Source of the DNA: Mytilus californianus
Taxonomy: Eukaryota
Length of the DNA: 64,000 nucleotides
Direction of reading: 5' to 3'
NCBI RefSeq assembly: GCF_021869535.1
Contig: NW_026262668.1
Span: forward strand, 36,022,001 to 36,086,000
Shown here: one piece after another, positions 1 to 64,000 of the stretch
Layout: every line of letters starts with the position of its first letter
Position numbering within the stretch: the first letter of the stretch is position 1
Position numbers and translations under genes: made by a program
Notes under the pieces: model-generated
What the model was told of the DNA's origin: nothing
Databases searched by the model: none
What the model saw: the letters and a program-made list of their open reading frames with translations, nothing else

Positions 1-240
1 AGTAGGATTTCTACCGTGCTAAGTGACAAGGCAATAGTTAACAAGGAGACATGTCAACCTACTCGGACATATTACTTGAACTCCGAGCTTACCAATCATT
101 GCTCCTACTCCTATATGCAGCGCACAGGGCTGGAAAGAAAACAAAAACCGATTTTCAGATACTAGTACTTGGTTTGACCAAGCTTACGATCTATCCCATG
201 ACTCCCCCACTCTAAAGTCGAACACGCTACCACCAGACTA
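1..240 (-). mobile_element. tRNA-derived SINE, probably Meta-domain type, cut by the window edge
   Basis: Reverse complement reads GTGGTAGCGTGTTCGAC...GGTCAAACCAAG...GGAGTAGGAGCAATGATTGG...GTAATATGTCCGAGTAGGTTGACATGTCT, a tRNA-like head plus the body typical of bivalve SINEs. Domain name is from recall. Confidence 0.7.
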
Positions 241-945
241 CAGAAGGTCTAGACATTCGTGTAATGGATGCAAAGTGCACAATCTTGCTTCCAAAGACAG
301 CTACTCAAAACTGCTCCTTAAGAATCAATCACATTAAAATATATTATCGTAAAACCTTTCTTCAAAACATTCAAAAGTTTATAAAATGTAAGATAAGCGA
401 CAGCTTAGAAAGTAGCACTACATCGGTCACTACAAGTGATTTTATTATAAATATTCCTACAACTATATTTATGATATTTGAACATCGGTTACCTATTGTG
501 GACTTAAATCATGCGCCTGAATTTATCTGACTCAAAAATATGTTATGTGAAAATAAAATAAATAAAAACAGAAGAAAATAACAGAAACGACCCTGGTGAA
601 ACTATAGTACGAATTCATTGAAAAAAAATATCTTTGTAACTTTCTGAAGTAAAAGAAATTTCTTCATTTTACTTTTAATAACAATTGTAAAACAGGCAAA
701 AAAGATTATTAAAAAATAATATGATTATAACTTAGACAGTACATCACATGGAAAATTTTGAAATCATTGAGACCAAAATGCAGAGGATGATGTAGGAGAA
801 ATTTGTGAAATCATTACTAATGTTTTAAGAACCTTTTTAAAACCATGGTTCTAGCAATGAGTGAATAGTAATTATTGAAGAATTAAGAATAAATATAAAC
901 GATATAGAAGAAAAACTTATGTCGAAATGAGAGGACGTAATCCCT

Positions 946-1043
946 TATCAGTATCATCTGTACTATTATTTGTCTGTTTGTCTTTTTATTTTTGGCCATG
1001 GCGTTGTCAGTTTGTTTTCGATCTATGAGTTTGACTGTCCCTC
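946..1043 (+). mobile_element. 3' tip of Penelope-like element, repeat family B
   Basis: GCCATGGCGTTGTCAGTTT...TATGAGTTTGA.TGTCCC..TGGTATC.TTCG.CCCTCTTT recurs at about 9313, 23302, 30690, 48655 and 49070. Confidence 0.7.
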
Positions 1044-1360
1044 TGGTATCGTTCGTCCCTCTTTATTCACATGATTTGAAATTAAGCAACAATTTGAAAT
1101 CAATTTTAAACTTGTGTGTGTTCCTGTACGCTTGAAACAAGCTTTCATGATGGCAGTTCATAAAAAGTGATTAAAATACATCACTGAAGGGGCATAGCCT
1201 TGACTAACTCCATAACAACATTAAATTCAGGCAAACATTAAAGAATTTCAAACATATTTGAAGAGAAACTTAATAACTTTGAATTCGGGCTACTGATTGT
1301 CTTAGATGATTTCTTTTATAATAAGCATAAACATAAAAAATAAGCAAAATCAGTAATTAA

Positions 1361-1907
1361 GGTAGGTAAGGGGTCTAAAATAAAATCGATAATTTGTTTT
1401 AACAAATTGCCAGTTGTGGTTTATATCATGCTTTTTACGAAATATGATAAAAAGGATATGTAAGGTAGCTATGAATATTAGCAAGCTACAGGTTGTGCAA
1501 AATTGTCAGATTTTGTATAGTTTATGCACGAAAAACGGATTTTGTGTAATAGAAAGAAAACTAATAAAATTTTGAAATAAAATATTAGGAGATAAATCTT
1601 ATAATGTGCCTCAAGAAAAAAAAGGAAAATTGGGGTCACGGGTATCGTTCTCTTGCTACAAAAGATAAATCCCTACAAATTCCTTTATAAAATTAAGATA
1701 TTCTGAGTTATCGCACCTAAATTCCAAAGTTGAAAAAATCGATTTACAAAAATGTATACAAAAAAAGTTCTGTGTTACACTTTTTGATGAACATTATTAC
1801 AATTAAATTACATTCCTCTCTCAAAATTTGTAAATTTTATTTAAGAAGTAGATCGATTGTACTCTGCTATTTTATAAACTAATATGGCAGAAAACCCCGA
1901 CTCTACC
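1361..1907. mobile_element. Non-autonomous DNA transposon with TTAA target duplication (Kolobok-like)
   Basis: TTAA at 1357-1360 and 1908-1911; termini GGTAG...CTACC with further imperfect inverted match (GGGGT/ACCCC); no ORF. Confidence 0.6.
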
Positions 1908-2029
1908 TTAACGGAATGCTTCAGTGATCTAAGAAAGGGCATTTGACTCTTCCTTGAAAAAAAGCTCGTTGTAAACATTAATAACCATGGACATTGGGAA
2001 AAGTATATACTAGTAATCGGTTTGAAATA

Positions 2030-2385
2030 AATATAAGGAGATGTGGTACAAAATGTATGATTGCCAATTAGACAACTATCCATCAAAGACCAAAAGTCGA
2101 GATGTAAACAACAGCAAGGATATATAATAGTACTATGTTTAACAGAGGACACACCAAAACCGTAAAGTAAGATATAAAAGGTCCGGCATGTAAACAATTC
2201 AGAAGGGAAGACCAACGGCCTAATTGATGATAAACAAAATAAACGAAAACCAATTATGGCAAGACAACAACCGAAACCGTCACTAGATTACATGCTCCAG
2301 ACAATGGGAAAGGCACATAAAGAAAGTGGCGGAGCTAAACTAGTTTCTGAGTGCGCAACCCGTCCCCTTACATACGACAGTTGTG
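2030..2385 (-). mobile_element. Penelope-like 3' end with degenerate twister-like motif, inverted relative to the adjacent RT
   Basis: Minus strand 2380-2283 reads GGGGACGGG TTGCGCA...AAACTAGT TTAG CTCC GCC...GCCTTTCCCATTGTCTGG; same 3' terminus type as 3905-3950. Confidence 0.55.
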
Positions 2386-2427
2386 TGACAGCAAAACACA
2401 AAAACAAACTATAAAAATCAGTTTGAA

Positions 2428-3955
2428 AGAACTTGGCAGTTTTGACTTTTCAACTCTTTACCTTTCACTTCCACACAATCTTATCAAAAAAAAGTTTTCC
2501 TATTTAATTAAATGGTCGTTTGGTAAATCAGAATGGAAATATATTTGCTACAACTTAATTAAAACCTTTTCTCTAATGAGAAAGGTAAATATGCTAGATA
2601 TACTTACTGGAGGTGTGATAAGATTATAATTATGTACGTTTCGTCAATGAAGTTTATCGACAGGTTGAAGGTATTCCTATAGGCACCAATTGCGCCCCTT
2701 TAATAGCAGACTTGTTCCTGCACTGTTATGAATCATAGTTTATAACCAAACTCAGTAAAGACCCGTCTTAATTGCATTCAATTGATGAATTCAACAACAC
2801 TAATCGTTATCTTGATGATATTTTTTCGTTAAACAATCCAACATTTTCTAAATATACTGCCGAAATTTACCCGAAGGAACTTACTTTAAATAAATCAAAT
2901 ATAAACGGCAATAACTGTCTATTCCTAGATTTAGATATTTCAGTTTTACACGTGAAACTCTACACTAAAATTTACTGTTAATTTTCCTTTTTTGGACGGT
3001 GATGTTCCTTTGGAACCATCTTACGGTGTTTATATATCAGAACTCGTTCGCTGTTGTGGTGTTTTGGATTTCAATGAACGTAATCTATGTATTACTTGTA
3101 AATTATTAAGTAAGAATTTCGTTACCACAAATTACTTAAAATTTTTACTAAATTCTTCCATAGATATAAAGATTTGGTTTAGAAGTCTGGTTGTACGTGT
3201 AGAAGTCGTATCTCAAACGGTATAGCGCATCCTAATTTTTAAGGAGATGTTGTTTACCGAGCCCGGAATTTTAGATACAATCCGGGTAAACTTGTCGATC
3301 CTTTAAATAAACCTATTCTAAAAGGTTACCAATTCAACAATTAGATCCTTGAATATTATTTTTATTGGTATAAATATTGATTTTGTTATTTGTAAATTAA
3401 AATCAAACTAAATATTATTTCTATATACATATGTATATTCATTGCTCTACAATCTGTCGATACCTGTATCTTGGCATTGCACAAGGTCATTTTTTTTCAT
3501 TGACTGTTAATGGCGTCTTTATCTTAATCCATTGCATGTTGGATGTGTACTGATTGATATTTTAGTCTTAGATGCAATATTTTTTGTAGTACAGCAGTTG
3601 TTATTGGCTTTGAATTAGCTGTCAGTAACTGCAAGTACTCTCAGATCTGTACTTTTTGTTGTTTGGATGTATAAGAACCCTGCCACGTCCACTCTGTGTT
3701 TTCGTTAGATGTATTTCTGCTTTGTATCCATCTGATGAGTCAAGCCCTTTTCAACTAAATTTTATAGTTTGTTCTCATGTTGTTCTGTTACACCACTGTC
3801 CCAGGTTAGGGGGAGTGTTGGCGCCTTCAAACTGTTTTAACCCCGGCACATTGTATATGTTCCTGTTTTGACCTATAGTTGTAAGTTCCTGTTTCATTTG
3901 GTCTCTTGTGGAGAGTTGTTTCATTGGCAATTATACCAGATCTTCTTATTTTTAT
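2428..3955 (+). pseudogene. Decayed Penelope-like retroelement: RT remnant plus 3' UTR/pseudo-LTR
   Basis: Interrupted frames give SFDFSTLYLSLPH, YRQVEGIPIGTNCAPLIADLFLHCYE, RYLDDIFSLNN, IYPKELTLNK, FLDLDI, DGDVPLEPSYGVYISELVR. Stops and frameshifts; coding ends near 3410 with no endonuclease after it. Confidence 0.9.
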
Positions 3956-4687
3956 ATTGACTCATCAGATTGGTACGAATCATAAGAACATTGAAAGAGA
4001 GACACACAATACCGACCAATTAGTACTCCCAGTAACTTAAAACTAGTTCAAAGCCTTATTTTAACTGTCTACCGTAATTTATCAAACATGAATAAACAAA
4101 TACTAGTTTAGAATCACAAATTACAGATTTATAAAATGCAAAAGTTTATATTTAGTTATGTCGTAGTTATTATTTTAAAACGTTATATGAGAATAGAATG
4201 CGTGATTTGAATAAAAGGTATAGAACCCCTAATTCGGGCCCGGTCGGAAGGAACATACAAGAAAGTAGTACATATTTTAAACAAAATAGTTCCTATGCAT
4301 AGCTGTATCTTTGTCAATAGGTGCAATATTTGGGTAATTTTGGTATCAAATGAAAGCTTGGGGACTTGGGTTTACTGTAGAACTCTTGTTGAAAGATTCT
4401 TTTGAATAATAAAAAAAGTATATACAATTTTAATAGGAGGACATTTGCCCTGTTGTTCAGACCAGAAGTACTTTTTTTTTGTACTATATAACTTCCGGAA
4501 ACCAGTACGCTCTAATATGCAATTAAAAGTATGTTGAATTTTTCAACACAAGTCAGAATAGGGTATAGTTTTGACCTGATATGACTGCCACTTTATTTGA
4601 ACTTAAAACAAAGTAGCCATTAATGCTTGAAATTGCATAATTAACATAGAAAGAAATGGTGCTATGAATTAGTGGTTTTATACCTAT

Positions 4688-7630
4688 TACTGAAAGGCAT
4701 GTGAAATTCAAATTTTAGAAATCATACCCATTACTATGAAAATTGGTAACATTTGTTGTTAGTAATCATGTTACGTTAATTTTTGTTATGTCACAATTAT
4801 GCTGGTGTCAAGTTACAGACCTAAAATTGCTACAATAGGACAATTTAGCCTTTTTTGGTCATTTGGCATGCAGACAGTTACGATTTTACCTCAAGTTTAA
4901 ATTTTTGCAATATATAGGACTGAAACCAATGAAACATTATTATTATGACTGGTTTAGAGTATAAATATAGCTTTTGGTCAAATTATCTAATAAGTGTATA
5001 TTTTTTATTGGGTTTCTTAGTGTATCCTTTATTTAAAAGGAAATTGATGTATACTTATAAAGGAATTCCAAAATCTCACTTGAAATGCAATATTTAACCA
5101 GTTTAGCAAGTTGTCTAGGTGGGAGATACATGAATTGCTCTTGTTGACTTTTTTTACATTAAATTATGGTTTTTATCAAATCACTCTCCTTTTTCACATA
5201 GAAAAAAGGGGGACAAAATTATCTACTATATTTAATGTTTGGACCACTATAATTATATTCCAGGAACAACCTCTGATAAAAATAAGACATATATGTAAGC
5301 ACTTTGGTATTTCAGTAGGTATTAACAAAAAAGAACTAGTAAACATTGAAAAAAGTCTCATATCTGTCACTTTTAGTATCCATATGATGTTGTCTTAGTA
5401 AAACGCATATGTTACTACCAGTCCAATTTGAGCTTGAATTCAGTGATATAGTTTTTTGAAAAAAGCTTTATGTGTTTTTCTATGTTAGAAATAGACCATA
5501 GAATGAAATTAAGTAAAGCAAAAGTCAGTATAACAAGTTTTGTGCTGTTATACTGAAAGGCATGTGAAATTCAAATTTTAGAAATCATACCCATTACTAT
5601 GAAAATTGGTAACATTTGTTGTTAGAAATCATGTAACATTTTTTTTTATGTCTTAATTATGCTGGTGTCAAGTTACAGACCTCAAATTGCTACAATAGGA
5701 CAATTTAGCCTTTTTTGGTCATTTGGCATGCAGACAGTTAAGATTTTACCTCAAGTTTAAATTTTTGCAATATATAGGACTGAAATCAATGAACCATGAA
5801 TATTATGACTGGTTTAGAGTATAGATATAGCTTTTGGTCAAATTATCTAATGAGTGTTTATGTTTTATTGGGTTTCTTAGTGTATCCTTTATTTGAAAGG
5901 AAATTGATGTATACTTATCTAGGAATTCCAAAATCTCACTTGAAATGCAATATTTAACCAGTTTAGTAAGTTGTCTAGCTGGGAGATACATGAATTGCTC
6001 TTGTTGACTCAAATTTTTACATTAAAGTATGGTTTTTACCAAATCACTCTCCTTTTTCAACATGTAGAAAAAAGGGGGGGGGGGACAAAATTATCAATTA
6101 TATTTAATGTTTGGACCACTATAATTATATTCCAGGAACAACCTCTGATTAAAATAAGACATATAAGTAAGCATTTTGGTATTTGAGTAGATATTAACAA
6201 ACAAGAACTGGTAAACATTGAAAAAGTCTCATATCTGTCACTTTAAGTATCCATATGGTGTTTTCTTAATATAACGCATATGTTACTACCAGTCCAATTT
6301 GAGCTTGAATTCAGTGATATAGTTTTTTGAAAAAAAGCTTTATGTGTTTTTCTATGTTAGAAATAGACCATAGAATGAAATTAAGTAAAGCAGAAGTCAA
6401 TATAACAAGTTTGGTGCTGTTTTACTGAAAGGCATGTGAAATTCAAATTTTAGAAATCATACCCATTACTATGAAAATTGGTCACATTTGTTGTTAGTAA
6501 TCATGTTACATTACTTTTTTTATGTCACAATTATGCTGGTCTCAAGTTACAGCCCTAAAATTGCTATAATAGGACAATTTAGCCTTTTTTTGGTCATTTG
6601 GCATGCAGACAGTTAATATTTTACCTCAAGTTTAAATTTTTGCAATATATAGGACTGAAATCAATGAACCATGAATATTATGACTGGTTTAGAGTATAGA
6701 TATAGCTTTTGGTCAAATTATCTAATGAGTGTTTATGTTTTATTGGGTTTCTTAGTGTATCCTTTATTTGAAAGGAAATTGATGTATACTTATCTAGGAA
6801 TTCCAAAATCTCACTTGAAATGCAATATTTAACCAGTTTAGTAAGTTGTCTAGCTGGGAGATACATGAATTGCTCTTGTTGACTCAAATTTTTACATTAA
6901 AGTATGGTTTTTACCAAATCACTCTCCTTTTTCAACATGTAGAAAAAAGGGGGGGACAAAATTATCAATTATATTTAATGTTTGGACCACTATAATTATA
7001 TTCCAGGAACAACCTCTGATTAAAATAAGACATATAAGTAAGCATTTTGGTATTTGAGTAGATATTAACAAACAAGAACTGGTAAACATTGAAAAAGTCT
7101 CATATCTGTCACTTTAAGTATCCATATGGTGTTTTCTTAATATAACGCATATGTTACTACCAGTCCAATTTGAGCTTGAATTCAGTGATATAGTTTTTTG
7201 AAAAAAAGCTTTATGTGTTTTTCTATGTTAGAAATAGACCATAGAATGAAATTAAGTAAAGCAGAAGTCAATATAACAAGTTTGGTGCTGTTTTACTGAA
7301 AGGCATGTGAAATTCAAATTTTAGAAATCATACCCATTACTATGAAAATTGGTCACATTTGTTGTTAGTAATCATGTTACATTACTTTTTTTATGTCACA
7401 ATTATGCTGGTCTCAAGTTACAGCCCTAAAATTGCTATAATAGGACAATTTAGCCTTTTTTTGGTCATTTGGCATGCAGACAGTTAATATTTTACCTCAA
7501 GTTTATTTTTTTGCAATATATAGGACTAAAACCAATGAAACATTATTATTATGACTGGTTTAAAGTATAAATATAACTTTTGGTCAAATTATGTAATGAG
7601 TGTTTATGTTTTATTGGGGTTTCTTAGTGT
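4688..7630. repeat. Tandem array, ~870-bp unit, about 3.4 copies
   Basis: TACTGAAAGGCATGTGAAATTCAAAT starts at 4688, 5551, 6423 and 7294; identical ORF-track peptides at 5803 and 6678. Confidence 0.95.
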
Positions 7631-7989
7631 AGTTAGCTCAACTTGTGGAAAATTTTTTTCACTTTAGCAAATAAAGAGCTGTGAAGCCACTTAACGTAAA
7701 TGAACGTGTTACTCGGGCATCGGTTGACACATTTTATTTTGTAGAAAATATATACATTGTAATGTGTAAAGTATGTAGATATCAATTATATAGGTTCTAA
7801 AATATTTTCTTTGGTAGCATTTTTAGTTTGTAACTTACCGATGAAGGTTATTCAAAATCACTTGTTGCACTCATGAAATTCATATCATTTGCTTTTAATT
7901 TTGCTTTGAAAAAATAATTAAAAAAAAAAAGAAATAAATTCTGACTCGACTGAACGTCGATTAAAGTATGTAATCATTTGTCAACTTTG

Positions 7990-8255
7990 AAGGTCTCATC
8001 ATCCCAGTAACCAGTACTTTGGTATTGAAATGAATACAAATTTGCTGATATAAATTTCGAAATAATTTTAAGTTTGGGAATGTATCTCCCTCATGCTTCG
8101 CACTGCTTCCTTGTCTAGGTTTTGCTTTACCTTTGGTCCTTTTTGGTTTTATCCGCTCTTCAACAACGTTTGTATTAAGATTTGATTTTCAAATATGTTG
8201 ACCTTGAGCATCATTGACAAGACATAAATTATCAAAATGCGCAACTGATGCAGTT
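7990..8255 (+). mobile_element. Degenerate hammerhead retrozyme-like monomer
   Basis: Similar to 17640-18567 and 50985-51250. Stem I GCATCA/TGATGC is kept at about 8207-8251, but the core has decayed (TTGACAA, no GAAA). Confidence 0.55.
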
Positions 8256-8738
8256 AAATTAATTTATTTGACTAAAATTATGTGTTGTAGGCGACAGTAA
8301 ATGAGTATGGTAACGGCAAAATACCCCTCTTTTCATTTACAAATATTTTGACAATGAAAAACAATTACTAGTAGACGAAGATAGACAACACTAGCACTAC
8401 CATAAGAAAAGACAAAAAATTAAAAGAATTTACACATAGAATTTAAAAATTAAGCAACACGCACATCCCACCCCTTTTTCAGAGAAAAAACAACTATGTG
8501 AACATAGGTGCTTAACCTAAAGCTGAGACAACAAAGAAATTATAAACCATTGTACTGTGTGAATTCTTCAACCCTTGCTCATGATCGAATTTTACATTTA
8601 AAAAAATGTCGAATGTACGTTTTTTGGGTGTAAATCAATAGACTTCACTGTATCTTTGGTATACTTCATTTTCAGGGAAAGGACATAACTCATTTAGTAA
8701 AACATGAAGTTAAAAGTTTATGCTGGCTCCTTTTTGTG

Positions 8739-9150
8739 TTTTAGTCCCCTACCGACGAAGTCAAAGGAGACTTTAGGTTTGCACCGTCTGTCTGTCTGTC
8801 TGTCTGTCCATCCGTCAATCCGGCAAATCATTTTTCCACACATTTTTCTTTATGCTTGAAGATATTGATTTGATATTTGATGTATGTTTTTATCATGACA
8901 AGTTACAGATCAAGTTCGAATTTTGTTCCGGTCTGATGATTTTGTGCAGAGTTATGGTCCTTTGACAGAAAATTCACTCAAATAATCAGTTTTTTTTCGT
9001 CATGCTTGAAGATATTGATTTGATATTTGTTCTTAAGTTTACACCATGACAAGTTATAGATCAAGTTAGAATTTTGTTCCAATACAATGAATTTTTAAGC
9101 GGTAGGGGACTATGTATTGCCATGCAATACTCACAGAATGCTTGTTTTTT
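8739..9150 (+). mobile_element. Helentron-derived non-autonomous element (HINE/pearl/DINE-1-like)
   Basis: Perfect 12-bp subterminal inverted repeat AGTCCCCTACCG (8743-8754)/CGGTAGGGGACT (9100-9111), (GTCT)n microsatellite, internal tandem units, 3' hairpin GTATTGC-CAT-GCAATAC (9114-9130), T-rich ends. Confidence 0.85.
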
Positions 9151-9285
9151 TTGTTGAAAATCTCCTGTATGAAGTCTGTCTAACAAGATAAAGGGAACAG
9201 ATCGGCAAGAAATAGAGCATGGCACAGTTGTTTTCATGGGAATCCCAATTGTCTCTTGAAAACACGTTCCCAAAACGTAACAAAG
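9150..9285 (-). pseudogene. Penelope-like RT fragment (second lineage)
   Basis: Frameshifted FQETIGIPM-TNCA-LLADLFLY motif on the minus strand. Confidence 0.75.
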
Positions 9286-9312
9286 ATGTCAATAAAACAA
9301 ATTACTGTCATG

Positions 9313-9640
9313 AAAAAGAGAGGCGAAAGATACTTAAGGGATAATCAAACTCTTAAGTCCAAAATAAACTGACAACGCAATGACAAAAAGGATAAAGACC
9401 AAAAAACAAACAGCAATATACAAAACACACTAAGGAAAACTAAAGACCGAGCAACATGAAACCTACCAAAAACAGCGGGTGATCTCAAGTGCTCCTAAAG
9501 GGTAAGCATATCCTGCTTCACATGTGGCACCCGTCGTGTTGCTAATGCAAGTACAAACCCGATGATAAGTCTCATTCGGTAGGTCACATTCGGAAAAAAG
9601 GAGGACGGGATTGTTGTTATGACAATTGGAACATACCTGA
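9313..9640 (-). mobile_element. Penelope-like 3' end, repeat family B
   Basis: Contains GGGTGCCACATGTG.AGCAGGAT.TGCTTACCCTT..GGAGCAC.TGAGATCACCC core and the family B terminus; lies next to the RT fragment. Confidence 0.8.
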
Positions 9641-11160
9641 ACGGAAAAAGCATTATCTGTATGTTCATATGTACTTTATGCTAAATCCTTTTTTTAAATG
9701 TTTTGATGGGTTTTTTCAAAAGGAATTCAAACACGTCAAAACTTAGCAATAACATTTCCCCCAAAAATACATGTACGACATGAATTCATCACCTGACGGC
9801 TTATTATCAACTCTGCACACGAACAATTTTAAGGCTAGTAATTTCTCCAAAAGTCGACAAAATAAACATTTTACAATCATTAAAGCGGATTGAGAATTTA
9901 CGATAATTAGGTATTTATTGGTTTACTTCAAATGTACATTTGTAAATATTTCAAATCTATTTTTCTGTGAAAGAGAGAATTTACTGGCATATTCATTCAC
10001 AAGGGGAGAGATATAAATTGGCAATCGTAAACACAAAATGACGACAACAGGGCAATTAGAAACTGTATGTGTCAGTAGATTCTTTCAGTTTTTGTTTGTT
10101 AAATTGATTTTTCTTCTTAATCGATTTATGAGATTTGAACATCGATAAACTACTGTTGCCTAAATCTATGTACCAAAATCTGATCAATATCTACGAGGCT
10201 CCACAAGTTGCACCAACCAGGATGCACATTGCAAGTGAAAATACGATTATGGGCGACATTTGGTGATGGCCACAATCTGGAATAATATGACACTGAGTAC
10301 CATAAGGGAAAACAAGATCATGAACAAATTCGAATCGAATGCAAGTTGTTTTATACTTATTAAATGATTGATTGTTTTTTTTGACAAAAAGATCTGTGTT
10401 TATACAATCCACTATTTCAATAAAGTAGATGTGAGTTCACTTCCTCTGGGGCATGACTTTTCTTCATGACAGACTTAAGTAAACTGAAAACAAATCCACC
10501 TACTATATGATTCCCCACTAATAAAGTATCAAATCCACAAAATAAAATATACACGAAAATACATGTTTTTCTCCATCCACGAAAATTGGTATTCACAAAA
10601 ATAAGTTAATCTAATGTATGTATTGTTTTATAACCATTGTGTAACATTTCGATTGATCTTCTACTTCATAGTGTGTTATTATTGCCTATTATAGATTTCC
10701 GTGAGCTTCTTGCAAAAGTGTGATATGAATTTAAATAACAGCTGCAAAATAAAATAAACATCTAAATGTCACTTCAACATGCCTTATACAGTAATGAATC
10801 TTTTCCAAAATCTTCAAGTTTCACATGTTTTGACATTTTACTCAAGTCAAACGTGTTTGTTTTAACTTTTGTTTACGACCTCTTACATGCATGTTACATG
10901 ACAAATCATATAAACCTAAAAGAGATGGTATTCCTCAAATAATAATGTTTTTAGAGAAAAAGCTATGGGGACATGATACCATAACTAAGTGATTGAAAAC
11001 AAGGAAAATATCTGGTCAAATCGAATTTTGAATTTTCAGTTTTAGTCAAAGTTCAAGGGAAATTTAATTAGGGGCATTAACAAATGGTTCGGGTATCATT
11101 GGTCTAAAAACGAAGGTTTAATCAATTGAAGGGAATAGTCCGTTTGAGGGACTAATTAAG

Positions 11161-12786
11161 CATAAAATTGAGAATGGAAATGGGGAATGTGTCAAAGAGA
11201 CAACAACCCGACCATAGAGCAGACAACAGCCGAAGGCCACCAATGGGTCTTCAATGCAGCGAGAAACTCCCGCACCCGGAGGCGTCCTTCAGCTGGCCCC
11301 TAAACATATATGTATACTAGTTCAGTGATAATGGACGTCATACTAAACTCCAAATTATACACAAGAAACTAAAATTAAAAATGATACAAGATTAACAAAG
11401 GCCAGAGGCTCCTGACTTGGGACAGGCGCAAAAACATGTTTTTTGAGATCTCAACCCTCCCCCTATACCTCTAGCCAATGTAGAAAAAACAAACGTACAA
11501 CAGTACGCACAGTAAAACTCAGTTTAAGAGAAGTCCGAGTCCGATGTCAGAATATGAAACAAAAGAAAATAAACAAAATGACAATTATACATAAATAACA
11601 ACAGACTACTAGCAGTTACTGACATGCCAGCTCCAGACCTCAATTAAACTGATTGAAAGATTATGTCTTCATCATATGAATATCAGGCACAATCCCTCCT
11701 GTTAGGGGTTTAGTATTATACCGTCATAAAATATATGAGAAGAACACAACACGTGTCATGCCAACAACTGGTTTTAGAATAAATATGTTTAATTCCGATG
11801 CAAAGACCCTATAAGTGAATCAATATTAAAGCCAAAATATGCAATCTTTAATATCGTAACTATATCCCTTCTTAATAAGTCTGTTTAAAGGTTTTGTTAG
11901 CTTTTGAGGTGAATACTGGCATTTTTGTGCTTTGTAAAGAATATTACCATAAAAGATTGGATGTGAAATACCCGAACGTATAAGATGTCTGCATGTTGAG
12001 TTATATTTACGAATGATGTCCTTATACCGATGATAAAATTTAGTAAATGTTTTGACTAGTTTATGATATCGAAAACTCTGGTGTAATAATTTTTCAGTAA
12101 TATATAGGTTTCTCTCGCTAAAATCTAATACGTTGTTACATACAAGTGCGAATCGTACAAGTTGAGATATATAAACACCATAAGAAGGTGACAAGGGAAC
12201 GTCACCATCTAAAAATGGATAATTAACGATAGGAAATGAAAAATCATCTCTTTTATCATACATTTTTGTATTAAGCTTCCCGTTAATGATATAGATATCA
12301 AGATCGAGGAAAGGACAGTGGTCATTGTTAGTATTAGCTTTATTTAAAGTAAGTTCAACAGGATAAATTTCTTTAGTATACATACTGAAGTTGTCATTAT
12401 TGAGAGCCAATATATGATCCAAATATCTAAAAGTATTGTTGAATTTTTGTATCAGATGTTGTTTCGATGGGTCTTTGCTGATTTTAGTCATAAATTGTAA
12501 TTCATAACAATACAAAAACAGGTCCGCAATAAGTGGTGCACAGTTAGTCCCCATTGGAATTCCGATAACTTGAAGATATACGGAATCTCCAAAGCGAACA
12601 AAAATGTTATCAAGTAAAAATTCAAGGGCAGATATAGTATCAAAGCATGTCCAATTGACATAGCTCTTTTGTTTGTTGCTACTAAAAAATGACCTAAAAG
12701 AGTTTGAACATATGTATTCTCATTCCGACTTTTTAAATGCCCATCTAATTAGGTGTGTGAATTTTTTCTTAATAAGAATATGAGCA
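11161..12786 (-). mobile_element. 5'-truncated Penelope-like retroelement (RT plus 3' UTR/pseudo-LTR, family A)
   Basis: RT frame 12786-11826 followed by a 665-bp 3' region ending CATTCCCCATTTCCATTCTCAATTTTAT, which also occurs solo near 22055 and 59790. Confidence 0.92.
11826..12786 (-). pseudogene. Penelope-like reverse transcriptase, inactive
   Basis: One frame: HILIKKKFTHLIRWAFKKSE*EYICS...QVIGIPMGTNCAPLIADLFLYCYE...YLDH (catalytic DD changed to DH)...YDKRDDFSFPIVNYPFLDGDVP. One TGA at 12720-12722; stops after the thumb region. Confidence 0.92.
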
Positions 12787-14614
12787 GTTTGTTATTATTG
12801 ATCAAACGATTCATTCGAAATATTGGATTCAATAGTTCGACATATAATCTCAGCACAAATTTTGGTTTGAGACGAAGTTACATGAAGAGCTATTTACGAT
12901 TTCACTTTAGTGAAAACGACATGAAATTCACTAGTGGCTTTGAACAGATAAGCGAAAGGGAATATGACTTATAGTTTGTAACTTAAATAAAAAGCACCCT
13001 GAACTATGTTAGATGAAACATGATACATCTCTACATGTTCAAATATTTTAATGGTTTCCTAGTTGTAGGCCTCTATGATCAGTCGACTTTTTATTCAACA
13101 TAGGAAACAGATGACGAGCGAAAGCTAACATTGAATGATTTTTTCTACTCACTCACAAAACCAATAAAACTATAGCACGAATTGCCAAATGACCTTAACG
13201 AAAAATATCATGGTCAGCTCTGAAAACATTTGACCAACATATTTTTACCTTCAACACATCTTTGAATCAAACAAGTACTTAGTACACGTGATACCTCACT
13301 TTAATAAGTATATGTGAACGAAGGATAATAGCTGAAGTGTAAAGAAAACTGTTAGAAATTAATTTAACACCACAACAGTTTAAAGAAATTATTGAATGAC
13401 TCTGCCTGTAAAATTTATCACAGCTCAACAGTTTTACACCTCCACTAAGCTGATATAATAAGTCACAATTTTTAAGTTCGTCAGTACGAATTCGAATTGA
13501 TCGATTTTTTTTCACGTGTCATTGAATAAAACCTTATTTTCGTTTTCTTTTTTCATTTTCTTTTCACTCGATTTTGATATTATTGAAATTTAATCTTATA
13601 CGGCTAAAACCAGTAAACAATAAGATCTTATTTCAATGCGATGCAGGATATTCTTTACTTATTAGAGCATCCGACACACACTGGATTTTGATTAGAGTAA
13701 GTTAAGTACAAAGATTTAGTTTTAGTGTTCAATACTAATCCAACTCTTCTTTTTTTCGTTGCTATTTTGTCCAGTGTAATTCATTATGCATTCCCCTGTA
13801 ATTGTTATAAAATATTTTTTCTTACAAAACCCAGATTTGTAAAAATGTTTAAATGTTTTATCGTCTTTCGACTGTTAATTGTCTATTCCTTTTCTAAAAC
13901 GTTTGAGTTGTGATTAGTTTTACAGTTAAAGTCTTTTAATAATTTTTTTAAACTGTTGAAGTGCAAAATGCATTTTTTACAGTTTTTTACCTTTTGTTAC
14001 ACATTACCAAATGATCTTTCGTTCACATATACTTATTAAAGTGAGGTACACCAAAAAGTTAATTTTATCGCGTGTACTAAGTATTTGTTTGGAATTCAAA
14101 CACGTGTTAAATGTTTTCAGAGCTGACCATGATAGTTTGCGTAAAGGTCATTGAACAATTTCGCGTGCTGTAGCTTTACCGGTTGCGTGAATGTGTAGAA
14201 AATTAACTTTAATATAAACTAAAGTTTCAAAATTTGACTTGACTTGATCTTTTCACTTGTTTTCAAACACTTCATTCTTGCATCATGTTCCCAATAGCCT
14301 TTTCTCCAAACACATACAATTTTGCACGCTTGAGATAGTTCATAAACAATGGTTACAAACAAACACGTTCGACATTAGAGAAAAATGTCAAAACATGTAA
14401 AACTTGAGGATTTTTGAAAGGATTCATTACCGTTTAAGGAATGTTGAATTGACTTTTAGATGTTTTTCCCATTTTGCAGCTACTATTGCAATTTATAAGA
14501 CACATTTTCAAGAAGCTCACAGAAATCTATCAAAGACACTTATTTCGCCCTAAGAAGAAGACAAACAATCGAAATGTTACACAATATCAAACAATGGTTA
14601 TAAAACAAATCCAA

Positions 14615-14770
14615 TCCTGACTTGGTACAGGCATTTTCCAAAGAAAATGGTTGGTCAATCCTGGTTTTATAACTATCCTAACCTCCCACTTGTATGACAG
14701 TTGTTTATAGCTCCGTTATATTGACAAAATTACGTGAACAACCCAAACAGACATAATAGGTTGATGTGGC
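14615..14770 (-). mobile_element. Family C Penelope-like 3' end with degenerate twister-like motif
   Basis: Minus strand CTGTCATAC-AA-GTGG-GAGGT...CCATTTTCT..GAAAAT-G-CCTG-TACCAAG-T-CAGG; homologous to 42446-42543. Confidence 0.7.
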
Positions 14771-15484
14771 AATAATTGGGATCCAGCAACCAAAACTGTG
14801 TAAACATACATGACAGACATACAACACAACTGACTCAAAAGTGCACACGAACATACAAATAAATCTAACAAACAAGCTATCAAAGGAGGATGTTGTAGTT
14901 GATATTAATTATGACGCCAATAAAAAAGTTTTTGTAGGTGATAGTAAATTAAAAAGACGCAGATGAAAAAAGTTTTTGTAGTTGATAGTACATACCGTAT
15001 ATAGTATACACTTTTCCGATAAAGTACAAATTAGGTAAAACTATAATACAAGGATAGACAAAATGGAAACAACACTGTAAAAACATTTTCCATCCGAATC
15101 GCATTTGAGGACCCACCTGAACAAGAAAAAACATTTGAGGACCCACCTGAACAAGAAAAAAAAACGTGGGATGCATAAATACCAAGTCACGCTAAAAAAT
15201 CTTACGACCAAAAGAAACATAATAGCACAAAGACAGATAAAGGGAAAACTGTAAAATAAATAAAAAGATATACAACTTCAGCATCTAGAATCTATAACTC
15301 AAGACCCTCCTGTATTATTTGTGAAGGAGACACTGAATATTTATCTATTTGGTCTTTTGGATTTTTCGATGATTTTTTTCAGAAAAAGGACAGACGTTTT
15401 TTGTCGAAACCCTGGCTCATATTAGATTTCGTGGATTTGCCAAAGTCTGCATACTGACCTATAGAAAATGTGTACTTGATTTCG

Positions 15485-15690
15485 AGGTCGGCTCGCAGTC
15501 AGAATAATGTGTTTGAGTAGAGTGACATGTCTTCCTACGGACTGTTACCTTGTGAACTAGCATGTTAATAATCCGGCTCAGCGTGTCGGTCTAGTAAAAA
15601 GCAGGGTTTGTACTCATGTTATATTCTCATGTTCTTGTCTGGAATATGCATTTGATTTGCCACAGGATGTTAAACAACCATCCATCCATC
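15485..15690 (+). mobile_element. SINE body and 3' tail fragment (same type as 1-240)
   Basis: GGCTCGCAGTCAGAATAATGTGTTTGAGTAGAGTGACATGTC...GGATGTTAAACAACCATCCATCC. Confidence 0.65.
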
Positions 15691-16025
15691 CACCAATACA
15701 TCTATTCTTAGCGAGCACTTAGGTTTTCTATGTATTCTCAACCTTGTTGAGTACTTCGTCTATTTGATTTCGTGGATTGCTGGTGTTTAAATAAGGAGAA
15801 TCCTAAGGGCAACACATTATTTATTTGCTTAATTGTCTCATTAAGATTTTAACCGGTAGCATGATAGTATTCAACCCAATCAGTTTGGAATAAGTTTGAG
15901 TGTAATCTCAGGTTGAAGCCCAATTTCCTTGGCACAACTCTTTAAACATCTTTTCTTTAGAAAGGAGGTTAACACTCTTCTTCGTAAACTTGCAAAGAAG
16001 AAGCGACTCCTCCAACTTTGTAGCG

Positions 16026-16260
16026 GCAGGACCTCGGCGGATGAGTGGTCTAAGTAGCTTATTTACAGCGATAACTAGCCTGTCAACTAAGAGGTTGTCA
16101 GTACAAACCCAACACGTGGAGAGGGGTGCTCGACTCCGATCTTAATGAACAATGATAGCCAGTTTTCCTGCCGAAAGTTGATGGTTATCTCCGAGTTCTC
16201 TGCCAGCTTCCGTCATTATAAAACCTGGTCACTCGGATATAGCGAGTGTAGCTTATAACA
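16026..16260 (+). mobile_element. Diverged V-domain-like tRNA SINE
   Basis: Aligns by eye with 46089-46349 (CCTCGGCGG.TGAGTGGTCTAAGTAG...ACTAGCC...GAGGTTG...GGTTATCTCCGAG). Confidence 0.7.
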
Positions 16261-17639
16261 TTACACAGTTTTCTGTGTAGTTTTACTGTGAATTGTTGTC
16301 GTGTGTTCGTCTTTTTTTTAAGTAGTCTGTTTTTCTTTTACTTCCCTTACCTTAACTTGAATTAAGATGCTGTGGTCTCATTGATGTTTACTCAACATTC
16401 TTGGATTTTTTCTGAATAAGTATTAATTATTTTCTACTGGGCGTTATGAAAAAAATTAATCAATCATTGTCTTCATTTAGATCAAGTCATGCCTCGTGTT
16501 TGGATAAGTGCCATGCTCTCTATGCGTTATAGATTCCTTCCAACAATTTGGAATGTTTTTTTGCTAGGCAAATATTCTACCCGTACCCAACATAAGCTTA
16601 TGTCACAGTTGCAGTCCTAATTTTCAGTCCGAAACCACTGTCGACTCACTTCCTTATCTTACATTTGTTTACCAATTTGATGTATTGTAAATAAATGAAA
16701 ACACCACTTGAGTTTGTTCTCGTCCAAAAATGCATGCAATATTTGCTACTAGACGTCAAACAAAAATAATCAACCAATCAATCTAGAACTGCCCACTTAA
16801 AACTGAGAGTAATGTAAACTCCTTAAAAAAAATTCAGCAACACAACTTTTGACTGAAAATAAAATAAAACAAAATCTGTATTAATCTTTTAAGTTTGTGT
16901 TTCCGAAATCTTCAATCATTTAGAATTACTACAGTTATGCTGGTCAAATTTCAGACAGCTACGCTGTTCGCAAACTTTGAGGTGAGGGGTCAAAATTGGA
17001 AGTCACAATTTTAACTATTATTTACACATGGTCTAGTTAAAAAATGCCTACAATGCACAATATTGAAGAAGTGGTGAATTTGATTGTATATTTGAATACA
17101 AATGACCAGTAACTAACAATTAACATTCGCTAAAAGAATAAAGAAAATTGGGGAGACTTTTTTTACCCCCCTCCATTTCTATTATTTTTTTTCTTATAGT
17201 TTTCTTCATTAGTCTATTCAACATCCTTTGAATAGAGATGCTGTTAGTTTCAGATCATTTTGAGCATTTTCTACAAAAATAGAAACCCTCATAGTTTGAC
17301 CAATATTAATCACACTGGAAGTGTTGCAAAACTTTCTTTGAGTTGTGTATATTATATGGTGTATACATTTATAAGTGCTTGAAATTACGAATTCCGGGGC
17401 GGAAATTTCTGTTATCAAATGCTGGAGATGTAAAACATCATAAGTGTTCAGGATGATACACCATAAGTGTTCAGGATGTTGAACAAAACTATCTTATGAA
17501 GTACACTGAAATGACATTTCTAAACAAGTTTGACCTTTGTCGTCAAGAACTATATATTGGAGTTTAAGTGTTGTAGTAAGTATATATGTTGTCAATTAGT
17601 AAATAAAGCGTGAGGCATTACTTTATTGAAATGCGTTGT

Positions 17640-18567
17640 TACACAATGTTGGTTAACATTTCTGATTAAGGAATATATATCCCTCATGCATAGCTTTGAT
17701 TTTTTGACTGGATATGGATATGTTTTTGGTCTTTTTGGTTTAATCAGCTTTTGTATTAGGTTTTGAATTTCAATTATTTGCCCTAGAGCATAACTAAAGA
17801 GACATTGGTTGACGAAATGCGTATTTGGTTCAGTCTTGTGGTTCCTTAAATTTTATCACTACCACTAGGTCGATAACTCTGCAGGCGGATTGTTTGTCCC
17901 CAACACAAGCCAATTTTGCTCTGAGACAGTCATCTGAACAGCTCTTTATATAGAGACTGAACAACAAATGGTAAAGTCATCTTCAGTCTTTTAGTCAATT
18001 TTCAGACTTAATCTCTGCAGTCAATTCAATACTGTTCAGACAATTCACTTTCAGTCAATTAAGTTCTGTTCAGTCCATGTTCAGATTGCTCAGCAGATGT
18101 TATTTGCCTGTACACTCCAAAAGCATACAGAATTGTCTGAAAAGCTACTGAACAGTACTTAATTGACTCGAGCAAATTTCTCAACAGTACTGAATTTACC
18201 GCAGTGGATAAGGCTGAAAATTGACTACAAGACCATGGCTTAATAATTTATTGTTCAGACTTTTCAGATAATGTTCAGATCAAAATCACCGTTTACTAGT
18301 GCGAGGTTACCACCAACCCTATAACCAGTACATCGGTATTGGCAATGACAATACGGATATTGTTTTATTGATTAATATGCTGTGAATTTTGAAAATCGTT
18401 TTAAATTATGGAATGCATCTCCCTTGTGCATAGCTCTGATCCTCTGTCAAGTTTGGCTATACGTTTGGTCTTTCGTAGTCATTTTATCAGCTCTCCAACT
18501 TAAATTCGCTTTGGATTTTCAAATATTTTGACCTCGAGCATCAGTGAAGAGAGTATGTCTAGTCAAC
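17640..18567 (+). mobile_element. Degenerate retrozyme-like dimer interrupted by a MITE
   Basis: Decayed hammerhead motifs start at 17786 and 18536; their spacing minus the 400-bp insert is 350 nt. Confidence 0.65.
17902..18301. mobile_element. MITE with imperfect terminal inverted repeats, right end CACTA-like
   Basis: Left AATTTTGCTCTGAGACAGTCATCTGAACA versus reverse-complemented right CACTAGTAAACGGTGATTTTGATCTGAACATTATCTGAAAA. It splits the host motif TGTTTGTCCC|CGAGG. Confidence 0.55.
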
Positions 18568-19080
18568 ATTGAGTTTCAAACATTTCAGGAATATTAGTTC
18601 CAGAGTTATGCGACTAAATACTAATTTGATTTGAGTAAGTCTCAACGAGAGCATTGTACATTGAAACACACATTAATATTAAATTATTAATAGAGCTTCG
18701 GCTTAAAGATAAATTGTAAAATAACGGTATCATATAATACGTTATCATATTAATATCAGTTAACTTTTCAAAATACCTAAAACCGTTAACAGGTTTTATC
18801 AAAAAAGACACTATAAGAGACCACATCCTGTAACCACCATCATCTGACTTCTCTAAAAGACAAACAATAACGATCAATACATGGTCCAGAAAGTCTAACT
18901 TGGTGCAGGTACATAATGTAGTGGCTTATCACCAGTTTTACGTGCGCACAAACCCAAACCTCCCATATGTCTGTCGTGACCATATGTCGTAAAAGTATAA
19001 CACTTGATAAAAAAAAATACGGTGTTCAGCTACCAGGTGAATGACTACTATCTTGAACAAGGAAAGAAAATTATTTGGAT

Positions 19081-20168
19081 TTTGAGATGAAGAACAGCTA
19101 TTCCTTTGCTTTCTGTGTGTATTTTGCTGTGCATGTACTGATTTTGCGTCATGAATGGATACCCCATATCCTTTGTATTTCTATTAGAGATATGAAAAGT
19201 CTAAAGATCACATTTAGTTTTCAGCGTAAACTTTTAAATTACATTCAAACCAGCCAATGAAACGGGTTGTCGGAATAACTGACTATCGGATTAATAAACA
19301 TGTAACTTTAAATACATCTAGAAAGCAACTTATAATGTGCTTGCATCTGCTGGAAGCTAGTAAAGGTAGCCACGCCCATTTGTTTGAATAATAATGCTTA
19401 AGAAAGACAGCAATAAGAAACAACATTACTAACATGTTTCATCAAGACTCATCATAAAGTAAATTGAAATCGACATTATTTGAAAGAGACGAGCAAGTAT
19501 TTAATATTGCCAGACAATCAGCAGAATTAATCATTTCAACTGAAGTAGTTAGTGTATCCCGCCTGTAAACCTTGCTGATGAAAGATGTAAGAACTGTCCC
19601 CGAATTTAAATATTATCTTTTTCATTATTTTAGTTCTATTTACGACATCATAGTAGAAGGCATGGTGAGACATATCATTTATTAATTTTCACGATTTTTA
19701 AGACTAATATTTGTTGAATTTTTTTTTCATGGTTTTGGTTTGAAGGACTTTTTCAGCTGTTTTAGAGTCAAAAGTCATTGATAATTAACAAATTTGTTTA
19801 AGAATACAATGTAAGCTACATGTAAAAGCACATCTTATCACATAGAAAATTTAGTTAAGGTTTATTTTACAAATAAATGACATCGAATGACGGAACTAGT
19901 TTGATAGGCCTTTTGCACCAAGTGCACTTTGAGATGAAGAACAGCTATTCCTTTGCTTTTTGTGTGCATTTTGCTGTTCATGTACTGATTTTGTGTCATG
20001 GATGGATATCCCATATCCTTTGTATTTCTATTAGAGATATGAAAAGTCTAAAGATCACATTTAGTTTTCAGCGTAAACTTTTAAATTACATTCAAACCAG
20101 CCAATGAAACGGGTTTTCGGAATAACTGACTATCGGATTAATAAACATGTAACTTTAAATACATCTAG
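19081..20168. repeat. Pair of ~241-bp near-identical direct repeats (19081-19321, 19928-20168)
   Basis: Near-identical ORF-track peptides at 19075 and 19877; 606-bp unique spacer. Confidence 0.9.
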
Positions 20169-20935
20169 CTTTGAATAACGTTCTAGAATAAATTGAGAGC
20201 AAAGACAACTTTTGAATTTAACAGCAGTGTACCGATTTAATTTTTTTCGGTGTAAATCATTGAAAAAAACAAAGCAAGTAGCTTCAAATTAGTTAGACTA
20301 AAGCTCTGACGGTACCAAATTCCAACCAGAAATATTCTTTATCGTACCACATATGTTGCAGATAAACTTCAAATCCTACCATTTGTTATATCTTTAAATT
20401 TTCTCGTTCTAAATATGCCTGAAATTTTGCCACTGGACGTTAAAAAATCAACCTTATTTCGATGCACAGAATTTTTTTTTTAAATCAAGAAAACAGCGTT
20501 AGTTACGATTTATTGGCCTTTGTTTGCATGGTTACACTGATCATTAATCCGTGTTGATTATGAATCATATTTGTATTTATTTCCAAATCAATACAATTCT
20601 CAATATAGATATTGAATGTGACTGGAATTTCCACATTATCCAGATACAGTAATCGATAACAGGTTTTCCAATCATTTATTGGATTTTTGCACTTTGTTAA
20701 AAAGAGCTTCAGATGTAACTATTTCAGTCGTGGATACGATGTATAAACAAATTGCTATTTTTTTCTTTAGCTGTGTTGTCGCCTAGTGTTCGTGTTCCTT
20801 AATTATAATGTGTAGTTTTCCGAATGTTTCCAAATTTTGTTCTCTTCCTTGTTTTAAGATGTTCAAGCAAGAAGGAGAATTAAAAGGCTTAATTGAGGTT
20901 CCAACTCCCTCAAGCAAAGTTGACCTTTGGTCAAT

Positions 20936-21406
20936 TTGGTTATTCTTTTAGGCCACTTTTGATCCAATAGCTCTTCGTGTGTTTAGACAGTTATTCATCC
21001 TTGTCTTTCGATTGTAGGGTATGAGCGTTCCTGATGAAGATCAATCCAAAAAAGCGCTGTGTACGTTACAATATAAAAATAAGGAGATGTGGTATGATTG
21101 CCAATGAGACAACTATCCACTTAAGTTCAAATAAAGTGGACGTAAGCAATTAAAGGCAACCGTACGGCCTTGGTTATTCGTTTAGGCCACTTTTGATCCA
21201 ATAGCTCTTCGTGTGTTTAGACAGTTATTCATCCTTGTCTTTCGATTTGTGGGGTATGAGCGTTCCTGATGAAGATCAATCCAAAAAAGCGCTGCGTACG
21301 TTACAATATAAAAATAAGGAGATGTGGTATGATTGCCAATGAGACAACTATCCACTAAAGTTCAAATAAAGTGGATGTAAGCAATTAAAGGCAACCGTAC
21401 GGCCTT
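20936..21406. repeat. Tandem duplication of a 234-235-bp chimeric unit
   Basis: TTGGTTATTC at 20936 and 21170; CTGATGAAGA at 21031 and 21266. Confidence 0.92.
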
Positions 21407-21999
21407 CAACAATGAGAAAAACCCACACCATATAGTCGGCTATAAAAGGCCTCGACATGAAACATACGAAACAATTCAATTGAGAAAACTAACGGCCTAG
21501 TTTATAACAAAACAATTTACGAAAAACAAATAAGACAGACATGAACCAACGACAAACACTGAACTACAGGCTCCTGACTTGGGACAGTTTTATTAAGTGT
21601 TATTTTCAAATTATTTTCATGAAGTAATATTTATTGTACATTGTTGTATTTGGCATGAAATAAATCATCACGTCCGTATCTAAATTTTTGCAAAGTCGGA
21701 AATAGACACGTTGGAAAAAATACTTTTGCAAGTAATTCAATGGTCTATCTAATCGATCCTTTACACGATAAATTGAAAGAAACCACATAAAGTGTTTACC
21801 AAAATTCGTAAATGCACTTAGAAGACTCAAATGGTGGTGTTATGTAATATTTTCTTATATATTGAGTGCTATTATAAATGCATGTATAAAGAAACTAGAA
21901 TCTTAAATTTGGTAAAATAAATAATGAGCTTTAGAATAAATCATAATCTCAAATAGTATAGCCAGTGTTAAAAAATCCAACAAGATAAGTTCAGTTTGA

Positions 22000-22388
22000 A
22001 CCGTTTTGAGTTTTACTGTGCGTATTGCTGTGTGTCTGTTTATTATTCCACATTGGCTAGAGGTATAGGGGGAGGATTGAGATCTCACAAAACATGTTTA
22101 ACCCCGTCGCATTTTTGTGACTGTCCCAAGTCAGGAACCTCTGGCCTTTGTTAGTCTTGTATGTTTTTTTTTTAATTTTGGTTCATTTATATGTTTCGGA
22201 GTTGAGTGGGACGTCCATTTTCGCTGAATTAGTATACATTATTGTTTATGGGCCAGCTGAAGCCCGCCTCTGGGTGCGGGATTTTCTTGCTGTGTTGAAG
22301 ACCCACTGGTGGCCTTGGGCTGTTTTCTACTCTTTGGTCGGGTTGTTGTCTCTTTGACACATTCCCCGTTTCCATTCTCAATCTTAAT
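22000..22388 (+). mobile_element. Solo family A Penelope-like 3' end containing a twister-like motif
   Basis: Reverse-complement homolog of 11161-11520 and 59790-60230. Confidence 0.88.
22055..22146 (+). ncRNA. Twister ribozyme-like motif, type P5 (family A), three substitutions
   Basis: P5 GGCTAGAGGT/ACCTCTGGCC, P2 GGGG/CCCC, GAGG, TAA at 22099-22101, P4 loop TCCCAAG. Confidence 0.75.
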
Positions 22389-22439
22389 TTAACGTGCTCG
22401 TTAACTTATTCGTGCAATTCTTTAATTCATATTGCAATG

Positions 22440-22720
22440 AAGATTCTGAAGATTCTTTAGACTGTTCTGTAGAGGCTTATTTGTTGTTGATAATCACAAC
22501 CGTTTTATCATAACGTGTTGTGTTCAAACCACAAAAGTGGGCAAATCACAACATTTCAGCTGTCCTTCCTTAACTGCTGTTAGGATAGGTATTAAGATTT
22601 TAAAAAGAGCTCAGTAAAACCTCTGGCAGACCAAGCTGTATACCGGTGTAAAAAGACTTGTGTAGTTGTTTTGGTATCCAATAAATGAATGTGACGACAT
22701 CTTTGTCATCACTGACAATT
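22440..22720 (-). pseudogene. Decayed N-proximal part of a Penelope-like RT
   Basis: Frameshifted WIPK-LHKS-Y...RY-A-SA...ILTAVKEG-LK-CD on the minus strand. Confidence 0.65.
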
Positions 22721-23301
22721 TAAGAGGAGACAAGAAAGACTAAGACCTCTTGCTTAGGTATAGTCGTATACTAAAACTTACTACGATATTTCGTTTTTTA
22801 TCGTTAATTTTCCCCTTTAACAAGATGGTGTTTTTTTTATCCCTTCTTATGGTATGTATAATTTCCCAACTTGTCTGCAAATCCGTGTCAGTAGTGATAG
22901 CTTCGATTTCAGCGAACGTTATATCGATCTACCAAATTTATCTTTTGTTATTATAAAACACCCATGCAACCGCGCATCCCATATTGCCTGATAGGACCCG
23001 ACACTATTTTAGTGTTTCGGCAGTTAGAGCTTGCGAATTGTAAAGTCAGGAGTTTCGTTACAACTAAATTCTTTGATTAAGTATTAAGATTTTAATTTTG
23101 AAGTTAGGCTGTGGCTACATGTATAGAAATATTATCACAAACCGGATATCATGTCCTAATGTCTAGCGTGATGCTGTTTATAGAACTCGTATATAAAGAT
23201 AGGTACTAAAATTGATTTTTTTTTATCAATAAATCATAATTGTTTAATGCATCACTTAACATAAACTGCTATCTTGTCAGTAAAAAGTATGGTTCTTTAA
23301 A

Positions 23302-23480
23302 AGAGAGGCAAAAGATGCCAAAGGGACTTTCAAACTCATAAGTTGAAAATAAACTGACAACGTCATGGCTAAAAAAGAAAAAGACATACAAACAACAGTA
23401 CACAAAACACGACATAGAAAACTAACGACTGAGCAACACGAACCCCACCAAAAACTGAGGGGGGGGGGGGGGGGGGATAT
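23302..23480 (-). mobile_element. Family B 3' end truncated at a poly-G/C tract
   Basis: Homology to 9313-9480; G18 run at 23459-23476. Confidence 0.75.
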
Positions 23481-24145
23481 CAGTCGCTTTGGGATGGTAA
23501 CCTTTGGATACCTATTTTTTAGCATTGCACAAGGTCGTGCTTTTTCAGACAGTTTATGAGATCTTTACGCAATTGACTTCTATTTCAGACTTGAAAACAT
23601 GGATAATTCATTAGTTGAAATTGGGCTTAGAACTATCTTTCTGTAACTTGGAGTATTCTTAGATCAGTACTTTATGTCTTGTAATTTTTTTTAGTCTGTA
23701 AATATAAAATAAGGAGATGTGGGATGATTGCTAAAACACAACTATCCATCAGATTTCAAGTGGCGTGGTTTGTAGACTGTCACAATATAGGTAATCATCA
23801 ACAATGAGCTAAACCCACACTGTATAGCCAGCCATAAAACGGTTTTTCCTAATATTGTGCTGTCTTGTTACACCAATGTTCCAATTTAGGAGAGTGTTGA
23901 ATTCTCACAAACGAGTTTAACCCCTACACATTGTGTGTCCCCTTGGTATTCTCTGTCTCTGTAGGAACTGCCAAATATATCATAAAAAACCTTCAAGACG
24001 ATTTAATAACAGACCTCGACTATATCACATTTCATCGGATATAAATTGAATTAGGAAACATATTAATAAATGTTATTTCCTTAATAACATATATTTATAT
24101 AGTCATTCATTGTCCTTAAACTTGGCAAGTTCATCTAAAGTATCA

Positions 24146-24276
24146 ATCAGTTTTCCTACCGAAGGTGGGCGATTCTCTTCGGGCACACCGTCTTCCTCTA
24201 CCAATTAAAACATACCGCCACAAAATAGCACAATAGGGCTGAAAGTGGCGTTTAACACCAATCAATCAATCAATCA
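24146..24276 (+). mobile_element. 5'-truncated V-domain-like SINE with 13-bp TSD
   Basis: ATCTAAAGTATCA at 24133-24145 and 24277-24289; (ATCA)n tail. Confidence 0.85.
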
Positions 24277-24549
24277 ATCTAAAGTATCATTTCACCAAAA
24301 ACGTGGAGCTCAAGAGTATGTTAAATAAGAATATGTAGCCACAACATACAAATTGAAACAGGCAGATATAATAAGATCCCAAGATATGAACTTACATGCA
24401 ACTATTGCAAGAAAGGTGACATCTGAGATGAGCTGCATTTACTATTTCAATGTAGACATTACGAGAGAAAAAAATGAATAGCAAACAAAAATAGGAGAAT
24501 TAGCTGTAAAATATAATAAATTTAATATTTCTTATTTTAATAGTAAAAA

Positions 24550-24949
24550 CTAGAACACACCCGCGACATCGAGGGTCCGTGACTGAATTAAAGTATCCAT
24601 GCCTATTTTTAGCCTTGATTTTAAGTATTCGTATTGTCATTTGATAAAGTTATGCTGATTATAATGGGCACAGTTTTCTGTGCTTTCAAAATCTTTCTGT
24701 TTGAACCCGTCCTGGTTTTCTTACTACCGGAAACTACATGTGACATATACTATGGGTATCGGTATCGGATTCGACCCGGAACTTGGTAATTATTGGTAAT
24801 ATTAATTAATATGTGGAAAACAAAAGGGCCTGGAATGGTATAATTTCTAATCAACACCATTGTCCTATATTAGTTATTTATAAAGTTGATTCGTCGTTTT
24901 TACGTTATGCCGGCTAACAAATTGAACCTCGTTATTTTAGTAGTATAGA
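24550..24949 (-). mobile_element. Non-autonomous Helitron
   Basis: Minus strand starts TC (24949), ends with hairpin ACCCTCGATGTCGCGGGT and CTAG (24553-24550); inserted between A and T with no TSD. Confidence 0.85.
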
Positions 24950-25139
24950 TGCATCATTATCATAAAATACAATTCAGCCATAATTCTGAAATGAACTGTA
25001 AAATCTGTCAAGGAATGCTAACACGAGAGTGCACTTAAGCTGAAAAGGATACTGTAAACACGATATTTTGAGTACTGTTTTTATCAGTACAAACACGGTT
25101 TTTTTTCCAATACATGTAAATTAAGACCTTACTAAATAT

Positions 25140-25905
25140 TTCCGGTCATTCATTCTGTCGATACCTATATTTTGGCATTGCAAAAGATCATGTTTTTCTC
25201 TGATTGTTCAGGCGCGGATCCAGTCATTTGGAAAGAGGGGGCTACCAACCCCCGGAACACCATGAAACGTTCACATAATTAAAATAATCGTAAAAAGGGG
25301 GGTTCGAACCCAAGAACAACCCCCTGGATCCGCTAATGCTGTTTATTACGTCTCTACACTGAATTCATTGGATGTGTACTGATTGATATTTTAGTCTTAG
25401 AAACATGAGTTGTTATTGTGTTTTAAACTAGTTTTCAGCAACTGTGAGTACTCTCAGACCGTATATCTAAATTCTTTTTGTTAGATTATTTTGTGTGCTT
25501 TGTGTCGATCCGATGAGTCAATTAATTTTCAACTGATTCTTATAGTTTGTTCTTATGTTGTGCTGTTAAACCACTGTCCCGGGTTAGGGGGCGCCCGCAA
25601 ACATATTTACCTCCCTCACATTCTGTATGTGTCTTTCCCAAATCAGGAGCCTGTGATTCAGTGGTTATCGGTTTGTTGCTGTATATCATATTGGTGTTTT
25701 CGGTTAATAGTTTTGTACATAATTCAGGCCGTTAGTATTCTCGCTTGAATTGCTTTGAATTTGTCATGTAGGGGACTTTTATAGCTTTCTATGCGGTATA
25801 GGTTTTACTCATTGTTGAAGGCCGTACTGTGACCTATAGTTGGTCTCTTGTGGGAAAATGTCTCAATGGACATCGTACCACGCATTCTTAAATTTATATT
25901 TTTAC
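25140..25905 (+). mobile_element. Penelope-like 3' UTR/pseudo-LTR (homolog of 3430-3955) with degenerate twister motif at 25571-25664
   Basis: Colinear with 3440-3950; P5 CCACTG/CAGTGG and CCCAAATCAGGAGCCTG remain. Confidence 0.8.
25209..25338. mobile_element. Small MITE nested in the Penelope-like 3' UTR
   Basis: Inverted termini GCGGATCCAG/CTGGATCCGC; absent from the homologous position near 3500. Confidence 0.7.
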
Positions 25906-26274
25906 TAGATTATATTTTGTTGTATTAAATATCTCTATTGAATATAAGAAGCAATTAATGCTAAGTAGTTCATTTCTCTAGGTTCATTTTGTGTATTGTT
26001 ATGTTATAATTGTATTGTTTTCACCAAATAAATATGATCGTATATTATCTAATGTCTATTTATAGATTTTCTGCATAAATTCAAATTTAAATTCAAATTT
26101 AAAGTTCTTGCGTGTACAAACGAAAATAGTTACTTTACCTTTTGTTGTTATTTGCAATGTCTATATATAGACATTCTAAAAATTCCCATGAATATGTTTC
26201 TAAAATTAGCTGTGAAGTGGAAATCACCGTACTTTCTTTGTTTACATTAAAGTAAAAGTTACAGCGACTACAAC

Positions 26275-26387
26275 ATGCCGATGGATCCACCAAATGGACA
26301 GTTGTGTAAAGGGTGTTCATATCTAATGACAGCCATTATATCGATAATCCTAATAGTCAGTTATACAATTTATGTTATTGCGAGAGC
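26275..26387 (+). CDS. 2TM-RING-H2 gene, exon with start codon and TM1 (MPMDPPNGQLCKGCSYLMTAIISIILIVSYTIYVIAR)
   Basis: ACAACATG context, hydrophobic stretch, donor GC|GTAAGT; phase 2 matches the acceptors at 27218 and 27344. Confidence 0.65.
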
Positions 26388-26908
26388 GTAAGTTAAATTT
26401 TAATTTCTATTTTTCTTTGTTTGCAACTTCATGAATATTTTATCAATAATGTAAACAATGTATTGCGCAATATAGCTGATGCTTATATACTTGTTGAAAA
26501 TACTGTTATCATGGTAATATTATACATTATATTGCTCTTATTAATAGTGAATATTATATACAAACAAGGACAGTGGGCCGAATGCCAAATAGTTTCAATG
26601 TAGTAAACGAATAAAAACTGAACACAGTTAAACAAAATAATTATTCATGGCTTTGTTTCAGTAACATGACTGAAAAACTATAAAATATTTCACAACCCTG
26701 CACATATTATTGAACTTTTCATCCGTTCCAGTATAAATGGGGTTCGATTGACACAATTTGAGCAAGAGTTAATTTCCTTTTGTTGAAGGTCTCAGTGCAC
26801 AAATTCCTTCATATCAGCCAAATTCAACTTGTTAAACTGATCGCCAGACTGTTTTCGGGTTATTCAAATTTGATTAGCCAAAAAGGAAAATTAACCATTT
26901 ACCCCTTC

Positions 26909-26951
26909 AAAATGGCGGCGAAGGGAAATAACTTAAACTGAAATTACGTCA
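26909..26951. promoter_or_regulatory. YY1-like motif (AAAATGGCGGC) next to a CRE-like motif (TTACGTCA)
   Basis: Motif match only; lies in the first intron of the RING gene model. Confidence 0.3.
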
Positions 26952-27217
26952 TATCAAACCTTTTTATAAAAATTATAAAATATGGTTTTGATGTGAATAA
27001 AATGTCTATTTGGAGATACCCTGGCCATGTAGCCAGGAGTTCAAAAAATTGCATAAAAGGAGAGTTAGGGTAATCTCAAAGAGGCAGCAACCTTACTACA
27101 CAAATAACTACAATGAACAAATAAATGTTTGTCATACATTGGTTCAACATATATATCACGTGGTTCTGTCCAGTTTGCCTTGTCCTTTTTACACTTTATT
27201 TCAAAATTTGCTTTTAG

Positions 27218-27263
27218 CCTTAAAATGATTAAACCCGGCAGCAACAGTAGTAAGAGGATGAAC
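27218..27263 (+). CDS. 2TM-RING-H2 gene, candidate cassette exon (LKMIKPGSNSSKRMN)
   Basis: TTGCTTTTAG acceptor, GTAAGT donor, phase 2 to 0, joins in frame to the acceptor at 27330. Confidence 0.55.
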
Positions 27264-27329
27264 GTAAGTAAAAAAATGTAATACTTATCTACACTTATTT
27301 AATTTATTTAACATATAAGTACTATTTAG

Positions 27330-27470
27330 ATATACTTTTACAGGTCAAATGGTGCCAGTTTCACAAAAGGAGACATAGTCTGTGCAGCCATTTTAATAAG
27401 TTTTGGAACAGTTATTTTGATTGTGATGTTAATTTGCTTGTGTCTTGAAACGCAATACTGTCGACAGCAG
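27330..27470 (+). CDS. 2TM-RING-H2 gene, TM2 exon (alternative acceptor at 27344)
   Basis: SNGASFTKGDIVCAAILISFGTVILIVMLICLCLETQYCRQQ; donor CAG|GTATGT, phase 0. Confidence 0.8.
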
Positions 27471-28149
27471 GTATGTATATAATTTAATCACTGAACTTAT
27501 ATGATTGATTGATTAATTGATGACGGTTTAACGCCAAGTGAGCAAAATGAGGACGAATGGTTTATGTAGCAGTGAGATCAAATGTTGTCAAATTTGCACA
27601 AAGTTTGATTAAAATAAGGTAGATATTTACCAAAAAATTTTATAATTACCGAGGCTAAATTCAAATGTAAACATCTTAAATTTGCATTGAATTGTGAGCT
27701 TTTGATTTGTGGCTTTGTAACGATGAACAGAAACAAAAGGTTGTAACAATTTCTTTGGGTTTGGGTATAAATAAGATTGTCTAGTGCTTGCATGATTTTT
27801 TCGGTCTTTTAACTTCTACACCACAACCTTACTTTTTTTCATCTCATATATTTCTGAAAACCTCACCCTCAATCATTTTCGTGTTTTGGCGTAGTAATCT
27901 TCAGGTTGGGTTCATATTATGAAAATGCATCAAACTATCATAGTCGAAAAGATGAATAATATGTAGAAGTTATATAAAAACTCCATACATTGATATATAA
28001 TTTTAAAAATAAACTTTACATATTCATTACGGAAACTATTCTGTAAATAGATTTGATGAAATGAACTTTAATGTTTCACAATGATGACATACGAACCATA
28101 CAGTATACGTCATCCACACCGTTTGTTCTGTCCACTGTGACACATTTAA

Positions 28150-28522
28150 TCATCAGTGACGCTCGAATAAAAAAAGTTAAAAAAAAAAGCGAAATAAAGT
28201 ACGAAGTTCAAGAGCATTGAGGACCCAAAATTCTGAAAGATTTTGCCAAATACAGCTAAAGCAATCTGTTCCTTGGTTAGAAAATCCTAAGTATTTCGAA
28301 AAATTCTAAGTTTCGTAAACAGCTAATTTAAAATTATGACCATATCAGTTATAACTCATGTTAACACTAGTGTAAACACAAGTGCTGAATACTGGGCTGG
28401 TGAATCCACGGAGAGGAAACCGCCACGAGCAGTAGCATCGACCGAGTAGTTGTAAATAAACTCATCAGAGATACCAGGATTAAAATTGTGTTCGCCAGGC
28501 GCGCGTTTCGTCTACTAAAGAC
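28150..28522 (-). mobile_element. One full permuted monomer (373 bp) of a hammerhead retrozyme-like repeat
   Basis: Minus strand begins GTCTTTAGTAGACGAAACGCGC and ends GAGCGTCACTGATGA; homologous to 50985-51250. Confidence 0.85.
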
Positions 28523-28794
28523 TAAACTGATTGTTACACATATCATAACTGTGGGGTCTAGGGGTTCCGTTTTGAATAGGAGGTGTCCTAGCATTCATTT
28601 CGTCGACTATTACATTTTATACAATACTCTGTAGATAGGAGGTTGAATAACTTTTAATAATTAATAAATTAAAAAAACACAGAATTTCTTATGGAAACAA
28701 GACTCAACCATGGCGTGACGTAATAAGCTACACAGGTAATGCTTTTTAAAACGAAGGGTGATTAAATTACATCAGATGACTTTTTATTTTGTAG

Positions 28795-28852
28795 CATGAA
28801 CGAGTTATGACTGTTCCAAGTAGAAGGATGAAACGTGTTCCTAAAGTGTCTG
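28795..28852 (+). CDS. 2TM-RING-H2 gene, linker exon (HERVMTVPSRRMKRVPKVS)
   Basis: TTTTATTTTGTAG acceptor, G|GTAAGT donor, phase 0 to 1. Confidence 0.85.
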
Positions 28853-29147
28853 GTAAGTTATCATTTTACAACAAGCAAACTACAAATGTAAAAAATTCAT
28901 TCTTCCTGTCCAAAAATACACATTCATTCAGTGATATTTATTTTGTTCAAAATCATGAACCCTTTTGTTCGAAATTCATTACCTAACAACAGCAGTTTAA
29001 ATCAAATTGTTTGGCGATCACTTTCAAACGTTTTAAAATGATAGGGCATACAAAACAATTGACCTGGATGAGCTAAACAGTTAACAGTTCATTTCCTAAT
29101 TGAATGTCAATTCACTTCCTTCTAATCACGAGATGTTTTTTTTACAG

Positions 29148-29222
29148 GTGATGACTGTGCAATATGTTTAGATGAAAAGAATTCAGCGATGACGACCATT
29201 GTTGGTCTTTCATGTCAGCACA
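29148..29222 (+). CDS. 2TM-RING-H2 gene, RING first half (DDCAICLDEKNSAMTTIVGLSCQH)
   Basis: C-x2-C...C-x-H pattern; TTTTTACAG acceptor, A|GTAAGT donor, phase 1 to 1. Confidence 0.92.
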
Positions 29223-29235
29223 GTAAGTTAAAACC

Positions 29236-30230
29236 TTTTTATCTCACCTGGCCCGAAGGGCCAAGTGAGCTTTTCTCATCACTTGGCGTCCGTCGTCGTC
29301 CGTCGTCGCTAACTTTTACAAAAATCTTCTCCTCTGAAACTACTGTGCCAAATTTAACCAAACTTAGCCACATTCCTTATTGGGGTATCTAGTTTAAAAA
29401 ATGTGTCCGATGACCCCACTTGCCAACCAAGATGGCCGACATGGCTAAACATAGAGCATAGGGGTAAAATGCAAGTTTTGTCTACTATTTTGAAAACCGT
29501 TATGAATAGAGAAAATCTGACAGGGGCAAAAATGTTCAGAATGTTGAGCTCTACCAATTGTTCATATACGTCAAAACTGTCAGACAACTTCTTATAGGAG
29601 TTATTGCCCTTAAATGATAAAGTTTACCATTTTTTTCATTTTTGCCTATTATCTTGAAAACAACGATAGATAGAGAGAAACTTTAAATTGCAAAAATGAT
29701 CAGCAAGACAAGTTTTACAAGTAATGGTTGAAATCGTCAGTCGACTCCTTATTAGAGTTATTACCCTTTGATGACTATTTTTACCAATTTTTTGCGTTTT
29801 TGCCTTATATCTTAAAAATTATAATAAATAGATAGAAACTTAAATAAGCAAAAATGATCAGCAAGACAAGATCTACAATTAAAACAATTTGTAGGAAATC
29901 TTTCAACGTCTCCTTATTGGAGTTATAGCCCTTTAATGATGATCTTTTACCAATTTTTTTTGCGTTTTACCTTATATGATAAAAATTATAATAGATAAAT
30001 AGACACTTTGATTCACAAAAATTATCAGCTAGGCAAGATCTACTAACAAGTCAAATTTTGCTGATATAGTAGGTAAACTGTCACTCATTATAGGAGTGAT
30101 TGCCCTAAAATAAGGGTTTTTTTACCCTCTTTTGTGTTGTGAGGAAAAACTAAAGAAGATAGAGAGAAACTAAACAGACCAAATGATCAGTAATACAAGA
30201 TCAACAAAACAGAGATTTTTGTCATGAATT
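29236..30230 (+). mobile_element. HINE/pearl-like element with ~160-bp internal tandem units, in a RING gene intron
   Basis: 5' CTCACCTGGCCCGAAGGGCCAAGTGAG hairpin, (CGT)n microsatellite, GAGTTATTGCCCTT-like unit near 29598, 29754, 29920 and 30093. The 3' boundary is approximate. Confidence 0.8.
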
Positions 30231-30689
30231 CTATTCTCGTCTATGTTGGATAAAGGCAACAGTAGTATACCGCTGTTCGAAATTCATAAATCGATTTAGA
30301 AAAAAACAAATCCGGGTTACAAACTAAAACTGAGGGAAACACATCAAATATAAGAGGAGAACTACGACACAACAGAAACAGGAGAGTGTCATTTGTTAAA
30401 TATGCACATAGACAAAGGTGAGCGACACAGGCTCTTTAGAGCCTCTAGTTTATGTTTTGTGCCTTCTCATCAATTGTAATTCGACAAGCAAGTAGAGGGA
30501 TTAGATCTTTTAAACATTATTTGATACTGTTAACTATCCTAAGGGGTTTACAAATCGGAAATGATAAGTGTAGTTGGGCTAACAAACGTTAAGCGTCGAG
30601 TTTATCAGATGAAGAGTATTCTAGAAAAAAAAAGTATTGCGTGCATGAAATATAAAATAATCGGTATAAATTGTTATAACTTTATTACC

Positions 30690-31110
30690 AAAGGGATATT
30701 CAAAGTCATAAGTAGAAAATAAACTGACAACGCCATGGCAAAAAAAAAAACGACAAACAACAGTATACAAAACACATCATAGCAAACTAAAGACTGAGCA
30801 ACAACAAAAAACCGGGGGTGATCTCAGGTGCTCCGGAAGGGTAAGCAGATCCTGCTCCACATGTTTCACCCGTCGTGTTTATCATGAAAGTACAAACCCG
30901 GTGATAAGTAAATTTTGGTAGGTCAGATTCGGGGAAAAGAGGACGGGATTGTGGTTACGACAATTGAAACATATCCGTCGTCATCTGTGAAACAGATATT
31001 CCATAACGGTCAACCAACTCGTGATTGCGTCCATAAAAATTTCGAATGGGTGATTTCAACTTCACCTCTTGGATATCTTTGTTTAATAGCTTCCTTATGA
31101 GCAGCAACCC
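30690..31110 (-). mobile_element. Family B Penelope-like 3' end
   Basis: Core GGAGCAGGATCTGCTTACCCTTCCGGAGCACCTGAGATCACCCCCGG on the minus strand at about 30812-30858. Confidence 0.85.
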
Positions 31111-31333
31111 TTGATCAGTTTGTCTTTACTAAATTCTAAACTGAGATTGACATATGATATAGACATTTGTCTACCGTTTGAGGTCTTATGTTGACCTCTT
31201 ATAATGTCTTTTGCAGTTTGATGTGCTGTTATGTTGTTGACCTGTTGTCTCAGTTCACATTGATGTATACTTTATATCTCGTTAAAGTCATATTTGATTC
31301 ATATTTAGACGTGCTGTTATATTATCATTTCAG

Positions 31334-31506
31334 CATTCCACAAATCGTGTGTGAAAGAATGGATGATACATAAATGTCCTCTAACTTGTCCGGAATGTCG
31401 ACAGCCATCAAAGAAATTTTCGTCAAAGACAATGATTTCTGACTTAATATATACACTGACAGCTAAAAAGAAGAAGGAGAAAACAGTACCAATGACATAT
31501 GTATAG
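31334..31506 (+). CDS. 2TM-RING-H2 gene, RING second half and stop (FHKSCVKEWMIHKCPLTCPECRQP...TYV*)
   Basis: CATTTCAG acceptor, phase 1; completes C3H2C3 with H-x2-C, W and CPxC; TAG at 31504-31506. A donor at 31501 cannot be excluded. Confidence 0.92.
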
Positions 31507-33491
31507 CAGAAATGTTGCTATACAGATAACATTATACTGACAGTCTTTCAGGGACCATTTCTGTGCTTATTTTGTTACTTTGAAAAAAATAATGAGTGAA
31601 AAGAATGACTGACTATTGTTATGTATGAATAGATGATTGTGTATCCATATTTTGAATTATTTACAAAAAAAATCATTCCATTATATAAGATATAATGCTA
31701 GACAATGTCTGCACTTCATAACATGTTGAAATACTATGTATATATATTTTTTTTGCAAGTAAAGTGCGATTTTATATGAGTGAATTTGAAAGTAATTGAA
31801 ATGATATGAATGTTTTTTACAAGTGTAAATATGTGTGACTTTCAAATGAATCACGAGAATACTGTCGAATACATGTGTAAGAATGATTGGTGCCATTCAT
31901 CGGCAAAAGAAAATAAAATATAAATAGGTAAACAATTATTTCATTTAAACAGTGCTTTTTCTTACGATTCTGTTTACACATAGGTCTAATGTTTTTGTAA
32001 CCTGCCTCTGTATACTTTCTTCATATCAATAATTTGATGACTAAACTAATATGGAAATATCCAATACAAACATATGGTAAATAATGTGATCTCATCGCTC
32101 TTGTGCAATAATTTAAACCTAGTGATACTGCAAATGAGTAGAGTTTTATACTCGTTTTGAAAACATTGTATATGAGTGTTTTTTTCATTGTTGTTGATCT
32201 GAAATCTTGCAATATTTATCTACAGAAATGATTTTTTTGTTATTATTTGTTTCCTTACCTAAAACGTTAGATTCAAGTCACGATACCAGTAATTTTCTTC
32301 ACTCCTTTTTGCTTGGAAAGAAATAACTGATATATGTGCGATATTCTGTAAACCCTTATGTCTACAAAGACAATGACTTAATTTTGTTACAAGGCGTTTA
32401 AAAAAATATTTACATTATTGTTGTATCGAAGTTATTAACAAGAACACTGACCGTGTTATTTTTTATTCGTCACGGTCGTCCTCTTCAGAAGCATATCTTT
32501 CATTCAACCACAACTGTTATATGCTGATGCTGCATATTTAAACATATTTCATACTTCATACTAGAATATATAAACGACTATTTGAATTTTTCAATGGTTT
32601 CTTTATTATAATTGTACACGGTGGCTTTCTTCCAGTATAGGTATGCATTTTTTGTTGTAACCTGGTATTATGGTTTAAAATTCGCCCAAAGACTTCAGAT
32701 ACATGTATTCGAAAGAATAGCGTTACTGAAAACGACAATACTGACTAAGATTCCAGATTTATTTTTTGCAATTGACATAATGATAATTCCTGATTTGGCT
32801 ATATTTTACAATAAAAAAAATTTAAATTTAAAGTAAGCTTCATATACTTCATTCTAAAACAAGTTATCTTTCCGTCCTTCTACAATGTATGTAAATTTTA
32901 TATGAATTTATAATATGAACATAGTTCTATATTAAAAGTGTCTTATATCTTTGTATCTTTATTTATATGCTGCCTGCTGAGGTTTGTGTTATCAGAAGCA
33001 ACTATATTAAAAGTAGAATGATAATATAACTGCTGATAAATAATAAGAATAAGTTCAAACTACTAAAGGAGAAATCAAAAATTGTCTTCATAAGATGGGG
33101 ATTGCATGTGTAAATGAAAACTGCCGTGCGATTTTATGTTGATTTACCAATCTATCATTAGCATGTCATGTTACTATTTTGACTTGCCACAAGATTTCTC
33201 ATCTCAATACCAACTCCAAGTCTCATTCTTATTTGTGTGAGCTAGATTACGGTTCTTTCGAGGTTTCTTTTTATTTTTGGCTTACATATCGTTAAAATTT
33301 CGGTCTCTATGCTAATTTGTTCAGTACGTCATGTCCATTTGCTAACTCACATTGGGTTGACTATTTATATGCTAAATAACAATGTGTGATTTTCCATTGA
33401 AAAGTACTTTTGACATGGTAAATCATGCCAAGTAGTTTTAACATATGCATCTGGTAATAATTAATAAAAATTCTTTGGAGCTATAGTGTTC

Positions 33492-34034
33492 CATCTTCGC
33501 TAGTCAAGGGTTACGATCCACTTCCCTCCTCTCCACCCTTGGCAGATTAAGCCAACATTTGTGATAACAATGTTGCGCCATCTATCGGTAGATTAAAGTC
33601 ACGCCCATTCCTAATACATTATTTTTGACCAATGGTAGCACTTGACCTCTTCAATCTGGAGGTAAAAACACGGTAGCGTCTAGATTCTACACACTTGGTA
33701 AAGCAGGAAACGAAAATATACGTTGACATTAATGCATTTGTGCAAGAAACATACACAGGAACTTCTATTAGTTGATTAAAAACATTCAAATTGTCACTAA
33801 ATATAGTCGTATGTTTAGGGATGTAAAGACTTGTTGCACAATAAGCACGTGGCAATTGTTTACATACACTTTCTACATTTACACCTGATCATGTTATAGG
33901 CGCTTTTTGATTTGATGCAGTGAGTTTCGACTGCAACCAATGAAAATCATTACCTTGTGTCTCCGAAATTCTATCTCAATCCGCCAAGGGTGGAGAGGAG
34001 GGAAGTGGATCGTAACCCTTGGCTAGCGAAGATG
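33492..34034. mobile_element. MITE with 57-bp TIRs and 9-bp TSD (Mutator-like by TSD length)
   Basis: TIR CATCTTCGCTAG(T/C)CAAGGGTTACGATCC...CCCTTGGC(A/G)GATT with 2 mismatches; ATAGTGTTC at 33483-33491 and 34035-34043. Confidence 0.92.
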
Positions 34035-35519
34035 ATAGTGTTCTAAATGTTCGAACAGATATCTTGAATGGCAGAAAATAAATTATAATTGATAGAAAAA
34101 AAATTACCTTTTTAATTGTATCGACTTTCCCCTTAGAAAATGTGAATATGAGAACACATTAGGATTGCTCTCAATTACTCTTGCGGTGACGTGTTGGAAT
34201 TTTGAAATGCTATCGTAACCCAATAAATAATCTCTCAGCTGACAAAACCCACAGATTTTGATTTCTCGATTTTGGTTCAATGCTTAATATTGTAAAAGCG
34301 GTTAAATCTTGTAGAATTTATTTCTTTTCAACATATCATCGAAATGTCATGTTTTTGCTACAGTACAAATTGGAATTTATTAGGATCCAGAAAAACACAA
34401 AGGACAAATTGAAATTCTAATATCTATACTAGAAGAAATTGGAATTCTGATAAATGCTAATTGAAATGCATTACAGATCTAGATTTTTACTAGGAGGATC
34501 CTGGATTGTACTAGATGATAACTTAAAAAGACATAATAATATCAATATTTTGAATTACTCCATGATGAAATAAAGTTATAATCAAAACTTGTCTGAATCA
34601 AAAAGAGAAAAGGCAAATTTTCCTTGATGGTATTTCACAGCAGAGCCTTTTTCTAAAAGTCCTACACTCTTTATTAAAACCACTGTGCCATATGTTCATA
34701 AGTGTACTTAAAGGTTTTAAAAACACTAGTGTACTGCAGAACATGTGATAAAATTATAAATACCTATGGATGGTTCAAAACTTCAATTTTGACAGATTTT
34801 GGCTAATTATTAGTAATTATCTAAACAAATATGTGTAGAAGGAGATTCTTAACGAAAAAAAGTCTATTGGAAATATTTCGATGTATGCCTTTCAAACACA
34901 GATTAATTCATGTAGGTTAATCACCGGTGTCCTTCGATAAAAATGGTGTCGTCACTTGCTATGTTGGTCATAGACAGGGAAGCAACAATTACTCTTGATG
35001 ACACAATGTCACTCAGTGAAAAAGTATTATACAATCATCAGACATAAATACGGAAATGATTAACAATAAACTCAATGTACTTGAACTAGAAATTGATACA
35101 ATATTTAAATTATGTTTTTTTTTCCAAAGAGATCATTGCGTCATATCTAGATGTCGTATAGGTCATACTAAAATGACTAATGAATATTTAATGAAAAAAG
35201 TAGATAAGACCTTGGTGTGAGTAGTTCTATTGGTATACTACATCGTAACCATACCGAACTTGTTTGCAGATTCCTACATCCCGAAAAGCCAAGCATCACC
35301 TTGGTAAGAGTACTTTTACGAGAACATTTCATTGCAACTATACCGGAGTTGTTTGCGGATTTCTAAATCCCAGAAAGCCAAGCATCACCATAGAAGCACG
35401 GGTTCAGCTACAACTATAGAATGCATTACTTGTCAATTCTGTCGCGGACACTCAATATTTATTTACTTTTTGCATAGTCACTTGTTTTGATCTATCGATA
35501 ACCGATGTGATACATAAAT

Positions 35520-35720
35520 ACTTGGTATGCAGGGAAGGCAGTTAATGTTTGGAAAACTAATTATTTCAAAGTTGAAATCGTCAATCTTTGTCGTTCTCAT
35601 TGTGTGTAGATGTCCATTACTGTTGAAATCCAAAAAAATGTCAGAAAATGAAACAGTACAAGGAGTTTCTGTAGTTTCGATGATATCCAGCTCTGATGAA
35701 TACAACCGTCGGCATTGGGT
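35520..35720 (-). pseudogene. Penelope-like RT fragment (second lineage)
   Basis: ORF-track peptide YSSELDIIETTET...FSDIFLDF...KIDDFNFEIISFP matches the palm/thumb motifs seen in the other RT copies. Confidence 0.75.
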
Positions 35721-35842
35721 TATTTTCTGCTCTTTGGTCAGGTTGTTGTCTCTTTAACACATTCCTCGTTTCCATTCCCTATTTTATGATATCTTGTTAG
35801 AATAGAAACATTGAATATTAATAGTGAGGATTTTTCCCCCGA

Positions 35843-36010
35843 ATGTGACCTACCGAATTAGACTTATCATCGGGTTTGTATTGCATGAACAACATGACGC
35901 GCGGGTGCCACATTGGGAGCAGGATCTGCTTACCCTTCCGGAGCCATGGCGTTTTCAGTTTATTTTCGATTTATGAGTTTGTATGTCCCAACGGTTTCTT
36001 TCGCTTCACT
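35843..36010 (+). mobile_element. Family B 3' end with internal deletion
   Basis: GTGACCTACCGAATTAGACTTATCA...GGAGCAGGATCTGCTTACCCTTCCGGAGC joined directly to CATGGCGTT. Confidence 0.75.
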
Positions 36011-36978
36011 TATACCGACGATAAATCGGAATGTTATGTTAATTGCTTTTTTTTTTCTTTGACTATATTATCCTTAATTGATTATTCAAATAATCCGAAT
36101 GGATAAGCGTAAAAAACCCTGATCGGTCAATGAAGAATACAAATTGCCAAAGGAACGTAAATAGGAAGTCTCACTATTTGCCTGATTTCTGAAAAGAAAA
36201 TTAACGGAAAGTGTATTGGAGTTATCATGGAAAAAAGGAACGCTCTTGATATTCTTTTCACATAACATCTTAATTCAGGAACACCATTAAGGCAATTTTT
36301 GTTGTTGTCTTTTTTGTCAATATATAAAGATGAAGGGTTTATGAAAATCATAAATCAAAGGAGACAGACAGACAGACAACAAAGTGGCTAAAAGAAAAAA
36401 GTAAAAGAAAAAATAAAAGGTTCAGAAAGACGTAGCAGAAAAAAAATAATTGTGTAATCTTTTAACTTCTGAAAACCAGTTGATTTCGTATATGTTTGAA
36501 TGTTGTTTTTTTTAATTGTTTGAGAGGTGTGTCGGGAGTGTATAATTTTCCTCAATATCATAAGTAAAAATTACAAATGTTTATTCCAAACTCTACATAT
36601 TAATGCTTATGCTAAAAGGAAATCTGCAGTAAAACCAATTTTCTACCAAAAGTCAATACTGTTCTGTTATGTAGGCTCTTTTTGGTTTGATTATCAATTT
36701 TTTAATAGCTTTAGCTTCCCTCATTTGTTTCCTATGAAATGTATTCTAGAACACGTGAAGTGGTCACTGAGAAAGGTATAAAATATTTAGAAAATTTATT
36801 TCAAGGATCTGATGCATATAAGTTTTTCGTTGAGCTAATGCACGCATAATATAGACTCGAAATGATCCCGTTTAAGTTTATTTTATCATAAAAGTCGTAT
36901 GTACATATGGTACTGTTATTTCATCGATTGTGTCTTTTTAATTTGACTGAGTGTGGAGCATGGCGGTTGACGCATACG

Positions 36979-37145
36979 AGGTTTAATCCACCATTTTCTA
37001 CATAAGGAAATGCCTGTACCAAGTCAGGAATATGACAGTTGTTTTCAATTCGTTTGATGTGTTTGAGCTTTTGATTTTGCCATTTGATATGGGACTTTCC
37101 GATTTTAATTTTCCTTGGAGTTCGGTATTTTTGTTATTTTACTTC
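36979..37145 (+). mobile_element. Family C 3' end beginning just upstream of the predicted twister cleavage site
   Basis: AGGTTTAATCCACCATTTTCT...GCCTGTACCAAGTCAGGAATATGACAG; homologous to 42484-42650. Confidence 0.85.
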
Positions 37146-40100
37146 ATACACAGGCAGAAGATGCTTATCCTGCACACGCACCTGGTATCGCTCCTTTTTG
37201 GAGTTCATGCGATTCCTTCGATTTTTGTTTGTAACACCTTGAATCGCATCTTCTTAATCGATTTATGATATTTTAACATCGGTAAACTACTATGGCCTAA
37301 ATTAATTTTAAACGTTCGAGTCAAATAACATTATGTTTTGCCATATATATTTGAATGTTTATCTGATGTGACTTCGTTGAAAAGCTATGAAAATACACAT
37401 TTTGTAAAGTGACCTTTCTCTCTATTTTCCCATACATGGAAACTAATCTTTTAAAAATTTAGATGTGCCTGTTTGGTGGTAAGATTTTGACATTTTGGAG
37501 TCCAACATTGGTTTCTCATTTTAACCATTTGCTTTTTTATTTCGATATTCTTTGTTATTGCACATCTGAAAATAAGAAATCGTTTTACAGTTACAAACCT
37601 TTACTTAAGATAATTGAAAATGTTCTTAAGGTAGTATTACAGTCTGACTTTTCTGACTCCAACCAACAGTCTTTAAGGATTAATTTCTCCATCAGTACTC
37701 AATGAATTTTTAAAATCTTCAACTCATTTTAAAGCTGAAATGTTATTCTTTCTTAATCAATATAGATAAAGTTATTTTTGGTATGATCAATTAAAAATAT
37801 AGCTCATTAACTGCAAATATCTCTCTACCAACTTAGAGGAAAAAGCACATTCATGTCAAATAGTAGTAAACTATTGTTTTCATCCCTTTAATTGACAATA
37901 CACAAGCTACAAATGTTTTCTCGGATTTTTTGGTATATACCCCCAGTTCAAAGATATACTGATTTAACTGCTAGATGCAATACCTCATTTCACCTTTCAT
38001 CTCTGGAGACCTATGAATTCATTCATAAACAAACTATCTAAAAACTGGGACACGATTTTGCAGAAGTTACTCCCTTTAATCACACACACATCAAAGCCAA
38101 ACCAAAGTGTGTGACCTTAAGTTTCTATTTTCATTTTTTGGTAACAATTCATATAAAATTTTGTTCTGAAAAATTACCTCACAACGGAATATCCTTCGTT
38201 TAACCCCTATAAATTCAACATAAATATAAATATTCCGCTTGGAACACACTAAGAGTGTTCTGACACCATTATATTATCAATAAAACCACACTTTGTACAC
38301 ACTTAGAATGTAACATTTGCATTTTTTGTGCACTGTCCATCCCTTTACAACATTTATTTGGTATTTTGCTGGAGTTAGACATCACAGATTTGACCAACAT
38401 CTGTAAAGTAGTAGTTAAATATAGGCAAAGCTCCTCATCTGTCTAGACAGTCGACGATAAGAGAATAAAAGAAGTGACCGGCTGCATATAATCAATATTT
38501 AACATCATTCACAATAAAAAAAAATAAAAATTCTCATTGGCATTCAAAAGGAAATATACTGTGAAATTATTATTTTTATTCATATATTTATCTTCCCTAT
38601 CTTCCTCCACAGTTATATCAATTACTTTTATTGGATAAGTTTTCAGTCAGAGATTAACAAATGGACATTTAGTATAAAGGATTTATCTCCTCCCATATGC
38701 CCCTATAATTAAAGTAATTAACAAGTGCTTTTATTTACATAATTTAATTATCAATTTAATCCCTGTTGTGACATGATAATGATTCTGGGATTTTTACAAA
38801 ATCTTCAGATTGATACTTTAAAATAATGTAATAAAAAAAAATCTCCAAATTTTTTTTTATAAGACTGAAGTGCTACTTTAAAACATACATACATTGAATA
38901 TATAGTGACATAAATTATGTATACAAGATATTCGAAAAATTGGTTAATGATAAAAGCTTTTAAACGCTCATATGGCAAACCTATTTATGTCATGAGATTA
39001 TTTAAACTGAAATTTTTGATAAAAAAAATAAGAAAAATTATAAAAAATTAAACATCACATTAGATGCATTATTTGCCGAAATGCGCATTTGTACCAGTAA
39101 TGTCATGCATAAAATTAGATTAAATGAATGCGATGGAAATTCATGAATACTTTCAGATTAATAACACAAATCACAAATGTTTCCTTATACATTATTGATA
39201 CAGCGGATGTAAACTTGAGTGTTTCCTAATTTGAGTAACACAAGCTATGTAGTGATCGGGACAAGTTAAACATGAAGTGCATTTTTCAAATTTTTCTCGT
39301 GTTCATCTTTTCCATAATCAATTTTGGAGGTAAGTTAATATTACTGATTTGTTACACATTTTTATTAGAACGTTTAAAGCGTTTTAATTGTTTAACGTTG
39401 TCTATATTTTAATCGGTATTGTATTCGAATTTTACCTAAATATTTAACGCATTAAGTTTAAAAGCAAGCAGCACCTACTTTACCGATAAGCAAAACTTTA
39501 GTTTTATTACCCGTCGGGGTATTATGTTTCCTGTACGTGTGTCCTTCCGAAAGTATGTCCGTTCGTCCGTACGCATCCCGTATCAGTTTAATGGAAAACT
39601 AACCTTTGCAGGTTAAATTCAGAAGGCGAATGAAACAAATTCGGGTATATTTCTGATGTTTACATATATCAAAACTTATTAAAATATAATATGGACATTT
39701 AAATTGACCAGTTGATATAGCTACAGTTGATGAATAGATGATCACTCATACATTAAGAGTCTACCTGGGTGCTGTCCCATTACTTTACCTGTTGCATTGC
39801 GACTGTTGTAGCGTAACTGGGATAGGTCTTTCAAAAGTTATCCATGTGGCATTAAGGCTTCAATTTTTATCTTGTTAAATAATAAAACATGCATACAGTT
39901 TAAATTACTATATATGGTATGAATAAAGCTAAAGTATGGCCACAAGATGTAAACTTATTTCATGTTCAAATATTTGCTAAAAACTGCTGATTTAAAAAAA
40001 AAATCATTTCCCCATGTTTTGCATTAGAGAATCCTAAAAACAAGTAAAGGAAATAAACAATGTAACTACAGTCTTTTTAACCATTGAAATTAATGATACA

Positions 40101-40559
40101 ATTTATTACCAAAGAAACACAACATTAAGAAGGAAAAAGAGAGTTTCCATTTTACTGTCATTTCAAATTTTAGGAGCGAGAAAGCCAGAACAAGAATGTA
40201 TATGTTTTTTTTTCTTGCAGGGTATTAAATTGCATGTTGTATAATGCACTACATTTCCTCATAATGTTTTCATAGCCAAATACTATGAGTGCTTGGATTT
40301 CTTTCATATTGTTGAAAAGACCTCTTTTATCTATTTATCTATTTCGCTTTTTCTAATGGGAGATAACTCAAAATAATTTTTCCAAACTCTTGTGGAAATC
40401 TTTTAAATTATTTTATAATTTCCATAATTTTCCAGGATTAATAGAAACCAGAACAAATGTGTGCATTCCTTCACTTAAACATTTATTCAATTCTTATTGA
40501 CATTATTCTTGAACAAAGTGTTTATGCATAGTGAAATATCAAAATAATAGTTATGATTG

Positions 40560-41200
40560 AACAATTTTATTTATTTATTGAAATTGACATTTGATATCCC
40601 ATCCAGCATTTCAGTTTCACTATTTGAAAGAATTCTAAAATAATCTCCTAATTCTTTTTACATTTTGGAATATTTTTTTTCATTTTTCACTATATCACTA
40701 GATTTTTTCCCATATCCACAGTATTCTGTTTAATTTCCCATGATATATATCACAATTAAACAGGTGCAGAGGTTTTATATAAGATCCCGAATTTTGTCAT
40801 TTTTGCTCATTTCCAATATCACATTCAAAATGATTATCCTCACTTTACAAAGTTTCTGGAATATTTTATTCATATTTTTCACTATAACAATTGTTTTACT
40901 ATATCCACAATATTCAGTTTTATTTCATTACCCATGATATATGTCCCAATTAAACAATATTAGATTCAGAATTTTATAATAAGTATTTCCAATATCACAT
41001 TCCAAATTGTTATTCTCACATGATTTTTTTTGGAAAATCTTACTTTTATTTTTCCCTTTATCACTAGATTTGACTATATCCACTATATTCACATATTAGT
41101 TCATATTTATGATATATATCCCATTGAAACAGATGAATCGTCTTCATATTAAATCCAGAATTATATAATGATTATTTTCAAATCAAATTTAAAGCCGCAA
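40560..41200. repeat. Degenerate AT-rich tandem repeat, ~180-190-bp unit
   Basis: TATCCAC...CCATGATATAT recurs near 40712, 40901 and 41077. Confidence 0.6.
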
Positions 41201-42269
41201 AAACATGTTGGATGAACTTATTTCTCCTAATTCCAGTTTTATTTTTGTTTCCCTTTTAGATTAACTAAATCCCAACTTATAAAAATTGAATTCCCTCGAG
41301 TGAATTCAGTGTTTTTATGCACAAAAATCCAAATAGATTTCAAAGAAAAACACTGTAATGTATACTCCAAAATTATTTCAAATTTACATGTAAATCATCA
41401 TATGAAAGCCACACAAAACATTTTGAATGAATTATTTCCTCCTTGATACATTCATGACAATCCATTCTTGGAAAAACAATTCTCATTTTAAGAAGCAATA
41501 TTAAATGGCATCTAAGAAGTGAATTCAAATAAAATAAATCCCAACATTTTATGCACATTGATTCCAATAGATTTCAAACATTACATTAATACTCCAAAAT
41601 GAAAAGTTTGAAGGGATATATGAAGAAATGCATAACATATCGATCTGAAAACTAAAATTGAAAACATCTGAATAGATATTTCTTGTTTAACTGACAACTG
41701 AACAATACTATGTATAAGGGTTAAAAATCTAAAGATTCATTTATTATGTAAAAAAACAGTTTTAATTTTCATACATATTAACATGCAGTTAAGAAAATGT
41801 TTTACTGATTTAGATTTTTGGGTCAAAATTAGATAAATCATCTTTATTTGGGGATTTAAAACAATGAAAACCAATAATATTTTCGTCCCTATCAATTTCA
41901 TAATAGAATAACCCTAGGTGAAAAAAAACTTCAGGAAAAAGTCATGCTGTAAGGTTGGGTTAGGTGAATAAAAAAACAGTACAGGTAGCATCAAGGTAGA
42001 CTCAACTCTAACAATACCAGCTGGTCAATTTAAATGTCCCAACTGTATTGTCAATTTTACAATCTGGTTGAACAAGAGGTAAAGGTAGACAGCAACACAT
42101 ATAGTCAAGTCCCAGTAACATGCCAATTTGTTTTATATTTAGAATTAAGATATAATTCAGAATACACAAATAAAGCTTTGAACGATTCTACGCCAGTACT
42201 CAAAACCTTCCCTCCTTTTTGGTGGATTTTACATAGATAAATAAAATCGTATAATAAAAAAGCAAAATG

Positions 42270-42655
42270 AGGATGTTAAATTTGATGTATGCCTTTTTGT
42301 GCTTCTTTGTTACATTTGTTTGTTTTTATAGTGATTAAGATGATAACACAATGTTGACTGCTGTACCCCTATTTTTGACATTTTTACCTATTGTGTCTGT
42401 TTGTTTGTTCACGCATCGTTGTCAATATAATGGAATTTGATGCGACTGTCATACAAGTGAGAGGTTTAGCTAGCTATAAAACCAGGTTCAATCCACCATT
42501 TTCTACAAAAGAAAATGCCTGCACCAAGTCAGGAGTATGACAGTTGTTATCCATTCGTTTGATGTGTTTGAGCTATTGATTTTGCCATTTGATTAGGGAC
42601 TTTCCTTTTTGAATTTTCCTCGGAGTTCAGTATTTTTGTGATTTTACTTTTTGAT
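42270..42655 (+). mobile_element. Family C Penelope-like 3' end
   Basis: Longest copy of the family seen at 14615, 36979 and 58823. Confidence 0.85.
42446..42543 (+). ncRNA. Twister ribozyme-like motif, type P5 (family C)
   Basis: Perfect 9-bp P5 CTGTCATAC/GTATGACAG, GAGGT, CAA at 42489-42491, P3 ATTTTCT/AGAAAAT, P4 CCTG/CAGG. P2 is weak and one loop U is changed to C. Confidence 0.65.
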
Positions 42656-42785
42656 ACTGTTTATTTACGATAAAACTTGAAAGACTTTTTGAATTACTTT
42701 TATCTGTCCGAGCAGAATAATTTTATACAATTATCTCTATAGTGCATTACAATTTGGCCCATAACATGTTTTTATTAAATTACAG

Positions 42786-42998
42786 CTAGCTTGAATATAT
42801 CAATTATTTCGGATACCCAGTATGGCGATGCACAGAAAAACTGCACATCTGAGTTTTCCGGTACACTTATACCATTCCAAATATTACAAAGCAATGCTTC
42901 TTCCGTACTGAAAGCTTTGGAAGTCAACGACACAGCATGGACTGGCCTAGAAAAGTTTGCAGTAGGATGTCAAAATGAAACTGAAACGGAACAAAATA
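42786..42998 (+). CDS. C-type-lectin-like membrane protein, domain 1 first exon
   Basis: QYGDAQKNC...GTL...AWTGLEK pattern typical of CTL N-halves; five N-glycosylation sequons; TACAG acceptor, A|GTATGC donor, phase 1-1. Confidence 0.8.
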
Positions 42999-43847
42999 GT
43001 ATGCTACTTATGATTTATTTAATTGGTATATAAAGCCCATTTTTAGTCGAATTATAAAATGCACTTGTGTATATTTCATTAAAAAATGTTACATATTTGT
43101 ACATGATAAGAAGTTACTTTTTGAATAATATCAGACTTATGAATATACGTGAACTGGAAATGAATTTTGAATCGAATTTAACGATTGACATGGCACATTT
43201 TTTAATTATTTAAATGCAATAAGTTGAATATAAGGATTTTGATATCTTTTTTATTAAAAATGCAGGCTATAGAGACGAAGTAGTTGTGTTATTAAAAGGA
43301 AAATACGTGCCTTAGAACATTATACAGAGTAGTTCAGTAGAAAAACTACGATTTACAAGTTTGCTTAACACTTATTCAGATCGTATGCTGACCTATAGAT
43401 GCCATTTTAGTTTTATTATGATGTTTGATTGCTAGCTCGCACCACATTTCCTTCATTCATATTTATTCTAATTTATGTAAAATAATAAATAAAAAACCAA
43501 AACATTCAGTCCTAGATAAAAGCAAGAAACATTTAACACCAGCGTCCTAGATATGAGCGTTCCATAGAACGTTAACAGGTTCATACTTCTATAACACCAG
43601 TTTATGTAATTGTGCAAAAACCTAGGTTCAAACTGCCTCGTCCAAATATGGCTATTCTAATTAATAACCTATTTTGGTTTTATGCTCTCCGACGATTTAA
43701 ATTTTAGGCCATTCAAACATCTGGTCACGAGCTAAAGATAGTTACCCCAGAAACACGAGTTGTGCGCATGGAAATCATATTATTTTGGGTTTTTTTTTTT
43801 TAGCTTAGAAATGTTTATTTTGTGTATTTTATTTTTACTTTCTTCAG

Positions 43848-43910
43848 GAATATGCACAGATATAAAACATGAACGAGTGCCAACGTCTTTCAAGCTGAAT
43901 TACACATGTG
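43848..43910 (+). CDS. CTL-like protein, domain 1 second exon (ICTDIKHERVPTSFKLNYTC)
   Basis: Long pyrimidine tract ending TTCAG, G|GTTTGT donor, phase 1-1; supplies the two remaining Cys. Confidence 0.7.
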
Positions 43911-44121
43911 GTTTGTAAAATTATGTTATAAATTTTAGACTTTTAAACAGAACTTAATAAACGGGATTGCAATTTGCCGTAACATAGTTGACAGGAAGAC
44001 CTGTGGCTATCAAAATACGTTTCAAGAATATCACATTCATACCCCATATGTATGGGAAAAGGAATCATGGTGATGATTCCTTATTTTAAATCAGTAAGGT
44101 TACTGTTTTACCACGCTGATT

Positions 44122-44640
44122 TAGATATAAGAAGATGTGGTATGACTGCCAATGAGACAACTCTCCATCCAAGTCAAAATTTATAAAAGTAGACCATTAT
44201 AGGTCAAAGTACGGTCTTCAACACGGAGCTTTGGCTCACACCTAGCAGCAAGCTATAAAGGGCCCCAAAAATGACTAGTGTAAAACCATTCAAACGGGAA
44301 AACCAACGGTCTAATCTATATAAAAAACGAGAAACGAGAAACACTTATGAACCACATCAACAAACGACAACGACTGAACATCAGATTCCTAACTTAGGAC
44401 AGGTGCAAACAATTGCAGCGGGTTTGAACGTTTTAATGGTACCAAACCTTCACCCTTATCTGAAACAATAGTGTAACATCACAACATAGAAAGACACACT
44501 ATAAAATATCAATTGAAATGGATTTACTCATTCAAAAGACATATTAACAACAGTGAACATACACTGAACAAATAAATTTGATCTATGATACAATGTAAAT
44601 ACAAAATAAATAAACTAAGGGAAGAAAAATTAAAGTAACA
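44122..44640 (-). mobile_element. Family D Penelope-like 3' end
   Basis: Close paralog at 50020-50346; shares the GTCTCATTGGCA.TCATACCACATCTTC terminus. Confidence 0.85.
44381..44463 (-). ncRNA. Twister ribozyme-like motif, type P5 (family D), core apparently intact
   Basis: Minus strand TCAGAT-AA-GGGT-GAAGG-TTTGGTACCATTAAAACGTT-CAA-ACCC-GCT-GCAATTGTTTGC-A-CCTG-TCCTAAG-T-TAGG-A-ATCTGA; P2, P3, P4, P5, T1 and T2 can all pair. Confidence 0.8.
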
Positions 44641-44789
44641 TGATTTAGCCTTTATTTCATATCAATATGTAAAAAGGTAGTATAAGCGAAATGACATACC
44701 ACTGAATTGAAATGATTAAGTCTCAGTGGTAAACAGCAAATTGTCAAAATCAGCGTTATAATGAATGAGTAGTACAAAGACAGAGAAAG

Positions 44790-45180
44790 AGAGTGAAAGA
44801 TACCAACGGGATATTCAAACTCATTAGTCGAAGACAAACTAACAACTCCATGGGGAAAAAACGAAAAACATAAACAAGACAAACTACAGTTTACAAAATA
44901 CAACATAGAGAACAGCAGTCAGAGCAACACGGTCCCTATCAATAACCGGGGTGATCCAAGATGCACCGGAAGTGTAAGAAGATCATGTTGCACATGTGGC
45001 ACCATTCAAGTGGCTCATGTAAAAAATATTCGTGATATGTCTCATTCGGTGTTGTCACATTCAAAGAAAAGAGGACATAAGTGTGGTTCCGACAATTGGA
45101 GCATATACATCGTCATTTGTTCAACAGATATTCCATATCAGTCAACCAACTCGTGATGGCGTCCGTAAATTTTAAAAGGG
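44790..45180 (-). mobile_element. Diverged family B 3' end
   Basis: Colinear with 30690-31110. Confidence 0.75.
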
Positions 45181-46088
45181 ATGACTTTATTTAATGTAAT
45201 CCTTCGTGGCGTTGAACAGAACTGTGTTTTAGCTATGAAATGCCATTATAATTAGTCAATCATCACCTCATTTGAAACTGTGTTCAATAGGACAGTTGAT
45301 TTGATTTATGAGGGTCACTACTAAAATGAATTCATATCAGGAACTTACTAGAAATTGAGCGCTTATGTGCTTTCCGACATCCCAAACATAGAATAGCTTT
45401 TTATCTTGAATTTAATGAAAACGAATTTTCTAATTTCAAGTAAAATTTCAAGACATAGGTTAGTAATTTCTAGAAATAAATCTGAGTTCATTTACAGTCA
45501 AAATTTAAATGTTAAGTTTTTGACAGCTGATTTTTCTATAATTAAGTCAAATCATAAACTAATGTATTAATTTCTAGATGCAAGTGAAAAGTTCTATGAT
45601 ATTTTGAGTATATTTTTATTTACAATTTTGATTTCACTTTATTAAGTCGCAATGTACAATCGTTTATCATACTCAAGACAGATTTGCGTGGAATTCGCCA
45701 ACATTTGTGTGAAAAACGCGACGTAAATTTAGACGCTGAACGAATCATAATTGATGTATTGTAAAGACACCTATCTATATATTTGTGGCAAAACATGTAG
45801 GTGTAGTTCTCTAAGTGTATTTCTATTCAGCTTTCTATAAGACAATGATCTTTCAGTGATGTTTGTATACCATCTATAATAAATTAAGTAGGTGGCGTCT
45901 GTGGTGAGTAATGTGTGAAATCCTATACTTCTTATTGTAAATTATGTAGTAGGCGTCTGTGGTGAATGATGTGTGAAACGTTTCTTCTTGCTAATTGTTT
46001 AAATATAAAATAACCATTTGCATCAGAAATATCCGGCAAAACTGACAGTTTATAAGCATTGCATTGATAAATTGATTCTACATTTCTA

Positions 46089-46349
46089 TAGGGGCCTCGG
46101 TGGCCAAGTGGTCTAAGTAGTTCTACTACTATCACTAGCCAGTCAACACTGAGGTTGTGAGTTCGAACCCAGCTCGTGTGGGTGCACTCGACTCTAATCT
46201 TAATTGACTAGGATTGTCAGTTTTTCTGTCGAAGGTCGGTGGTTTTCTCCGGGCACTCCGGCTCTCCTTCACCTATAAAAACTGACCACGAAATAGCCCA
46301 AATGTGGCGCTTAAAAGTAGCGTTGAAACACCAACAATCAATCAATCAA
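46089..46349 (+). mobile_element. Full-length V-domain-like tRNA SINE with 10-bp TSD
   Basis: A box TGGCCAAGTGG, B box GTTCGAACCC, GGTTTTCTCCGGGCACTCCGG core, (ATCA)n tail; TACATTTCTA at 46079-46088 and 46350-46359. Confidence 0.9.
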
Positions 46350-47502
46350 TACATTTCTAGATTATATTTACTTTATTTTTCGAAGGTAAGATACAGTATT
46401 GAAGTGCTGACCGAATTTGGTATTTAATATGCTCCTTTTCTTTGCATGAATATATGTTATTTCCGGAATAATGTTTTATTACATATTTATACCACCCTTG
46501 ACTCTTGATAACATACTAGTATTAAAATACACATTACTGTCTTTTAAACTGTATTGGTCATATAACGACGTGTTCCCATTTCGCCACAACTGTATATTTC
46601 CAGGTAACAATATATATACAAAAGTTCTATGACGAGGTTGCAATTGTACTAACGCTAAATGTGAATTTATCTGGAATAAACAAAGCTATATAATACTAGT
46701 CTTGTTCTGTTATTTCATAAAATATAAATCAACAGTTTAAAATTGCTTTATCGTTTAAGAAATAATAGCAACCATATTGAAATCTTAGATTGTTTAGTAA
46801 GGTTAATGAATTATTACAATATTTAAAAACAATTCTTCCTTCCTTAGTAATTCTTGTAAAATGATAAAGAAAATAAAAAATTCTCTTTAGAAGGTCTACT
46901 CCTTCTTTGAAATCATACATTATGAATTTTCAAAAGATTACAGTGACATTGTATTTTAATATTATTCAAAAATAAACACGAGTATCATGACAAAATTTGC
47001 ATTTGCTCAATTTATTTAAATTAGATTTGGTACAAAAAATGATTGACATTATGCTATTTTTTGTCTGCAAAATACAACTAACATTATACTTATTAATCAA
47101 TTTTGTTGTCAAACTCCTATGACAATTGTGGATTTATGCTAATTCTGAAGGTGCTACTTAAATTATTAAATAAATAATTATATAATATTTATCAAAGTTG
47201 TTATTCTTTTTATCCTAATTTGAATTTGTGTACATGAATATGTTATATTTGTATACAGCATTAAACCCCAACGTACTTGGCCTATGTTAAATGTTCACTC
47301 ACGATCCCATTTGTCTTTGTTTGACAAATGTTTGATACTGAAAACTGGAATTTTACACTAAGGCGACATGGGAATAATTTTCTTATGATAACCTGACAGC
47401 TTAGGCTAGATTGGAATAGGCCCTGAAAGGTGTAAACAGCTTAGTAAGAGGACTGCTAACAGTGTCATCATAGTTGTTTCTAATGCTTTATTTATTTTGT
47501 AG

Positions 47503-47700
47503 TTGCTAATGACCAAGTTATGATGACTTCAAATGAGGCCAAAACGTACAGCGATAGTCAAAGTGACTGCAAATCACTAAGTAGCTCAGTCGCCAAACTA
47601 GACAATCAGCACCAATTATATAAACTCCCAAAGAGTATTCAGGTTCCTGATAGGGGTAAAGAGTGGTTTGAAACGGTCGAAACAGACTATCTGAAAAGCA
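47503..47700 (+). CDS. CTL-like protein, domain 2 first exon
   Basis: AKTYSDSQSDC...VAKL...KEWFE; TTTTGTAG acceptor, A|GTAATT donor, phase 1-1. Confidence 0.8.
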
Positions 47701-48007
47701 GTAATTATATAATTTACTCAGATTTTCAATATAATTATTCTATGCATTTTTAGGGGTTGGAGAATGGGAAATTATGAAATAACAGTGATCTTCATAATAA
47801 TTAATTAGAAAAATAATGCACGCATTAATTTATTATGCATTCGTAAAAATAATATCATTATGTGATGTCAGCTAATAGAATAAGATCAAAAAGATAAGTT
47901 TCCTAAATGGTTTAGTTTAGACATAGTGTTGAATATGCTACCATACTTTAATCCTTAGTTTTATCAAGACAATAATGTGGTAATACATATTTTCTTTATT
48001 CATTTAG

Positions 48008-48109
48008 GTTTGATACGGCGTTGCCAGTTTGTGAGGAAAACTGATGAATGTTCTTTACGGGTAGAATTTGGAGACTGTGACGATGCTAGAAAAGGAATTT
48101 GCTACACAG
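48008..48109 (+). CDS. CTL-like protein, domain 2 second exon (LIRRCQFVRKTDECSLRVEFGDCDDARKGICYT)
   Basis: C...DC-x7-IC ending typical of the CTL fold; phase 1-1; CAG|GTTTTG donor. Confidence 0.8.
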
Positions 48110-48494
48110 GTTTTGTGATTTTAGTTAAATTGTTACGTTAAAAAAGTTTTCGTTTCACAAAGCGCTGTGGAAAGTCTGCGAATTTCTAAAAATATACTAT
48201 TCAAAACGGTAGCTGTTTGGTTAGTCAACCAGTCGCATATTCTATATAGATGACACTAAGCTAAACGGTCGTTCTGTGCATGGGCCACGCTCTCTCAGAT
48301 TAATAAAAAGACAAGAGTGACCTACCGATTTGTATACTGGTTTTCCCGAATTAATTCACATCAAGTTTTTTTATGACTCAGATAAGGTACAAACTATATG
48401 GTACTGTGCACAATACCAGTTAAGTATCTTTGTAGGGATGAGTTCTTTACAAAATAATGATATCGTTATCAAAACTGAGATAAATCTCAAGCGA

Positions 48495-48692
48495 AATGTA
48501 CGACGGGTGCCAGATGTGGAACAGAATCTGCTTACCCTTCCGGAGCTCCTGAGATCATCCCCGGTTTTTGGTGGGGTTCGTGTTGCTCAGTCTTTAGTTT
48601 TTTATGTTGTGTTTTATGTACTGCTGTTTTTGTTGGTCTTTTTATTTTTTTGCCATGGCGTTGTCAGTTTATTTTCGACTTATGAGTTTGAA
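48495..48692 (+). mobile_element. Family B 3' end
   Basis: Contains the full structured core at 48501-48590; a second partial copy lies at 48975-49138. Confidence 0.85.
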
Positions 48693-49713
48693 TAAATTAG
48701 TAATTTCATGAAAATTGATGAAAGATTATTTATAATGCATGACCAACAATATTGTTATATTTGTCTATGAACTATTTTTTTTATTATTCTTTCTATTATT
48801 ATATTTGATAGACGAAGATATGTCATATCAAAGCAGTCTCAAATTTGTTGAGTTCCATGAAATTGGTAATATCACAGCGAGGGACAGAGTCGACATTTCT
48901 GAAGAAGATTTATGTTGTATGTACATTTCGAAATTAAGATTTGGTGTTTTAATATATGGTATAACATTGTCATCAGTTTTTGGTGGGGTTCGTGTTGCTC
49001 AGTCTTTAGTTTTCTATGTTGTGTTTTGGGTACTGTTGTTTGTCTGTTTGTCTGTTTCTTTTTTAGCCATAGCGTTGTTAGTTTATTTTCGACTTATGAG
49101 TTTGAATGTTCCTTTGGTATCTTTCGCCTCTCTTTTAAAAGAAATATTTTGGACACAGTATTAAAATGGCACAAAGGTTTAGTAGATAGATCATCTTCTA
49201 TAAATGGGTTTAAATGAGCTGTCAATTATATTAATTATATTATGCCTAGATTACTTTTTTTGAACTATTGTTTGAGCCGTGATGGTATTTTAGAACTGTA
49301 ATTATGAGCTGAATAAGTACTGATAGGCGTTATGATATTTTCTTTTTTAATTTTGTGTTCTCCAAAGTATTACATTTGTAGAATTCCAGGCTTTGGGTTT
49401 CTATCATGCTTGATAAAGGTAATTCCAGAGACATTTGTTGTGCTCGCGAAAATTATATCAAACTCCTATTTTTTTTTTATATTTTTTAGGTTATTTTTTG
49501 TAATAACAAAAAAAAAAACAATTTATTAGAGACATTGTTACACAGATCTAAACAGCAGACCACACACACAAATTAAACTTAGACAATGATAATTCATACA
49601 CAACAGATTAAATCAAGTAGGCATATCCTGCCCCTCATGATGTAAATGAAAAAAAAACAAAAAAGATATGAATTAGCAATATTTACTAGTATTTAAATTT
49701 TATTCCTCGCTAG

Positions 49714-49752
49714 CTGTCTCGACGGTGACGACTATCAAGGAAACGACAGAAC
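49714..49752 (+). CDS. CTL-like protein, stalk micro-exon (VSTVTTIKETTE)
   Basis: CTCGCTAG acceptor, C|GTAAGT donor, 39 nt, phase 1-1, Thr-rich. Confidence 0.75.
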
Positions 49753-49889
49753 GTAAGTTGATATTTGTAGAACTTATATTTGTATAACTTATATTTGAAT
49801 AACTTATGTTTGTGAGTTTTGATTTGTTTCATGTATAGATCCTTCTGTCGTTAACAGAACATTGTGTTTCTTTTGATTCAATTAATTTA

Positions 49890-50510
49890 CACCATATAAA
49901 GATAAAAAGATGTGGTTTTATTGCAAACATAACAACTCCCCACCAAAGACCAATTGACGTTGACAACTATAATAGGTCACCGTACGGCCTCCAACAATGG
50001 GCAAAACCAATACCGCATATTATAGATATAAGAAGATGTCAATGAGATAACTCTCCATCCAAGTCAAAATTTATAAAAGAAAACCATTATAGGCCACAGT
50101 ACGGTCTTCAACACGGAGCCTGGGCTCACACCGAACAGTAAGCTATAAAGAGCCCCCAAAATTACTAGTGTAAAACCATTCAAACGGGAAAAACAACGGT
50201 CTAATCTATATAAAAAACGAGAAACGAGAATCACTTATGAACCACATCAACAAACGACAACTACTCAACATCAGAATCCTGACTTAGGACAGGTGCAAAC
50301 AAATGAAGCGGGTTTAAACGTTTTAATGGTACCAAACCTTCATCCTTTTTATGAAAACCATGAAAAGACAAAAAATGACAAATGTAACTCAATTCAAACG
50401 AGAAGACTAACGGCCTGTTTACTGGTCAAACAATAAACGGAAAACAAATATGATATACAGCAACAAACGACAACCACTGAATTACAGGCTCCTGACTTGG
50501 GCCAGGCATT
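49890..50510 (-). mobile_element. Cluster of truncated Penelope-like 3' ends (family D copy 50020-50346; partial twister motifs at 50271-50346 and 50473-50510)
   Basis: Homology to 44122-44460 and 21065-21587. Confidence 0.8.
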
Positions 50511-50984
50511 CTCAGCATTAATCTGTCTCGAAATGATAAAATGAAAATTATTTGTGAGGGAACTTTTAAATTGTTTTCCATGCATAGAAGTAGTAAGTAT
50601 TCGATGGTATAGTGAGAGCAACAATCCATTAATTTGAAAATGTATGATTTAATTGTCATTTGAATAAAAAGAATATCCCATATTCTAAAATTGTCCCTCT
50701 TTGATAATAGGAAATGCAAGCTCTCTACAAATTTAATAAAATAATACCATTTTTTAAAACATAATGCATTAATGTTGTATATTGATTGTTTCCATTAAGA
50801 AGAGAAGAAAGATAATGTATCCTTTATAGTCATCTATTTCAAGCATGAAATCAAAAGCAAATAACATCTTTAGAATGAATTAAAAATACAAAAAATATCG
50901 AAAACCTTAAAAAAGAAGGTAAGCCAAAGTAAGATATAAGAGTAGTAGCATCGGCTTTGAAAACGATTCTACGATTCTGCGATT

Positions 50985-51250
50985 CTGTGTTGTCATAACT
51001 ATAAATTAACTGTTTATAAAACTTTAAATTTTTAAAATACTAAGGCTTTTCTACCTCAGGAATAGATTACCCTAGCTGTATTTGGCAAAACTTTTAGGAA
51101 ATTTTGGTCCTCAATGCTCTTCAAATTCATACTTTATTTGGCCTTTTTAACTTTTTTTGATTCGAGCGTCACTGATGAGTCTTTTGTAGACGAAACGCGC
51201 GTCTGACGCAAATACAAAATTTCAATCCTGGTATCTCAGATGAGTTTATC
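50985..51250 (+). mobile_element. Hammerhead retrozyme-like repeat fragment
   Basis: Reverse-complement homolog of 28150-28522. Confidence 0.85.
51166..51209 (+). ncRNA. Minimal type I hammerhead ribozyme, intact core
   Basis: Stem I GCGTCA/TGACGC, CTGATGA, stem II GTC/GAC, GAAA, palindromic stem III ACGCGCGT, GTC cleavage triplet at 51201-51203. Confidence 0.92.
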
Positions 51251-52016
51251 TACTAAAATCTCACTTTAAAGAATGTATATGTAGTCTAATCTCTGCTTTG
51301 GCCTACCTCTATTGATATGGGCATAATCACGTGAACATAATAACAAAATACCAAACGTCGGCGGTTTTAGTTTGGCTATACAATAATTAATTAAAACAGT
51401 TTGATCAATTATCCACCTCTTTCAACAATCTACGTTATTTATTGAAACACTTCAGTCAAAAGTGGTCAGGCATTACATTTTGTAGGTGACATTCTTGTTG
51501 GTATTTTACGTTTTTTTTTTGTGTTTTGCATTTAAGATGTATGTTGTTATTTAAGTGAAAGATTTTGTCGACGAGATGTTTTTCCGATAAGAAAAGACGG
51601 GTAGGGGATTTGACACTCAACCGGAATAGTTGTTTAACTCACTTATTTTAGTTGTACTAGGGCAGTTACACTTTAGGGTTCTGTATTGTTTGTTTTACAC
51701 TGTTTTTTTTTATATTTAATAAGTCATTGGTTTGTCAAATTTGCGGTGGTGACCAATATTTCAGTACATTTTGGTTTCTGCTACTAATTTCTATATATAT
51801 ACATATATATATATAATATTTAATAAATACTTTGCTACACAACTTTACAAATTGATAAAGATAAAGGAAATTACAATATTTTTCATGAAGGACAATTCCG
51901 TACCAGCGACTTCTTTTTTGTTTTTGTTTTATTTTGCATTATGGCAAAATAAAAACATGTGCGATTGGGGTGTATTTAACTATCTTGTCATTATTATTTT
52001 TTAATCTTTAATTTAG

Positions 52017-52070
52017 ATATGCCACCTTCTACTCAAGAATATACCACAACTACCATAAGACCAAGACAAT
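52017..52070 (+). CDS. CTL-like protein, stalk micro-exon (MPPSTQEYTTTTIRPRQ)
   Basis: TTAATTTAG acceptor, T|GTATGA donor, 54 nt, phase 1-1. Confidence 0.75.
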
Positions 52071-52121
52071 GTATGATTACAGTTTCTATAGTAATGTTTA
52101 CAAGTGCATGTATACGGTGCG

Positions 52122-52122
52122 C

Positions 52123-52150
<28 letters not shown>
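52122..52150. repeat. (GT)n microsatellite
   Basis: Seen directly. Confidence 0.95.
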
Positions 52151-52153
<3 letters not shown>

Positions 52154-52189
52154 AAAAAATGAGAATCATGATGACCTAACTGATTAATT

Positions 52190-52590
52190 GATTGTTCGTT
52201 GCTTTTCGTCCAGTGGCTAATATTTCATGCATGTTTAGGACGAGAACAGGTCATCAAAAATACAATAAGTAGGTCCTGCAATAGGAGTCGTACTGGATGA
52301 AAGACGGTATATTAGAAAGGGACAGAAATTTTGCCTTGCAACAGGTCACCTTAGGAACCCTAAAAGAATTGTTGCAAAGGTTCATAATGTGCAAGGAGCA
52401 TGGCACTCTTTTTACACGAGGCATCGAAGTTAACGTCACCATTATGACTGGACTTGGCTGCGTATTTATATATACATCCCGCACAAACAAACGGACGTCC
52501 AATTTTAGCAAGGGTTTTACTGGCGGTCGGAAGAACAACACAAGTGACCATACTTCGATTCATCAGTCACCCTTTGGATATATGAGGACA
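52190..52590 (-). mobile_element. SINE-like element sharing the GCATGAAATATT.GCCACTGGACG tail
   Basis: The same 3' tail appears as fragments near 15650, 16730 and 20410. Subfamily not determined. Confidence 0.6.
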
Positions 52591-53219
52591 TGACAAAAAC
52601 AAAACAAATCAAAGCAGTAAAATATACTTCGAATGCTGCATTTGTTGCGAATGTTAAAGTGAAGAGGGGGTACTACAATCTCCGAAAAATAATTTAAACA
52701 ATAGCTCTTTCATTGTATCTTTGTAACATGTTTTATAATAACCTTCATCCACTGGCAGACTTCATCAAATCCGACACAATTTGGAGTTAATACGGTCCGA
52801 AAGTTTCTCAATGTTTGTATATCTAGACTTACAAAACATGTATAATAATTCTATTGACGTCGATACACTTATTGTTCATTGACTAAGGTTTGAGTTTAGT
52901 GCGGAAAGTACTCTCTTTCTTCATTGGTTAAATAAGATACTAAACATTAGCAAAATACTCTACTTAAAAATGCAGTTTCTAACTTTAAAAAATCCAAAAT
53001 ATGTTCCGAATTATGACATCATATTGTCTGAAAAATTGTATTCACACGCATGACGCCAAAGTAAGTGTAGTTTAGTAAAGATTCAAGTACTTTTTAAGGG
53101 TAGTTTTTGGTTATAAACATACAGGCAGAATAGATCCTATATTTTTTTTTATTAAATTCACGAAATGGAACATCGTGCAATGTGTTGAAATATAAAACAG
53201 CGGTTTGTATTAGTTTCAG

Positions 53220-53249
53220 ATAATCCAAATGATGAAACCAGTGCAACAG
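53220..53249 (+). CDS. CTL-like protein, stalk micro-exon (NPNDETSAT)
   Basis: TAGTTTCAG acceptor, CAG|GTACGA donor, 30 nt, phase 1-1. Confidence 0.65.
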
Positions 53250-53855
53250 GTACGATAATTATTATGTGCATGACAATTCAGTATATGGATGGTGTGCAAG
53301 TTGTACTTTTATATTTTTCATAAAAAACTTCAAAATTTGGTAACAACTTTAAGTATTTTTACATAGAAATCTATAATTGAGAAAATCATTGTTTTGTCGG
53401 TGCATATATTTTACAGCGTTTTTTTTTTTTTACTAAAGTCAAGTTTTATAGAGAAATTTAGTCTCATATATGTAGGTCCATATCATGATTATAATGCATA
53501 TAGAAAATTGTATTTGTGATAAATTCTTGATCTCTTAAATAAAAATTAAAAAAAAGTTTGAAGTTGGGTATTTGAGAGCAATATTTCCTTGACTATTTCT
53601 AAAACTGAAATGCAACTTTAAGCGAGCAAGTTGAATTATCATTGTAAAAATATATTTTATTAATAACTAATGTAAAAGAAGGATACTTTGAATTGATAAA
53701 AATGTCTAAGAAGGTTGTTAAAATCTATCATTTTTATTATCCTTAAAAGCTTTCTACCTAAAGTTTGATACTTTTAAAATAAATGTTTGAACTTATTTAA
53801 AAGATATATGACAAAATCAAAATTGAATCGTGAAAACTGTTTATGTTTATAACAG

Positions 53856-53906
53856 AAACTACACGAATATCTACAGGCGGTACCTCGGTTGGTGTATACA
53901 GTACAA
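53856..53906 (+). CDS. CTL-like protein, stalk micro-exon (TTRISTGGTSVGVYST)
   Basis: TTTATAACAG acceptor, A|GTATGT donor, 51 nt, phase 1-1. Confidence 0.75.
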
Positions 53907-54793
53907 GTATGTATATATTATGTAATGAGTTGTACTATCTTTGAATTACCATTGTCAAAAGTTTTTTTTTATACCATAATAACAATTGTCACTGGAAATC
54001 TCAAGAAATACAACTAATATATTAAAAGCCAAAGTGAAATCAGTTACTAGTAGTCTCAATGTGAAGAGTGGAGAACGTCAAAACGACAAAATAAAGGTAT
54101 CGTAACATCGTCACGCTTCAAGTTAGTACTTTTTCATATGTGATCAGGCAGTTATCAAATTTAATGATTTACACAGCAAAAACGAATTCGACACCCCCCT
54201 TATATCATAATATCTCAAATCCAGAACGGATCACAACAATAAAATACAAATTTTAAACAAATTTAAATAGACGGAATTTTAGGCAATTGCATTCTAAATT
54301 GAAAAAAAATCATGTTTTGCCGCATTTTATATAGTGTATAGATATTATAAATACATATTGGGATCATTTTTATAATTCTTTAAATTGATTGTATTTTAGG
54401 AAGTACTAATTCTACATAAAATTATATTAATTTTTCGATATTGAGACGTAATTTAACAAAATCTGAAATATTGCCCAATTACGTATAATTCGCTAAAAAC
54501 CTGCTAAATTAGAAAATGATGGTTAAAATCCATGAGATTTGCAACCATGTTGGCAATAAAAGCAGTACTCCCATTATACAGAATTATTTGACCAAAATGT
54601 TCTTAGTTAAATTTCCTCTGTTGGCATTACAACCCTAATTGTGGTGCTATTACATCATATAAAATATCAACCAATAGGCTGTCCTATATTATATGCAGCT
54701 CTGTGTTCTTCCGACAAAAAACCCAACCCACCATGAAATTTTAATAAAATAATTCAAAATGAACGACTGAACTAATTTGTTTTTATTTTTTAG

Positions 54794-54841
54794 TTCATGC
54801 TGTACCTGCTGAACCCAGAAAACCTTCCTCGGAATCAAATA
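54794..54841 (+). CDS. CTL-like protein, juxtamembrane exon (HAVPAEPRKPSSESN)
   Basis: Strong pyrimidine tract and TAG acceptor; weaker A|GTATTA donor; 48 nt, phase 1-1. Confidence 0.65.
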
Positions 54842-55016
54842 GTATTATCATAATTATAATTATTATAGTGTTAATTATTATTGTTGTTGTTGTTAGAGTG
54901 ATAAGAATGTGCCAAAATCGATAGTTTCGAAAAATTACTATACACATAAACAATTGACACTTTTTTGATAAAGGATGGTCAATTCGAAATAATTACATTA
55001 GATATATGTTTCATTA

Positions 55017-55355
55017 TTATACGTTATTTTAATTGGCTAACAGCAATCTCGCGTCATTCTTCATTTCAAAATGAATTTCATGAATTGTAACATATATGAT
55101 GACACACGTTTCCACAATAAAGTGCACATGTAAATTAAAGAAAAAAAATGATAGTAATCGTGTTTTCATGATCATAGCGAAAAAATGTAATTATAAGTAT
55201 TGAATGCTTCTTTTAGTAATTTCATAGGGTTGTAAAAGCGTTGACCGTGCGTACATTTTTAGAATGAAGCGCTTCCGCGCTTCATACAAAATGTGCTTCG
55301 GTCAACGCTTTTACACCCAAATGAATTTACAAAAAGAAGCATTCAATTCTTAAAT
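55017..55355. mobile_element. Non-autonomous element ending in a ~160-bp hairpin (55194-55353)
   Basis: TTGAATGCTTCTTTT...TGTAAAAGCGTTGACCG versus CGGTCAACGCTTTTACA...AAAAGAAGCATTCAA. Family (possibly Crypton-like) is uncertain. Confidence 0.7.
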
Positions 55356-55810
55356 AAATCAAAGTCAATACTAAGATGGTGACTAGAAATTTAAATCGAA
55401 GAAAGCAAGACAACACAGAGGCAACAAGAAAAATTACAGCTTACACTACACAAAACATATAAGTAAAAAAGATCCACAGAAAACAGTGGTAAATTTAGAT
55501 GATTTGGAAGGGAGGGGCATAACTTTTTGTCAAAATTTTCCTTCATATGGCAGCTTTGTCAATACTTGTCACATTTTATGAGGATGGATTGGTAATGGTA
55601 GATTACTCGTTGATCAGCAGGAGTTTATTTTGTGCCTAAATCATTTTTGCCATAAGACTTTGGCTTCAGATCTTCATGTACCTTCATAGGCCTTTTTTGG
55701 TAAAGGATTTTTGAAGAAGCGGTTCAAACCATTGTTTACGCCATGAGAATTTGGTACCGTATATTCACTCGCAAGTTTCATTCAATTTCAATTAGCTTAG
55801 TTTTTTTCAG

Positions 55811-55901
55811 ACTTATGGATTATTGCTGTCGTAATAATATCCCTTTTGGTGATCATGATAATTGTACTCATCATGGTTTTGAGACATAAAAGAAGAGTAG
55901 G
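55811..55901 (+). CDS. CTL-like protein, transmembrane exon (LWIIAVVIISLLVIMIIVLIMVLRHKRRV)
   Basis: 23 hydrophobic residues then RHKRR; TTTTTTTCAG acceptor, GG|GTAAGA donor, phase 1 to 2. Confidence 0.9.
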
Positions 55902-56453
55902 GTAAGAATATATGAATTGTAAATTTAAAACCACTCACTTCTCTGTACTACTTTTAATAATTCACTTGTTGTCCAAGATAAAATTTCGTTCTCATAATAA
56001 TTAGCAGGCGGGTCGGATTACTAGAGAAAACATGACTATAAACATGACATTGTAATACCTATAAAAGGATTACACATCTTTCAATGAATATACCATAACA
56101 GGTTTTCTCATAGGATATAACTGAGAGAAAATCGCTGCATTTAAGCTTCTGATCAAACATGGTAACGTTGAAAAACATGCAACAGTTGACCCTGACAAAT
56201 ACCAGTTAATAGATGAAATTGTTGTAATGTATAGAAAATGGCATTGAACAATATAAAATGCATATGGTTTAAAGCAACACAGCAAGATAAATTTATATTT
56301 TATATATTATTTACAGTATACCAGTATCAGTGAAATTATTTTTTTCAAATAAAGAAGTAAAAGCATTGCAGTTTTTGCATAAAATGAAATAACCCTCCAG
56401 TTTACCGAAAGGTCGAGCATGACAATATAGAAATTATGACTTGCATAAAAGAT

Positions 56454-56720
56454 TGATTGATTGATTGATTGATTGGTGTTTAACGCCACTTTTTACACTG
56501 TTGTGCTTTTTCGTGGCGGTCAGTTTTTAAAGGTGGAGGAAGCCGGAGTGCCCGGACGGAACCACCGACTTTCGGTAGGATAACTGACAATCCTAGTTAA
56601 TTAAGATTGGAGTCGAGTGCACCTGCCCCGTGCGGGATTCGAAATTACAACCTCAGTGTTGACTGGCTAGTGATACTGTAGTTCGAGTACTTAGACCCCT
56701 CGGCCACCGAGCCCCCTACC
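56454..56720 (-). mobile_element. Full-length V-domain-like tRNA SINE with 12-bp TSD
   Basis: Reverse-complement homolog of 46089-46349; TGCATAAAAGAT at 56442-56453 and 56721-56732. Confidence 0.9.
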
Positions 56721-57150
56721 TGCATAAAAGATGTTGTTAGTTAGATTAATGATTCTTTGTGATTATTTAAATTCAAGGACATTCTCCTATGTAATAAATG
56801 GACGATAGAATGACTTAGGAACAAAAGTGTGAATCATTGTATTCAAATGTTTCTTCAAATGTGTAATCCTTGACATGTACTTGCACTTGCTGACGTACAT
56901 ATTGGTAAAACTGTTAACATTTAGTGTTAGTTAATTGATAATTTATGAGGCTTGATAATGAAATTGTGACACCAAGCAAATGTCAATTTCTAGAAACATT
57001 GAAGTTGATTAACACTCAATTATCTTATATGAAATGAACATAAGAATTGCCAAACCTACACGTTATGAGCCAACCTTCACACTTAGTATAATTGGTTTTA
57101 TTGTCAATAATTTACTTTTTGTTTTACTGACATTACCATTTTTATATTAG

Positions 57151-57739
57151 CAAAGGTACGATACTAGAACACGATGGAGAAAAGCGCACGAGTACTTCTG
57201 ATGTGAGTGCCCCAGTAACAGGAAGCCTCCGACGATTCCAAGCAACTTCTGTAAGACCCTTCGGGACTGATTCAGGTATAGAAGTACTAGGACGAGATAT
57301 GTTTAGCGGCCTGCAATCGGAAAATATTGAAATCACTGATTTAGATGAAGAAATCAAAGAAACTCAATTGAATGACAATGGAGCATTACGAGAACTCAAT
57401 GTCATGACTGAAAACAACGACAATCAGAATATATCCACAGAAAGTCAAGAAGATGAAATAAAAGTGATAGAAGCTGAAACAAAGTCAACAAGTAGCACTC
57501 ATGATTTTATTAATGGAGACAGTTCTGACGAAAAAACTGGATTGATACTTGACAACGGAGCATTACGAGAACTCAATATCATGACTGAAAACAACGAAAA
57601 GCAGAATATATTCACAAAGAGTCAAGAAGATAAAATAAAAGAGACAGAAGAAGAAACAAAGTCAACAAGTAGCAGTCATGATGTTATTAATGGAACCAGT
57701 TCAGACGACAAAACTGGATTGATACTTGAAGATCCTTGA
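57151..57739 (+). CDS. CTL-like protein, terminal exon encoding the acidic cytoplasmic tail
   Basis: Branch-like ACTGAC and TATTAG acceptor; phase 2 matches the TM exon; 195 open codons; AATAAA at 57822-57827. Confidence 0.85.
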
Positions 57740-58814
57740 ATGACATTACAGAATCATTTATTTATAAACCATTTCTTGATTTGACTCTAGAAGTGCAATT
57801 GCATACGAGTACTTCCCTTCCAATAAAGCGTCAATTATAAGTAGCTCATGTTCATCTACCTTATTCCAGGTTGACACGCATATCATATTTAATTTGCTTA
57901 AACAAAGGCTATAAAACTTATGTAAGACAAGTCGAGTGAAGCTAAAAAAAAAAGTAGTTTATTAAGATACCATCTCATTTATAATTACTGATAACCGCAA
58001 CTTGACGTTGCAGCTAACCACTGATAACGAAGGTACTCGTATCCAAATATATGTTGAGTCAAATTAGCAATTTTTTTTATTCATGGCAAGGTTTATTGAA
58101 TGCTGTGTTCTTTCACGTTTTTTGTTTTTGTTTTGTTTTTTTGTGGTAGACACGTTAAAAGCTTGGTTTTGAATTGTAAATGATTTATTTTATGAATGGT
58201 TGTATATATGAGATATTGACTGAACTGTAGTATAATTTCAATTACCATTCTCATTATTTTTTTAAAAACTGAAAAGAATATTCAGGCTTTACATAATTCA
58301 GAGAAAAGATGGAATAGTTAAAAACTTGACAAATTAAGTTTATTATTTTCTTTAATATATAACATATATATAAAAAAAAACTCTTTGGATAAAAATCCAT
58401 CAATTTTTTTTTTCAAGTGCTAAACATTGTGTGTACTTTAATGTTAATTTATAGATATTGCTTTACATTAGAGGTAGTTAATTGAAAATGAGGAAATATA
58501 TGAAAAATTAAAGATATTTCAAATGAAACAGCAAATGATTGATTTATAAAGTACACACATTTACCGAATTATTACTAGATTTTGATTTAGCACGAACATT
58601 ACAACGAATGCAACTAGTAGAGCAGGTACTGCTTACCTCTCCGGCGTATCCCTGTGTTTCGTGGGATTCATGTAGTCCAATCTAAAGTTTCTGAGTGCAA
58701 TTATTTGTGAATTGTTGATTTTCTATCCGTCATTTTTTTTTAAGGCATATATTGTTTTCAATGACTTATGGTTATTGATTGACCCCTTGATAACTGTTCC
58801 TCTTTCTGTAGACC

Positions 58815-59012
58815 CTTAATAAGAGGTTTAGCTAGCTATAAAACCAGGTTTAATCAACCATTTTCTACATAAGGAAATGCCTGTACCAAATCAGGAATAT
58901 GACAGTTGTTTTCCATTCGTTTGATGTGTTTGAGCTTTTGATTTTGCCATTTGATAAGAGATTTCCCGTTTTGAATTTTCCTTAGAGTTCTGTATTTTTG
59001 TTATTTTACATT
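58815..59012 (+). mobile_element. Family C 3' end, truncated at the start of the twister core
   Basis: GAGGTTTAGCTAGCTATAAAACCAGGTTTAATC...; the 5' P5 strand is missing. Confidence 0.85.
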
Positions 59013-59789
59013 TACCTTAAAGTCATGCAGCTGTTTATCTATTGTCACTGCAAAAATGTTAAATTCCACGGATTCCTTATCATATTGGATATTTCTACAG
59101 GATAATAACAGGAAACTAGGGTTAACGTTGATGAAACAGTAACTTTACTACACAGCACATTAACTAAAGTAAGACTAGCGTACCAAATGATCATTATACT
59201 GTCATTAGTGATAAACAAGCTTCCCTGCACATTGTTCATTAAAGCGTTCTCTCAATCGCTTGGATCCAGACAAGTAGTGGATGATTTCCACAGAAACAAC
59301 GTAAGATCAACTTTAAATTGATTAAGGGGCAAAAACACTAAATTCAATAATATATTATTGTTATGATTTATCTGATATCAATAAAAAGATAGGAATGTTA
59401 TAAGTAAAAAAGACAACTCAAAAAATTATTTTGTTTTTTTTTGGTTTTTCAAATGTTCGTTTCTAGCGGGTCTGATAAAAAAAACCTCAAGAAACATGTT
59501 ATGCGCTTAAAACTAGTCCATATGATTTATAGCCATCACTTGGCTTCTGTCGTCATTCTTCGTCGTGGTCCATGGTAGTAAATCTTACAAATCTTTTCCT
59601 TTGAATCTACCTGACCTCTAGCAAAGTAGACCTTAAACGGCTTTGAATGTTCTGTTAATAGTTTTTTGGTTTTTTTTAACTCTGAAAAATTTTGTATGTG
59701 CGGCTGGAAAAACTTTTTTGTTTAAGAGATTTGTTGAAGATTATTTCAGAAGAAAGTATAGTAGGCACGGATATCAGTTTCATATTTGT

Positions 59790-60230
59790 TAATAAAATTG
59801 AGAATGGAATTGGGGAATGTGTCAAAGAGACAACAACCCGAACAAAGAGCAGAAAACAGCCGAAGGCCACCAATGGGTCTTCAACACAGCGAGAAAATCC
59901 CGCACCCAGAGGCGGGCTACAGTTGGCCTCTAAACAAAAATACTAGTTCAGTGAAAATGGACTTCACACTAAACTCCGAAACATATAAATGAACTAAAAT
60001 TAAAAAAAAAAACATACAAGACTAACAAAGGCCAGAGGCTACTGACTTGGGACAGGCGCAAAAATGCGGCGGGTTAAACATGTTTTGTGAGATCTCAACC
60101 CTCCCTATATACCTCTAGCCAATGTAGAATAAACAAACACACAGCAATACGCACAGTAAAACTCAGTTTAAAAGAAGCCCGACTCCGATGTCAGAAGAGG
60201 TAACAGAGGAAACTAAGCAAAATGACAATG
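59790..60230 (-). mobile_element. Solo family A 3' end with degenerate twister motif at 60030-60120
   Basis: Colinear with 11161-11580. Confidence 0.88.
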
Positions 60231-60939
60231 ATAAGCTTAGTTGTATTGTTATGATTTAATTTTTGACCTAAATATTGCGGAATCGTACACAACCAGCATC
60301 GATGTGATTTAACATCATTCAGGTTACTAGTTTAGGCAATTATTTTGTAAATCATTGAAAAATCTTTGAAAAGTTTTCTTATTTAATACACGTCGTTACA
60401 TGGAAATATAAATCAAATCTCCCCACAGTCTTCAACCCAGATCCTTGAAACTTCATGGAAAGACTATACTCATATATTGTACTTGTTTACCTGTTACTTC
60501 AAAATCAGTTTAGGAGTTTGTTCCCATTTTTCTAGTCTTGACAACTTAATCGATTTTTTCAGCAAAATTTTCAAAGATATCTTTTTAAATCAACTCCTCG
60601 TGTTGTTTTCAAACTAGAGCTTTGACACCGTAAAGAAAGTCTGCACACCTATTAACACATGGTTTCTTCCATTCTTAAAGTGTTTAACTAATTATTATCT
60701 AATTTGTCCAATTTCATGTTTCCATTTATTTATATGCATATCATAATCCGTTCACCATTTTTTAAGAAACATTCTGTTTGTTATATCATCATGCTAGTTT
60801 GGTATTTTACGTTTAGAGCGTCAGTAATTTTTATTATTTCAATAGTGTTTTTTTTTTTTTATCTTTATAATGCGAGAATAAGTATTCACATGCAACATTA
60901 AAAGAGGTTTTTTTTTTCTTGTTCGTATATATGTGAACC

Positions 60940-61650
60940 ATTTTTGTCGAGCATGTGACATTTATGTCGCGAAAGCGAGACATAGCGATCCTAGATTCCG
61001 GCGTCGGCTGCGTCAACATTTGGGTTTAGTCTGTGGTTAAAATTTTATTTTACATCAATAACATTGTCAAACCTTCATGGAATATTATGCAATTTGGACA
61101 GAAGATTGTTTATGACCAAAAGTATCCAGAGCAAAATTTTGAAAATATTCATATTCATTTTTCCGTATTATACTGATAAATGGTTTTAGTGATTTCTTAC
61201 AGTTAACAAGTAAATACAGTCTGGAATTAAAGTTTGTTACAAATAAATTACTTTGTCAAACCTTCATAGAATTTGATGAAACTTTGGCAGAAGCATTTTA
61301 TGATTAAGAGATAATGTCTGAAGAAAACGTTTGAAAATTATTTTTTGTCATTTTCAGTATTTTTCTAATAGATTGACCTAGTTTTTTACAGTAAAAATTT
61401 GAAGACGGTCAGGGATTAAATTTTTTTTGACATGATACGTTTGTTAACCTTCATGGATTGTTATGAAACTTGGACAGAAGCTAATCTCCAAGACCAAGAA
61501 ATAGCATTTGAAGAAAAAGTTTGATTTTTTTTTATCAATTCTGTATTTTACCGATAAATGGACTCACTTTTTAAGTCAACATTACACTTTACACTGACAG
61601 CAGCAATCGCAGGCGAGACACAGGGTTCCGCGGAACCCCTTTCGAATATT
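60940..61650 (+). mobile_element. HINE/pearl-like element with ~190-bp internal units
   Basis: AACCTTCAT(G/A)GA unit near 61071, 61260 and 61446; 3' hairpin GGGTTCCGCGGAACCC; imperfect subterminal repeats. Confidence 0.75.
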
Positions 61651-64000
61651 TTTAACGTTTGTCTTTGTATCACAGTTATTGTTAAGAGTTTAATTTTGGA
61701 CCTGTTTAAAGTAGACTTTGGTAATCTGTATGTTTTTCTCTTCTATTAATTATGTTACCCCGAACGAAATCTTATTCTTATTCTTCCGATATATTTGTCT
61801 ACTAAATTATTGTGGACAAAATTGATGAAATTTTAACTTAACAGAACTAGCCACCATCCGTAGATGTGAAGTTATACTTTGGAATTTACAAATTGGCCAC
61901 CATAATCATTCCAACGAAGAACAATAACAAAAATGTACCAAATTTAATGAAACTCTACAACAATATTGCATGTCATGTGAAGAACTACCAGAGTTTAAAA
62001 ACAAAATATGGCTGCCGTTTCCAGCATGCTCGGGGTGACATTCGCAATTGCAAGAATTGCAGTTCTAATGATTTTTTTCATTATTATTTTGTAAGCAATT
62101 TACTGACATACAAAATCAAAATATTGGAACGCTTTAAGTTTTTAGTTAATCTTCACCTAAGATCCAATTGAGCAATTTTCATCATTTGACATCCATCCTC
62201 GTCTGTCGTCGTCGTTAAAAATTTAAAAAGATATATGAATCTGAACCCGCTGAATTGATCGAGACAATACATCCTCGTCTTTTGGTCTGTTGTGGATGGT
62301 TGTCTCATCGCCTTATTTTCATATTGACCAAAATCATTATTGGGATATAAACCATCAAAATTTTGTCGATTATGTTTAATGACATAAACGTTATTTTTAT
62401 ATATAAACAAGTGTGGACACAGATCAGTGTGGATAGTATGTATGAATGTTTGACAGTGTTTCATGTTGACGTAGAGTTCTATATATATTAAACTGTGTTG
62501 CACAATGACAGCTTTACTGAGCCAAACACTTAACGTTAGCAGTATTGTTTATTTAATACTTTGTTTTAATGTTCAAGGCTGCCATGGAGACACTTATTTC
62601 ATTGATTACCAAATGATTATTATAAAATATGTTCTACACCTTTGATTTTGGATACATGTGTAGCTAGGAGAGGAACACAAAGTTCATTTCTTCATGATGT
62701 GATTTTTTATATGGGAGATGGTATTGGAGAACATGCATGCATGTACTATTTGTATGGTTATATTTATGTTTCTTTGTGGTGGATCTTCCCAGTACCACCA
62801 GTAAAATATTTCGTTTAAATGTCAAAATTGTTTCTCAGATTAGAAGATATTTAATTGTCCGAATATGTTCTATTTATCTAAAAAGTTATAGAATTTAGAA
62901 TAAAAAGGTAATGCAAAAATATTCTTGTTCCAAGATTTTTTTGTTATATGAATACAAATATTAGTGAATCCAGTACTGTATTAAGCTAGTTTTGTTGTGG
63001 TATGAAAGTGCATTTATTAATATTTACTGTTAATTCACACAATTTGACAAATTGACAAATGGATGATAGATATTGAACAATGAAATATAATTTTAGAAAT
63101 CAATTAGGGCAGATAGGTCCTTTTTTTTTACAATAATGAATGACATTTACATCTACTCAGGACTGTGTTATCAGTAGGCAGTGCAGAAGTTAAAAAAAAG
63201 TGTAACAAAATCACCTAGCATCATATTCATGTTCATGATATTGCTAGAAACACGAGCAGTATTGTTTGGTAATTTGTGTGTTTTTCTAATTTAGCTTCTG
63301 GACACAACATCTTTGGTTCAAACGTAAATAAAATGCTTTAATATGTTTCTCCCTATTACTACTTACATAGAATGGATACTTATACAATTCCTTGTGCAGA
63401 TTAGAGTTGTTTGTCAAATCTTTATTTCACAAAGAATGAATTGCATAACAATGAACTGAGCTCAAAGCAAAGCACTTAAATAATACACTTAGACAAAGAG
63501 CTCAATCCAGTGATATACTTTGTACTACAGGTCCTTCATGAATATCCACTTCTCACAAAAATGTCATACTACATGGATGGATCTGAAGTCCTGAAAAAAA
63601 AGACCTTAAATTTTATATCATATTTTCGGTATACATGTACGGTATAAATGGGGAACAACGGTTAAAACTTTCACAAAGTTGTGGTAAAATAATTCGGTAC
63701 CTAAATTGCTTCATGCACAAATTGATATAGGCTGAGTACCCCTCTATTTAATATAAGATCATACCTCCACCTAATCATAGTAAACTGAAAAACAAACATT
63801 CAAAACTATAAAATGTTATTAGACTGTCACTTATCACTTATCAGTGTCTATAGCTATTTACCATCAAAACTGAACCAATAATATAAGACTCAGATTGATG
63901 TTTCTCTCTAATGTCCAAATGAAATAAGATTCCTAATCTACCACCAATTAAATACCCTTCTAATCATGCTAATGGACAGCTATTTGATGTTTTTAAATCA

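Follow-up and report, generated by a model that had tools for sequence, protein, structure and literature searches.

Penelope-like elements are a major class of retrotransposons whose mechanism is poorly understood, and for the hammerhead ribozymes found in them both an essential role and the status of a mere passenger have been suspected. A proven ribozyme occupies the equivalent place in Penelope-like clades other than the one considered here (PMC8557442, PMC6765202). The passage of PMC6765202 that cites Cervera & de la Pena 2014 concerns the pseudo-LTR hammerheads of canonical Penelope-like elements, and the one that cites Lunse et al. 2017 concerns minimal hammerheads cleaving as dimers. 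The Naiad clade has been described by a GIY-YIG domain N-terminal to the reverse transcriptase (RT), a KR-rich stretch, the CxC and GxKF/Y motifs, a change of DKG to DKA and an ORF that ends after the RT, and selenoprotein-coding Naiads are known from clams (PMC8557442). An earlier note on this DNA had stated that Naiads were reported without canonical hammerheads, which is indeed found in Craig et al. 2021 (PMC8557442), where the apparent absence of any ribozyme from the highly successful Naiads served as an argument for hammerheads as a "passenger". The word "twister" does not occur in that paper (PMC8557442).

According to the published rules, the P2 of a twister ribozyme has 4 bp and continues into an A.G pair, and its P4 is lengthened by a G-C pair and a U.A pair; T2 arises from a conserved GC and two bases of L4, T1 has three Watson-Crick pairs, and there is also an A.A pair (PMC5408937). 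Elements of the RTE clade are known to carry twister variants at their 5' ends (PMC8501958; PMC7761336). For bivalves, predictions of type-P1 twisters exist that make no link to transposons, and the papers that name both "twister ribozyme" and "Penelope-like" handle the two separately. The reference for the type-P5 twister is reportedly Roth et al. 2014. In line with the earlier note, which knew of no link between twisters and Naiads, we found no paper with both terms; most subscription journals lie outside the literature covered, and this absence is not proof.

The motif and its host element

The window, that is, the whole 64-kb stretch of DNA that was analysed, holds an 83-base motif at 44463-44381 on the minus strand, which is the sense strand of the host element. 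On re-reading, its letters agreed exactly with those claimed before: UCAGAU, AA, GGGU, GAAGG, a 20-nt insert, CAA (predicted cut after the C), ACCC, GC, UGCAA-UUG-UUGCA, CCUG, UCCUAAGU, UAGG, A and AUCUGA. We consider this stretch probably a member of the type-P5 (circularly permuted) twister ribozymes that lies in the 3' end of a Naiad, within a 521-bp truncated insertion, and is predicted to self-cleave. The features are as follows, with the basis of each in brackets.

44122 to 44642, minus strand: 5'-truncated 521-bp copy of the 3' terminal region of a probable Naiad-type Penelope-like element, 3' end ...CTTCTTATATCTA at 44122 (alignment to longer elements)
44370 to 44472, minus strand: complete twister-fold domain, with the outer half of the two-part P5 included (R1 score and pair counts)
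44467 to 44472, minus strand: outer P5, 3' strand ACUAUU, partner 44370-44375 (covaries between groups; one mismatch in the flagged copy)
44458 to 44463, minus strand: inner P5, 3' strand UCAGAU, partner 44381-44386 (6 bp in the flagged copy)
44452 to 44455, minus strand: P2, 3' strand GGGU, with the junction AA just before it at 44456-44457 (pairing to ACCC, 44420-44423)
44447 to 44451, minus strand: L1 3' strand GAAGG, its first G the candidate catalytic guanine, its AGG forming T1 with CCU of L4 (covarying pairs)
44427 to 44446, minus strand: stand-in for P1, made of UU, the palindrome UGGUACCA (44437-44444), UUAA and the palindrome AACGUU (44427-44432) (palindromes kept across families)
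44424 to 44426, minus strand: L1 5' strand CAA, predicted cleavage between 44426 and 44425 (two A's invariant in alignment A1)
44420 to 44423, minus strand: P2, 5' strand ACCC (pair counts)
44418 to 44419, minus strand: L2 dinucleotide GC, whose T2 partner is the GU that ends L4 (T2 pair types)
44404 to 44417, minus strand: P3 hairpin UGCAA-UUG-UUGCA (all 5 pairs with two-sided changes)
44388 to 44403, minus strand: P4, CCUG/UAGG, around L4 UCCUAAGU at 44392-44399 (L4 core near-invariant)
44381 to 44386, minus strand: inner P5, 5' strand AUCUGA, preceded by the junction A at 44387 (pair counts)
44370 to 44375, minus strand: outer P5, 5' strand AGUCGU, family consensus AGUAGU (pair counts)
44122 to 44369, minus strand: terminal tail downstream of the ribozyme fold, last ~60 nt common to many families (tail matches recur in the window)

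The position-by-position twister mapping proposed earlier agrees with the published rules (PMC5408937) and with the consensus line of Rfam Twister-P5, to which sibling copies align end to end. The flagged copy follows these rules but for two wobbles, a G.U in T2 and a G.U at the P4 extension. Its T1 is formed by CCU and AGG, and its T2 by GC with GU, giving a G.U plus a C-G. GAAGG keeps the first G and has an A in place of a G, matched by a U in L4; the L4 sequence UCCUAAGU shares 6 of 8 letters with the twister consensus UCCCAAGC, both differences falling at paired places. In the P4 extension, the U and the A are kept, and the near-invariant G-C, which closes P4, has become a G.U in the flagged copy, where about half of the genomic copies and ~90% of RNA reads have G-C (44391 A>G); base -1 is a C, where most copies and nearly all RNA reads have U. 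The motif had been called apparently intact: the full permuted fold is there, but with P1 missing and a G.U at a near-invariant G-C the wording was generous.

Over their last ~520 bp, the longer elements L045 (5181-5697), L043 and L046 match the 521-bp copy at 92-93%, and their ORFs bear out the proposed placement in a Penelope-like 3' end. With a 121-nt query around the motif, the 1.65-Gb genome returned 783 first-look candidates, and the 40 that were scored were 96-100% identical. Measured against a long copy, 29 other copies showed scattered 5' ends and one common 3' end. We had considered the repeat as a discrete SINE-like or retrozyme-like unit, with similarity to 29 loci stopping at 44642, and rejected this, as copies continue upstream and are variably truncated. 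Since the sequence upstream of the 44642 break point is common to other copies and their truncation varies, the window copy represents a 5'-truncated insertion. These alignments also bear on an origin outside the Penelope-like elements, in which the motif would be the twister that processes the 5' end of an RTE-type LINE or SINE, like that of Perere-3 in Schistosoma. The published 5'-end twisters of the RTE clade (PMC8501958; PMC7761336) and the SINE-like first appearance of the 521-bp repeat would suit such an origin, which is nevertheless hardly credible: in longer copies the sequence runs without a break from an upstream ORF with GIY-YIG and RT into the unit, which is located 3' of that ORF, the copies share a 3' end and vary in 5' truncation, and insertions do not begin at the cut.

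The host element is ~4 kb long, with the twister fold about 300 nt from its 3' end. In L045, the ORF ends at ~4611, the terminal unit spans 5181-5697 with the twister at 5346-5455, and the element ends near 5700; the ORF of the long relatives thus stops about 570 nt ahead of the terminal unit. The translations of L045 and L046 contain a GIY-YIG-like N-terminal module (..CGI.YVGxTG..R..EH.. and FWIKRLQTAYPLGLN) upstream of the RT, a KR-rich stretch, x-D-C followed by ..GHVxTGDL.., GPKY, VPTDKAANN (the DKA form) and the reverse transcriptase. The first position of the CxC motif is TGA in two copies (TGA-D-C), and L046 has a SECIS above the Rfam threshold between the ORF and the twister; together these may specify selenocysteine. 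When four long copies were scanned with Rfam at the gathering threshold, no hammerhead appeared, and the SECIS was the sole match. On decayed pieces, Pfam gave RVT_1 at 16.8 bits, below the 29.6-bit cut-off, and no GIY-YIG match in the decayed ORF pieces, the module having been recognised from the translations.

The earlier note had seen an ORF ending after the RT "as here", which is wrong for the flagged copy: this copy is truncated, an ORF and RT search around the motif in the window found neither attached to it, and the nearest RT remnant in the window, at 2351-3341, is part of another copy. Endonuclease and RT were seen just in the longer relatives elsewhere in the genome. The Naiad assignment therefore stands on these relatives, not on an ORF of the flagged copy, and because they carry GIY-YIG, DKA, GPKY, RT and SECIS and have no hammerhead, a Naiad-type Penelope-like element is supported as the likely host of the motif. 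The window has a hammerhead at 51166-51209, which lies outside the flagged element.

Comparison of the fold between copies

In the 64-kb window, the L4 nonamer GTCCYAAGY is present 6 times where 0.94 would be expected, a count reached in 0 of 100 shuffles, and the descriptor AAGG-N16-26-AANNNNGC-N8-22-GTCCYAAGY has two matches (44392-44450 and 50282-50340), with 0.00 expected from 100 shuffles. Both counts exceed expectation, and therefore the match to twister goes beyond chance. The minimum free energy fold was no better than that of shuffled sequence (z = -1.08), from which its stability is indistinguishable.

Rfam cmscan of the flagged copy, run on 351 nt and on 101 nt, gave no twister match at the gathering threshold or at E<=10. 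The relatives were weakly positive, all siblings scored staying below the 37.6-bit gathering score of Twister-P5 (RF02684). Two siblings in the window, at 22068-22135 (plus strand) and 60041-60106 (minus strand), aligned to Twister-P5 end to end with 10.6-10.9 bits, and the well-preserved sibling L067:717-790, in which every pair is standard, reached 21.2 bits (E = 0.0097 for the stretch searched) with Twister-P5 as its best Rfam family. Within the subgroup to which the flagged copy belongs, the best copy produced just a mis-registered 12.9-bit match to twister-P1. The check with Rfam models that the earlier note had proposed thus turned out negative for the flagged copy and, at 10.6-21.2 bits, weakly positive and sub-threshold for its relatives. 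The Twister-P5 alignments lose bits at the skipped P1 hairpin and at the P3 hairpin, which is counted as an insertion.

A home-made model, R1, scored the flagged copy at 131.4 bits over 44364-44477 and matched 16 places in the 64-kb window. Its first look at the whole genome returned about 725,000 rough candidates, of which the best 150 all had at least 125 bits. The 20-mer spanning the site has 6,453 exact copies in the genome.

For comparison across lineages, the piece of an RT remnant at 2956-3222 of the window, which as a query revealed a very large family in the genome, was used to collect 40 copies that are 61-83% identical there, each with 2.7 kb of downstream sequence. Of these 40 divergent Naiad copies, about 30 keep the permuted twister, at a distance of 0.7-1.2 kb downstream of the RT. 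Two large groups and a third family were distinguished:

Group A: GGGG-GAGGG ... UAA-CCCC-GC-CACAU..AUGUG-CCUG-UCCCAAGU-CAGG
Group B, including the flagged copy: GGGU-GAAGG ... UAA-ACCC-GC-UGCAA..UUGCA-CCUG-UCCUAAGU-(C/U)AGG
Third family, 42437 to 42553 of the window, plus strand: GAGGU with UACCAAGU, AC for GC, an 8-bp P3 and a different 10-bp P5

By comparing these copies, we found that the two sides of the pseudoknot T1 change together, GAAGG occurring with UCCUAAGU and GAGGG with UCCCAAGU. One T1 pair is exchanged from C-G to U-A and another from C-G to A-U (pair types in alignment A2: GC:33, AU:10; GC:49; GC:36, UA:4); the C-G to U-A exchange, which had been read from the flagged copy, does exist and separates the two large groups. 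The T2 pair types in A2 are GU:47, AU:9 for one pair and CG:45, UG:6 for the other, and the AC that the third family has for GC turns the G.U of T2 into an A-U. The P2 pairs are 89-94% standard with double changes, the first being A-U, C-G or U-A depending on the family. P3 and both halves of P5 have nearly wholly different letters among families and retain their pairing: P3 appears as CACAU...AUGUG, CGCA...UGCG or an 8-bp AU-rich stem, the outer P5 as ACUAUU/AGUAGU in one group and CCACUG/CAGUGG in another, and the inner P5 of relatives as UCAGGU/ACCUGA, CAGGU/GCCUG or GGCUAGAGGU/GCCUCUGGCC. The A after the scissile bond, the G of GARGG and the U..AAG of L4 are invariant or fixed, while the helices are free to vary.

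Two alignments were evaluated against shuffles and against controls in which the pairing was slid:

A1 (MAFFT), 51 rows: 92.7% of cells paired, slid controls 32-43%; score 0.262 versus 0.153 in shuffles, reached by 0 of 500 shuffles
A2 (model-built), 62 distinct rows: 88.6% of cells paired, slid controls 36-46%; score 0.269 versus 0.147 in shuffles

In A2, 24 of 30 pairs are altered on both sides, and 0 of 500 shuffles match it on any of five measures. T1 and T2 were absent from the model that built A2, so the support for the pseudoknots is no effect of fitting. The covariation among genomic copies that the earlier note had asked for was therefore found for P2, P3, P4, the two-part P5, T1 and T2 in both A1 and A2. 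The sample comes from one genome with few deep lineages, and the independent compensatory events accordingly number about a dozen, not hundreds. Compensatory change maintains P2, P3, P4, the two-part P5, T1 and T2 in the diverged Naiad lineages of this genome.

These data argue against a chance look-alike, that is, a repeat with twister-like words that was amplified by transposition and owes its conservation to shared ancestry. The family of the flagged copy is very young, with copies 96-98% identical, so conservation inside it is uninformative, and the silence of Rfam on the flagged copy would also fit a coincidence. However, the descriptor is unexpected by chance; families that are 61-83% identical in the RT piece keep the fold by double changes, in every helix and both pseudoknots and well above the shuffled and slid controls; and the curated Twister-P5 model is the best Rfam family for a sibling. 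We consider a coincidence of this kind very improbable. A type-P5 twister fold as the predicted structure of the Naiad 3' end is supported by structure, covariation and context.

Signs of cleavage and the replacement of P1

If the motif is a ribozyme, the RNA would fold within transcripts of the element, with P2-T2-P3 and P4-T1 stacked and the long P5 closing the structure. It would cut itself between N-1 (U; C in the flagged copy) and A44425, the GARGG guanine and the adenine having the parts they play in other twisters, and the predicted products carry a 2',3'-cyclic phosphate and a 5'-OH. The role could be the one proposed for Penelope-like hammerheads: read-through or tandem transcripts would be shortened to unit length, and ligatable or circular templates might result.

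Four RNA-seq runs with the same species label were mapped as raw reads to the flagged copy. The flagged repeat is transcribed in both read orientations, with a depth of about 20-160 over the twister and 10-30 times the twister depth over 44112-44183. In none of the four runs did read ends pile up at 44425/44426, and reads cross the site. Depth falls slightly in the bin that includes the site, reaching 0.54-0.60 of the adjacent bins for one read orientation and 0.71-0.93 for the opposite one, and mismatches of the flagged copy to its family cluster there.

Reverse transcription of cleaved 3' fragments would start insertions at the cut, which is the rationale for counting words across the whole genome. 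The 23-mer starting at +1 has 1,700 genome copies, the same word with Y at -1 has 1,650, and with Y and two more T's 1,567. The loss at the site is 2.9%, compared with about 2.5% per neighbouring position, and these whole-genome words thus reveal no hot spot of insertion starts at the predicted cut. Nearly all genomic copies must therefore have been made from templates that were intact across the site, and cutting, if it occurs, cannot be constitutive. Altogether, the hints from in-vivo data range from neutral to slightly negative as regards constitutive cutting, and we infer that cleavage, if any, is conditional, reversible, or limited to processing upstream or tandem copies.

The same results lend weight to a twister-shaped structural RNA that does not cut now or never did, a 3'-UTR fold for RT recognition, RNA stability or packaging whose core letters are kept for folding. 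Such an RNA would leave no cleavage signature in the reads and no excess of insertions starting at the predicted cut, and it would agree with every insertion having sequence on both sides of the site, with the missing P1, with wobbles at positions that are G-C in other twisters and with the sub-threshold Rfam scores. Nevertheless, we regard it as unlikely. The letters that stay fixed are the catalytic or active-site ones (A+1, the G of GARGG and L4) while the helices vary, and a mere scaffold needs no match to a ribozyme core at every position; moreover, other Penelope-like clades have their proven ribozyme at the equivalent place (PMC8557442, PMC6765202), and imperfections and the loss of P1 are tolerated by twisters (PMC11662667).

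No complementary strands for an intramolecular P1 helix were found near the site, and weak options such as GUUU/AAAC compete with T1 and are not adjacent to it. P1 proved dispensable and imperfections of loop and stem were tolerated in large-scale twister assays (PMC11662667), and dispensability of P1 also emerged from earlier mutational work (PMC8501958); the missing P1 is therefore no argument against activity. The interval from GARGG to NAA (cut after N) is built alike in all families: UU comes first, then a perfect palindrome of 6-10 nt, a linker rich in A and another palindrome that abuts the cut. The first palindrome occurs as UGGUACCA, GGCGCC, GGGAUCCC, UGAGCGCUCA, UGAGAUCUCA or AGCUAGCU, and the second as AACGUU, AACAUGUU or AACUAGUU. 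Their summed length is 12.1 nt, compared with 5.1 nt in shuffles (shuffle maximum 7.0).

Speculatively, the two palindromes in place of P1 might make cutting conditional, for example, on the pairing of two copies, an attractive option in view of the dimeric hammerheads of other Penelope-like elements. A canonical P1 geometry could not be derived from the two palindromes in a simple dimer, and dimer-dependent cleavage through them is a guess.

Meaning and comparison with known systems

As a bolder proposal, which we put forward tentatively and hold to be possible rather than probable, self-cleavage may be obligatory for all endonuclease-bearing Penelope-like elements, and Naiads may have swapped the hammerhead for a P1-less permuted twister whose palindromes make cutting dependent on two copies, in tandem or as a dimer. 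If true, the dependence on two copies would account both for partial tandems and for templates that survive uncut. If an unrelated self-cleaving fold does fill the same place in Naiads, the balance would tip toward hammerheads being essential, and the question would become testable. A second animal setting for twister ribozymes, together with a natural P1-less form with palindromes, would also be gained, and the thousands to hundreds of thousands of copies would make up by far the largest natural twister population known, in one genome. Curated covariance models miss this family, which possibly numbers hundreds of thousands in one genome.

Among described ribozymes, Twister type P5 (RF02684) is close in architecture. 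The flagged fold has the same order, P2'-GARGG-[P1]-NAA-P2-GC-[P3]-P4-L4-P4' with the opening in P5, as well as a 4-bp P2, a T2 between GC and L4, a three-base T1 to the GARGG strand and the U..AAG core of L4. It differs from that type in having two palindromes and no P1 hairpin, and in a long, two-part P5 of about 12 bp. Its L4 ends in U, and T2 therefore has a G.U (an A-U in one family). Further differences are the Rfam scores of 0-21 bits against the 37.6-bit threshold, the animal retrotransposon host and the very high copy number.

The hammerheads of Penelope-like elements share with the flagged fold the class of retroelement, a location broadly close to the 3' end or terminal repeat and the presumed job of transcript trimming, and the palindromic sequence at its closing stem is reminiscent of dimer-dependent hammerheads. 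However, the ribozyme class is unrelated, and the host clade, Naiad, was described without canonical hammerheads (PMC8557442).

In the Perere-3 (RTE) element of Schistosoma mansoni, a twister likewise lies inside a retrotransposon, in many copies and with a P1 that is weak or built from the flanks (PMC8501958). There the ribozyme defines where the element begins, with insertions that start from the cut beside the target-site duplication at the 5' end (PMC8501958), whereas the flagged fold is located on the 3' side of the ORF and insertions extend across the site.

Finally, the long relatives of the flagged copy resemble published Naiads in the N-terminal GIY-YIG, DKA, GxKY, the ORF ending after the RT and the in-frame TGA with a 3'-UTR SECIS (PMC8557442), and in the very high copy number in bivalve-like genomes (PMC8557442). 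They differ from them in one respect: the published description includes no ribozyme (PMC8557442), whereas here the 3' region consistently includes the predicted twister fold.

Twister motifs and the RT-twister link in the window

R1, our home-made twister model, gave 14 additional matches in the 64-kb window. Their scores range from 92 to 20 bits and most have decayed; the motif density under this model reaches about 1 per 4 kb.

Additional R1 matches in the window
50254-50366 (-), twister
25565-25671 (+), twister
22045-22157 (+), twister
60019-60130 (-), twister
3787-3907 (+), degenerate twister behind RT remnant
2274-2389 (-), twister
11389-11486 (-), twister
50467-50599 (-), twister
21549-21650 (-), twister
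18864-18982 (-), twister
23867-23953 (+), twister
36941-37045 (+), twister
14599-14709 (-), twister
58800-58912 (+), twister

The decayed RT remnant at 2351-3341 (+) retains the motifs ..FDFSTLY.., ..RYLDDI.. and ..FPFLDGDVP..SYGVYIS.., and it is followed about 450 nt downstream by the degenerate twister, which reads GAGUG and has P4/L4 deleted, and then by the common tail. This arrangement shows that the RT-twister link is present within the window itself. A third twister family is represented at 42437-42553 (+) (R1, 40.4 bits), where GAGGU with UACCAAGU gives an A-U pair in T1 and AC in place of GC gives an A-U pair in T2, while P2 has 3 bp with a bulge, P3 8 bp and P5 10 bp.

The common tail and neighboring repeats

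Over the final ~60 nt of the element (44112-44183), RNA depth is 10 to 30 times that of the remaining element. This stretch reads ..GGAGAGUUGUCUCAUUGGCA.UCAUACCACAUCUUC.., with numerous variant letters, and is a tail module common to many repeat families. Past the 3' end, the read flanks are A/T rich, which fits (TA)n insertion. Two further features lie in the window, the hammerhead being outside the twister-bearing element.

51166-51209 (+), type I hammerhead ribozyme (Rfam, 34.8 bits versus gathering score 34), presumably belonging to a retrozyme or to a Penelope-like element of the canonical kind
48330-49217 (+), overlapping ORFs repeating a hydrophobic peptide-like motif (..VFGGVRVAQSLVFYVVF..CHGVVSLFSTYEFE..), probably another dispersed repeat

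Coding region and paired twisters of Naiad copies

All copies examined need an identical frame change near ..GFRYHKLxK|xFxKFFHRYKDL.. for the reading to go on through the C-terminal part of the protein (L043, L044 and L045, with ORF end ..SFIDTKI, and the window at about 3100-3230); possible causes are a defect common to all of them, programmed frameshifting and a small intron. In L045 and L046, the first Cys of the CxC linker motif is an in-frame TGA (oriented 2721 and 2739, respectively), and L046 carries a SECIS element that follows the ORF and precedes the twister.

L046:1205-1262 (-), SECIS element (37.8 bits, above threshold)

Together, SECIS and TGA suggest a selenocysteine-coding Naiad, resembling the published selenocysteine-coding Naiads of clams, while the TGA may alternatively be an inherited nonsense mutation. 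L033 and L043 each carry two same-strand twister motifs of different families, spaced 400 to 730 nt apart.

L033:2112-2226 and 2514-2627 (+), twister pair
L043:3364-3480 and 4092-4208 (+), twister pair

Should both twisters of a pair cut, they would release a small RNA whose ends could be ligated, as in a retrozyme.
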